Source: Asterionella formosa (taxonomy: Eukaryota). From it: a DNA stretch of 64,000 nt. Below, in pieces: positions 1 to 64,000 of the stretch. The DNA lies in the NCBI GenBank assembly GCA_002256025.1, contig NKIB01002172.1, positions 1-64,000 of the forward strand, given 5' to 3'. Below the pieces are notes generated by a model. It made no database searches. It worked only from the letters and a program-made list of their open reading frames with translations, and was not told where the DNA came from. The position numbers and the translations under genes are program-made. Position 1 is the stretch's first letter, and the number at the start of each line of letters is the position of its first letter.

Positions 1-87
1 GTATATTTCGTGTCAAGGAAAAGATTTTTTGTGGATCGCACCACAGGATGAGGCCAGCAAAGGATTGTTGGTACATTTACCGTTGTG

Positions 88-135
88 TACTACCAGGTAC
101 CATGGTACCGGTACCAGGTACCAGGTACCAGGTAG
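88..135. repeat. GGTACC/(ACCAGGT)n palindromic heptamer array
   Basis: tactaccaggtaccatggtaccggtaccaggtaccaggtaccaggtag; the same motif recurs in many intergenic regions of the window. Confidence 0.85.
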
Positions 136-143
136 TTCAATGA

Positions 144-461
144 CAAGACAGCAACATCGCTCAAATTGCGGGAAAAACTAACTAATTCCCAAATGGGAAT
201 CATAATATTTCATTTATATAACTAGTCTAATAGAAATATTTTACTTTTTTTATAATGGTTTTGTCATCCTACGTCACAGTAGATGGGTGGTTGACAGCAT
301 TTAGGATTTCCCAAAAACCGATAGCATCGTTTTTTCGTCAGTTGACCAAAACCAAAACCAATCCCAAAAAAAAGTTTTTGGGTTTTGGTTTGGGTCAACG
401 GTTAGCAACGGCCTTATCCGATATTAAATTGTTTGTTCAAGCAAAATGACCGCAACTTACT
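144..461. mobile_element. Probable terminal fragment of a DNA transposon (subterminal repeat, hairpin, TIR-like end)
   Basis: 144-220 resembles 29168-29240 next to the Harbinger remnant; stem-loop at 341-399 (gttgaccaaaaccaaaacc...ggttttggtttgggtcaac); ends in gcaaaatgaccgcaactt, shared with the motif at 47151, 53405, 58757 and 63400. Confidence 0.55.
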
Positions 462-1249
462 ACCGGTAGTACTCCTCCCGAGGTCAGCAGGACCTGGTAC
501 CTGGTACCTTACATCCTACCCGGTAATCATACCAGGTCTACATACAAGCCTACGTAGACTAACATTATCATATCACAGACAGTGTTGAAATTTATCGGGG
601 TTCTTCCTAGCGCGCTCCAGCACTGCCTTGGAATGACCGGTCAAGATCTTTCTCGTGCCGCTCGTTTGAATATTATTCTGCGATATAAATACTGTCTATT
701 TCCGTTTAGTCATTCCTCAGACTACATCTAGCCTTCGGACACCTGTCGACATCAACAGCCTAACAGACACATTCTGACAAGACAGCGGCGTCTGTCATTG
801 TGAAAATGTACATCATAGAGCAGTACACATAACAATTTTTATGAGCTTTGCCTGGCGGTACTGAGTATTTTGGTGCTCTGATGCTAATGATAAATGTTAA
901 TCATTATTGTGGATTTGTACCATCTTTTTGCTTGCTACACACATTCAATTCCAACAATCAGACCATATCTGGTGGGGGGAAAAGTCCAGGTGAGGGCAGG
1001 CAATGTTGAAAGGCTCCGGTGACTTATGAAGGTGAGTAATTCCAACAAAACTGAAGTGCCCAAGTGATTGCAATGTACTCATTTTTCTTGCTTTCTTCCT
1101 AAGATGTTTCATTAGATGGATTCCTTTTTACTGCAGATGACCTCCAAATAATCAGGCTGATTTGTCACACACAAAAGTAGTGACAGTTACAACAACAACA
1201 ACAACAAAGAATGCAACCAAATCCAAGCATAGACTTCCAGTTATTCCTG

Positions 1250-1960
1250 ATGGCATGAATGATGTAGACTATTGAGAGGGTCAATCTCCAGTGCCAAAGA
1301 GGCATTGTGGCCATTGAGGCATTGTGGCCATTAGTGTGCCAAGATCAACACTGTATGATGCAAAGAAGTGACTGCAGAAATGCTGTGCCAAACTTGTCCT
1401 TGTTCCAATTTCTTAACAACATTTTCAGAAAGAGACAAGCTTCAAGGAATTCTTGATTGCTTCAGAGATAAAAACAATAATAGGTGACAAGGAAGAAAAT
1501 AATTCTTTTTTAAATATGGATTTTACTGGATATTGTATGTGGAAACAGGCTGAGAAATACCCACACTTTCTGATCTGCTCTGGCAAGTTCCTTGCTTTGA
1601 AGCATGGGGTCATACCATTTCTGCATAAAAGACAACCAAAAAGCGTTCCCAGATAGCAATTGAGAAACAGCTTGGATGGCATGGAAACATAATAGAATCT
1701 ATTTGGCAAGAGCAATTCCAACTGAAACATAAAAATGAGGATTTTAGTCTTGTAAAGCCCATTTTTTGTGCAATGTCGATGAGACTGAGAATGGCATGCA
1801 TGATGGCAAACCTTGGGACAATAAAGGTGATTGCAGAATTGTCAATAAGAAAACAAGAAGAGGATATTAATGATTGTTGGGATGAAATTTCAATGGTAAG
1901 AATCAGCAAAGTTCGATCACAGCATGACAAATCTTATCAGTCAGCAACACTGGAATGAGC
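1250..1960 (+). pseudogene. Degenerate pogo/Tc1-mariner-like transposase remnant
   Basis: Translated fragments ISVPRSTLYDAKK (psq-type HTH-like, ~1330-1370) and CNVDET (first DDE Asp context, ~1770-1790), interrupted by stops and frameshifts. Confidence 0.45.
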
Positions 1961-2242
1961 TAGATAGTAGGAGTAGGAATCGAGCCATCAGCATTCCTTG
2001 ATATATCTTTAAGTGAGGGCTAACTATCACTGCCAAAACCTACAATAAAATATGTATTCCATTGTTCTGTAATTTCTGATGCAGTCAGTGAAGGAGCAAA
2101 GAAAAAGATTACATAATGGAGAATCAATATGTTTGAAGGCATCTCTGTATGTCTAGTAACTTTTTCGAAGGAACATTTGATACTCTACCAGTATGAATGA
2201 TTAGATAAAATATACAAGACTTAACAGGAATTCGAATACCCG

Positions 2243-2416
2243 GTACTGTGAAACTGTACCAATTACTACGTTGGTACAGTGAAACTATAGGTTTGCCCTA
2301 CCAGCATTCCCTTCTTCCCCTTGTCTCAATACCCGGTCGGAACATGACATGGTGGCTACAGTGAAATTGTACCTATTACTAAGCTGGTACTATGAAACTG
2401 TAGCTTTGCGCTACCA
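2243..2416. repeat. Diverged direct duplication (~60-bp unit, two copies)
   Basis: gtgaaactgtaccaattactacgttggtacagtgaaactatagg vs gtgaaattgtacctattactaagctggtactatgaaactgtagc. Confidence 0.7.
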
Positions 2417-4164
2417 ATCTAATGTCTATTACTGAGTATTTCTGTGCTGCATTGTTTCCGATCCAGCACTTGCCCACTTTCTAATCCTATAGTTGGCAGA
2501 CCATTATCCCTTTCTGCTTCCTTGTTCTGTTACAGTCACGTTTTTCTTGACAACTTGACATTTGCACACTATCGATAGTGCCATATATCACTTGTTATCT
2601 GGAATGGCAAATGTTCCGAGTGCTACAAGGAATGGAACGATCTTGGTTGTGAAGGGGATACCGATCGCAGATTTTTCAATCAGGAAAACCTGTTTCTATG
2701 GCGTATTTCATGTCTGTTCAAGAGACAATGGAAGAGTAAGGAACGACTCTTACTGGTTAGATACTTTGATCATGATGACAAAGGCAAGGCGAAGAGACTA
2801 GATTACAGTGTCCTGGATTTTGTTCTCAACAAATTCTATGTGGTCCTAGAGTCTGGCTTGTTTAACAAAACATTATTTGAAACTTCAAGGAAATTTTGGA
2901 ATCATATAGGACCAGCCATGATTTTATGGAAAACTCAGCACTTTCCTCGAGATTTTAGACTACATCAGAAAGACAACAATATGCCACTAAATGCACCCAT
3001 GACCTGCATCCAGACTGGCGACCATGTCCAGTTTCAATATTTCCAACTCCTTACTGGATAAATGGGACAAATCACTTTCCTCCTCGACCTGTTCTTTATT
3101 TACTTTCCCAATCACTCCTACAATTTCGGAATTCTTTGGTGACAAGTCATGGAATGCTTCTTCCGGATTGGCAACCATGTCTGGAGTTGCCTTTAATTTA
3201 CATTTTGCTTTGGAAGGGGGAGATTTTATATCAAGTCTATCAGATTCGATAGACTCAATAAGGCGCTCTGAGGAAGTCAATGGGGTTAGGCTGTCCTATA
3301 TATTGCCTCTGATGATGCCGATAAAGAGATTTCTTAAAACAATGGGACAGTACAATGTTATTAAGCAAAGTTACAATTTTTATTTCGAACCCCCTGCTAT
3401 TCAAGGTTCATGTGATGCTACTATTTCCTAAAATGAAATGAAGCTACTTCCTGATTAGTGATGTTGCGGCTCTAATTCTGCAACATACAAATGTGCTCGC
3501 CAATAGCTAGTCAATGAGAATGGAAGACCCATGGCTAACTAAGGCCATGAGCAACAAACTGCGCCGCCGTCTGGTCAATCTTCACTTTGATCCACATCTC
3601 ATCTTGAAGAACAGATTCGAAATACGGATCGATGTTCGCAATGGGCGAATTATGATCAAAAGGTATTATCTTCTTGATTTCGTTTGGAATTGGAATCGGG
3701 TATGGCCTTCAATGCATTGTTCTCCAATTCTGTCATATAAATTGACCAAAGCTTTTGATTTTGAGTAACAAACAAGCAATCAAACTTTGCCAGCATAATA
3801 CCCCATCAATATCGAGACCATATCGTTTGTTATAAGACTGAGATCATCGTCGTCCCCGCAAGAAGGTAGCTCGTAAGGGATTGTTCAACAAACGCACATG
3901 GCTTGTAAGAAATTCGATTACTGAAATGCAAATGGAGAGATAATGACGAATACTCCCGGTACAAGAATTGGATCAAAGCATGTACCGGTAGAGCATTCAA
4001 ATCGGAATGGCAACAAAGAACGCACCGTTGTTGCACAGAATTCATTCTGATAGCATTGTTGGGTACAAGGTGTACATACACGTAAGGTCGTGATCTGTGT
4101 AAAGTCATAACCTTTGCTAAAACAATAATTGATCAAAGAGCAACAGCTATTGATCAATCAAACA

Positions 4165-4530
4165 ACGTATCAATATATCAAAGCATTTGATTAGCATATT
4201 AAATTTGATAACTAATATATATGACTTCTATCTATGCATAACCTGACGTGAGTAAGAAAATAATCTAGCAAACAAATTTGATTGACCACACCAACACGGT
4301 CATTGATATATCAAAATTATCATCAAAATAACAAAACATTTGATTAATATATCAACAATTTTGGTTAACCGATTAGATTTGGTAACTAATATATACGAGT
4401 TCTTATATACGCATAACCTAACATGTGTATGCTACAACCTAACGTAAAAATTTGATTGATTATACAGACACTGCCATTGATCTCTCAAAATTATCATCAA
4501 CATGTCAAAATATTTGAATAATCAATCAGT
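4165..4530. repeat. Diverged AT-rich tandem duplication (~175-bp period)
   Basis: taactaatatata...gcataacct, tttgattga and cattgat(a/c)t(a/c)tcaaaattatcatcaa each occur twice at similar spacing. Confidence 0.65.
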
Positions 4531-5169
4531 TTTTTACTGTATGCTGAGTAAAACGTTAGATCTAATGGAAAATCTATTCACAGACGTTTTAAATAAGACG
4601 AGGATAAGAATTCATTGCATCATGATACATTAACATTATAAGAACAGTACCAATATACACAATGTCGATTACAACATTTAACACCTCCAAAATTGGTTTA
4701 TAGGAATGTTTAATATCAAGGTAAGAATTCTGAAATTTTATTTTTACATTATCATTCATTTCTTATTCTTCACCAACAATCCAACATGTTACAAGTGTTT
4801 CTTCGTTGTCTACATCAGAAAAGCATGAATCGCCCAGGAAATGGTGAGGAGTCATACTAGATAAAAGATATTGCTAACATGATGCACCAGAATGAATGCA
4901 ACTGTGTACATCGTTGTTCGGCTTTTAGAAATGGTCTATGATAATGTAAAATTCTAAAAATTTGTTGTTGCATGTATCATTTATTTTTCATCCCTCACCA
5001 ATAGTAAGCCATTATTAGCCATAAACCTAAACAATACCAAATGGTACAAATCATGAAGTATAATGGAATGTTTGAATCGATTAATTATTCATTTTATAAT
5101 CTGAAAATTCAAAGTATTGCACAACATAAACATGAAAATCCAATTTGGCAGTGAATGATATGAACGAGC

Positions 5170-5709
5170 TCATTTTGCATTCTCTTTCTTATATTTCACG
5201 TCCTCCTTCAATTGCTCCCATCCTTCAAGTTGCAACAATCCTTTTTTAATGTTTGCACCACCTCCATATCCCTTCAGAGTTCCGTCATTGCCAATCACAC
5301 GATGGCAGGGTACAATAATTAACACTGGATTCTTATTGTTAGCCGAACCCACAGCTCGCACAGCTTTTGGGTTTTTTATTTTCATGGCGATGTCCAAATA
5401 GGAATTCGTGGTTCCGTAAGGAATATCTTGTAATGCTTTCCACACATCACGCTGAAAGTTGGTTCCATAATGATGTAGGTCCAATGGTAGATCCTCAAAT
5501 GAATAACGATGACCAGCAAAATATTCGCGAAGTTGGGATTCGGCTTGCATCAAGATGAGGGCGCCGTGTTCCGAAAAGTCTCCTTTTGGCATGTTCTTTG
5601 TCGTGATTGACTCGTTAACGAAATAACAGTTCGTTAGACCCTTGCAAGAGGCGGCAAGAGCCATTGGGCCAAAAGGAGAGGGGTAAATCGAACAAGTTTT
5701 GGCAATCAT
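5170..5709 (-). CDS. MGMT: Methylated-DNA--protein-cysteine S-methyltransferase (Ogt/MGMT)
   Basis: 179 aa, intronless; GTNFQRDVWKALQDIPYG, AVRAVGSANNKNP and the active-site motif PCHRV. Confidence 0.95.
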   Translation of the reverse strand: MIAKTCSIYPSPFGPMALAASCKGLTNCYFVNESITTKNMPKGDFSEHGALILMQAESQLREYFAGHRYSFEDLPLDLHHYGTNFQRDVWKALQDIPYGTTNSYLDIAMKIKNPKAVRAVGSANNKNPVLIIVPCHRVIGNDGTLKGYGGGANIKKGLLQLEGWEQLKEDVKYKKENAK

Positions 5710-6243
5710 TGCAGTTTTGTGTGCAAGTTGAATGTCGTTCTTCTTCCATGATGCTTTTTGTTGTCCTCAACGTCGGCGGCAAGTTCTGTAGAGGTACTAA
5801 ATAATTATTTTCAAGTAGGTCCCGGTACATGTAGCAACTACCCCACCCAGATGCTCTCCCCTGTCACATCACTTGAATTAAATTCAAAAAGTATTTTACA
5901 TCTTCTTTTTAGCACTAGAAAGTTGTTAGCTTTAGTTTACCACATACGTTTTAGTTGGAGCATGAGAGAAGCATTGTTATTACGAGCAGCCATAGCAACC
6001 TCACATATGATGTGAGAATTCATTTCATTGATGTCATCGTGACGCCTACTTCACTACCCAGAAATTTCTATTTCCATCTATGTTGTCTTCATCATTTCCA
6101 TTGTATCGACTATCCTTCCTTGTCATTCATCTTATTCCACTGCCCGGAAAAGCGTATTTCCGTCCATATCTCATAACCATTTGTCTCATTTATTCATTCT
6201 TGCCATACTCATCCCATTATGTATTCTTCTTCAAAAACTGATA

Positions 6244-7812
6244 TTACAGAACCTTCTTTGTCGCCGTTCCTAGCGGTTTTGGATCTTTAAAACTTGAATT
6301 CGGTTTCAGGTACAAGTAAATCACGACCATCCCCACAAATGCCAAATCGAAGAAACCAGCGTACATAAAGGTTTGGACTGTTCCAAACTTGCTTTGCAAC
6401 TTGCCTCCCAAAATAGCACCCACGCTCTGTCCTAGTCCTCCATACATGGCATTTAACAAAAGCAACATGGTCGCCCCCATACCAGGCGGACTAATCCGAT
6501 GAGCGTAAATGGTGCACGTGCTCCAAAAGGCCGCAAAGGTAACTCCCCGGAGTGCTTCGGCAGGTAGTCCATGATACGGGTTCTTCATGAGTGCATAGAT
6601 AAAAAATCTAATGACATAATTCAACAGACTAATGACAATGACTCTGTCGGCTCCCAGTAAGTTGGTCAACGGGCCACTGAACCAAAACATGGGTGCACCA
6701 GCGGCACTACTGACCAATCGAGACAAGCCCATTTCTTTGCCAGTTCCACCCACTTCACGCATGCGAACATAGGCGAAGTTTTCAATAACACCAGAACTAA
6801 CACCAACGACGAAGACCAAAAAGAAGAATAGTACTGCATCTGCATTTTTCAACAGTAGCAACAAGCCCTCTTTGATTCTTGCAGGTTCCTTTGTTTTTAC
6901 AGTTGATGTTTTGCCATTGCTTGTCAGTGAGACACTTGATTCCTTTTCTAGTACTTCAAAGTAACGCATAATGAGGAAGGTAGGAAGCGACAAACTGGCG
7001 TAAGCTAGAAATAGCAATCGGTACCCCGTAAGTGACATCCAAAAGAAATACATCGCTTTCGTGATTTTCGACAAAATGACCGGCATGTTCGGCAATGCCA
7101 AATTTGGTACGGCCGCACCAACATTGCTCCTGTGTAGTAGCTGACCAACACCCCAGCTTCCAATCCCAAACCCAAGTTGTCCCCACAATCTCATTTTACC
7201 ATAAGTGGTCTTGTCGTGTAAATTGTCCAAGACGATTGAATCAATCAAGGACTTCACGGGCGCATTCATGACAGCAGTTAGAAAGACCATTCCGATTAGA
7301 AAATGAATTTCAGGAGACACAGCAACAAGCAGTTGTCCCACAAGGGAAGATAAAAAGGTCATGTACAGGATTCGAAATCTAGAAGTACTCCGATCCGACA
7401 AGATGCCCCAGATGGGAGCAACCAGAAACGTCGTGAGGGGCTTGACGGCCCCCAACATGCCAATCATAAGTCCACCGTGGCCTAACGAATGGTAATAGAC
7501 GGGCAGATAGGGCATGAGTGATCCTAACGATCCGTAGTATGTCAAGAACAGCACTCGAATCAGCATAAGAATCGGTCCATCGGATGATTTTTTTAGCGGA
7601 GCATCCGCCGAGGATTTTGTTACGGAATTTTTGGAGGCACCTCCTCTTGGCACGGACCGCAGAACCATGGCTCGTGGCGGAGGCTTGGCTTGCGGTGCAA
7701 TGCTCGGTATGTATCTGGTTCCAGAGGCAGCTCCTGTGAATGCGAATAGAAGCAACACCACCATCGAGAGACGCCGGCAGTTGCTACTTCGCCCTGCCAT
7801 GTGCGCTTTCAT
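6244..7812 (-). CDS. Major facilitator superfamily transporter, MFSD6-like
   Basis: PYLPVYY, APIWGILSDR, YGKMRLWGQLGFG and multiple hydrophobic helices; first in-frame ATG at 7812 (true start may be a downstream ATG before the hydrophobic leader MVVLLLFAFTGAASG). Confidence 0.88.
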   Translation of the reverse strand: MKAHMAGRSSNCRRLSMVVLLLFAFTGAASGTRYIPSIAPQAKPPPRAMVLRSVPRGGASKNSVTKSSADAPLKKSSDGPILMLIRVLFLTYYGSLGSLMPYLPVYYHSLGHGGLMIGMLGAVKPLTTFLVAPIWGILSDRSTSRFRILYMTFLSSLVGQLLVAVSPEIHFLIGMVFLTAVMNAPVKSLIDSIVLDNLHDKTTYGKMRLWGQLGFGIGSWGVGQLLHRSNVGAAVPNLALPNMPVILSKITKAMYFFWMSLTGYRLLFLAYASLSLPTFLIMRYFEVLEKESSVSLTSNGKTSTVKTKEPARIKEGLLLLLKNADAVLFFFLVFVVGVSSGVIENFAYVRMREVGGTGKEMGLSRLVSSAAGAPMFWFSGPLTNLLGADRVIVISLLNYVIRFFIYALMKNPYHGLPAEALRGVTFAAFWSTCTIYAHRISPPGMGATMLLLLNAMYGGLGQSVGAILGGKLQSKFGTVQTFMYAGFFDLAFVGMVVIYLYLKPNSSFKDPKPLGTATKKVL

Positions 7813-8159
7813 TGAAATAATAATAAGCTGTCCACTTAACTCAAACGTACGGAGATCTGATCTGAACACAAGTAGATTCATCTATACCCAAGCTCACTCA
7901 TTCATCAGATTCTCAGTCGAGCAAGTCGCCACATTCAAAATAAATTTTTAAAGTGATACAGCTATATTCAAATATATACACTGTACATAGCAATAATCCT
8001 TGTCCCTTTAGTTGCTTCCTCGTGGCGGTTACTCATTTGGCGATGAAAAATAGTTGGCTGATACTGCTACGAGTATGTATACTGGTAGTCTACCAGGTAG
8101 AGTGGTACATTGAACATGCTATACCATACCACAGTTGTATTCCACACAGCAGGTCGGAG

Positions 8160-8318
8160 TACTACTTACCGGTACATGATGGTACCTAATGGGTACCAGG
8201 TACCAGGTACCAGGTACCTGGTAACAGCTACCTGGTACTCCAGTTTTTTTTCTGCTTGTGTATCAGGGTACCGGTACCAGGTAAGAAGAGTAACAGGGTA
8301 TCTGGTACCAGTACCAGG
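8160..8318. repeat. GGTACC/ACCWGGT palindromic array abutting an LTR
   Basis: gggtaccaggtaccaggtaccaggtacctggta...gtaccagtaccagg immediately precedes the LTR-initial TG at 8319. Confidence 0.85.
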
Positions 8319-8515
8319 TGAAGTATCTAACTAGAAGTAGTAGTATTTGTTGAATATGTGAGCTTATTTGTTAATCCTTGTGTGTAACTCGTTCTCTAAG
8401 TCGACACCAAAGTATACAATGAGGGTTAGTCGAGTTCTCTCATTATTGAGTTCTGATACATATATGATAGAACACTAACCCTATATACATCTGTATTGAT
8501 GCATAAGATCGCTCA
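8319..8515 (-). repeat. 3' LTR of the degenerate gypsy copy
   Basis: tgaagtatctaactagaagtagtag...gatcgctca followed by ctctcccaca (purine tract on the - strand), as at 53670. Confidence 0.88.
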
Positions 8516-11500
8516 CTCTCCCACACCAAGGGAAAACCTTTTACCTTAAAAAAGGTTTGATGTAATGAATATTAATTCGTTCCGTAGTATGCATAGTTTG
8601 TTGAAAAGTAACTGTACCATTGGCATATACTTGAATAAATAGAATAAGGACCTCCTCCATGGTTATCCAAGGTAGTAGCATTATCCAATAGGATTAAAAC
8701 CTCATCAACAACTTTGTAATCGCAAGAACGACGACGGAAATTATCACGAAGTAGTCATTTGTCAATTATCACTTATTGACATTGATATCCCAATATCAAT
8801 TACATATCTGTAATCAAATCATGTTGGAAAACCCATGTTCCTGGTGAAAATACACAATGTACTATAAATAGTAGCTCGAACTGCATATGATGCAGCAAAC
8901 TGGTATCCATAATAATTCTGAACTTGAAATTCCTTGATTGGAGGATGAGCCTTTAGCATAACTTATACATAGACTGTTACTGATAGATTGATGTAAACGT
9001 TCACGGATAGCATTTGTTTGTGGATTCTTGACTGTAATGGTCCCAATTTTAATTCCATTCAATACTTACATGTGTATGAAAGGAATACCAGTAAATTGAC
9101 CTCCATTGTCATGTATACATCCTTCTGGACGGAGATATCAGTCTAACCAATCATTTTCAGATTTCATCGCAATATATTCTAATGACTTATTATTGATATG
9201 TGAACTGTCTGGTAAATTGGTGACTGTGTTAATTCAAGTTGGAGCATGAAATTCAATCGCTTGTGCAGTCACTGTTATCTTCCATGGACCAATGAAATCT
9301 ACTGTGACTTCTGAGCATTGTAATAACATTGCATTCCTTGGTGGAAGTTCACCAAAACCAAGCATCAGGTAATTTTGTACGTTTTGACATGTTTCATATA
9401 TGCATGCAATATGTTCCACTCTTGCTTTTAATGGAAGATAGTAAAAAAATGTGTAGAAACTGTGGCATTTCATCTTATCATACCCACATGAGCTAACCTC
9501 TGATGATACCAATAAATAATAGGATCCAATAGTGATGCAGGAATAACAATACATCAAGTATCTCCTGGATTCTTCACAAAACATATTAAATATATATGAT
9601 GAAAATTGATAGAGGGAAATTTTAATGGATGTGTTTGTTGATTGAGAATGAGATGAGATGTTTGATTGAGAATCGATTGTATATCCAGCAATTGTCTATC
9701 ATGTATTGAGTTATAATCCAGAGGACATTGAATATTGTCTGCCAAAATCGGATGATTGAGGAAACAGGTAAACAAAGGTTCATCATCTAGTACTTCAATT
9801 GAGAAAGTAGAAATGGATGTTGATGCTGAAGAATTCGGTCCAATATCATCCCCCACCAAAGACTCAAGCCTCGGGAGGCGAGAGATAGAAGTTGTAATAT
9901 TTGACATTAGTATCAGTACCCTTCATATTGTGAAAAGTGAGAAGATATTCTTCATTATAAATCCTCCACCGGAGAACACGTTGAGTTTCTGTGTAGGTTA
10001 ATAAAGATAAAATATGATGATCAGTGTGAACATGTAGAACCGCATTCAATGGCATAGAGTGAAATTCTTTGAAAGTTTCTTAATTGCAAATCAGAAACAT
10101 CAGTAAAAAATATGGAAATGAAAATTACAATCAGGATAACTCATGAGTGTAGTATCTGCAACTAAGAATGCTTTCATTGATGTAAAAGTTTGTTGATGTA
10201 TGCATAGGTAACCATACAAATGGTCTAGTTCCATTTCTATCCTGTTTTAAATTTTGAAGACCAAAATTTGAAGTCGGTTGGAGTTTATCGATATCCCAAT
10301 GAGTCAGTTTCTTTAACAGACCATTTCATATAGAATTGTGCTGGAGGACTTCAGCCATGATAACAGCATCTTTCCGTATCTGTATATTTAGGAGCTTGAA
10401 TGTTCCATGTGTAAACATAATCCTTGATAGGTGTATCAAAATATAACAAACCATTGTGCAAATGTTCTGTGCGTATCATTATAGGAATGCATGACATGCA
10501 GAAAAACACTGATATATCAACCATACAGACAGGACATGGTATTTGTAAATTATCCTTCATAAATAAATCAGCTGGACAAATGAGCAAACTCGCAGAAGGT
10601 CCTAAGACCAGGTACTTCTGTTGCAAGATACAAGCTGACGGATTAAATTTTGGGAGCATCATGCTGAGTACTGGCAAAGGAAGAAAAGATGGGATCATAC
10701 CTGCTATGCATGGTATATATTAATTATAAATGTTCGATTTTACAACGAAATGTCCTGAAGTACAATCCATTCATAAGTTAAAGATCAGGATTCACCGCAA
10801 TCAATTAATATTCATCTTATGTCATGTATATACAACGCAGCCACCAATCCTTGGGTTGTTAATGACATGAGAATGAAATGCAATTAAGCTTATGCATTCT
10901 TAGGCAAAGAAAAAATGAGACCGGAATCAGGCCTTGAGATGTGCATATGGAATGATATATTGAATCTACCTTTGCATTTTAAAATATCCTGCGTTACAAT
11001 AGCAGTGATATCCAACCTGTAATTATCTTGTAAATAACAAAAGTTATTCAGGTAATGATTGACGTAAGACATATTCAATGTGCTGTTGCTCATATATATA
11101 TATATATATATGTATATTATTAAAATCATAGCATTGTTGCTATTCTCGCACATACTTCTGCTAAGGCGATCTGTTCAGCATTCTGCTGGTTTTTTATTAG
11201 GCACATCGGCCACTAACTGACCAACAGGAGGGTTCATGACCACTAAAATTTCCTGGGCAGATTCATAATAGTCGGCAGGTATGGCCCTTGGCACAGTACC
11301 CTAACCAGACATCATCATAGGGTTAACCCATAGATTTGCTTGTATAAAATATGAACGGAAGAAAAAAACATGAATAGATTTAGCTGTGTTAGTATGATAA
11401 TTTGCTCCGCATAGAATTTCTACGCCAGGAGAGGAACAGGAACAGGATTACGAACAGGAACAAGGTTAGTAGTGTTAGTAATGTTAACTCCATGAACCTT

Positions 11501-12574
11501 ATGTTTGACCGTTGTTTCATATCCCATGCGTGGTCGGTTGCATTAAAATGCATGTGCCCTGCCATTGCCACTGAGTACAAAATTATCATGTACAAATTTA
11601 CGCTTGAAATGGTGGTTGTATTCTTGATACATCACAGGACTGCATTTAGCAATGCAAAGACAATCTTTTGTTAAAATTGACACCAGTCACGCTTATTTTC
11701 TTGATGCGTCATGAAATCCTCTTCAACTTTAACTATTTAAATACGATTTTGTGTTAGAAAATTGAAACCAGGCACGCGCGTTCTCTCGACATAACACAAT
11801 TGCCTTCAGCGATGCGAAGTCGATTTCGGCTTATGGTAGAATTCATGTTTGAGGATGTGCTTGAGTTGATCTTTGAATAATTGTTGACTCTCAAAGTAAG
11901 TCAAAACCAAGCGAATCAATTATTTTGTGTTCTTTTCATTATTCCTTTCAAACACTTGTTGCCACGCATTGTCAATCAAGCAAAACGACAATCAACCTCA
12001 AATCTTCCTTGGCGGGAACCTCTTGATCTTCTGGATGAGTTATCACAAGTTTTAGGAAATTCTTTAAGGTCTTGAGACAGGCAGTGACATTCATCAACAG
12101 CACATTGAACGGTTTTATCGAGTTTTATCAGAATTTCCACATCTGCTGATGCTGACTTTCAAAGGAACATGTCATGAGTACAATAATGCTTCAACCACCT
12201 CACCATGATTTTGTAGAAACTTTCAAAGGACTGAGTATCTGGGTGCATTGCAACGCTCATCCATTCAGACAAGACGATATCAATAAGGCATATTCTGTAG
12301 CATATGAGAACAAGCAAGCAATCTGCTGGACTGAAGATACATGTGTTAGCCATGTCACAGGATTTGCTGAAATCAATCAACAAGCTTCCCCTGAGCGTCA
12401 ATTGATCATATCTTTGCTGTAAGACTCCAAATGTCGACCTGGCTTGTAAGGATACACAAAGAGGTTTGAATCTTGATGTTTAGTATGTTGTTATCCTTCA
12501 TCAATGGGACCACTTGAACTTGAGAGGACATCAACATTGGTAATTCTAATTGATCTCTTTTTGAATTCAAAGTG
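8319..12574 (-). mobile_element. Degenerate, truncated Ty3/gypsy LTR retrotransposon (older copy of the 53476-58654 family)
   Basis: LTR 8319-8515 (TG...CA) homologous to the 53476/58460 LTRs; integrase fragments (TVDFIGPW, KNPQTNAIRERLH), RNase H, protease-region and gag fragments (CDMANTCIFSPAD); RT largely deleted; second LTR missing. Confidence 0.88.
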
Positions 12575-12850
12575 TCTTTGTTGTGCTTGGCTTCCTGAAT
12601 CATTGCAAAATAACTCCGCTTTCTACCTTGTGGTTCCGAAATGGTTTTAACAAAAATGTTCCAATCTGGATAGATCGCATCAACCAAGTAATACCTTAGA
12701 TTCTTGTGTTTTTTTCTGTGGTGAGAGCAGGAGTACTTCCAGCTGTTAAATCATGAAAAAACGGCAATGGTCCAAAATATTGTGATCATTGTTAGCACCT
12801 GGCAAATCATGCATGCCAAAACCAAAGTCTAAAATAAATAGCAGCTTCTA
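12575..12850 (-). pseudogene. PIF/Harbinger-type transposase fragment
   Basis: LPGANNDHNILD and YYLVDAIYPDWNIFVKTISEPQGRKRSYFAMIQEA match the DDE region typical of Harbinger/plant-transposon-protein transposases. Confidence 0.75.
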
Positions 12851-13685
12851 ACGCTTCAGTTGCCATTCCTTCCTTTCCCTGGAAATGCTCTTGTTCTGTG
12901 CGCCTTGTTGGGCCAATTCTTCTGTATCACATCCAATGAAACACGCAGTCCCTCGGCCAACCCTTTGCCTCATTGAGTTACAAAAAAATTTCAAAAGTCG
13001 TCGCGCATAACGCCAAGGGCAACTTGGTGGAGGTGAGAGTTTGCTGAAATTAGTGATCTTGGCAACTTTGTTACTGTCAGTGAGCAGACAGTGCCCACCA
13101 CTTGCTACTGACACATCTTAGAACTTATCCCAAAATTCACTTTCATGGACCCCACCATAGACTACCGTGTTACCATGTATGTGATAATTTCTTTATGTTG
13201 GTGGTTCAAGCAGGTCCATGGGGATTTTGGCTATCATTAGATGCTGGTGTCAGGTTTTACAGCTTCAGATCTACAGCCAGGTGGCGGGTCTTTACTCAAT
13301 TGATTGGTTGTCATGAATCAGACGGAGTGACAAGTTGTCATTCAGGATTTTGTCTTAATGAAATCTGGATGGAACCAATTTGGCTGTATGCTTACACAAT
13401 ACTGGTTAAAGTTAGTTGTTGGCTCGCCCCATTGAACAAAGGGATTTCAATCCTATAGATTTGATATTGTTTCAGGGCAAAGGAGTCAATTGCACCTGTC
13501 AGTAGTGACATGATGAAAAAGGAGATGCGGTAGATGAACTCCCCCCCCCACCGGGCGCTGGGGTGGGTGGGGGGGGGAACGATGAGTGGCCGCGGGCTCT
13601 TGCATGATGCGCTGACGCGCCTGCAGGTCAAGCAGGTGGGACACACCGGCGGCCAGCAGGCAGGCCGCAACCCAGGCGAAGCCGG

Positions 13686-13695
13686 NNNNNNNNNN
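13686..13695. other. Assembly gap (N run) bordered by homopolymers and a GC-rich segment
   Basis: 10 Ns; poly-C/G runs at ~13540-13577 and 13714-13733. Confidence 0.95.
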
Positions 13696-14064
13696 AAAAA
13701 AAATAGTGGGTTGCCCCCCCCCCCCCCCCCCCCAACCCATGGAAATGAGAGTTGGTGGATCTGCCTCGATTTCTTTGGTTTTTTCAAAAAGTACATATGT
13801 CTCTCTAACTGCTGCTCTGACAAACACAGAGTGATGGCTTCGTGGTCTGCAACATGTTGACACTAGTTATGTACACTACCAGGATATATTTCTTGGCTAT
13901 ATTGAGGAACCACCTACGTAGGACATGGCTTTCGTCAAAACTGGATCTAAACAAAAGCGGGATATAGTGTACTTGAACCAAAACAATTGTGTCCAAGGGC
14001 ATCTTTGTTCTCAACAGGCTCATTAAAACAAGACCCACAACATTACAACATTACTCCAGTCCTC

Positions 14065-14673
14065 CTACATGAATCGCCTCTTCTCAAGGAATCTTCGAAA
14101 GTACATGACTTGCATTAAGCTCACAGCTACTAGCGCAGCAGCCTCCAACAGGGTCCACTTCAAAAGGTCTGAAAACGTCTGTTCCACAACCCCTCGGTGA
14201 ATTTCCTCTCTCGCTCGCATTACCAAATGATGGTTCTGAAGGCCCCACAGCTTATCTTGCACAGTGATTGCCTGGCCGATCAGTGGATTCAACGGTTCAT
14301 CCACGATGATTCGTATGTCAAAAAAAACTTCTCTATCCAGTTCGTCCTTGCTGACACTGTCCATGGCGTTTTGAAGGCAAAACGTTAAACGTCCTTGCGC
14401 GTGGATCTGGAAAAATCCAGAGTGCTCTCCATATCCATTCTTGTAAAGACGGGTGAATTCGTGGTCCAACCATATCACTCGGAGGGGTTCCGCTGGTAGA
14501 TTCTCATCCAGCATGTCGTAGCTGCCCTCAATCGTTGAAATCTTCCCCGGGGGGGTTCGGATTACGAAGCATTGCTCTTCCATATGGCCGACTTGGACAA
14601 TGTATGCAGCTGCTATTGGTCGGAAGCTGAGGAGGAAGGCAGTAATTGCGAAAATGGGGAGCGAGGTCATCAT
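14065..14673 (-). CDS. p24/emp24/gp25L (TMED) GOLD-domain cargo receptor
   Basis: Signal peptide MMTSLPIFAITAFLLSF, EEQCF and FCLQN cysteines, MRAREEIHR coiled region, TM helix and QVMYFRRFLEKRRFM tail. Confidence 0.9.
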   Translation of the reverse strand: MMTSLPIFAITAFLLSFRPIAAAYIVQVGHMEEQCFVIRTPPGKISTIEGSYDMLDENLPAEPLRVIWLDHEFTRLYKNGYGEHSGFFQIHAQGRLTFCLQNAMDSVSKDELDREVFFDIRIIVDEPLNPLIGQAITVQDKLWGLQNHHLVMRAREEIHRGVVEQTFSDLLKWTLLEAAALVAVSLMQVMYFRRFLEKRRFM

Positions 14674-15375
14674 GGTTATCAATTTATCTTGTGCGGTCGT
14701 TGTCGTTCCTGAATCGGATTGGCCATTAATTGCATTTGACGGATGGATATTAATATATATACCGGTATATATGTAGCATAACGCACATCTCATCACATGG
14801 CTGTGGTGATAAAAACAAATCATATACCGATACCGGTAGTCTACTAGGCACCATAACTCAGGCCTATTCTTAGGTAGTACTAGGCACTACATGCGGGTAC
14901 CAGGGTATACCAAGTATTGCTTCGTACCACGGTGCTGGTACTCTATACTCCGTGCTCCGTATCATAGTTAAAGTTAGTATGGTATACCAGCTACCAGTAC
15001 CGGTACCTGGTAGTAAGCAAGTACCAGTATCATACTGGTAGCTATAACAGTCTGTCCTGCCTTGTTCATTTTTTAACGAAAAAGGCTGCTGACGATGGGT
15101 ATCATTTTGTAAATAAATACCGGTAGCTATTTAGCAATAATATATAGCTCTATTACCGGTATACGGTATATTGGACCGCATATTAATTAATTAATACACA
15201 GTATGATGATATGATATCATATACCATATGTAGGGGAGTAAAAGGGTCTCTACTTCTCTGTGATCTGAACATGATTAGATATATGTACCGGTAGTTCTGT
15301 TTGCTTCGTTTGAATTGCCAACAAGAACAACAACAAAAAACATCATGGACAAAGAGCGCAACAACTTATATAGCA

Positions 15376-18300
15376 ATGAAAGGACCAAAGGAATTTGTTG
15401 CCGAAAGTCTCGCGAATGCATTGGCAGACTTTTTCATTGTGGATCCATCAGCAATTGAAACCAAGCTCATTCGCAACGCAGGCATTACACTAAAAGACGT
15501 GAGATTGAAGGCAATAATCCTCCCCATTCACGAGCGATTGAGCGCCAAAATAAATGGAAGTGTGCAAGAAGTAAAGTTCTCGTGGTCGTGGGGACGAGAT
15601 GACGAGGGTGGGAGTGATTGGGTCAAGAATGTTACATTGGACATCATTGGCTTACATTTTGTGGCCAAACTCTCGTCCGAAATGGCACAGCCATCATCGA
15701 TCGATGCTAAAGGTGAAGAAGAAGCGTCCTCGAGCACTAAAAGTGGTATTGCCTTGTACATTGAGTGAGTCGAACTTGGATCATTGACATTGATGAAAAA
15801 GCTTTGTCTCGATCGGATGTGTTTCCTTAATCGGCGCTGGTTCATTTTATATAACACTTACCCTTTTTGAAATTCACAGAAATCAAGTGCAACGTATATT
15901 GGATTCACTAACATTGACTATCCAAGACTTTGAGTTTCGGATCGAACTTCCTGGTAACAATGAATCAGTAGCAGCTGCCTCTCTTGTTCTTGGAGGATCT
16001 GCTTTGGAATTGTTATCGTTTGGCTGGACAGACAACCAGCACTTGAAACAAACACTCTCGCTGGGATCCATTCACTTGAATATTATGAGTTCGGCCAAGG
16101 ACGAAGAAGCGATTGCCTCGTATCCACTCTTGGAAAAGGTGGCGTACAAAGCAACATGCACACGAACGGCTGGAAAGCGATTCTCAGGGGTAGATAAGGG
16201 ATTACACGTTATTGGTGAATCAAGTGATGATGGAATTGTGATACATGCAGGAGCAATTCAAATGGGATTTGTAAATGAGCTGGGTGGATTGATTCTTGCT
16301 ACTGCTGTAATGAAAGACGATGGAGAAGAAATAACTGCAAATGACAAACATGATTCTCCAGTTTCAGTATTGAACAGCACTTCTAGTAGTTCCACTTTCG
16401 AGCTCCCCATGTCCGCAGTATCAATCGTATTGCCAAATGGAGTCAAGGTTTCGCTCGCTGGACTGATGGTCAAGTATCGATTCGATGGTACGATTCTTCA
16501 AGTGGAGGGGCGTGAAGGAGTCTTGGTTGACAAGTTTCCAGTGCTGTCCCTGGGGGAAACGTCGCTATGGTGTGCCGACGTGGTGCATTCAACGTTTTCC
16601 CTTGCAGATCCAACCAGTGTAAATGACGAGGTTACCGATGTTGTTGCCTTTTTTCATGGAAGAACTAATGAAATCGATCATGTCATGCAAGGAATCGATC
16701 AAGTGATGGGAATATATTCGGCCAGCAAGGATTCTGGTGCTTTAGGAGTGATCACTGCATCGCTTGATCAGGAGAATAGTCCACCTGCTGAAGCCGAAGG
16801 GACATCATGGTCAGCGAGGATTGATGGTGCGGTTGCTCTACTGTGGGAAGGTTCCGAACAAGACAGCGCCGAAGCTGTTCTTAGGGGTATTGTTCTGACA
16901 TTGAAGACCACAGTGATGTTGACCATTCAGTGTATTGACAGTATATATGTCCCTGGCATTATTCGTTTGATTTCACCAATCAAGGAAAGCGTATTGAACT
17001 TCAATGGCTCGATCGCCCACTTAGCCCTGGGAGAGATTGAAGCCGAGCTATTGATCGATGAAGAAGGCCCAACAAAAGAAAAAAAAGAAAACCCCAAAAC
17101 TAACGACGAAGGAGCGAAGCCGTTCAGCCTACCTGTCGGCATAAGGCTATCATTCGAGTCAATGAGGTTGAAAAAACCGGATGACTCCTCGTTTGCAAAT
17201 CTCACTGGACTGGTATTGAGCTTGAGTCCAGATTCCCCGGACGAGGTGGATAATTCTGGCATAGCGCTTTCGGTACATTTCGATGATATCAATCATGATA
17301 TGATTCGTTTAGTTAATCCAAACCTTGCAGCTGTTATTCACACTGAAACTTTTGAAATAATCCATTCCTTCGCGCTGGGAGTGGATGTGATTACAGTTGC
17401 CGCAGGATATACTGTACTGGATTGGAGGAGACTGGTCGGTAGGGATAAGAAGAGCCCTAAGAAAAACCGTCAAAGTGCCAAGAGAAGTAATTCGCGAAGT
17501 CCGTCATTCAGGCTTCCCTTCGCTTTTGTCGAAAAAGTGAAGATCAAATTTGCCGTGAATGGTGTTGTTGGTATGAAGGAGTCTACTCAGAATATTCCAG
17601 CATATCACGGCGACGAAACCACAACCTCCGACGATTTAATTACCTACTACGCTACGAAAGTAGCTGTAAATACCCCTGGATTGATTTCAAACACAGAAGT
17701 TCTGGGTGTCGGAGTTACTGACGCTGCCGTTGGGCACTATGGATCAGTCTTTGGTGCCACTGTTATGTCTGGTTTAGGGAAAGCAGCTGGACCTGCTGGT
17801 GGTATCTTGAGTGTTGCTGCGTTCGACGGAATTCGCAACACAATGAAGGCTGGTAAAGAAAGCCGGGGTGCAGCCTATGACGATAGCTGGAAGGCCAGTG
17901 ACTTTGTCAGTGGGTTGGCATATTCTGCGAAACAGGCAACCAAAGGTGGTGCGGCAAAGCGAGGGAAGGCGGCTCATGACAATAGAAACATCGTTGACTG
18001 GACTGTTGGAGCAACATCTGATATTGTGGACTACACTGATGAAAACAAGTCAAGGCTAGGTGCTGCAGGTGCTGGTACTTTTGGATTTATTTTTGGGGCC
18101 GCCCTCGCCGGGCCAGTTGGGGGAATGGCAGGTGCTGTTATCGTTAGCGCTGTGACCGGTAAAACGATCACCACTCTCGAAAATTTTGGCAAGAAAAACT
18201 CAAAGCCCATCGAAGGCAAAGGGAGAGGCGCATCGAAGGAGCTTTCAGAAGGTGTCGAATATAGTATCGAGGAACATCGAAGAAACCGTGAAATTTCGGA

Positions 18301-19273
18301 AGAAGAAGGCTTTGAGATGGAGATTGATTCTCATCCACCTCCACTTCAAGGAGTGTTGGCCAAAAGGAGGAACTTTTTCAAATGGGACTGGAAGACCCAT
18401 TTCTTTTCGTTGGAAGAAGGCCAGCTGAAATATTACAATTTTTCAGAAAGATCATCAAGCGAAACTGATGGCTTCCTGCAAAGTAAAGGAGAAAAAGCCG
18501 GGGATTCTTATAATATGCATATCGATGATGTAGCAGGACCACGAAAGAGTTTGGTTCTCCAAGGCTTGACCATTGAAGCAGATGATACAGAGAGCACACC
18601 TGACGACAATTTATTTATTTTCACTTTAAATACACCGGGCAAGAAAGACTCTTTGTGGGTTCTAGGGGCCCCTAGCATGAGCAATCGAGCCAAGTGGATC
18701 GCCAGACTACGACAAGAAGCTAGCAGGGAGACACGAAATTTTTCTGGTGAATTTCTCGACAACCAAACAGGGGACCCCCAGAAAGAGATAGGAGGCCAGG
18801 ATGAGATTGGAAAAGATATGAAAGTCGATTTGGATCCACACCCACTTCGGTTGACAGGGATACTGGCCAAAAGGCGAGACTTCTTTGTTTGGGACTGGAG
18901 GATACATTTCTTCACGTTGGAGGACTTCGAGCTGAAGTACTATACCGTTTCTGACATATCGCCAAGCGGATCCACTTGTACACATCAAGATTCTTCAGGG
19001 TTTCGCGGTGCTATCTATGTCGACGACACTATTGGACCACGAAAGACTTTGAATCTTCATGGGTTATCTGTTGAAGCAGACGATGAAATGAGCAAACCAA
19101 TGGAAAACTTATTTGTATTCAACATTTATGCAATTGGACGAAAAGGTACAGTTTGGTGTCTAGGTGCCCCTTCCGAGTGCATTCGAGCGAAATGGATTGC
19201 TGAATTGAAAAAAGCATGCAATGAAACGTCGTTTGCAGAAGAAGACCAACCAAAGAAGGACGCTGACGATTAG
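15376..19273 (+). CDS. VPS13/ATG2-like (chorein-N) putative lipid-transfer protein with two C-terminal PH domains; exons 15376-15764 and 15880-19273
   Basis: GT-AG intron 15765-15879 joins the two ORFs in frame (~1260 aa); N-terminus LANALADFF..ITLKDVRLK..INGSVQEVKFSWSW resembles chorein-N; duplicated PH motifs GVLAKRR..W..HFF.LE...LKYY...RAKWI..L. Confidence 0.7.
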
Positions 19274-19318
19274 ATCATCCATACTGCGATCAAGGGGTTT
19301 AAAGCAGTTAATTCTACT

Positions 19319-19408
19319 GATGTTCTAACAATTCTTTTCTTTTGGCAAAATGTTTGTAGGAGAGATGTTCTAACAATTCTTTTCTTTTGGCAAAATGTTT
19401 ATAGGAGA
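19319..19408. repeat. Near-perfect 45-bp tandem duplication in the 3' intergenic region
   Basis: gatgttctaacaattcttttcttttggcaaaatgttt(g/a)taggaga twice. Confidence 0.9.
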
Positions 19409-19615
19409 CACACACGCACCCCCTTGGCTTTCGCCGTCAAGGATTATTGCTTGACGACATCGTGTCCGCTTATTGCACGGAATTGAAATAGGGAGCGATC
19501 TGCAGGTAATTGGCAAAGCACAGCGCAATATAGTAGGAACTCAAGAATATTTTCATCGGACGAGCTACAAAAAATTCAGCTTATCACTGTAAAGCAACTG
19601 GTAAAAGGATAACAA

Positions 19616-22600
19616 TTAATTCCAAGTGGCATGCAACTTTGCTTGCTCTTCTTGATAGCTCTCGGCCATATTGATGTTGCCAATAGTAATGGCAACCAAA
19701 TGGTTGTCATCGGCGAAACCGGCTTCTCGGTATGCCACAAGGGCCTGTCGCCAATGGGAAAGTGCATTCGAGTATTCACGATCCTTGGCATAAACTGTTC
19801 CAATATTATGCAAAGTTTGGGCAACTTCCAAGGAACCGTCACCAAGCTTTCCCTTACGTATGTCCAATGCCACAGTGTAGCATTCCATTGCCTTTTCGGT
19901 GTCTCCAAGATCATTGAATATAACACCCATGCCATATAAAGATGTGGCTACTTCAAGGTTGTCCTTTCCGAGGACTAGGGTTCGAATTCTCAAAGCCTCC
20001 TTCATGGACTGCAATGCCTTCTCGAGATTGGGTTGTTTTATGTATAGCCATGAAATCTTATCAAGCGACTCAGCCACACTGATGTCCTCGCTCCCCAAAA
20101 GCCGTCGACGTAATCGAAAAGCTTCCTTATGGTATTTCATTGACTCCTTGTACTCCCACTTCGCCTCATATACTCGACCAAGACCAAACAATGTCTTTGC
20201 AACACTGATGTGGTCGTTTCCGAGCAAGGCACGGTAGAGCACCAAAGCGGATGCAAACGACTTCAGAGCGTCATCTTGACGCTTCAGCTTGTGTTCAAGG
20301 TCGCCAATACTATATAAGAGATCACCAACGACTTCGTCATCGTCAGCAGCAGAACGCCTTGTCCTCAAGTAGGAATTGTAACAAGATAGACTTTCTTCAA
20401 ATTCACCCTTGACCTCATGTGCATGTCCAATATCACGACTGATTTCTAAGCATTCAATGTGAGTGTCACCAAGATGCAACTGTTTTATCAGGCGCGCTTG
20501 CTCAAAATACATTGTCGCTTCGTCTGGACTGTTCATCTTCAAACAGACTCGACCCAAGAGAAGCACAGTAGATGCAGCCTCAAGAGAATCTTCCCCAAGT
20601 AGGTTGACCTTGACTTCCACGCTTTCTCGGAAAAGTTCTTCGGCTTTGGTGAAGTCTCCTCTCGCAAAGTGAACTACACCTAGTTCATGATTTATTTCCG
20701 CAACTAGTAGCGATTGGTGCCCAGCCAAAGCAGACCTTATGTCCAGACATTGAGAATAAAATGCGACAGCCTTGTCAAGGCTTCCGGATGCCTTGTATGC
20801 CGCACCAAGTCTTTGGCAAGCACCTGCTGCCAGCATTCCTTGACCACTCCCGTTCAGTTTGAAAATGTCCAAACCCTCAATGACTGATTCAATCGCATTT
20901 TCGTAAAAACCATTCGCGAAGTAAACATCGCCCACAGAGAGAAGGACTTCTCCGATCTTTTCGTGTCCATCCTCCAATAGTTGCCTACGAATTCTCAGAG
21001 CTTCATTGAAACATTTTTCGGCGACCTCTACTTGCATTACTTGCATTTGAAGTTGTCCGGCCTCGCACAGAATATCAGCAATCACTATATCATTTCTGCC
21101 GCTGACCTTTTTTCTACCCCTTGTGGCAGCTTGAAAGGACAGCAACGCCTCATGCGTCAACTTCATTGTCTTTTGCAGTAAACCTACTTTGTAGTACATA
21201 TCGGCAACTTTTAAGTTCTCCTCGCCGAAAACCTGGATCTGCACTCGCAGAGCTTTGCAGAAATTGTTGAGCGCATTGCTCTCATCACCATTTCTATCGT
21301 ACATGTTTCCTAGAGCTTCGTACACTTCGGCAACCTTAGTACTTGCTGCCTTTCTTGATTTGAATATACTCAGTGCTCCTTTGAGGCAAGCAACGGCTTC
21401 ATCCTCTGTGCCGATTTCCGCGTAAAGTAAACCAAGTTGCTCGAGCGTTTCAGCAATCGAAGGGTGATTCTTTCGAAGATTCAAACGTTTGATGCGAAGG
21501 GAGCCATTGAAAAACTCTTGCGAGGCCTTAATGTTGTGCTTCTTCTTGTGAATCTTCGCGATGCAATGCAACGAGTATGCAACATCTAAATGGTCCATAC
21601 CAACAGTATCTACGCGAATGGAAAGAGCCTCCTGATAGTACTGCATCGCCGCTTCGGTGGAACCTTTCTCAGCCATAATGTTTCCGAGATTGTGAAGAGT
21701 TTGCGCAACTGAAACGTTCTCGTTGCCAAGGTTCTTGCGCTTGATTCTAAGCGATTCTTCATAATATGCCTTTGCATCGTCGAAATCACCTTTCTTTGCG
21801 GCGCAGTTTCCCATGTTATGTAAGGTTTCCGCAACATCGTTGTTCCATTCCCCGAGGGTTTCCTTTCTCAAGGCTAGCGATTGTTCAAAAGCGTCCTTAG
21901 CCTCCGAGAATTTGCGACGTTTGGCGAAAGCGATGCCTATCACGTTAAGTACTTGAGCTATCTTGATGCCGTCGCCGACATTCTGACGAATCTTGAGAGC
22001 CTTTTCCAAGTATTTCAAGCTCTTGTCAAACCTCGAAATCGTATCATACAAATGCCCCATCTTGAGTAGTACGGATGAGATTTCTTCCCGTATTGAATCA
22101 GGATCTGGCGAAATGCTGACCTGCTGGTTCAGTAGCTCCAGCACGTCTTCGTGAGAATATATCAATGCTTCGGTTTGGCTCTTGCTCAGTTTCATCGACT
22201 GGGCCACTGACAATCTCAGATTCAGAGCTCGTCGGAAAGCTTTCAAAGCGGTATTGTTATCTCCCATGGAGCGATAAACATTACCGATACATGTGATCAA
22301 TTCGAATACATCTTCGTGTTCCTCTCCAAGAACAGCTCGTCTGATTTTGAGGCTCTTTCGATAATATGATAATGATTTCTCGAAATCTTCCGCATCGTCG
22401 TAAATCACAGCGATATTGTGCAAAACTTCGGCGAATTCTAAAGAATCCGTACCAAAGAGCTCTTCCCTGGCGTCACGTGCCACTTCAAAATACTTCTTAG
22501 CCTTCTCTGAAAACCCCTGCTCTCGGTATACTCTTCCGATCCAGCACAATGTGTCAGCCATGGCGGCGTCGTAATCGTTCAACATACCATTATTTTGCCG

Positions 22601-25291
22601 AATCTTGAGTGATATCTTGAAACATTCCATGGCGACATTTTGCTCTGACCGTTCACAATGAATAACACCCATCAGGTGCAATACCTGAGCAACTTTGTCG
22701 TGCTTCTTTCCAAGCCTACCTTCGAAGATACGCTTAGCTTCTTCATAGCACCTCATGGCAGAATTAGTCTCTCCAAGTCCTAGATTACAAGCTCCCATAC
22801 TCAGCAAGAGGTCTGCAGATGCGACACTGGCAGTGCCGTCATAATCCATCTGTATTTTCATGGCCCTTTGGTAGATTTTGATTTCAAAATAATAGTCACC
22901 CCATTCACCAGACGACATTCCCACAATGTGTAGAGCAGAGCAAAGCTCTTGCTTCTTCACTTCTGACCCTCTAATTTTTCCAAGGAGCTGACCTGTTCGG
23001 TACAAGCATGCTACCACTTGTTGACACGCATCGAGAGCGACATCATAGCACAGCTCTGTCATTCGCCCTGGTTCCTGCTGATCAGAGATCGACTTGCTGT
23101 CACAAAGGACATCACGTTGTGCCTTCACATAGGCTCGACAATCTTGCATGTGACGACGAGTTCCAGTTGCTAATCCAATCACGTCCAGACGAGTTTGAAT
23201 AAACTCGAGACTAGTCAGCAAGGATTTGGCAATTGTGCCGTCATCTCCTCCAGCTAAAGCAATTGTTGGCAAGGCATATCGTCCGTACCAGAATTGAATA
23301 TCTTCAGCAATGACCTTGGACAAATCCTTCATCCAGACATTTTGCTTTTCAATTGAAATCGGCAAAGCAAATCCCAGCAGAACCATCTTCTCCATTTTTA
23401 CGCGCACCCATGAAGGATGTGGCAAATCCTGATCTTCTGCTCCTCGCTCATATACTTCCAAAAATTCCGATTTGACAAGCACATCATATAAAGTTAGACA
23501 CACATCATCGATCCGAAGTGGATTCAGTTTTTCCTCGTTTGCCAGGACCAACTTCCAGAGTCCTTGCACCAGCTCTAGAGGAAGCCATGATTGCTTACAA
23601 TTACTGATTTTTCTAAGAGTACTGTTGCTGTTTAACAAGTTGGGGAGTCCCAAATCTTCTGTCGAAAGATCGGCGCAAACGACGGAAAGAGTGCACAATG
23701 ATCCCCAACAAGATTCATACTCGCTCTGTAGCGATGCCTGGTGCATCACTTTGTCTAGTTTGCTCCAGTCCTTGTGAGCATGGAACGAGGAATAACGAAA
23801 ATCTGCTGGTAATAAGGAACAATCATTCGTTGCTGTTCTCAAGGATGGAGAACTTTCCCGGTTAGACGGGTCGTCTGTTGCATCAGTCCAAGAGGACGAT
23901 CGTAACAATGTGCGGCCTCGGAGTTCTGAGGCTTCGGCCAACAATCGCGTCATTTCTATTTCCAAATCACTTTCAGTTGTATTGAAAGCACTATATTTGG
24001 GAGCGTGGTTGGATTGGTCATCAAAGTAGGCATTCAAATCGTCGATGGAGTCAATAAGTGGAAGGGGCAGCCGTTCGTGAGGAACATTCACTGAGTTGGT
24101 ATTGCCAGGCACAGGTGTACATTCCGTTTCTGATACATATGGCTGGTCTGGTATAGTAAACAGCGAAGTACTGGACTCACCCAGTGCTTCTGCCATTTCT
24201 TGTTCCAACATTGTAACGCGTTGCAACCTTGCAATGTTACTTGAGCGGTCAGTTTCCGCTAAGACATAGTCATTAGACGTCAGTTCGATAGCATCTGAAC
24301 CCGAAGGAGATGAAGGAGTCCCCAAACCTTGTAATGGATCCAAAATTGTAGATGGTGGCTGAAGCGCGTCACCCCATTGGTCCAGCCCATCATGCATATT
24401 TGGTGATGGCGTCATGTTATCGCGAACTATGAAATGTAGAGTTGGCGTTGTTCTAGTATCGTCGCGAATCTCGAAGGCATCGATTTCGGGTCGACTTGAC
24501 AGGACAGATGATTCATTCGAGAAAATACTGCATTCGTCATTGTCGCTAACTTTTATCACCTGTTGATTTGTCACTATTTCCATAGGTGGCATCGTCTGCT
24601 TCGATGCTGATGTCACGGACGATACTTCAAACTCTTCGTCCATAAGGGCTTGCATAATTTCAGAATCGAGGTCATCCGTAAACATAGAAGTGCCTATTGA
24701 ATGAGACGTGTAAGAAGAGGAGCATTCGCGGTTTGGATAAATTTGGGTAGAATCTAGCGCCGGTTCCTTTGGAGATTGGGGTGGTCTTCGAGGCGCTGCA
24801 GGTACCTCAGCAGTATTGGGAACAGGAATCTGCACAAGTGAAACCACCATATTTTCCTCAGGAAAATGTATGGGAGTATTTACCACGGGAGATTCAAGAA
24901 GAGTATCGGTGGGTACAGGAGAAGTCTGTATTTCAGAAGCCATCGCAGTCACTACTGGCTCGTCGTTTGGATTTCGGCACATCGACGGCAGCTTGACCTT
25001 TCTGCTTGCTGCATGTTCGTGCAATGCTCGTCTCGCCAACCACAGTTTTCCCTTGTCTTCTGCCTCCTGCGTCAACTCCAGTACATCCTTCCGTTGGGTA
25101 AATCCGCACTCTTTCAGAAACTGCACTCCTCCAACATGGCGGACAACACGTTTGTCAAAAATGGGATTGGATACTTTCAGCTTTCGAGTTTTCTTTGTAT
25201 ATTCCTTTTCAGTGAGAATATTGTCCAGGACTTTGGCCAGTGTCACAATACATTCACTGGATTCAATGGTACTTGCTGAAGCTGCTGCCAT
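19616..25291 (-). CDS. PUB-domain protein with long C-terminal TPR array (kinesin-light-chain/NPHP3-type repeats)
   Basis: 1891-aa ORF; N-terminal TLAKVLDNIL..RKLKVSNPIF..GGVQFLKECGF fits PUB; more than 20 ~42-aa repeats of the type VAETLHNMG....A...Y.ESL.I.R..LG. Confidence 0.85.
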   Translation of the reverse strand: MAAASASTIESSECIVTLAKVLDNILTEKEYTKKTRKLKVSNPIFDKRVVRHVGGVQFLKECGFTQRKDVLELTQEAEDKGKLWLARRALHEHAASRKVKLPSMCRNPNDEPVVTAMASEIQTSPVPTDTLLESPVVNTPIHFPEENMVVSLVQIPVPNTAEVPAAPRRPPQSPKEPALDSTQIYPNRECSSSYTSHSIGTSMFTDDLDSEIMQALMDEEFEVSSVTSASKQTMPPMEIVTNQQVIKVSDNDECSIFSNESSVLSSRPEIDAFEIRDDTRTTPTLHFIVRDNMTPSPNMHDGLDQWGDALQPPSTILDPLQGLGTPSSPSGSDAIELTSNDYVLAETDRSSNIARLQRVTMLEQEMAEALGESSTSLFTIPDQPYVSETECTPVPGNTNSVNVPHERLPLPLIDSIDDLNAYFDDQSNHAPKYSAFNTTESDLEIEMTRLLAEASELRGRTLLRSSSWTDATDDPSNRESSPSLRTATNDCSLLPADFRYSSFHAHKDWSKLDKVMHQASLQSEYESCWGSLCTLSVVCADLSTEDLGLPNLLNSNSTLRKISNCKQSWLPLELVQGLWKLVLANEEKLNPLRIDDVCLTLYDVLVKSEFLEVYERGAEDQDLPHPSWVRVKMEKMVLLGFALPISIEKQNVWMKDLSKVIAEDIQFWYGRYALPTIALAGGDDGTIAKSLLTSLEFIQTRLDVIGLATGTRRHMQDCRAYVKAQRDVLCDSKSISDQQEPGRMTELCYDVALDACQQVVACLYRTGQLLGKIRGSEVKKQELCSALHIVGMSSGEWGDYYFEIKIYQRAMKIQMDYDGTASVASADLLLSMGACNLGLGETNSAMRCYEEAKRIFEGRLGKKHDKVAQVLHLMGVIHCERSEQNVAMECFKISLKIRQNNGMLNDYDAAMADTLCWIGRVYREQGFSEKAKKYFEVARDAREELFGTDSLEFAEVLHNIAVIYDDAEDFEKSLSYYRKSLKIRRAVLGEEHEDVFELITCIGNVYRSMGDNNTALKAFRRALNLRLSVAQSMKLSKSQTEALIYSHEDVLELLNQQVSISPDPDSIREEISSVLLKMGHLYDTISRFDKSLKYLEKALKIRQNVGDGIKIAQVLNVIGIAFAKRRKFSEAKDAFEQSLALRKETLGEWNNDVAETLHNMGNCAAKKGDFDDAKAYYEESLRIKRKNLGNENVSVAQTLHNLGNIMAEKGSTEAAMQYYQEALSIRVDTVGMDHLDVAYSLHCIAKIHKKKHNIKASQEFFNGSLRIKRLNLRKNHPSIAETLEQLGLLYAEIGTEDEAVACLKGALSIFKSRKAASTKVAEVYEALGNMYDRNGDESNALNNFCKALRVQIQVFGEENLKVADMYYKVGLLQKTMKLTHEALLSFQAATRGRKKVSGRNDIVIADILCEAGQLQMQVMQVEVAEKCFNEALRIRRQLLEDGHEKIGEVLLSVGDVYFANGFYENAIESVIEGLDIFKLNGSGQGMLAAGACQRLGAAYKASGSLDKAVAFYSQCLDIRSALAGHQSLLVAEINHELGVVHFARGDFTKAEELFRESVEVKVNLLGEDSLEAASTVLLLGRVCLKMNSPDEATMYFEQARLIKQLHLGDTHIECLEISRDIGHAHEVKGEFEESLSCYNSYLRTRRSAADDDEVVGDLLYSIGDLEHKLKRQDDALKSFASALVLYRALLGNDHISVAKTLFGLGRVYEAKWEYKESMKYHKEAFRLRRRLLGSEDISVAESLDKISWLYIKQPNLEKALQSMKEALRIRTLVLGKDNLEVATSLYGMGVIFNDLGDTEKAMECYTVALDIRKGKLGDGSLEVAQTLHNIGTVYAKDREYSNALSHWRQALVAYREAGFADDNHLVAITIGNINMAESYQEEQAKLHATWN

Positions 25292-26179
25292 TGTCTTCTA
25301 TCCCATTCATGTTAACTTTGATTTTTTGACTGATGCTGATTACCAGTTGCACCGACAGTCACTTGCTAAATACCGGGCCGCCGCCTGTCAATTCTTTTTC
25401 GTCATAGTTTCATACATACCAGTACACCGGTACTCGCCTGTACAGCTGCATAGACACAGACTCCTAGTAGATTATGTAGTCTAGCGGTACATCAAACCAC
25501 TCTATGATAATGATATAACCGGTAATATTTGCATCATGCTGCACACTTTCTTTTCCGTATTTTTCTACTACCGGTACAGGACATTGTAGATAAGACAGAA
25601 GCTATTTTCTCCCGAGGCGGATCGCTCATTGCTGGACACGAATAGAGAAGAACTCATTATATAATATATTGAACATTCCCCTCTTGATGATGTGTGTGGT
25701 CATTATGTCTATTTCAAAAGGGCTTAGGTATGATTCAATTCAATACCGCTACCATGGTACCGGTACAAATCAGGCATTCAACATGTGATTCACATACCGT
25801 ATAAAAGAAAGGTGATGTATCATACAGCATCAAAGCCATACATCGTCTACATAGCTATTGTTTAGAAATCATAATAATAGTGAACCAAGTGCCTGTATGA
25901 TGCGGTCAGTTCGCTTTCCTACGTAAGGAATTCGTAGAATTGACACTATGGAAAACTCATGATGACCATCACCTCCTTCCCTTCAAGTTATTTATTTCCA
26001 CATAAAACCTTTCTGCTTCAAGCAAAGGTTTGTACCGGTAGACGAAAAGGTCAATAGAAAATCATTGTTAAAAAAATCCTACTATGTCTTATGTTTTCTT
26101 AGCTAAATAAATATTATTTCATGATGCATATCATGCAACGCAAAATGAGGAGTCCAATCACCATTTCTTCTACCAGTAT

Positions 26180-27560
26180 TTCATGATTTCGGAGATTCAT
26201 CACTCATGTACCAGTATTCAGTTGAAACCTTCACAGTCTTGCCTCTGATAGCAACACAGTAATGCTAGTAACAATTCAAGTTCATCATAAAATATCATAA
26301 CTTCATACATCACCTGCATCATTGGCATGGTGTGGATTACTATGACTGTCCTACTTTGAGCTGTGTTCTTTTCACTGCCACATTGAAAATTGACAAAATG
26401 TAAGAGGTATATTGAGTTTGGATGGACTTTGAGAAGAATACTGGTATTGGTCCAAGAGACCCACATGCAATTCTTCCATGCCTTTATTGAAGTTGGAAGT
26501 ACCATCCTTTACAAAAAAATATGTTAGAACTCACTCCAACAAACCCATTGGAAGCAGAGCATCACATGTTTGAAATGACAAAGGCAGGATTCCCTAAATT
26601 TCTTGGGTCCACAGATGCTACACATGTGTCAATAGAATGATGCTTCAATTGGCTTCGGAAACAGCAAATGTCATCAAAACTTCCTTGTACAGTCAGGACA
26701 TAAAATGCTGCTGTGTATAATTGCCAAGGATAGTACCACAGGGAATCCTTGTCGATGGAATGATGAAAAATAAATCAACTTTGATACTTTTGCTCAAGGC
26801 ATCCAGAATGGTGAAGATGCCTTAAACAATGAGGAGTTTGGACTTAAAGAAAAAGATCGGAATGGAGCAGTTGTATCCATTAAGAATAGTGGATGCTTTT
26901 TGACAATTGATATCTAAAATGGTCTACAACAGTGCCTCCAACCAAAAACCCAGAAACTGAACAATAACTTACCGGTAGATGGTTTGAATGGCTGTAGTCA
27001 CTTAGAAAATATGTGGAATGTACCTTGTTTGGAATACCCAAGGGATGCTGGTGGATTTTAAAATCAGGCATCCAAATACATGGAGTAACAGAACCAGACA
27101 AGGTGTGGCTAGCATGTTGCGCATTCCATAACATATTACTTGATATTGATGGCTTTGACCTGCAATGGCAAAACGGTTATTTAAATGACTGGGAAGGACC
27201 ATTAGGCCAATTAAATGGAGCTGAAGCACCTTTTGTTATTCAAAGGCTAAATGCAGTTGCAAGAACGGCAGTCCTTGGATTAACCAGTTTGCAAACAATT
27301 GATACCTCTGAAATGGGCCCCGGTAATGATGGTGATAGACAAATTCCTGATGCAATTCGCAATTTAGTGCCTGATCCGAATGACAACTTCAATATTGAAG
27401 TGCTAACAAAGAATGTTGATACTGTTTGAGTGGTCTGGTATATAAGTTTACAGTTCTTCAAGAGTAAACTCATTGAACATTTTGATATTTTATGGAAACA
27501 AAACATGATTGTTTGACCATCACGTGTTAATGTAAGAAATGATATCCTTATTCCATAACA
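26180..27560 (+). pseudogene. Degenerate PIF/Harbinger transposase
   Basis: Fragments AGFPKFLGSTDATHV, YLKWSTTVPP, VECT-FGI-KG-W-ILK, VWLACCAFHNILLDIDG; many stops and frameshifts. Confidence 0.85.
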
Positions 27561-29240
27561 TTATTTTTTTAGAAAATATACTAGAGAATTAGTGTGACCA
27601 TAAACTAAAAATTAGGGTGGTACTGGGCACCAGGTCATCCCAATTGCCAATTGGATCTCACCTTGCAACAGGCAAGATAATTTCACCAAGCTGCTGAGTT
27701 TCAGAAGTCATATTTAATATAGCCCAGCCATTCACAGGTGAGAGGGGGCTTGAGCAGGGAATATCATCGACAACGGACTTGATGATGGCATGGCTACTCT
27801 TCTTTGAGTAATACTCATTCGCAATGTTTTCACGTTTTCTGGTTCTCTGAGAAGACAGACTGTCAATCTGGTTTGAAATAGATTCCAGTTTTCCATCAAA
27901 CATATCAAATTTGGTTTGGATGTATACAAACATTATATGTTCCAATGGGTACCTATCTAGCCTGTTCTTGCAGAAGACCTTTCATCCAATCATAAGTGCA
28001 TGCAGCAGATTGACTGAGATTAAACAATGCATTTCCCATTATTTCATTATTAATCAAAGCTTCCGATAAAGCCAGTTTTACTGCTTCGAACGGTGATGAG
28101 TCCTCAACTTTCAGCTAGCCTCTGCTTCCAATGGAGCAATCAATTGACATATCAGCACGACGGACACTTTGTTCCGCTGCAACCAATTTTCGAGCTGATG
28201 CACAGCCTGCTGATTCTTTCTTGCTATTCTCAAAGACAGACATCCTTTGTTAGCAAGAGAATAGACTTGAATTCATCTCTAGCAAATGGTCCAAACAATT
28301 TGAAACCAATCCAGCCATGAAAATAATAATCCACAGGCATTCCAACATCATCATTTAATGCCACAGCAGCACCCATGATTTCCTCCTCCTCCTCATTGTC
28401 ATCCTCATCCTCATCCACCTCCTCATCATTAGCTGGGTCGCTGTAGGGGTTCGACCCTACAGAAATCGAAACATTTTGTTTAAGACATGGTTGTCATAGT
28501 ATTCAACATTGTTCCCAGATGGCAAAGTCCCATCAGGGAGTAAAAATGCGAACCAAATGCTGAGGCCTTCTTCCATTCAGCAGGGCATGCTGAGCAATCT
28601 TCAAATGAGTTTGACCAGTAATTAAAGTAGACATTATTTTTATTCCAGTGCCTGTAAGAGATCTTGTAGTGAATTGGGACCCAACAACATGCCTGTTTTG
28701 ATAATCATGGGAATAGCAATCTTTTAAGACCAAGAAATCAAAGGCAGAAACATGATCTGCAGTTCCTGGGAGGTTGGTATTCAGCTCCTCTCTACTTCAA
28801 AGGTCTTCAAACTGACCCCTTCCCCTCAGCAGAGACTCCAAATATCCAATGCTTCCTTTCATGGATGGATCACCATGATAAAGTAGATATATTTTATTCT
28901 GAAGATTTTTGATTGTCATTGTTGGCCCTCCTGATGCATACCTTGCTTGTCCAGAACAGCAACAGCAACAGTTTGTTGCAACTCCTTTTGCCATGCAGAG
29001 GGAGAAAGAGCTTTCTTGGCTGGAGGGGGCTGGAGGGGTGCTGGTGCCATTGTTGAGGATGAGGAGCGATCAACAGATGTTATGTTCTTATTGCTGTTGC
29101 TGTGTATGGTATATATACTTGGAGTATATACCGGTAGGTATTTACGACACAATAGTTTAAGTTGGTTGCAAGACAGCAGCATCAGTCAAATTGCGGGAAT
29201 ACCGGTAACTAGTAACTAATTCCCGAATATTTCATTTATA
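26180..29240. mobile_element. Decayed Harbinger-like element: transposase (+) and convergent second ORF (-, ~27600-29070)
   Basis: Two-ORF layout typical of PIF/Harbinger; the - strand fragments are acidic and broken (DEDEDDNEEEE..YYFHGWIGFKLFGPF); subterminal sequence shared with 144-220; boundaries approximate. Confidence 0.6.
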
Positions 29241-29648
29241 CACTTCCAGCCTGTACCAGGTACAGGATACTGATTCCTTATGCCGATATGCACACCGGTA
29301 CTGGTACTCATGTGATGTATACCGGTACTCCGGAGTACCGGTTATTACAAATCATGCAAGCAATTGAGGACGGTGACAGATGCTGATGATCATTGGCAAC
29401 GACAGTTGACGTGGCATGTAGTAAATAAGGATAAGGAAAATAAAAGCTTATATACTAGCCAGGATTTCGTATTCCAATTTTTGCTGGTTTAATAATTTCT
29501 CATTTTCTTGGTTTCGATTTCTTCCGCCGATCGTCCCTTCAACAACTGGGCAGCACAGAACTGTGCTGTTTCTGATCTGATCTAGAAAAGGGAAAGTAAT
29601 TAAGGTCGCCCAGCCAAGGCACACAAACAAAATCGAAGTACCTGTAGA

Positions 29649-32600
29649 ATGAACTACATTGACATTCGAGACAACATCAACTCCACTGGCGCTGACTCTC
29701 GCGTCGAAGTAAACCAGCGTGCACTTATTGACAAGATTCTGGCCCGGTATGCTTCTGCAAACGCTGTGTACAGAGAACTACTGCAGAACTCCAACGATGC
29801 CAATGCGAAACAGGGTGAAATCTACTTCACAGTAGACGAAGGAAATGTCGTGGAGCAAGTCATGTATCGAAACGATGGCATGCCGTTTCGTCCGCAGGAT
29901 TGGTCACGCCTGAAGAAGATCGCCGAAGGCAATCCCGACCCCCGCAAGGTCGGAGCTTTTGGTGTCGGGGCATATACAATGTTCAGTATTTGCGAGGAAC
30001 CGCTGGTCATTTCGGGCACTGAAGCGCTTGCCTTTGTATGGAAGGGAGATGCGCTGTGGTGTAAAGTGGCCAAGCACAATAAAGCTACTACCGAGTGGAC
30101 ATCCTTTATTTTGCCATCGCGAGATCCGTATCCAGTACCGGATTTATGCGAATTTGGAGAGTTTTTGTGCGCATCCCTGACATTCACGCAGTCTTTAACA
30201 AGCCTCAAGGTGTTTGTCAATGGAAAACTCAGGCTGACGATTGCCAAGACTACCATTCAGGAACCAACCATTGTTGAAGCACCGAAATCCACCTCTTGGT
30301 GGAGGAACGACGGTGCCGTCACGACGACACCTCAAGGTATTTTCAGCTTAAAAAATTCCATTCTGGAATCTCGACAGCTCGTCAAGGTCACATTAGATGG
30401 CGAGTCGTCGGAGATTCAAGCTCGATACGTTTCTGGTCAGGCCAAAACGAAGATACCCCTAGATATGGTTCGTCGCATGGAACGTGTCACGAAAAAGCAA
30501 CCGCCATCAGAAGTTACCGTTCAAATTTTCATTGCCGGCGAAGAACGCCTCAAACCCACGACAAGGGCGTCACGAATCACCGCATCATTTTTACCCGAAA
30601 TGGGACATGGCCGTGTTTTTATCGGCTTTCGTACCTCGCAAACGACTGGGCTGGCGGCTCATTTAGCGGCTCCATTGGTACCGACAGTGGAAAGAGAAGC
30701 AATCGATTTACAGGATGCGACCTTGAAAGTGTACAACACAGAATTGCTTGAGTTTGCTGGAATGCTGATGCGATTGACTTTGGAACATGGAATGTCACAA
30801 ATCGGTCAAGAATGGGTCGCTGGTTCTGTGGAACGAGAAAAGTTGGAAGCCAAATTGTTGAAGGAAGCAGAAGAGCAATCGAAAAAAAAGCAACCATTAA
30901 TTAAACCTGTTGTTCCCGAAGTGCAAAAGGACGAGAAGGAATCTTCTGGGGGCTTTCTGTCCTTCGCAAAGTTTATGGCAAAGGGTGTTACTAAACAGAT
31001 CGTGAATGTGCTGAGTACTGTTGACTCATTGCTAGTAGAAGACTTTCTCTTGAACCCTCGCGATCCCTTGCCATTGACTGAGGAAGAAAGACACGCCATT
31101 TTGCTCATGCGATCATTTTGCCCCCAACAATCGACTCCTGATACACACGTTGGAATAGCGCTAGCGCAGGGGTTTTCCAGATGTCTTCCAAATATTCCAC
31201 CACCAGTACTAACCAAGTCGGGAGTCATTCGAGGCGATCAGGCAAGATTACCGCAGCATGGAATGGAATATTTTATTAAGCATAATGTCGTTCGAAATGT
31301 TGTTTTCATGAATGCAGAAGAGTATCATCAATTACTTGGAGGCTGTCGCAGGTTAAATTTAGAGGATCTGCTCAGCTATCTATCAGATCAAATCTTGAAC
31401 GAAGAAGATGTAGTGCGAATGATTCAATGGTGGCCTAGATTTGTCAGAACCGATACGAGGGCTGCAGGAAGAGGTGGGCTGCTGAAAGAGAGGATCCGAT
31501 TCTATCCAAAAGCGGCAGCTGGAAACGATGTTATCAAGGTGACAACTCTTGATTCATATATCTACTATGTAGACGACAAGAAAATCCCCAAGGGGTTGCC
31601 GCTTCCAGAAACAAGTTTACCACCTGAGCTACAGGAAGAAATTGGAATCCGAGTCTTGACAGATAGTGCCCTTGCTGGTTGGTTCCTCGATATGTCGATC
31701 GATGTTTGGGCCGACTTTATATCCAATCATCAATGCATAATTTCTGGGCGACCAGAAGATGAAAAACTCCGTTTGTCAGTGCTGACTGCACTGTGCAAGG
31801 AATACTATCGGAGGACACAGCACGACAGACTGCAATTCGGCCTTTTCATGCAGCGATTGCTTTCGGACAAACGTTGTCTACCCTTCGATTCATCGGAGCC
31901 TAGTCAATTTGCGACTGAAAGACCCGTAGATTTATACTTGAACTCTACTGAGCTCAAAGCCTTTGATGGCATTGGATCCTTCAACAAAGTGTCACTGTCA
32001 CTGAAAGATGCAGGTGTGACAGACGACTTCTTGCTGATATTGGGAGTACGAAAAAGCGTTGCGATTGATTTCCTTTTCTCTAACCTTGAAAACCTACGAT
32101 GGAGTGACGACCCAAAACCAATGATTGAATATCTCCGAAGCGCTAGTTTGACAGCGGCTGATATGGACAAGCTTAAGACTTCACAGTATTTACCCGCCGA
32201 GAATGATGTTAGTAGAACATTTTCACCGCAAGAGCTCTATCTGCCAAACTCAGACCTTCGTATCTTCACGTTTGTCAAACTCCTTCAGTGGCCGTCTCAG
32301 GATGATTTAACAGAACGATCCGGAAACGGTCAGTTCTTGATTAGGCTAGGGTGCCTTACTCACCCTCCATTATCGACCATGCTGCAATATTTGGCTGAAA
32401 AGGTGGATGACGAGCAGATACGAATTCGAGCGCTCGACTACATTGTGAAAAACCTAGGTCCAAACGGCGTTTACGAAAGCAACTATTCTCGACTGAAATC
32501 CAATACATTGTTACAGCTGAGGTTCCTGCCTTGTCTATTGAAAGATCCCTTGGTTTCAGCAAGTCAAAAGCGTGAAATACATTCCCCATTGTCTTGCTAC

Positions 32601-35036
32601 TCTGATCCCAGTTGCCTTATTATGGGATTCCCTGTTTTGGACCCTGACGTTGACAAACGAAGTGGAAATCTCTACGGATGCCGTTTCCGTTGTCTCAATG
32701 CGCCCGACGCTGCTGCCTTGGTGAGTCAACTTCTACACTTGGTCGAAGCAGCGAAGTCGAAACTCTTGAAAGCATCTGGCGAAGCCCACAAGAATGAGTG
32801 TATCTATATCGTTGGAATTTTCCACAGTATCTTCCAGTATCTCTCTAGTCGCAGCAGCGAATTCACTGAACGTGATTTTAATTCATTGAAAAGCCAAAGA
32901 TTCATTCCAATTTCAGCACAGGCTAGCATTGCTTGGTATGACCCTTCGGATGTTTACTTCAAGAGTTCTGAAAGAGGGGATTCTTTGACCCAAGAGCTGT
33001 TCTGTGTGGTTGAGTTCAGTCCGTTCTTGGCTGCCGCTGGAGTCAGATCTGAGGCGACAACCCACGATCTCTTCAGAGTGATGCTTACAAATCCAGAAAA
33101 AATTCTTAAGACTCTTGGAAGTGAAGCAAAATACCGCACTTTGCTTCGACGCATTGCAGCCAATCCTCCATTTCGTGATGTCACGCCTCAGATCCAGAAC
33201 GCCCCGTTTCTTCTCGGGTACAAAATCAACGAATCTGAGGATGGCACAGAAGAGAAACAAAGCTACCTATTGGCAAAAGCGGGCGACATTTACATCATCG
33301 ACAACAGTTTCTTCGGTCGAATGTTTCCAGTGGTACGTGCTCCACATGAGTCCGACCTGGAGAACTTCTATGTCCAGCTTGGATCTACGTACATTTCGAA
33401 GGGGGTTCGAAAAAGTTTTGATATTATTGGTGGCACGAGAGCTGGAACGAATCTTTCAGTGCAGTTGGAAGGAAGAATCCACGAGCGCAGCCCGCTTTTG
33501 GTCTCTCCTAGTGTGACGTCACGGCCTCTGGTGAAGAATGCAAGTAGCCTACTCGACGATGGAAAGCTATCTATTTTCGAAGTTGACAATCTCAAAGCTG
33601 TTTACTCCCTCGGCAGCTGTGTGAGAAATCAGCGAGTCACAAGTTGTGCCAAAGCTCTGGGTGGTATGAGAAATGCACTCTATATTACCGCAGAATTCGA
33701 TTGGTTTGATGTTGGCTATGCAATCGGCGGTTTAATTCTTCAGCGCTGTCAACTGGAAGATGCCTTCTTTATTGGTTCCTTGTTGGAGGCTCCTTTGGAA
33801 CAGCTCAGATCTAGAGGTTTTCCAGTTGATCGTATCCTTTCTCCACCAGAGCCAGAACCTACTCCGCCACCCCTCTTGGTTCCAGTAGCCCCTGCTGCGC
33901 CAATGACAACATCAACGCCGCCAAACACTAGCAGTAGTTCGACTGCACAGGACACACAAAAGAAGGCACAAAGGGAGGGAGTCGATGAAATCTTACAGCA
34001 AATGTTCCCTGATTGTGAAGACGGGTATATTCAAAAGCGTCTTGGAACGAAGTCTACGATGGACGATGTTAGAAGTCTTGCAGAGGAAATGTCCACAGGG
34101 AAATACCCCAAGAAGCAGTCCAAACCTGATGATGGTAAACTGACTGTTGAGCCCATGAATGGCGCGTCACCTAGCTTCGATAAACAGCCAAAATCCGAAA
34201 AGAAGGCATCGTTTGGGAGACGAATCGGCAAAGCTCTCAGCGGCATAAAACACAATGCTGTTGGTGTAGCAGGTGGCCTAGCTGGAGCAACAGCTGGTGG
34301 CGCTATCCATGCAGCTCCACAACCGAATGTTCCTCACTCATCACCAAGTAACAATGGCCGACCAGTCGCCCCTGAGGTTGACAACTTGGCACAAACTAAC
34401 TTGGAAGCTATGCTTAAGAACCAAGTAGGAAATTCCACCAATGTGAATGCAAGAGGCCATACCTCAGAGGAGAGAATCATGACTGACATTCCTGATGGAT
34501 TGAATCGCCATGAGGGAGGATGTGAAGTAATTCCTGGCCAGTCCTTGAAACCTTTCAATGGCCCATATCGGAGTGGCATGAGTCACAATGGCATTCGAGT
34601 GTTCTCATCCAAGCACCACCCATCGTCAGAAACTTTCTTGCAAGAAAATTTTCACTGTGTGGATACCTTTGCTGATGTCCTTCATCAATTATGTGGCATT
34701 TACGACCTCAATCTGAGTAGCATAGCTATATTCCATGATCCAACTGGTGGAACTATTGCCTTCAATGCTGGAAAGGCACTTCATTTCAATGTTCGCTTTT
34801 TCTTTTCTCTCCATTACAGCCAGAACAAGCAAGATTGCAGAGACTGTTATGCTTATTGGTACACCACAATGGCACATGAACTTGCTCACCATCTTGTCAG
34901 TGCACACAATAAGGAACATGGTTACTACACTGAGTGCTATGTCGCCTTGTACCTTCCAAAGCTTGTAACGCTGCTGACAGTGCAGCAAACAAAGATCCCA
35001 ACAAGCGGATTGATGGCGAGCAAGTTTGCCAAGTAG
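29649..35036 (+). CDS. Large GHKL (Hsp90/sacsin-like) ATPase protein with CUE-like domain and C-terminal HEXXH metalloprotease-like domain (DUF3684-like family)
   Basis: 1795 aa, intronless; YRELLQNSNDA, RNDG and VGAFGVGAY Bergerat-fold boxes; EILQQMFPDCEDGYI (CUE MFP motif); TTMAHELAHHLVSAHNKEH. Confidence 0.8.
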   Translation: MNYIDIRDNINSTGADSRVEVNQRALIDKILARYASANAVYRELLQNSNDANAKQGEIYFTVDEGNVVEQVMYRNDGMPFRPQDWSRLKKIAEGNPDPRKVGAFGVGAYTMFSICEEPLVISGTEALAFVWKGDALWCKVAKHNKATTEWTSFILPSRDPYPVPDLCEFGEFLCASLTFTQSLTSLKVFVNGKLRLTIAKTTIQEPTIVEAPKSTSWWRNDGAVTTTPQGIFSLKNSILESRQLVKVTLDGESSEIQARYVSGQAKTKIPLDMVRRMERVTKKQPPSEVTVQIFIAGEERLKPTTRASRITASFLPEMGHGRVFIGFRTSQTTGLAAHLAAPLVPTVEREAIDLQDATLKVYNTELLEFAGMLMRLTLEHGMSQIGQEWVAGSVEREKLEAKLLKEAEEQSKKKQPLIKPVVPEVQKDEKESSGGFLSFAKFMAKGVTKQIVNVLSTVDSLLVEDFLLNPRDPLPLTEEERHAILLMRSFCPQQSTPDTHVGIALAQGFSRCLPNIPPPVLTKSGVIRGDQARLPQHGMEYFIKHNVVRNVVFMNAEEYHQLLGGCRRLNLEDLLSYLSDQILNEEDVVRMIQWWPRFVRTDTRAAGRGGLLKERIRFYPKAAAGNDVIKVTTLDSYIYYVDDKKIPKGLPLPETSLPPELQEEIGIRVLTDSALAGWFLDMSIDVWADFISNHQCIISGRPEDEKLRLSVLTALCKEYYRRTQHDRLQFGLFMQRLLSDKRCLPFDSSEPSQFATERPVDLYLNSTELKAFDGIGSFNKVSLSLKDAGVTDDFLLILGVRKSVAIDFLFSNLENLRWSDDPKPMIEYLRSASLTAADMDKLKTSQYLPAENDVSRTFSPQELYLPNSDLRIFTFVKLLQWPSQDDLTERSGNGQFLIRLGCLTHPPLSTMLQYLAEKVDDEQIRIRALDYIVKNLGPNGVYESNYSRLKSNTLLQLRFLPCLLKDPLVSASQKREIHSPLSCYSDPSCLIMGFPVLDPDVDKRSGNLYGCRFRCLNAPDAAALVSQLLHLVEAAKSKLLKASGEAHKNECIYIVGIFHSIFQYLSSRSSEFTERDFNSLKSQRFIPISAQASIAWYDPSDVYFKSSERGDSLTQELFCVVEFSPFLAAAGVRSEATTHDLFRVMLTNPEKILKTLGSEAKYRTLLRRIAANPPFRDVTPQIQNAPFLLGYKINESEDGTEEKQSYLLAKAGDIYIIDNSFFGRMFPVVRAPHESDLENFYVQLGSTYISKGVRKSFDIIGGTRAGTNLSVQLEGRIHERSPLLVSPSVTSRPLVKNASSLLDDGKLSIFEVDNLKAVYSLGSCVRNQRVTSCAKALGGMRNALYITAEFDWFDVGYAIGGLILQRCQLEDAFFIGSLLEAPLEQLRSRGFPVDRILSPPEPEPTPPPLLVPVAPAAPMTTSTPPNTSSSSTAQDTQKKAQREGVDEILQQMFPDCEDGYIQKRLGTKSTMDDVRSLAEEMSTGKYPKKQSKPDDGKLTVEPMNGASPSFDKQPKSEKKASFGRRIGKALSGIKHNAVGVAGGLAGATAGGAIHAAPQPNVPHSSPSNNGRPVAPEVDNLAQTNLEAMLKNQVGNSTNVNARGHTSEERIMTDIPDGLNRHEGGCEVIPGQSLKPFNGPYRSGMSHNGIRVFSSKHHPSSETFLQENFHCVDTFADVLHQLCGIYDLNLSSIAIFHDPTGGTIAFNAGKALHFNVRFFFSLHYSQNKQDCRDCYAYWYTTMAHELAHHLVSAHNKEHGYYTECYVALYLPKLVTLLTVQQTKIPTSGLMASKFAK

Positions 35037-37926
35037 AGCAGGCTTGGTTAAAGTCTGCCCTTCATTTGTTGATGGAAAGCAAAAGTCATTTGTGCTTGTA
35101 AATGAAATGTAGATAGATGAAACAAGGAAAAAGTTCTCATCAAATTGGTGAACATGCTAGCTTCCCCAATGTCCATTCACCTTTGTTTATATTTTCAGAT
35201 TGTGGGACCTATAGCAATACAAGTGGTAGGGATTATTGCTGACTTCAAACATCCACATTATAGCTATTTTGGATGGGGAATGTGAAGGTTAGAGCATTGT
35301 TGGTCACAAAATCATAGCTATGGACTGGATTGTCTTCAAACTGTGCATTGCCACATCAAGAAGGTTGCTATTGAGAGTGAGACTTAACCTCACAGCAAGA
35401 AGTTTGCATCATTGTAAACAAATTCTGCCTTTTCCAGGAACCAATGTTTGGAACCTATCTTGAACCGAGCATGTCTTGAGGCAGAGAGATTTTCTCCTCT
35501 CATGCAGAGTTTGCATTGTTGCTGGTAGAATTGTCTCACCCTACCATCATATTCATGCCTGTCATGATGTATTATGTATTTCCTTTTATGCCACTCTTTG
35601 GATGTGAGAAGCTTTTTGTCTGTTTGAGTTGCTTGTTTCACTGGTAGTTAACTTAAATCATCACAATTGAGTGTTGTGATTATTGCTATTGCCATTTCAT
35701 CAATGTTATGCATCTCTGCCTCCTTTTGAAGGCACTTTCTTTCACTCTTGAGGATTACTGGTATTAGTTGCATGATTGCCTGATGGTGCATCTTAGCTAC
35801 TAGTTCATTGCTGAAGGCAATACACGCCCAAGGTGGTCTCATGCCTACTAGTATACATGTGTTTGAGGCTGGGTGGCGCAGGTAGGTTGACCATACAAGT
35901 GGCTCCCCCAGCACTGCAAGAAGGTCAGTCTATGAGTGCCATCTCAGCCAAGTACACATATGTACGAGAAGGCATGGAGCCATTGAGAATGGAGCGAGCG
36001 TATTCCTGAGGCAATTGACAAACAAGCTATTGTCACGCCATTCCCTTACCTACTGCCCACTCATTGAGTGTAAATGTCAATTTTAGCTCACTATAGCCCA
36101 TCATATAAAATATATTTCGTATATTTCCTATCTTCACATCGAAATTTGCAATGGGTCCAATATTGCCCATCATTAAAATATAGTTTGTATATTTCCTATA
36201 TTCACATTTTGGCATTACAATTTCTAGCAATTGCCCCTTGTTGGTTTTCCAGCCCATTGCCAAAATTGGCAAGGGGTCTACTTAAGGAAACCATTTTAAT
36301 TACTCCACAGATTTTATTAATTTATATCTAGAATTCACCTCGATTTTGTTTGTCATCCTGAAAAGCGGACTCCGGCAATTCACCTTTCACCATGCCGATC
36401 ATTGTCCATCATGACCGGTTTGAAGCAAAATCAGTTCAGTGATGATGCCAGTATCGAGTAGTGGTCTAACGGATGCGGTTGGTTGTTGGATTGCTCATCT
36501 TCGTGAGGGATTCATGTAGTCGCATCCATCGTCCATATTTCGTTGGACAAATGATGATATTGGTGGCAAGGTTTTGCTCTGGTCATGCATGTGATGATGC
36601 TTAACGGATGTTCTACTGGTACTGGTAGTCATCTAGCCTGCATACATACATGGTACTTAAAACAACTATGCATGGTTTAAGCCAAATTTTAATGCTTACT
36701 TTGACCATGTTGTACTAATATTATCGCTGTAGACTCGGTATTATCTTTATGAGACCAGAATGTTAAATTGTATTGTTCACATATATTGATTGATTTTACG
36801 TACTGTATGCCCGATTTCGTCCTAACAATTATCCTTCTCACTCAATCCTGTCTGCCGTTGCACTCAGTTTGGGCTTGGCTGCATCAGGAACTTTCGACTT
36901 TCTTTTGAGTTCATTGTCTGCTGTGTGTTACGTTTGTTAAAGCGGACAATTGGTGAGTACAACAGCGAAACACTGAATGTGATTGTAGATAGTAATTGTT
37001 GAATGTCCGATTTGATGGCTTCCATGGTCTGTTTTGATCGCTTCCATCGTTGTTTGTCGTTCTGCACTGTCGTTTTGTTTCGATTGTATCTATCTACATA
37101 GTATACATGTGCTGACTACTCTTTGACGACGTTTTGTTGTTGATTTGTATAGTCGTTTACGATGACATCAATATTGCCGCCAAGCAATGCTTTCTTGTAC
37201 TAACGCGCTTTGCTTTCTTATCACAAGATAGATAAACACTCAGCAGCTAGAGGGTGTCGATAGTTCCGGAGCTTCCTGACGATCACGATCAATCAAAACA
37301 GATTGGAATGAAATGATCAGGGCTGCTGTTTGATGGGAGGAAGGACTGCAAGCAACTCCTGATCACTCAATAACAATATTTTTATATTTTTGATTAAGGC
37401 ATTACAGGTATGCTACTTAGTATTAAGAGGTCCGGATAAAGCAGCACACCCAGCCGGCTTTTATTCATATGTACTGGTACGGTCGAACGGAGTACATACA
37501 GTCATTGAAGAAAACCTCAAGCATTTCATCCACCGACCTCCCGGCATTTACGTAGAATCCAGTTATGGTGTCAAAATGACTTACCGGAGTACCGGAGTTC
37601 CGGTACCAGGCACCAGTACCATTTTTACATCATACTAGTGACAGTATGATTGGTACGTTGTTTAAACATCCTGAATTGATTTTCGTATTCAGGGCTGAGT
37701 ATTTATTAATCTTATCCTTGAAAGAAAATAGTCTTCGACACAACAAGCATAAAAAGCGACATTGAATAAATCTACCGGTACCAGGGGGGGGTACACTAAA
37801 TTCAATCAGAGAGGTCATTCTATTGCATATTCAGATGCAACTGTGACAATATATATATGCATATATTTTATGAAATTATTATTCGGCCTGTTGCGCTCGT
37901 CCACATTGAATTGAGTTGAATAAAAA

Positions 37927-39687
37927 ATGTCAGAATCTGCGATGAAAGCTCATCTGCGAAGGAATTCAACGACTGCTGCAAGCGCTTGCTGTGCGTTTCT
38001 CCTATTGGGCGCCCTTTGTGTAGTCTACAATGGTTCGATGCCCTCCCAGCGATTGTCGCTTCGCAACCGTCGGCTGCAAGCATGGGGTGCACAACAGGGG
38101 CCCTTCGGCGATCCTAAAACAGTTGAAATGAAGCCCTTTTTTAGCAGTGGGCCGCCAAATCAAGGTGGATTGGAGCAACGAAATCCGCCTCCTCAAGGTG
38201 GCTGGGATCAAGGTCCACTCACCACACAGCAAGATCAACATGCCGGTATGGGAGGTACTCCTGATGCACAAGGGGGCGGAGGATCGCAGCAAAATGGAAG
38301 CCCTCCTGCTGGCGATCAAGTCGGTCTGTGGGGAGAACCTATCCAAAATGGCGGTGGAACGCTTCGTCAACAACAAGGTGGATTCGGAGATCCTCTATCG
38401 CAACAAGGTAGTTCAGGAGTAGCTCCATCAGATCAACAGCAGGGCGGTAGATTTCCCCCTCAGCAACAAGGTGGATTCGGAGACCCTCTGTCGCAACAAG
38501 GTGATCTACCTCCATCAAGTCAGCAGCAGGGTGGAGGGTTTCCCCCTCATCAACAAGGAGGTTTACAAGGACCGCCTCCAGATCAGCAACAGAGTGAATT
38601 GTTTCCGCGTCAGCAGCAAGATAGATTTGGAGGTCCTCCACATAATGTTGTTGACCCATCTAATGGAGGGAATTTTGGGAATCAAGTTAATGCTATCCAA
38701 CAGCAGCAGGCACATCCAATACAGCCAGGCATGCCAATTGACCCCAATTCTCCTTCTTATGTTCAACTCTGCACTGAATTTCTCAATCGACGCGAGTACA
38801 ATGATGGCTACCAACCTTCGGAAATATTCATTGTCCGCGAACCGAAGGAATTCTGCTCTTCCCCCGACACTTTCGTCTCCCTCATGACCATGATAGTTTC
38901 GTCCATGGTGGCGCAAGCCAGTAGTATGTGGCGCTTATCCTATCAGCATGGATGTGAAACAACAACCGATCTTACCACAGCAACTATACAGCAGATGATG
39001 CCAAATGACTTGACCCTTGCCATGGGAGCTGGGATTGAAGCTGTCACGAACATTTGCAAAAAAGCCCTCCAAGATCCAGTTGCCCTTAAACACGACGGTC
39101 ATTATGCTTTTGGTTTCCCCAAAGAGGGCCTGTACAATGTGGATCCAGCTTTGAATGCCAATCGAGTAACTGCTTTCCGGCATAATATCTATTTCGCAGT
39201 GAACAAGGTGAATCGATTAGAGAATCTCCTCCACATTCCACCCGTCAATCTTGGAGCTGTAATTTACATGGATTTACAATCTTTGAATGTGCCCAAGCTC
39301 CCGAGACAACCAGTCGAATATTATACCTCAAAACTCCCTTCCACCGTGCCTGCTATTGCCTTGGTCGTTTCGCCGGCGTGTCAACAGGTGGTGGACTGTG
39401 TTAACTACGTTAACAACCTACAGGGTTTGCTCACGAAGATATATTCTTCAATTCCAGTCACGGTGGAAGCAGTTCCCTCTACATCGGTGGCCATGGCTCG
39501 CCTCATGGATGCGCCCCTCTTGGTATGCCCTCCAACCATGATGTGCCTGTTACCAGCCTTGTGGAGGCCGGTGCAGCAACCGACCTATTTGAGCCACTCC
39601 CCGGAATTGTATCCATGGTTTCAATACATGGTGCGAGAGGCGAAGAAATCATTTCATTTGCCGCTGCAATATGAAAAGAAGGAATAG
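37927..39687 (+). CDS. Uncharacterised type II membrane/secreted protein with Q/G/P-rich repeat stalk and Cys-containing C-terminal domain
   Basis: 586-aa ORF; hydrophobic CCAFLLLGALCVVY, RRLQ motif, repeated QQQGGFGDPLSQQG and QQQGG.FPP.QQGG. Confidence 0.75.
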   Translation: MSESAMKAHLRRNSTTAASACCAFLLLGALCVVYNGSMPSQRLSLRNRRLQAWGAQQGPFGDPKTVEMKPFFSSGPPNQGGLEQRNPPPQGGWDQGPLTTQQDQHAGMGGTPDAQGGGGSQQNGSPPAGDQVGLWGEPIQNGGGTLRQQQGGFGDPLSQQGSSGVAPSDQQQGGRFPPQQQGGFGDPLSQQGDLPPSSQQQGGGFPPHQQGGLQGPPPDQQQSELFPRQQQDRFGGPPHNVVDPSNGGNFGNQVNAIQQQQAHPIQPGMPIDPNSPSYVQLCTEFLNRREYNDGYQPSEIFIVREPKEFCSSPDTFVSLMTMIVSSMVAQASSMWRLSYQHGCETTTDLTTATIQQMMPNDLTLAMGAGIEAVTNICKKALQDPVALKHDGHYAFGFPKEGLYNVDPALNANRVTAFRHNIYFAVNKVNRLENLLHIPPVNLGAVIYMDLQSLNVPKLPRQPVEYYTSKLPSTVPAIALVVSPACQQVVDCVNYVNNLQGLLTKIYSSIPVTVEAVPSTSVAMARLMDAPLLVCPPTMMCLLPALWRPVQQPTYLSHSPELYPWFQYMVREAKKSFHLPLQYEKKE

Positions 39688-39935
39688 AATATGGGACGGT
39701 GATGCAGTACGATAGCACTATATATGTACCCTCTACATGTAAGATCGACAATAGAATGGTGGTTGGGATCTTTTGCTAGGCTATCATTGCACAACCTTTT
39801 CGGAATGCACGTTGAATTGATGGCGAACAAAGCACAAACACTTCGGGATGTACTCCGTACCAGGTAGGAGCACTGTAACGTAGCACTTGCTCCATTGGTC
39901 TACGTAGTATGTAGAGACGACGAGAGCAAATGCTG

Positions 39936-40556
39936 TCAACTCTTGACCAATTTGTAAAAAATATTCATTTCCTCTGTTGACAATATCAACCACCACCCAT
40001 CATCAATAGTGCAATCTTCAACAGGTTGAATCGAAATATCAACCGACCCCGTACGCGGGGCTAACTCACCCTTGACGGGATTTATATAAAATGGACTTTC
40101 TGTAAGAGTGGCATGCTGAACTTGGGCATAATAGGCCCCCCAGGTGGGTTCTTCATTTTCTAGGTGAAGCGATACAAACTCGCCATCTCCGAATTCCAAT
40201 ACTTCGTAGCTATCGTCGGTGGGCAAAGAAATGTTCATGGCCCACTCTGGCATAGGCACGTTCAATTCTTCGGACGAGCTGCCACCATACAACTCTTCCA
40301 AAAACTGTTGTGATTCCATCGAAATGCCATTGCTAGCTTGTTCATTGAATTGATACTTGCCACCATGCAGTCCCTTGACGTAGTCTCCAACTTGACTAAC
40401 GGTACCACTATCGTCGTGGTCGTCATCGTCATGCGAGTGTCCCAAAAACGATCCATGGAATCGAGCTTCATGCCGAAGCAGTCGTATGCAGAAGGAAGTG
40501 CATGGCTTGGCTACTTGTAATGAAAGTAGCAACGAGATGAGGAAACCCATAGTCAT
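39936..40556 (-). CDS. Hypothetical protein, probably plastid-targeted or secreted
   Basis: ATG at 40556; signal peptide MTMGFLISLLLSLQVAKPCTS followed by F; GDYVKGLHGGKYQF block; gene-like composition. Confidence 0.65.
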   Translation of the reverse strand: MTMGFLISLLLSLQVAKPCTSFCIRLLRHEARFHGSFLGHSHDDDDHDDSGTVSQVGDYVKGLHGGKYQFNEQASNGISMESQQFLEELYGGSSSEELNVPMPEWAMNISLPTDDSYEVLEFGDGEFVSLHLENEEPTWGAYYAQVQHATLTESPFYINPVKGELAPRTGSVDISIQPVEDCTIDDGWWLILSTEEMNIFYKLVKS

Positions 40557-43042
40557 GGTTTTGCGATTGTGTTGACATGCCAACAAAACAGGATCACAAA
40601 CCTACCCTACATGAAACGTATAGAGATTCCTGATTCCAGATCAGGCTATGAGAGTGTCAATATATTTTCCTCCCTCGTGACCTGATTCGGAACATGTACC
40701 ACAATCCACTAGATGATTGATTCAAGGACACATAGTTAAAAATTGCGTGTAAAATGCCACAGTTTAGAGAGGAACTTTCAGGAGAAATCCTTCCTAACCT
40801 TTTAAATGGACTCTAGAAGGCGATCAGACCTAGAGGCCAAATCAATACTCTTTGACGGGACAATTACAAAGGATATGTCCGCAAAATCAAGGAACATTAA
40901 AGAAGCAAACTAGAAACGATCTAGTTATGATAAACAGGATCATTCTGTAAGCAGCCAGTCTTTGATCAAACAGCATCTGGCCTAAGTTGAGACAGGTCAA
41001 GATTAGACAAATGTGTATTTAAATTGTGTAGAAACATTTTTTCTAGCAACTTTTACTGCATGAGAGCTACAGATTCGTCGGTTTCGCTCTACTGCCTTGA
41101 TTTCTTTGCTTCTAGCAGTGCCACCAGCATGACAAGTGCTTTGCAAGTAATAAATTAGATTGTACAAAATGAATTTACAACTATTTAGAAACTATTTGCA
41201 TTTCTTTGTTTGACTTAATTTATTTATAGAAATGACTTGATTGCTGGGAAAAATATTTCTAGTTTCTATAAAGTAATTATTCGATCAGATGTACAAAAAT
41301 GATGACAGTTAGCCCGAAAAATATTGTGGGTTTCTTAAGTAAATTATGGCAGTTGTCGAAGTTATTTTGGTTCAATCCTATCATAAATAAAATGGAATTC
41401 ACTTTTAACATGCTTTCTAAGACCACGGAGTTACACGTGGAATTTCATAACATGGCCTCCCAACAAGTCCATGTGCTTCCCTAGTTTTGTTAGTGTAGGT
41501 GAGTCCCCAACCATCTTTCACAAAAGGTGATTGTCTTGGCCACAGCATTAGGAGAAACTCCGACTGCCAAGAAAGGCGGCACAAGCTGCTTGTAGCAGGG
41601 GCAAGACTGTGGTGCGGAACAGTGAAGAGGCAGTGTGGGAGTTGAACCCAGCAATTACTTAAAAAAAATTGCGGGAATCGAAGCACACAACCTCAGATCA
41701 AATGCAATGTGCCCAATTTTAGTTTTTGTAGTACAGTATTTTGGCCACCAAGTAAGGTAATTGTCAATTCTTGTGTTCTCAACAAATGGTGACCCATTAA
41801 ACCTTTATGAGGAAATCCGACCTGATGCTTGACGATACCATGAACCCAACAACTTGAATTCCATCAGAGACCTTTCGACTTTTGATTGATCCCATTATTT
41901 TCTGCTTTTGTTATACTAGTTCTAAACCAAAAAAATTTTTCTTTAGTTCTCACATGACACTTCCTCTTACATTGCATATCATACTTCGGTTACCTCAAAC
42001 ATCATGTTGCTCATAATTTTTGACAATCAAAAACGGTCCAATTCCTTTTTACTTCTCTCAACTAAAATCAGTCATTGCGTTGTACACTGAGGGGAACTAC
42101 AGGACACCAGGTTTTGCGGTACCAGGTATCCTTATAGAACATTTTATGTCTCTGCTGCCTATAGGATGTCTTGACGCCCGATCGATGTTGTGTTCCGTTG
42201 TTGAGATAAACGACCACGAAAATGTTGAGTGAGGCACATCGGAAGAAAATAAAATTACCTTGTTTAGCTGGGCCGACATTTTATCTTCATACACGCTATA
42301 TACTTCCAATTGTTAAAATGATTCATTTATCTAGTACTTGCATGCATTAGTCGACCTCTATTCAAAGGGTTTTAATTGAGGTCCGCTGAACATTTTTCTA
42401 ATTTTAGTCCGAAAACGGGGTGCCAGTAACCAGGTACCTGGCACCACCTGGGTAGCAGTATAACTACTGGTAGGCAGCCGCCTCCCATAAAAATCCCTTC
42501 ACTCAAGTTCGGGCCCATACACGTACTTTTTGGTAATTTTCGTGGTGTCCTCACAAAACTGATGTTCATTTTCACCATTGAAAATGACTACCGATACCCT
42601 GGAACCGGTTTACCAGAGGCATGCTCCAATATTCCTCTGGTACATTGAAAGACGGTGCAGGTTGTGATATAGAGCCTATGATCTCGATATTGATTGCAAA
42701 AGCTTGATCGAATTGCTTGTTCGGATCACAGTTTTGAAAGAACTTCCAGGGACGGCATGTACATTATAGAATGTCGACATGATGGTCTGTTGCCATAATT
42801 GACATCTCCTCAATTGTGAGGTATGAAATGCCATATCTGAAGCGGACTATCATGAAACGCTATTCACACTTCGCAGCCAGGTAATGACAAACGAGTCTCC
42901 ATCGTTTATGATTGACTCGTACTTAGAACTATTTACACTTTCGATGCATTATATACCTATATTTTTCATAAATCTCGACTCGCAACATCTTCGACAACTG
43001 CGTTTCGGATGGCACTCATATATCCAATCTTCCTTACTTCCT

Positions 43043-53699: not shown

Positions 53700-56600
53700 C
53701 CTAGTATGAAAAGGTTTGATATGATGAATATTAATTCGTTCTGTAATGTGCATAGTGCGTTGAAAGGTAACTGTACTATTGGCATGTATTTATATAATAG
53801 TAGTATAAGGACCTCGTCCACGATCATCCAAAGTAGTAGGATTATCTAATAATATTAACGTAAACGTTCGTCAATTATCACTTGTCGACGTTGATATATT
53901 AATTGTAAATCTGTAATCAAAGGAATATTTAATATCATATCAAGTTGAAAAACCCATGCTCCTGGTGAAATACGTAATATACTATGAATAGTAGCTCGAG
54001 CTGCATATGACGCAGCTGCAAAACATGTATCCACAATATTTTGGGCTTGAAATTCATTCATTGGAGGATGAGCTTTTAACATACCTCGTAGACTATTACT
54101 GATGGATTGATGTAAACGTTCACAGATAGCATTTGCTTGGGGATTCTTTACTGTAGTAGTCACATCTTTGATTCCATTCAATAATAACAGCATGTGTAAG
54201 AAAGGAATACCAGTAAATTCACCTCCATTGTCATGTATACAACGTTCTGGACGGGGATATCTGGCTAACCAATCATTTTCAAATTTCATCGCAATATATT
54301 CTGATGTTTTGTTAGTGATGCGTGAAATTTCTGCTAAATTGGTGACTGTGTCAATACAAGTTAGAGCACGAAATTCAATCGCTTGAGCAGCCACTGTTAT
54401 CTTCCGTGGACCAATTAGATCTACTGCAACTTCTGCCCATGGTAATAACAATGCATTCCTGGGTGGAAGTTCACCATTACCAGTACCAGGTAATTTTGTA
54501 CGTTGACATGCTTCACATATGCTTACAATATATTCCACTTTTGCTTTTAATGTAGGGTGATAAAAATGTGTAGCAATTGTGGCATTTAATCTTGTCATAA
54601 CCACATGAGCTAACATCTGATGATACCAATTAATAATAGGATCCAATAATGATGTAGGAATAGCAATACGCCAAGTATCTCCTGGATTCTTCACAAAACA
54701 TATTAAAAATATGTCATGAAAATTGATAGAAGGAAATTTTAATGGATGTGTTTGTTGATTGAGAATCGATTGTATATCCAGCAATTGTCTATCATGTATT
54801 TAATTATAATCCAGAGGATATTGAATATTGTCTGGCAAGATGGGATGATTAAGAAAACATGTAAGCAAAGGTTCATCATCTAATTCAATTGAAAAAGTAG
54901 AAGTAGAAGTTGATGTTGGAGATTTCGGTCCAATATCAATATCATCCCCCACCAAAGACTCAAGCCTCGGGAGGCGCGAGATGGAATCTGCAATAGCATT
55001 GTCAGTCCCTTTCACGTAGTGAAAAGTAGGATGGTATTCTTCAATGTAAAGTCTCCATCGTAGAACACGTTGAGTATGTAAAGTATTATAAATAAGATTT
55101 CAATGATGAGTGTGAACATGTAGAACTGCACCCAATAACATAGAGCGAAATTCCTTGAAAGTTTCTACCACAGAAAGTAATTCTTTTTCAATAGTAGTAT
55201 AATTCTTTTGAGCAGCAGATAATTTGCGAGAATAATAAGCAACTGGCAGATCATTTTGCATAATGACCGACCCTAATTGATAATCAGAGGCATCATTAAA
55301 GATATGAAAAGGAAGATTAGCTATGGTCAGGATAACGCATGAGTGTATCTGCAACTAACAATGCCTTCATTTCTTCAAAAGCTTGTTGATGGATAGGTAA
55401 CCAGACAAATGGACTAGTTCCAATTAAATCCGTAAGTGGTCCAAGAACATGAGATCGTCTAGGAAACATGTCTCGATAGTAAGTAACAGCACCGAGAAAT
55501 GATCTGACTTGTTTAAGATCAGTAGGTGAAGACATATTAATCAATGCTTGGACCTTTTTAGACCAAGGGGGTTTCAGTCCATTAGGAGTTAACCAATAGC
55601 CTAACCAATCTGTCTCTTGGACTGCCCATTCACACTTAGATGGATTAATTGTAAAACCATTTGTCTGTAAATCTGTAAACGATGTAAAATAGTGTCCAAT
55701 AAATGAAGGTGATCTGAAAAATTCATTGAAAAACAACCCACATCATCAATATAAATTTCAAAATCATCTAAATCACTAAGGATCTGTTCCATAGTATATT
55801 GTGCAATATCAGATGATTGTTTCAACCCCATAGGAAGACGTAAATATTTATATAAAACAAATGGAGTTGAAATAACGCACAAGTTTTGACTCCGCACATC
55901 CAAGCAATGCAAAAGTATAGTATTGCATGGAAACATCCAATTTGGTGAAAAATACATATCCAGCACGTTTAGTGAGAAAAGTTTGTATTCTAGGCAAAGG
56001 GTATATATTGCGATTGATGGCTTTATTGAGCTCACGAAAATCTGATACCCATCGGACACTTCCATCCTTTTTTGGAATAATAAAGGTGAGAGATGCCCAT
56101 TTAGAAGCACCACATTTTTGTAGGACTCTAATATCACATAATCGTTGTAATTCAGTTTTGAAAACTTGTAAATGAATATGAGCGACCGGATATGCTCGTT
56201 GATGACGAGGGACAGCATTTGACAATAATTCCAAATGTACCTGTTTATGAGGATAGACTTTTCATTTGCCATCAAATAATGTTTGATATTTAACCAATAT
56301 ACTAGTTCGTAAACATGATCGTTGTATTGTTGTCAAATGTATCTGTTTATCCACCACTGTATCAATATTTACGTAATTATATTCAGCAGCTTTAATTTCC
56401 AGCGCATATGAAGATTCCATAATCAAAGGAGCATCAAAATATAATAATACATCTCTTAAACGTTCCCCATCATCAAAGAATGTGAGAGGATGCATAGGAA
56501 CAATCATATCCACACAGGACATGGTGTTATTTACGAAATCAATGGTGAAATCAATGGTGAAATCAATGGTTAAACCAACTTGACGGAGGAAATCACGTCC

Positions 56601-58426
56601 TAAAATATCATCAAATGTGCATAGACCATTAAAGACTTGACATTTTTGTTGTAAGATATGAACGGATCGATTAAATTCTGGTAGAATCAGGTCATATAGC
56701 ATGATACCAGCTATGGTACTATGTATTAATTGGGAAGTCTCGTTAGACAAAGAAATACCTTGAGGCATAACCCGTTCATGTATTAAGGATAACGATCCTC
56801 CACTATCGAATAATACTCGTAGTATTTTATGCATAGTAGGTATATCATCCACCAATCGTGGCGCTAAAAGGGACATCGGAATCAAATCAATTGATGTTAA
56901 TATATCCTTAGAAGTGAAACAGGAAACCGGAATTGGGCCCTGATATGTATGTGGAACGACGTCATGTCCATCAATACAATTATATATGTCCCGCGTTACA
57001 ACAACAGCGGTATCCATAGTGTATTCAACCTGTAAGTAAACAATATTATTCAGGTGATGACTAACGTGAGATATACTCAACGAGTCATTATTAATAGCAA
57101 CGCTATTATCGCACATACCTCTGTGATGGCGATCAGCAATCTGCTGTTGTGTAGTAGGGACAAAAGTCACTATCTGACCAGCAGGAGGGTTCGTGACCAC
57201 TGAAATTTCCTGGGCAGATGTATTCTCGGTAGGATCGGCACATGGCACGGTACCCCAACCGGATGGATGAGTATTATGACCCCATGCATTTAACATACGA
57301 GCATGTGGAACAGGCACAGGGTTAGCAGTGTCAGTATGGTAGCTTTCCATAGGATTGCTGTGTGAACCGACTCCACGACCACCAAAATTTCCTCGTCTAC
57401 CGAAACTGGAACGGCCACGTCCATTATGACGACCAGCCATGCGACCTGTTTGACCACCTTGAGTACGAGGATTCTGAAAACAATTGCCCCAAGTATGTGC
57501 ACCTTCAGGATGTACCGGGCAAGGACCGCGATAATCATGGTATGTACGACTGGCTTGTAGAGCTTGATGACGAACAGTCGCCTGACGATCCCATGCGCGT
57601 CCGGCTGCATTGACAATAGCACGCGCTCTTCCACGACCACTTGGAGTAAAATTATCGTTGTAGAATTGACGACTGACACTCTCGTTTTCTTGACGCATCA
57701 CACGATTGCCTTCAGCAATACAAAGACGATTTTGTGTGATTGTTTGAAAACTGTTCTTGGGAAGATGCTTGTTTCGGTCTTTAAAATAAACGATTGTTGA
57801 CTCTCGAAGTAAGCGAGAACCGAACGAATCGATTGGTCTGAAGTATTTGCATGATTTGATTCAAACTCTTGTTGCCACTCATCCGGCTTAGAAGGGATGA
57901 TGATAATCCGCATATCTTCTTTTGACAATCCTCTTTGATCCTCTGAATGAGGCATTAGTTGAAGTAGCCTGTTCAAAGTTTTAAAACGAGCTCCGAAATC
58001 CATTACCAACATGGAAAAGGGTTTAGATAAATAACGTAGCATCCATTGTCGTTGACGTTGAAAACTCTCGTTTGGTAAACAATTGTCTAACCACAAAACC
58101 ATCGCTTCATCGAAACTATCGTAGGACTGATCTTCTGGGTGTACTTTCACATTCAACCAATCCGATAAGGCAATGTCGGTCAAACACCTTTTAAAGTAGG
58201 AAAAGGTATCTGCAGGGCTAAAGGCACCTGTGTTAGCCATGTCACAAAATTGACTCACTCAAATTAACAATGCTTCCACAGAGCTTCCATCGATCATATC
58301 TTGATCAAACGATTCAAACCTTCCACCGGTTAAAGCAACTCTGAATGTTTTAGTCTTGATAATCAATACATTGTAGTCTTTGATCAAAGGAATCACAGGA
58401 ACCCTTGAATACATTGCCATGTTCAT
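53700..58426 (-). pseudogene. gag-pol of the gypsy element (disrupted)
   Basis: gag from ATG 58426 with an internal TGA; knuckle CPVHPEGAHTWGNC; protease [18 protein letters not shown]; RNase H DASDYQLG; integrase VAVDLIGP, DNGGEF, NPQANAICERLH. Confidence 0.92.
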
Positions 58427-58459
58427 TGTCTTCTAATTTGACTCTTTTTGAATTCAAAG

Positions 58460-58654
58460 TGAAGTATCTAACTAGAAGTAGTAGTATTTATTGAATACAT
58501 GAGCTTATTAATTAATCCTTATGTATAACTCATTTCCTGAACTGACATCAAAGTATAGAATGGGTGTTAGTCGAGTTCTCTTATTATTGAATTCCGAAAT
58601 ATTTGATATAACCCTAACCCTATGTACATCTGTATCAATGTGCAGGATTGCTCA
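58460..58654 (-). repeat. 5' LTR
   Basis: tgaagtatctaactag...ggattgctca, ~96% identical to 53476-53670. Confidence 0.95.
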
Positions 58655-58756
58655 CCTGGTACCTGGTATGAGGTACTCGTACTTGCATAAGGGATGTACC
58701 AGGTACCCCTGGTACCTACCAGGTAGTGCCGACACATATTGACTGCCTTGTACCAG

Positions 58757-58846
58757 AGCAAGTTGCGGTCATTTTGCTTAAACTAACATTCTAATCTAGG
58801 ATAAAGATAGCTAAATCTTTAGCTTCAGCAAAATTACCGCAACTCC
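58757..58846 (+). mobile_element. ~90-bp MITE-like element with its own terminal inverted repeats
   Basis: agttgcggtcattttgcttaa ... ttcagcaaaattaccgcaact form imperfect ~21-bp inverted repeats. Confidence 0.72.
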
Positions 58847-59635
58847 TTGCAGGTACCACAGGGTATCTGGTACCTGGTACTGGTACCATCGGCAAAGGTA
58901 CTTGGTACCTGGTACCAGGGTACCGATACCTTGCTTCCAACGTAGACCTATTACCGGTACGTTTGAGAGCAAGGCAAAGAAATGATTACCGGTACTAATT
59001 AGTCGACCGGTATTTGCCTTTATGTAGCAGGTTTTGTTCGTACATAGATATCATACCTGCTGCAGCTATCATATGATATATTAATGTATGTATGGTATGA
59101 TAATCTAATTCTTCCTCTTTATTTTTCTAGCTTCAGTGGAACTGTAGAAACGTTATGTTGCCGGGCACACCAAGATAACGCCTATGACGGGCAATGCCTA
59201 CAATACTGTAGATATACATGAATACTGGCTCGCGAAACGACAATCTTCGCACAAAATCATAGTAAATTCTTCTTGTGTCCTTTTTCGGTAAGTTGGCCCA
59301 TGGCGAAAGAATCAGAGAGAAATGCTGCATTCATCGGTAGGAGTTTGTAAACACCATTCACACATACAGTAGCAGTTGATGAATCAAGGATAGTTGCAGA
59401 ATTAGGAAAGGAGCGCACATAGACAAGCAGAACGCACAGGTCACGCTTGTTGCAGTGCTTATGGTACATAACGCTGCATATCCCTAGCCCTACTTTTTGT
59501 GCTGTACTCAGTTGGCGATGGCGGGATCGTCCTGTTCTCAACGATTTTTTTGTTTTGAATTATCAACCATTGTTCTTGACTGACATATTCACTTCTTCTC
59601 TCCCATAGTCATTCACAAACAAATAACACCTCATC

Positions 59636-60248
59636 ATGTCTGTTGAAATGGAAACATGCCCAGCTTCGGCTCCCTTTTTTGGTTTCATGGGAGTCACTTC
59701 TGCCCTTGTTTTTGCTAACATTGGTGCTGCCTACGGAACCGCCAAGTCTGGTGTTGGAATCAGTTCTATGGGTGTTATGAACCCTGGTCTCGTTATGCGT
59801 AACATTATTCCCGTTGTCATGGCGGGTGTGTTGGGTATTTACGGTTTGATTGTGGCCGTCATTATTCAGGGGTCTATTGTAAGCCCCCAGAATGGACTTT
59901 CTCAGTACAGTTTGTACACTGGATTCGCTCATTTGGCTGCAGGCTTGTGCTGCGGTTTGAGTGGTCTTGCTGCCGGTATGGCCATTGGAATTGTCGGAGA
60001 TGCCGGTGTTCGCGCCGTTGGACAACAGGAAAAGCTTTTCGTTGGTATGATTTTGATTCTCATTTTCGCCGAAGCTCTTGGACTTTACGGTAAGTTTTCC
60101 GAGCATTGTGCTTGCGTTTGATTTCTGTACAATTTCCTTCGCCCCCAACCCAGTATTGTTCTGACACCTTTATTCCCTCATCATTTCAGGTTTGATCGTC
60201 GCTCTGATCTTGTCCCAAAACTCCTTCATCTGCGAAGGAAACAACTAA
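59636..60248 (+). CDS. ATP6V0C: V-type H+-ATPase proteolipid subunit c (canonical); exons 59636-60089 and 60190-60248
   Basis: [33 protein letters not shown] and [18 protein letters not shown] with the essential Glu (GAA 60071-60073); GT-AG intron 60090-60189; 170 aa. Confidence 0.97.
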
Positions 60249-61188
60249 ACGTATACTATATAGTTTCTAAATTCAATCAATCCAATAGCAGCCTGCCTAG
60301 TGTTACTTTTTTTTAGGGCTTAGATGATATCATAAAGGGAATACTGCTCATGATAACGGAATCAAAGGCATAATTGTATGCCAGAACTTCATGGCCAGGA
60401 TTCCATAAACATTAATTGTATTTGCCCGGTTTTCTTTATTGAGTATCTGAGTCATGACAAAGCTTGAGTTAAGAGTTATGGAACGTGGACAAGTTGCGCC
60501 CTTTCTGGATTGACTCTACCGGTAGGTTCCTGGACAAAAATACCAAATAGCTATTGCTCAATCTTTGATTTAGAGACGGTACCAGTACCGTGCTACCGGT
60601 AGGCAGGAATATCACGACCGTCGTGGTCATTCAATCCTGGAGCAGTCATCGCCGGCAGTGTCGTGAAGGTTGCAATCTACCGGTATGATGTGGTTATCTT
60701 CGTATCGTTGCCATACGAGGTCAGCTACCAGGTATCAGGTCCTCAGTACCTCGTAGGCGTAGTACCAGGTACCGGTACCAACTTATTATCTTGGTCGTTG
60801 GTGACAGGTAGTAGGAACTGGTACCTGGTACCAGGTCCCAGTTACGTTGTAGACTACTGATACGGTAGAACACATACTGGTGTGTGCCTTTTAAAATGCA
60901 TATACCTCGGTTCCTTGTCGAACACCCCCCAAGGAGTACTTGTACCAGCTACGGTCAAACTGCCTACCAGGTACCAGGGGTACGGAACTCCGTGGTATTA
61001 TATGTATAAAAATGTCGAAGGAGAGTTATTTCCTCCTGCGGTTCCAAGCACACAACGACAATATACTTGTATTTTATAACGATATACAATCTTTAATACT
61101 TACGCCAGCCGGGTGTTCGGGCTTTGCTTGAAAGGCATCTCGCTGATCATTTACATTTCTGAATTAATATTTATACTACTCGGTCACC

Positions 61189-62233
61189 ATGTCATCTGTA
61201 GGATACGATGTTTGCCCGGCACTGGCTCCCTTTTTGGGTTACATGGGTGTAATGGCTTCCATCGTTTTTGCAAGTGAGTGGCCGATAATAGCTTCGAATG
61301 GAGTCGCTTTTTCCTTCGACGGAATCAAGTCGAAAAATGGTCAACCGTTTGAAAAGGGTTGGTGTCATTCGACAACTACGGCGATAGGCAAATGCTCCAT
61401 CATTCCTATCTTTCTATCGTATGATGCTTCATAGGGAGACGGGGTTATGCATTAGAATAGCCAGCAACATGAAATGACGGATTACGCCCATTTTGACCAA
61501 TACATTTTAATCCTTCAAGGGTGAAAATTCTTCAGGTGTTACTCCTCACTTTAGCTGACCTGTCACACCACAGCAAACTTCACTGGCCTATGGATTATCA
61601 TGAACAATTTTTGTTGGGTTTTTTGAATAGATTTATCATCGGAAGCATAGTTGCGATCCCAAAGAAATGCCCCCTACCCTAATCTAACTCTAGTCGCTCT
61701 TTTTCTTCACAGACATTGGTGCCGCCGCTGGAACTGCAAAGGCTGGCGTTGGAATCATGAAGGCAGGAATCAAAACACCTGAGCAAATCTGGAGAAATCT
61801 AATTCCCGTTGTCATGGCTGGTGTTAATGGAATTTACGGTCTCATTACGGCTATCATTCTTGTTGGCTCCATCTCTTCTCCGGATTCAGGAACCCATGAA
61901 AACAAGTATTCGCTGTACACTGGTGCTGCCCACCTGGCAGCAGGTATGTGCTGTGGTTTGAGTGGACTTGGGAGTGGTTTCTGCATTGGCATTGCCGGTG
62001 ATGCTGCGGTCCGAGCATGTGGGACGTTCGATGTGGATCTAAAGGCAAGTGCTCGTGTGGGACAAGGTGGAAACAGTGCAGGACGTGGCGAAGGGAAGAA
62101 GAAGGCTGGGGGAGGAGATCAATTGTTTGTCTCCATGGTTTTGATTCAGGTGTTCGCAGGCAACATCGCGCTTTATGGTTTGATTTCTTCCATTATTCTC
62201 AGTCAACAAGTGTACTACTGCGGTGCTAACTAA
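61189..62233 (+). CDS. Divergent V-ATPase subunit c paralogue lacking the TM4 glutamate; exons 61189-61273 and 61713-62233
   Basis: GT-AG intron 61274-61712 yields FAN-IGAAAGTAKAG in frame; [28 protein letters not shown]4 reads LIQVFAGNIALYGLI; 201 aa, no stops. Confidence 0.9.
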
Positions 62234-62314
62234 ACTTCGTATAGCATGACTGCTTTACCAAGCAGGAATTGAGCATCAATGATACTCGGAGTATTATTTG
62301 CCCCAAAACAATTT

Positions 62315-62500
62315 AGACATGCATGTATGATAAAGTTCAACTGCAATTCACTGTATGTTGCACAACGTAGATACTCGGTAGTCTAATGTTAGTCAGTACA
62401 ATACATAACATCTAGACAATGCAAGTATGATAAAGTACAATGCAATTCACTGTCAGTTGCACAACGTAGACACCAGTAGTATAATGTTAGTCAGTACAAT
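62315..62500. repeat. Diverged ~99-bp tandem duplication
   Basis: gtatgataaagt..tgcaattcactgt..gttgcacaacgtaga..taatgttagtcagtacaat twice. Confidence 0.85.
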
Positions 62501-63399
62501 GATGAGACCAGCTGCTGGTGAATTTCTATATTGTAATAGTCCTTCATGAGGTTCTCTCACTGGGATTACATTCTGTTATCATCAATTTTGACTTGTGCAG
62601 ATACGATGCCTTGAGTATAACTAACTCAATGACACGATGGGAAACCAAAACTGTGACAATTTACCAACTTAGGAAAAGCATCCCACTTTAGGTAAGGTAA
62701 AAAATGAATTCAGCCATGTCTGAAATTAAACCTCAAGCCAAATCAATTAGAGCTTCGCTAATTCGCATAATACAAATTGTGTAGAACATGTTCAAGGGAA
62801 CATACTTTCACAATTATTAACATATTTCAATTGCAGTTTCCTAGAAGTATAAAACATGTAATAATGTCATGTCATTTCATAATCATTAAGCACACCTTTA
62901 TAAATATTTAAACTTTTGCAGATCATTGCTTGCTGCATTTGCAAAACTACTTCTCTGTTGCAAAATATATGGTATGATGGACTACTGTCACCAGCAAGAC
63001 AGGTACCCTGAACATGAATCCAGCCATATGTATAATTTTATATTGGGTTCACGAGCGAGTAGTTGGTACATATGATGAAGCTGGCATTTGCATATTCAAA
63101 TTCTAATGACTTTAGATCCATTCATTATTGTTTGTTTTCATCACTTTGGCCAGAAAAGGAAAAAATTAGTTTGGAGAGAATAAATTGATGTAGTAAGCAA
63201 GAGGGGCTTGCCCGCCATTGTCATTTGCTTTTTTCTAGCTATTTGCCCATACTTTGACATTTTCGCATTTGGAAGAATAAAATCAGTTTTAAACTTGCAT
63301 CAATTAAGTTTTGTGAAACAGATGATTTCAATGAGTGGTGAATTGATGACATTCTTTATGCATGATGAACAAAAGCACCTGTCTGGCATCACATTGTTT

Positions 63400-63426
63400 G
63401 TTTCAGCAAAATGACCACTATTTGCA
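63400..63426 (-). repeat. Diverged copy of the TIR-like motif
   Basis: gtttcagcaaaatgaccactatttgc, similar to the reverse complement of 47151-47177. Confidence 0.55.
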
Positions 63427-64000
63427 GGTCCCTGGAGTATCAGAAACCAGCACCTTCTACATAGATTACAGTGGTGAGGTGATATAAGTTGATTAGCAGT
63501 AGCCATACTCAGAAAATGAACTGGAGATCGTACTTATTCCAATGCATTGCTTACAATCTTGGTAAACAGGAACGACCATGGCTGATGCTACAATCATGAC
63601 AATCCCGCTGCCCTTCTTCTGCTCTGTTATGTCACATCTGATGAAATCCAAATCGGCAGAATTTACTATTGTAATCTGCTGAATCGGCGCTATTTATTTC
63701 ATTCTCCAGGTTTTTACATTCATCAGATTTGAAGCAACAAGGTGCAGCATCTATATATGAGCGCTTGTTTTGTTAGTATACTCTACCACAGTCACGTCAA
63801 TTTTTTTTATGAGGATAAAATTTTCAAGGCAAATGAGTATTAATTAATGTTTCCTAGTAGGATAACAAAATCACCATTCTGACCCCTGATATAAGGGTGA
63901 TTCCAATACGCCTACATATACCGGTAGCAGTATGCATATTACTAGCGAGGAAAATTACATCAGATAAACCATAGTGTGAGGCAATACTATATCTACCACA

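What the first reader, a model, noticed from the sequence alone, without database searches (positions are those of the whole stretch)
61189..62233. Intact V-ATPase c-subunit paralogue with no proton-carrying glutamate, in tandem with the canonical gene
Seen: TM4 is LIQVFAGNIALYG versus [13 protein letters not shown] in the neighbour. The Glu codon is GGC (62159-62161), two changes from GAA/GAG, so a single base-call error is unlikely. TM2 (VMAGVNGIYG) has no compensating Glu, so it is not a c''/Vma16-type subunit either. New polar residues (Asn in TM2; Gln and Asn in TM4) surround the site. The ORF is intact and its intron position differs from the neighbour's, arguing for an old, maintained duplicate. 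Known: a membrane-buried Glu on each proteolipid is required for rotary H+ transport. Inference: this may be a regulatory or dominant-negative ring subunit, a subunit that changes H+/ATP stoichiometry, a different-ion site, or a V1-independent structural proteolipid. That would be relevant to diatom V-ATPase roles such as silica deposition vesicle acidification.
Basis: partly seen in the sequence, partly recalled or inferred. Interest (0 to 1): 0.82.

Follow-up and report, generated by a model that had tools for sequence, protein, structure and literature searches.

The report
Proton-blind V-ATPase rotor subunit in diatoms
Next to its normal gene for the rotor-ring subunit of the vacuolar proton pump, this diatom carries an expressed, strongly conserved sister gene whose protein has lost the one acidic residue that carries protons, and the same odd subunit is kept across diatoms, which suggests their proton pumps use a modified rotor.

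Summary
The gene at 61189-62233 (exons 61189-61273 and 61713-62233) encodes a 201-aa four-helix V-ATPase c-type proteolipid. It has Gly (GGC, 62159-62161) where canonical c subunits carry the TM4 proton-carrying Glu, and no acidic residue replaces it. Contigs of three RNA runs and one DNA run show no other letter at GGC. RNA contigs cover exon 2, and one joins the exons exactly.

It is not a decaying copy. All 120 of the 120 closest database homologues carry QVFAGN. They include centric, araphid and raphid diatoms. All four Gly codons occur at the site in 12 genes, and dN/dS is 0.02-0.04 in the least saturated pairs. A sister family (QVFA[G/S]N, 120 of 120) is also Glu-less and occurs in diatoms and the parmalean Triparma.

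The site was rebuilt rather than lost: invariant Asn67, Ser116, Gln174, Gly178 and Asn179. A basic Gly-rich insert of 24-85 aa sits in the cytoplasmic TM3-TM4 loop.

Best reading (confidence about 0.45): a proton-blind position in a mixed c-ring that lowers H+ per turn. This is untested, and yeast mutant data argue against it.

The tandem arrangement is not conserved (0 of 8 loci). My searches of the held papers found no description of such a subunit.

The parts
59636..60089 (+). Canonical V-ATPase c gene, exon 1 (Met1 to first base of the Gly after LYG); TM4 reads [13 protein letters not shown] with the proton-carrying Glu
   Evidence: Translation. PF00137 at 1.4e-29. 97-100% identical to canonical c of many diatoms. 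RNA contigs of X8, X9 and X16 cover it.
60090..60189 (+). Intron of the canonical c gene (100 nt, GT..AG, phase 1, after the LYG motif)
   Evidence: Joint 60088/60189 (cut +1) in RNA contigs of X8 and X16 (table 5).
60190..60248 (+). Canonical c gene, exon 2 (…[19 protein letters not shown], stop TAA 60246-60248)
   Evidence: Sequence; joint; agrees with full-length diatom c such as P0364.
61189..61273 (+). Glu-less paralogue, exon 1 (MSSVGYDVCPALAPFLGYMGVMASIVFA + first base of the Asn29 codon)
   Evidence: Translation; joint at 61273/61713; identical to residues 1-28 of P0312.
61274..61712 (+). Intron of the paralogue (439 nt, GT..AG, phase 1 inside the Asn29 codon)
   Evidence: Joined in an RNA contig of X8 (table 5). 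Word depth here is 31-55, against 1100-3400 in exon 2 in X8 and X9 (table 2). A GT..AG intron at the same place and phase can be reconstructed in loci L009, L010 and L025.
61713..62233 (+). Glu-less paralogue, exon 2 (rest of TM1, then TM2, TM3, loop insert, TM4; stop TAA 62231-62233)
   Evidence: Translation (P0001); PF00137; TIGR01100 at 126.5 bits against a cut-off of 61.45; RNA contigs of three studies.
61826..61828 (+). Asn67 codon (AAT) in TM2, where canonical c has an invariant Leu
   Evidence: N in 43 of 43 clade-A rows and L in 106 of 106 canonical rows. Invariant in alignment A1. By register (M63…Y70 here, M59…Y66 in yeast c, L61…Y68 in E. hirae NtpK) it falls on the position of Na+ ligand Gln65 of NtpK. 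This mapping is an inference.
61973..61975 (+). Ser116 codon (AGT) in TM3, where canonical c has an invariant Ala; also Ser in the sister clade B
   Evidence: invariant S116. Clade B sequences read LASG at this place.
62024..62116 (+). Insert of about 30 aa in the cytoplasmic TM3-TM4 loop (TFDVDLKASARVGQGGNSAGRGEGKKKAGGG): a helical extension of TM3, then a low-confidence basic Gly-rich loop
   Evidence: 31-column gap against the neighbour. Loop length is 24-85 aa (median 35, median net charge +5) in 147 clade-A proteins, and always 8 aa in 124 canonical ones. AlphaFold2: helix 96-144, then residues 145-161 with pLDDT 52-61.
62147..62164 (+). Rebuilt ion site in TM4: CAG GTG TTC GCA GGC AAC = Gln174 Val Phe Ala Gly178 Asn179. 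Gly178 (62159-62161) replaces the proton-carrying Glu
   Evidence: QVFAGN is in 120 of 120 closest homologues. All four Gly codons, both Gln codons and both Asn codons are used among 12 genes. No other letter in 4 runs.
62234..62400 (+). 3' untranslated region of the paralogue (at least to 62400, the end of the stretch laid)
   Evidence: RNA contigs of X8, X9 and X16 run from exon 2 to 62394-62400 (table 8).

Best explanation
The gene encodes a real, expressed member of an old diatom family of V-ATPase c-type proteolipids (here called clade A). In this family the proton-carrying carboxylate was replaced by a fixed, uncharged polar pocket: Gln174, Gly178 and Asn179 on TM4, Asn67 on TM2 and Ser116 on TM3.

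I think it most likely takes one position in the Vo rotor ring beside canonical c subunits and acts there as a proton-blind position. Gly178 makes room. The amide of Gln174, one turn up on the same helix face, mimics a permanently protonated Glu, together with Asn67 and Asn179. In that state the position can face lipid and can slide past the subunit-a arginines without picking up or releasing a proton.

The ring would then carry fewer protons per turn. The pump could hold a steeper pH gradient per ATP and might leak less. The basic Gly-rich loop on the cytoplasmic face would fix the subunit's place in the ring or its contact with subunit d or a.

Shown: gene, splicing, transcription, loss of Glu, family-wide conservation, purifying selection, remodelled site, c-subunit fold.

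Inferred: ring membership, the amide-mimic role and the effect on H+/ATP.
For: 1. Identity as a c-type proteolipid. PF00137 at 1.8e-22. TIGR01100 at 126.5 bits against a cut-off of 61.45. Best PDB sequence matches are c and c' subunits. The AlphaFold2 model (pLDDT 81.9, four helices) superposes on yeast, human and citrus c subunits with TMt 0.85-0.92.

2. The site was rebuilt and then frozen, not lost. QVFAGN is in 120 of 120 homologues. N67, S116, Q174, G178 and N179 are invariant in 36 aligned proteins. TM4 is the most conserved segment within the clade (mean top-residue frequency 0.92) yet the one most unlike canonical c (14 of 31 consensus residues shared). There is synonymous turnover at these codons. 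dN/dS is 0.02 and 0.04 in the two least saturated pairs.

3. The inner-ring helices stay close to canonical c. TM1 shares 22 of 35 consensus residues and TM3 shares 29 of 37. That is what co-assembly in one ring would need.

4. N67 lies between M63 and Y70. Their yeast equivalents, M59 and Y66, are the two contacts of the Glu in yeast c (passages of PMC7541076). By the same register N67 falls on Na+ ligand Gln65 of E. hirae NtpK (passages of PMC2359735).

5. Precedent. Rotor rings with ion-blind positions work. A. woodii has nine one-site c subunits plus one V-type c with a single site. Fewer sites per ring are argued to allow a larger ion gradient (passages of PMC9171764).

6. Expression. RNA contigs of three studies cover exon 2 and the 3' UTR, and one joins the exons. 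The intergenic stretch 60858-61148 has no RNA cover, while the DNA run covers it.

7. No N-terminal extension relative to canonical c, so nothing points to a different compartment.
Against: - No direct evidence that the protein sits in a Vo ring.
- In yeast, mutating the Glu of a single ring member (c' E145 or c'' E108) abolishes proton pumping. This is read as showing that a longer Glu-free gap cannot be driven even by ATP hydrolysis (discussion passage of PMC7541076). A blind position is therefore not tolerated by default.
- The cytoplasmic face that canonical c presents to subunit d is changed. Loop 1 is variable, the invariant Arg of GDAGVR is not kept, and a 24-85 aa insert is added. That could equally mean the protein no longer docks as c does.
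- Word depths in RNA contigs are of the same order as for canonical c. This is not what a one-per-ring subunit would predict, but the tool states that such depths cannot rank genes.
- The amide-mimic geometry rests on helix register only. I could not measure distances in the model.
Confidence: 0.45

Rival explanations
1. Rotor brake or regulator. The Glu-less subunit enters the ring and stops or strongly slows rotation when it reaches subunit a. This would give a parked, proton-tight Vo (storage form, anti-leak lock) or an inactive pool whose size is set by expression of the paralogue.
For: Single Glu mutants of yeast c' or c'' abolish pumping, and the natural Glu-free gap is already the slowest step of rotation (passages of PMC7541076). 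The cytoplasmic face is altered and carries a basic insert that could hold subunit a or d.
Against: A pure poison subunit would not need an invariant, rebuilt polar pocket. Both this family and its sister family are kept in all major diatom lineages sampled. Transcripts are found in RNA runs of three studies.
Confidence: 0.2
2. V1-independent role. The Glu-less proteolipids (this family, perhaps with its sister family) form their own ring or another membrane assembly that does not pump protons, for example a structural, fusion-related or channel-like complex.
For: The subunit-d-facing loops are no longer conserved as in canonical c, and a long basic loop is added. Two Glu-less families co-exist in one species: Fistulifera solaris has P0041 and P0467. 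Without Glu there is no need for subunit a.
Against: TM1 and TM3, which make the ring's inner wall, stay close to canonical c. Every face of TM4 is conserved (0.92), which suggests a protein partner on the outer face. No partner or distinct gene neighbourhood was seen in 29 loci.
Confidence: 0.15
3. New ligand site. The Asn/Gln/Ser pocket binds something other than a proton on a carboxylate (Na+, K+, H3O+, an anion or a small neutral solute) and carries it across the membrane or senses it.
For: N67 falls on the position of Na+ ligand Gln65 of E. hirae NtpK, and polar residues at that position mark Na+-binding c subunits (passages of PMC2359735). Five pocket residues are invariant.
Against: The same paper treats the Glu or Asp as the principal cation ligand of every known c-ring site, and it is absent here. 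The sister family keeps Leu at position 67 in 118 of 120 proteins, so the shared ancestral change does not include that ligand.
Confidence: 0.1
4. Artefact or decaying copy: a base-call error at the Glu codon, or a young pseudogene.
For: None found.
Against: GGC is seen in contigs of 4 runs from 4 studies. The frame is intact and the transcript is spliced. 120 of 120 homologues have Gly. dN/dS is 0.02-0.04.
Confidence: 0.01

Closest known systems
Eukaryotic V-ATPase proteolipid subunit c (yeast Vma3, human ATP6V0C; TIGR01100, PF00137)
   Same: Four-helix double hairpin of about the same core length. 51% identical to the neighbouring canonical gene. Scores above the TIGR01100 cut-off. Fold match TMt 0.85-0.92. 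TM1 and TM3 are close to canonical c.
   Different: No TM4 Glu (Gly178). Gln174, Asn179, Asn67 and Ser116 are new and invariant. A 24-85 aa basic insert sits where canonical c always has 8 residues. It evolves much faster: 55-87% identity among listed homologues, against 93-100% for most listed diatom canonical c.
V-ATPase subunits c' (Vma11) and c'' (Vma16, ATP6V0B)
   Same: They are specialised paralogues of c that each take one fixed place in the ring (passages of PMC7541076). That is the kind of role proposed here.
   Different: Both keep an essential Glu (c' E145 on TM4, c'' E108) and die without it. c'' is a much weaker sequence match (E 1e-11 to 1e-9). That c' is restricted to fungi is recalled, not tested here.
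Hybrid F/V rotor ring of Acetobacterium woodii (c1 subunit, PDB 4BEM) and multi-hairpin archaeal proteolipids with a blind hairpin
   Same: Natural rotor rings in which some hairpin positions lack the ion-binding carboxylate and the ring still turns. Fewer sites per ring raise the gradient that can be reached (passages of PMC9171764). 4bem_J is a structural match of the model (E 6.5e-5).
   Different: In those cases one hairpin of a fused subunit is blind and the other still binds an ion. Here the whole four-helix subunit is blind, and it is a eukaryotic V-ATPase. That the blind hairpins carry Gln in place of Glu is recalled; Matthies et al. 2014 was not held.
Sister clade B of diatoms and Parmales (e.g. 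Pseudo-nitzschia multiseries P0300, Fragilariopsis cylindrus P0462, Triparma retinervis P0544)
   Same: Q[VI]FA[G/S]N in TM4 in 120 of 120 proteins. Ser at the TM3 position. An insert in the same loop. Groups with clade A in the tree (SH-aLRT 86).
   Different: Gly (66) or Ser (54) at the ex-Glu site. TM2 keeps the canonical Leu (118 of 120). The loop is a conserved, nearly neutral 29-38 aa motif (…SWKKMGF…). The databases name it only as a V-type ATPase proteolipid subunit.

Membership tests
V-ATPase proteolipid c (TIGR01100 / PF00137) | Two ATP-synt_C hairpins, four transmembrane helices | tested here: met
   PF00137 at 1.8e-22 with 3 matched stretches. AlphaFold2 helices 12-46, 51-81, 96-144 and 162-192.
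V-ATPase proteolipid c (TIGR01100 / PF00137) | Score above the curated cut-off of the equivalog model | tested here: met
   TIGR01100 at 126.5 bits against a cut-off of 61.45; canonical P0353 scores 166.4. The model spans only TM1-TM3, so it does not test the Glu.
V-ATPase proteolipid c (TIGR01100 / PF00137) | Fold like solved c subunits | tested here: met
   Foldseek against PDB: yeast, human, bovine and citrus c chains at E 1.6e-10 to 5e-9, TMt 0.85-0.92.
V-ATPase proteolipid c (TIGR01100 / PF00137) | Membrane-buried proton-carrying Glu on TM4 | tested here: not met
   Gly178 aligns to the Glu of solved c and c' subunits and of the neighbouring gene. No other acidic residue lies within the helices apart from the shared Asp of GD(A/G).
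V-ATPase proteolipid c (TIGR01100 / PF00137) | Assembles into the Vo c-ring with subunits a and d | not testable with these tools
   Needs purification, cryo-EM or co-localisation. The one complex-prediction job gave no verdict (see Tried and rejected).
V-ATPase subunit c'' (Vma16 / ATP6V0B) | Essential Glu on the second helix of the core (E108 in yeast) and closest sequence kinship to c'' | tested here: not met
   TM2 is PVVMAGVNGIYG, with no Glu. c'' chains match at E 3e-11 to 5e-9, against 7.5e-28 to 1e-20 for c and c'.
Ion-blind positions of hybrid or multi-hairpin rotor rings (A. woodii c1 type) | A hairpin that lacks the carboxylate but is otherwise an intact, conserved proteolipid hairpin | tested here: met
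   Glu is absent and the hairpin is under purifying selection.
Ion-blind positions of hybrid or multi-hairpin rotor rings (A. woodii c1 type) | Co-assembly with ion-binding subunits in one working ring | not testable with these tools
   No data. Canonical c is encoded next door and both genes are covered by RNA contigs, which permits co-assembly but does not show it.

The most novel reading that the evidence does not exclude
Diatoms and their sister group Parmales run the first known eukaryotic hybrid V-ATPase rotor. Their c-ring contains one or two obligatory proton-blind proteolipids (this family and its Ser/Gly sister family), each with an amide-lined pocket that lets the blind position pass the stator arginines. 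This lowers H+ per turn below the usual one per proteolipid. It gives these silicifying algae a higher-gear, tighter pump for strongly acidic compartments such as the silica deposition vesicle.
Probability: 0.3. Interest if true: 0.9.

Novelty: new variant of a known kind. Interest (0 to 1): 0.78.

Why it matters
The buried Glu of every proteolipid is treated as indispensable in eukaryotic V-ATPases. In yeast, losing it in a single ring member kills the pump (PMC7541076).

A whole family of Glu-less c subunits has been kept under strong selection since before the diatom radiation, with a rebuilt polar pocket. Either rotor rings with blind positions exist in eukaryotes and the H+/ATP ratio is an evolvable trait, or c-type proteolipids have a second job outside proton pumping.

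Diatoms are major primary producers. They use V-ATPase for silica deposition, vacuolar storage and carbon concentration around the plastid, so the answer bears on their physiology.

The finding also gives V-ATPase mechanists a natural experiment on how a ring passes a Glu-free gap. It is directly testable with diatom genetics and cryo-EM.

Tried and rejected
- Whole-genome search of the window's own genome: no genome is held. I could not ask whether this organism also has the sister family or c''.
- Complex prediction of canonical c (P0353) with the paralogue (P0312): no answer, score 0.31 against a mark of 0.34, controls not run, my alignments not used. This counts neither for nor against binding.
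- Synteny: 29 related metagenome loci were fetched. None of the 8 with at least 1.5 kb upstream (L004, L007, L017, L019, L021, L022, L027, L028) holds a canonical c gene, and none of the loci holds one anywhere else. I therefore dropped tandem arrangement as a family trait. Many loci are short, and some may be transcripts.
- dN/dS: synonymous sites are saturated in most of the 55 pairs (pS 0.66-0.85). Only the two least saturated pairs are quoted. L002 was dropped before the count because its open frame runs through an intron-like insert.
- Depth of RNA contigs as a measure of stoichiometry: rejected, because the tool says contig depths cannot rank genes.
- ESM Atlas look-up: returned only generic proteolipid clusters, commonest phylum Bacillariophyta, and no structure search.
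- Earlier findings of this scan: nothing for this genome or this sequence. A word search gave archaeal analogues only.
- Rfam scan of 55000-64000: no match.
- Literature: seven full-text searches on diatom V-ATPase proteolipids and Glu-less proteolipids found no paper describing such a subunit (one search returned nothing). Bussard and Lopez 2014, on V-ATPases of diatoms, is recalled; it was not found in the library and I have not read it. Matthies et al. 2014 (PMC4228694) is not held. PMC5129741 held nothing useful. A call to PMC4976316 failed on a term that was too short and was not repeated.
- Considered and rejected: c''-type subunit (no TM2 Glu, weak match); sequencing error or pseudogene; a different targeting signal (N-terminus is collinear with canonical c).
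Full report
**What is in the window**

Two genes for V-ATPase c-type proteolipids lie head to tail on the + strand.

- The upstream gene has exons 59636-60089 and 60190-60248 and a 100-nt GT..AG intron. It encodes a canonical subunit c whose TM4 reads [13 protein letters not shown].
- Its product is 97-100% identical to canonical c of many diatoms and 85-88% identical to c of raphidophytes, a pelagophyte and an oomycete.
- The downstream gene is the finding. It has exon 1 at 61189-61273, a 439-nt GT..AG intron at 61274-61712 and exon 2 at 61713-62233.
- Its 201-aa product is 51% identical to the neighbour, apart from a 31-column gap. TM4 reads LIQVFAGNIALYG.
- HMMER alignment to solved citrus, human and yeast c or c' chains puts Gly178 (GGC, 62159-62161) exactly on the proton-carrying Glu.
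- TM2 (PVVMAGVNGIYG) has no Glu. The only helix-borne acidic residue is the Asp of IAGDAAV, which canonical c shares.

One correction: exon 1 ends at 61273.

**Is it real and is it used?**

I laid contigs of three RNA runs from three studies (X8, X9 poly-A, X16) and one DNA run (X6) on 59500-62400.

- No run shows another letter at 62159-62161, and contigs of all four cover the place (tables 3 and 8). These are contigs, not raw reads, so rare variants would be lost.
- One X8 contig joins 61273 to 61713. X8 and X16 contigs join the neighbour's exons (table 5).
- RNA contigs cover exon 2 and run on to 62394-62400.
- The intron has far lower word depth (31-55, against 1100-3400 in X8 and X9).
- The intergenic stretch 60858-61148 has no RNA cover, although the DNA run covers it (table 2).
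- A 933-nt database contig encodes exactly exon 1 + exon 2 (P0312).

The gene is transcribed and spliced as modelled.

**It is a conserved family, not a lone oddity**

- The 120 best of 971 database homologues (55-100% identity) all contain QVFAGN (120 of 120). 119 of 120 contain VNG[IL]YG in TM2.
- Named members come from these diatoms:
  - araphid pennates: Fragilaria crotonensis (two genes), Licmophora paradoxa, Thalassionema nitzschioides, Thalassiothrix antarctica;
  - raphid pennate: Fistulifera solaris;
  - centrics: Ditylum brightwellii, Helicotheca tamesis, Aulacoseira subarctica (several copies).
- In an alignment of 36 full-length members, N67, S116, Q174, V175, F176, A177, G178 and N179 are invariant.
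- In 12 coding sequences (the window plus 11 metagenome loci) the ex-Glu site uses all four Gly codons (GGC 2, GGA 3, GGG 3, GGT 4). Gln174, Asn179 and Asn67 each use both of their codons.
- Synonymous sites are saturated in most of 55 pairs. The two least saturated pairs give dN/dS 0.02 and 0.04 (L002 dropped).
- The family evolves much faster than canonical c overall. Even so, TM4 is its most conserved segment (0.92) and the one most unlike canonical c (14 of 31 consensus positions shared).

This is the signature of a change of function followed by constraint.

**Relatives**

An exhaustive profile-free search of 1.84 billion cluster representatives and a search with a Pseudo-nitzschia protein revealed a sister family, clade B.

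- TM4 is Q[VI]FA[G/S]N in 120 of 120 proteins (Gly 66, Ser 54). TM2 keeps the canonical Leu in 118 of 120.
- It has its own conserved 29-38 aa loop insert.
- Named members: Pseudo-nitzschia, Fragilariopsis, Cylindrotheca, Nitzschia, Seminavis, Epithemia, Craspedostauros, Fistulifera solaris (which therefore has both families), Attheya, Odontella, Chaetoceros, Eucampia, Leptocylindrus, Corethron, and the parmalean Triparma retinervis.
- In a 51-row maximum-likelihood tree, clade A is one group (SH-aLRT 99), clade B is one group (94), and the two join (86), apart from canonical c. The alignment is short and the tree is unrooted, so the order of events is not shown.
- If the join is right, the Glu was lost before the diatom-Parmales split.
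- A third divergent family (clade C) keeps Glu and carries an acidic 47-aa insert in the same loop.

**What changed in the protein**

I compared 43 clade-A proteins with 106 canonical ones. Positions fixed in both groups but different are: S39A, M55W, I58L, L67N, V74T, V76I, A115G, A116S, G127A, Q163G, I171V, L174Q, I175V, E178G, A179N and G181A.

- In yeast c, the protonated Glu137 bonds to the carbonyl of Met59, and the ionised form bonds to Tyr66 (passages of PMC7541076).
- In E. hirae NtpK, the Na+ ligands are Leu61 (carbonyl), Thr64, Gln65, Gln110 and Glu139, with Tyr68 beneath (passages of PMC2359735).
- By register (M63…Y70 in the window protein), Asn67 falls on Gln65 of NtpK. It lies on the TM2 face that looks at the ion site. 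This mapping is my inference.
- Gln174 is one helical turn before Gly178, on the same face.
- The pocket has therefore been relined with amides and a hydroxyl around a gap left by Gly.
- The TM3-TM4 loop faces the cytoplasm (topology recalled). It is always 8 residues in 124 canonical proteins. In 147 clade-A proteins it is 24-85 residues, with median net charge +5 and about 25% Gly.
- AlphaFold2 (pLDDT 81.9) predicts four helices, TM3 extended to residue 144, and a low-confidence loop at 145-161.
- The model matches solved c subunits with TMt 0.85-0.92. It also matches 2bl2 and the A. woodii c1 chain 4bem_J.
- The invariant Arg of canonical GDAGVR is not kept, and loop 1 is variable. The face that canonical c shows to subunit d is therefore altered.

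**How it most likely works**

I favour a proton-blind ring position (confidence 0.45).

- The inner-ring helices stay canonical-like: TM1 shares 22 of 35 consensus residues and TM3 shares 29 of 37.
- The N-terminus has no extension.
- An invariant uncharged pocket is what a position would need in order to travel through lipid and past the stator arginines without a proton.
- Rings with blind positions exist and work in prokaryotes. Fewer sites per ring let a pump hold a steeper gradient (passages of PMC9171764).
- Against this: yeast rings do not tolerate the loss of a single Glu, and the natural Glu-free gap is already rate-limiting. Ring membership is also unproven.

Rivals:
- a brake or parking subunit (0.2);
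- a V1-independent assembly (0.15);
- a new ligand site (0.1);
- an artefact or pseudogene (0.01, refuted).

**Arrangement and introns**

- The tandem arrangement is not a family trait. Among 29 related metagenome loci, none of the 8 with at least 1.5 kb upstream holds a canonical c gene. One locus (L020) holds two clade-A copies in tandem.
- The intron is old. A GT..AG phase-1 intron inside the Asn29 codon can be reconstructed in L009, L010 and L025.
- Several other loci are uninterrupted, including L004, which lies on a 9,980-bp contig.

**Known or new?**

Databases call these proteins simply 'V-type proton ATPase proteolipid subunit'. Full-text searches of about 8.4 million papers and preprints found no description of a Glu-less eukaryotic V-ATPase proteolipid or of this diatom family. 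A 2014 paper on diatom V-ATPases (Bussard and Lopez, recalled) is not in the library and could bear on priority. I rate the finding as a new variant of a known kind.

An earlier AI note of this scan (e1-908642) describes an archaeal pair of c genes, one of them Glu-to-Gln. It is an analogy only and was not tested here.

Noticed in passing
window 53300-58750, minus strand: An LTR retrotransposon lies just upstream of the canonical c gene. Open frames have integrase zinc-binding (53855-54799), reverse transcriptase (55601-56332) and retroviral protease (56262-57860) domains, split over several frames. The 197-nt direct repeats 53475-53671 and 58459-58655 are 96% identical. An 82% copy of the repeat lies at 8318-8516.
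   Followed up: partly
window 58654-58932 and 60720-60988: GGTACC-rich low-complexity blocks (ACCTGGTACCTGGTACC-like) flank the canonical c gene on both sides and are partly inverted relative to each other. In the DNA run X6 many contigs break with loose ends at 60760-60840, and a 6-nt insertion is seen at 60900. This suggests a dispersed or polymorphic repeat between the two c genes.
   Followed up: partly
window 62319-62500: Two copies, about 99 nt apart and 91-96% identical, of a short unit in the 3' untranslated region of the paralogue (repeat families D7-D9). RNA contigs cover the first copy as far as 62400, the end of the stretch laid.
   Followed up: no
protein P0004 (database; closest relative of the window protein): A transcript-sized contig encodes a protein 100% identical to the window's exon 2 product (172 of 172). 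Its first 28 residues differ at about nine positions. No such alternative first exon is in the window (tblastn). It could be a second gene copy, a divergent allele or gene conversion; this is unexplained.
   Followed up: partly
proteins P0126, P0300, P0462, P0467, P0544 and others: Sister family (clade B) of Glu-less proteolipids with Ser or Gly at the Glu site and a conserved …SWKKMGF… loop. It is found in many diatoms and in Triparma retinervis (Parmales). Fistulifera solaris has both families.
   Followed up: partly
proteins P0131, P0133, P0136, P0137, P0147, P0191, P0194: A third divergent c-type family (clade C). It keeps the TM4 Glu (IMLIFSEALALYG), has a Trp-rich TM1 motif (GSAWGTWKSG) and carries an acidic insert in the same TM3-TM4 loop (47 aa, net charge -5 in the 2 proteins measured). 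One member is an MMETSP transcript; the taxon was not resolved.
   Followed up: no
proteins P0242 and P0444: P0242 (unknown taxon, very long branch) is another proteolipid with Gly at the Glu site (VMSFAGATALYG). P0444 is a canonical-type c with Asp instead of Glu (FADALGLYG).
   Followed up: no
locus L020, 403-960 and 1620-2289: Two clade-A genes in tandem on one 3.4-kb metagenome contig. Fragilaria crotonensis and Aulacoseira subarctica also have more than one clade-A gene.
   Followed up: no
window 48998-50245, plus strand: A long open frame with pyridine nucleotide-disulphide oxidoreductase domains (Pyr_redox_2, 3.4e-32). Unrelated to the finding.
   Followed up: no
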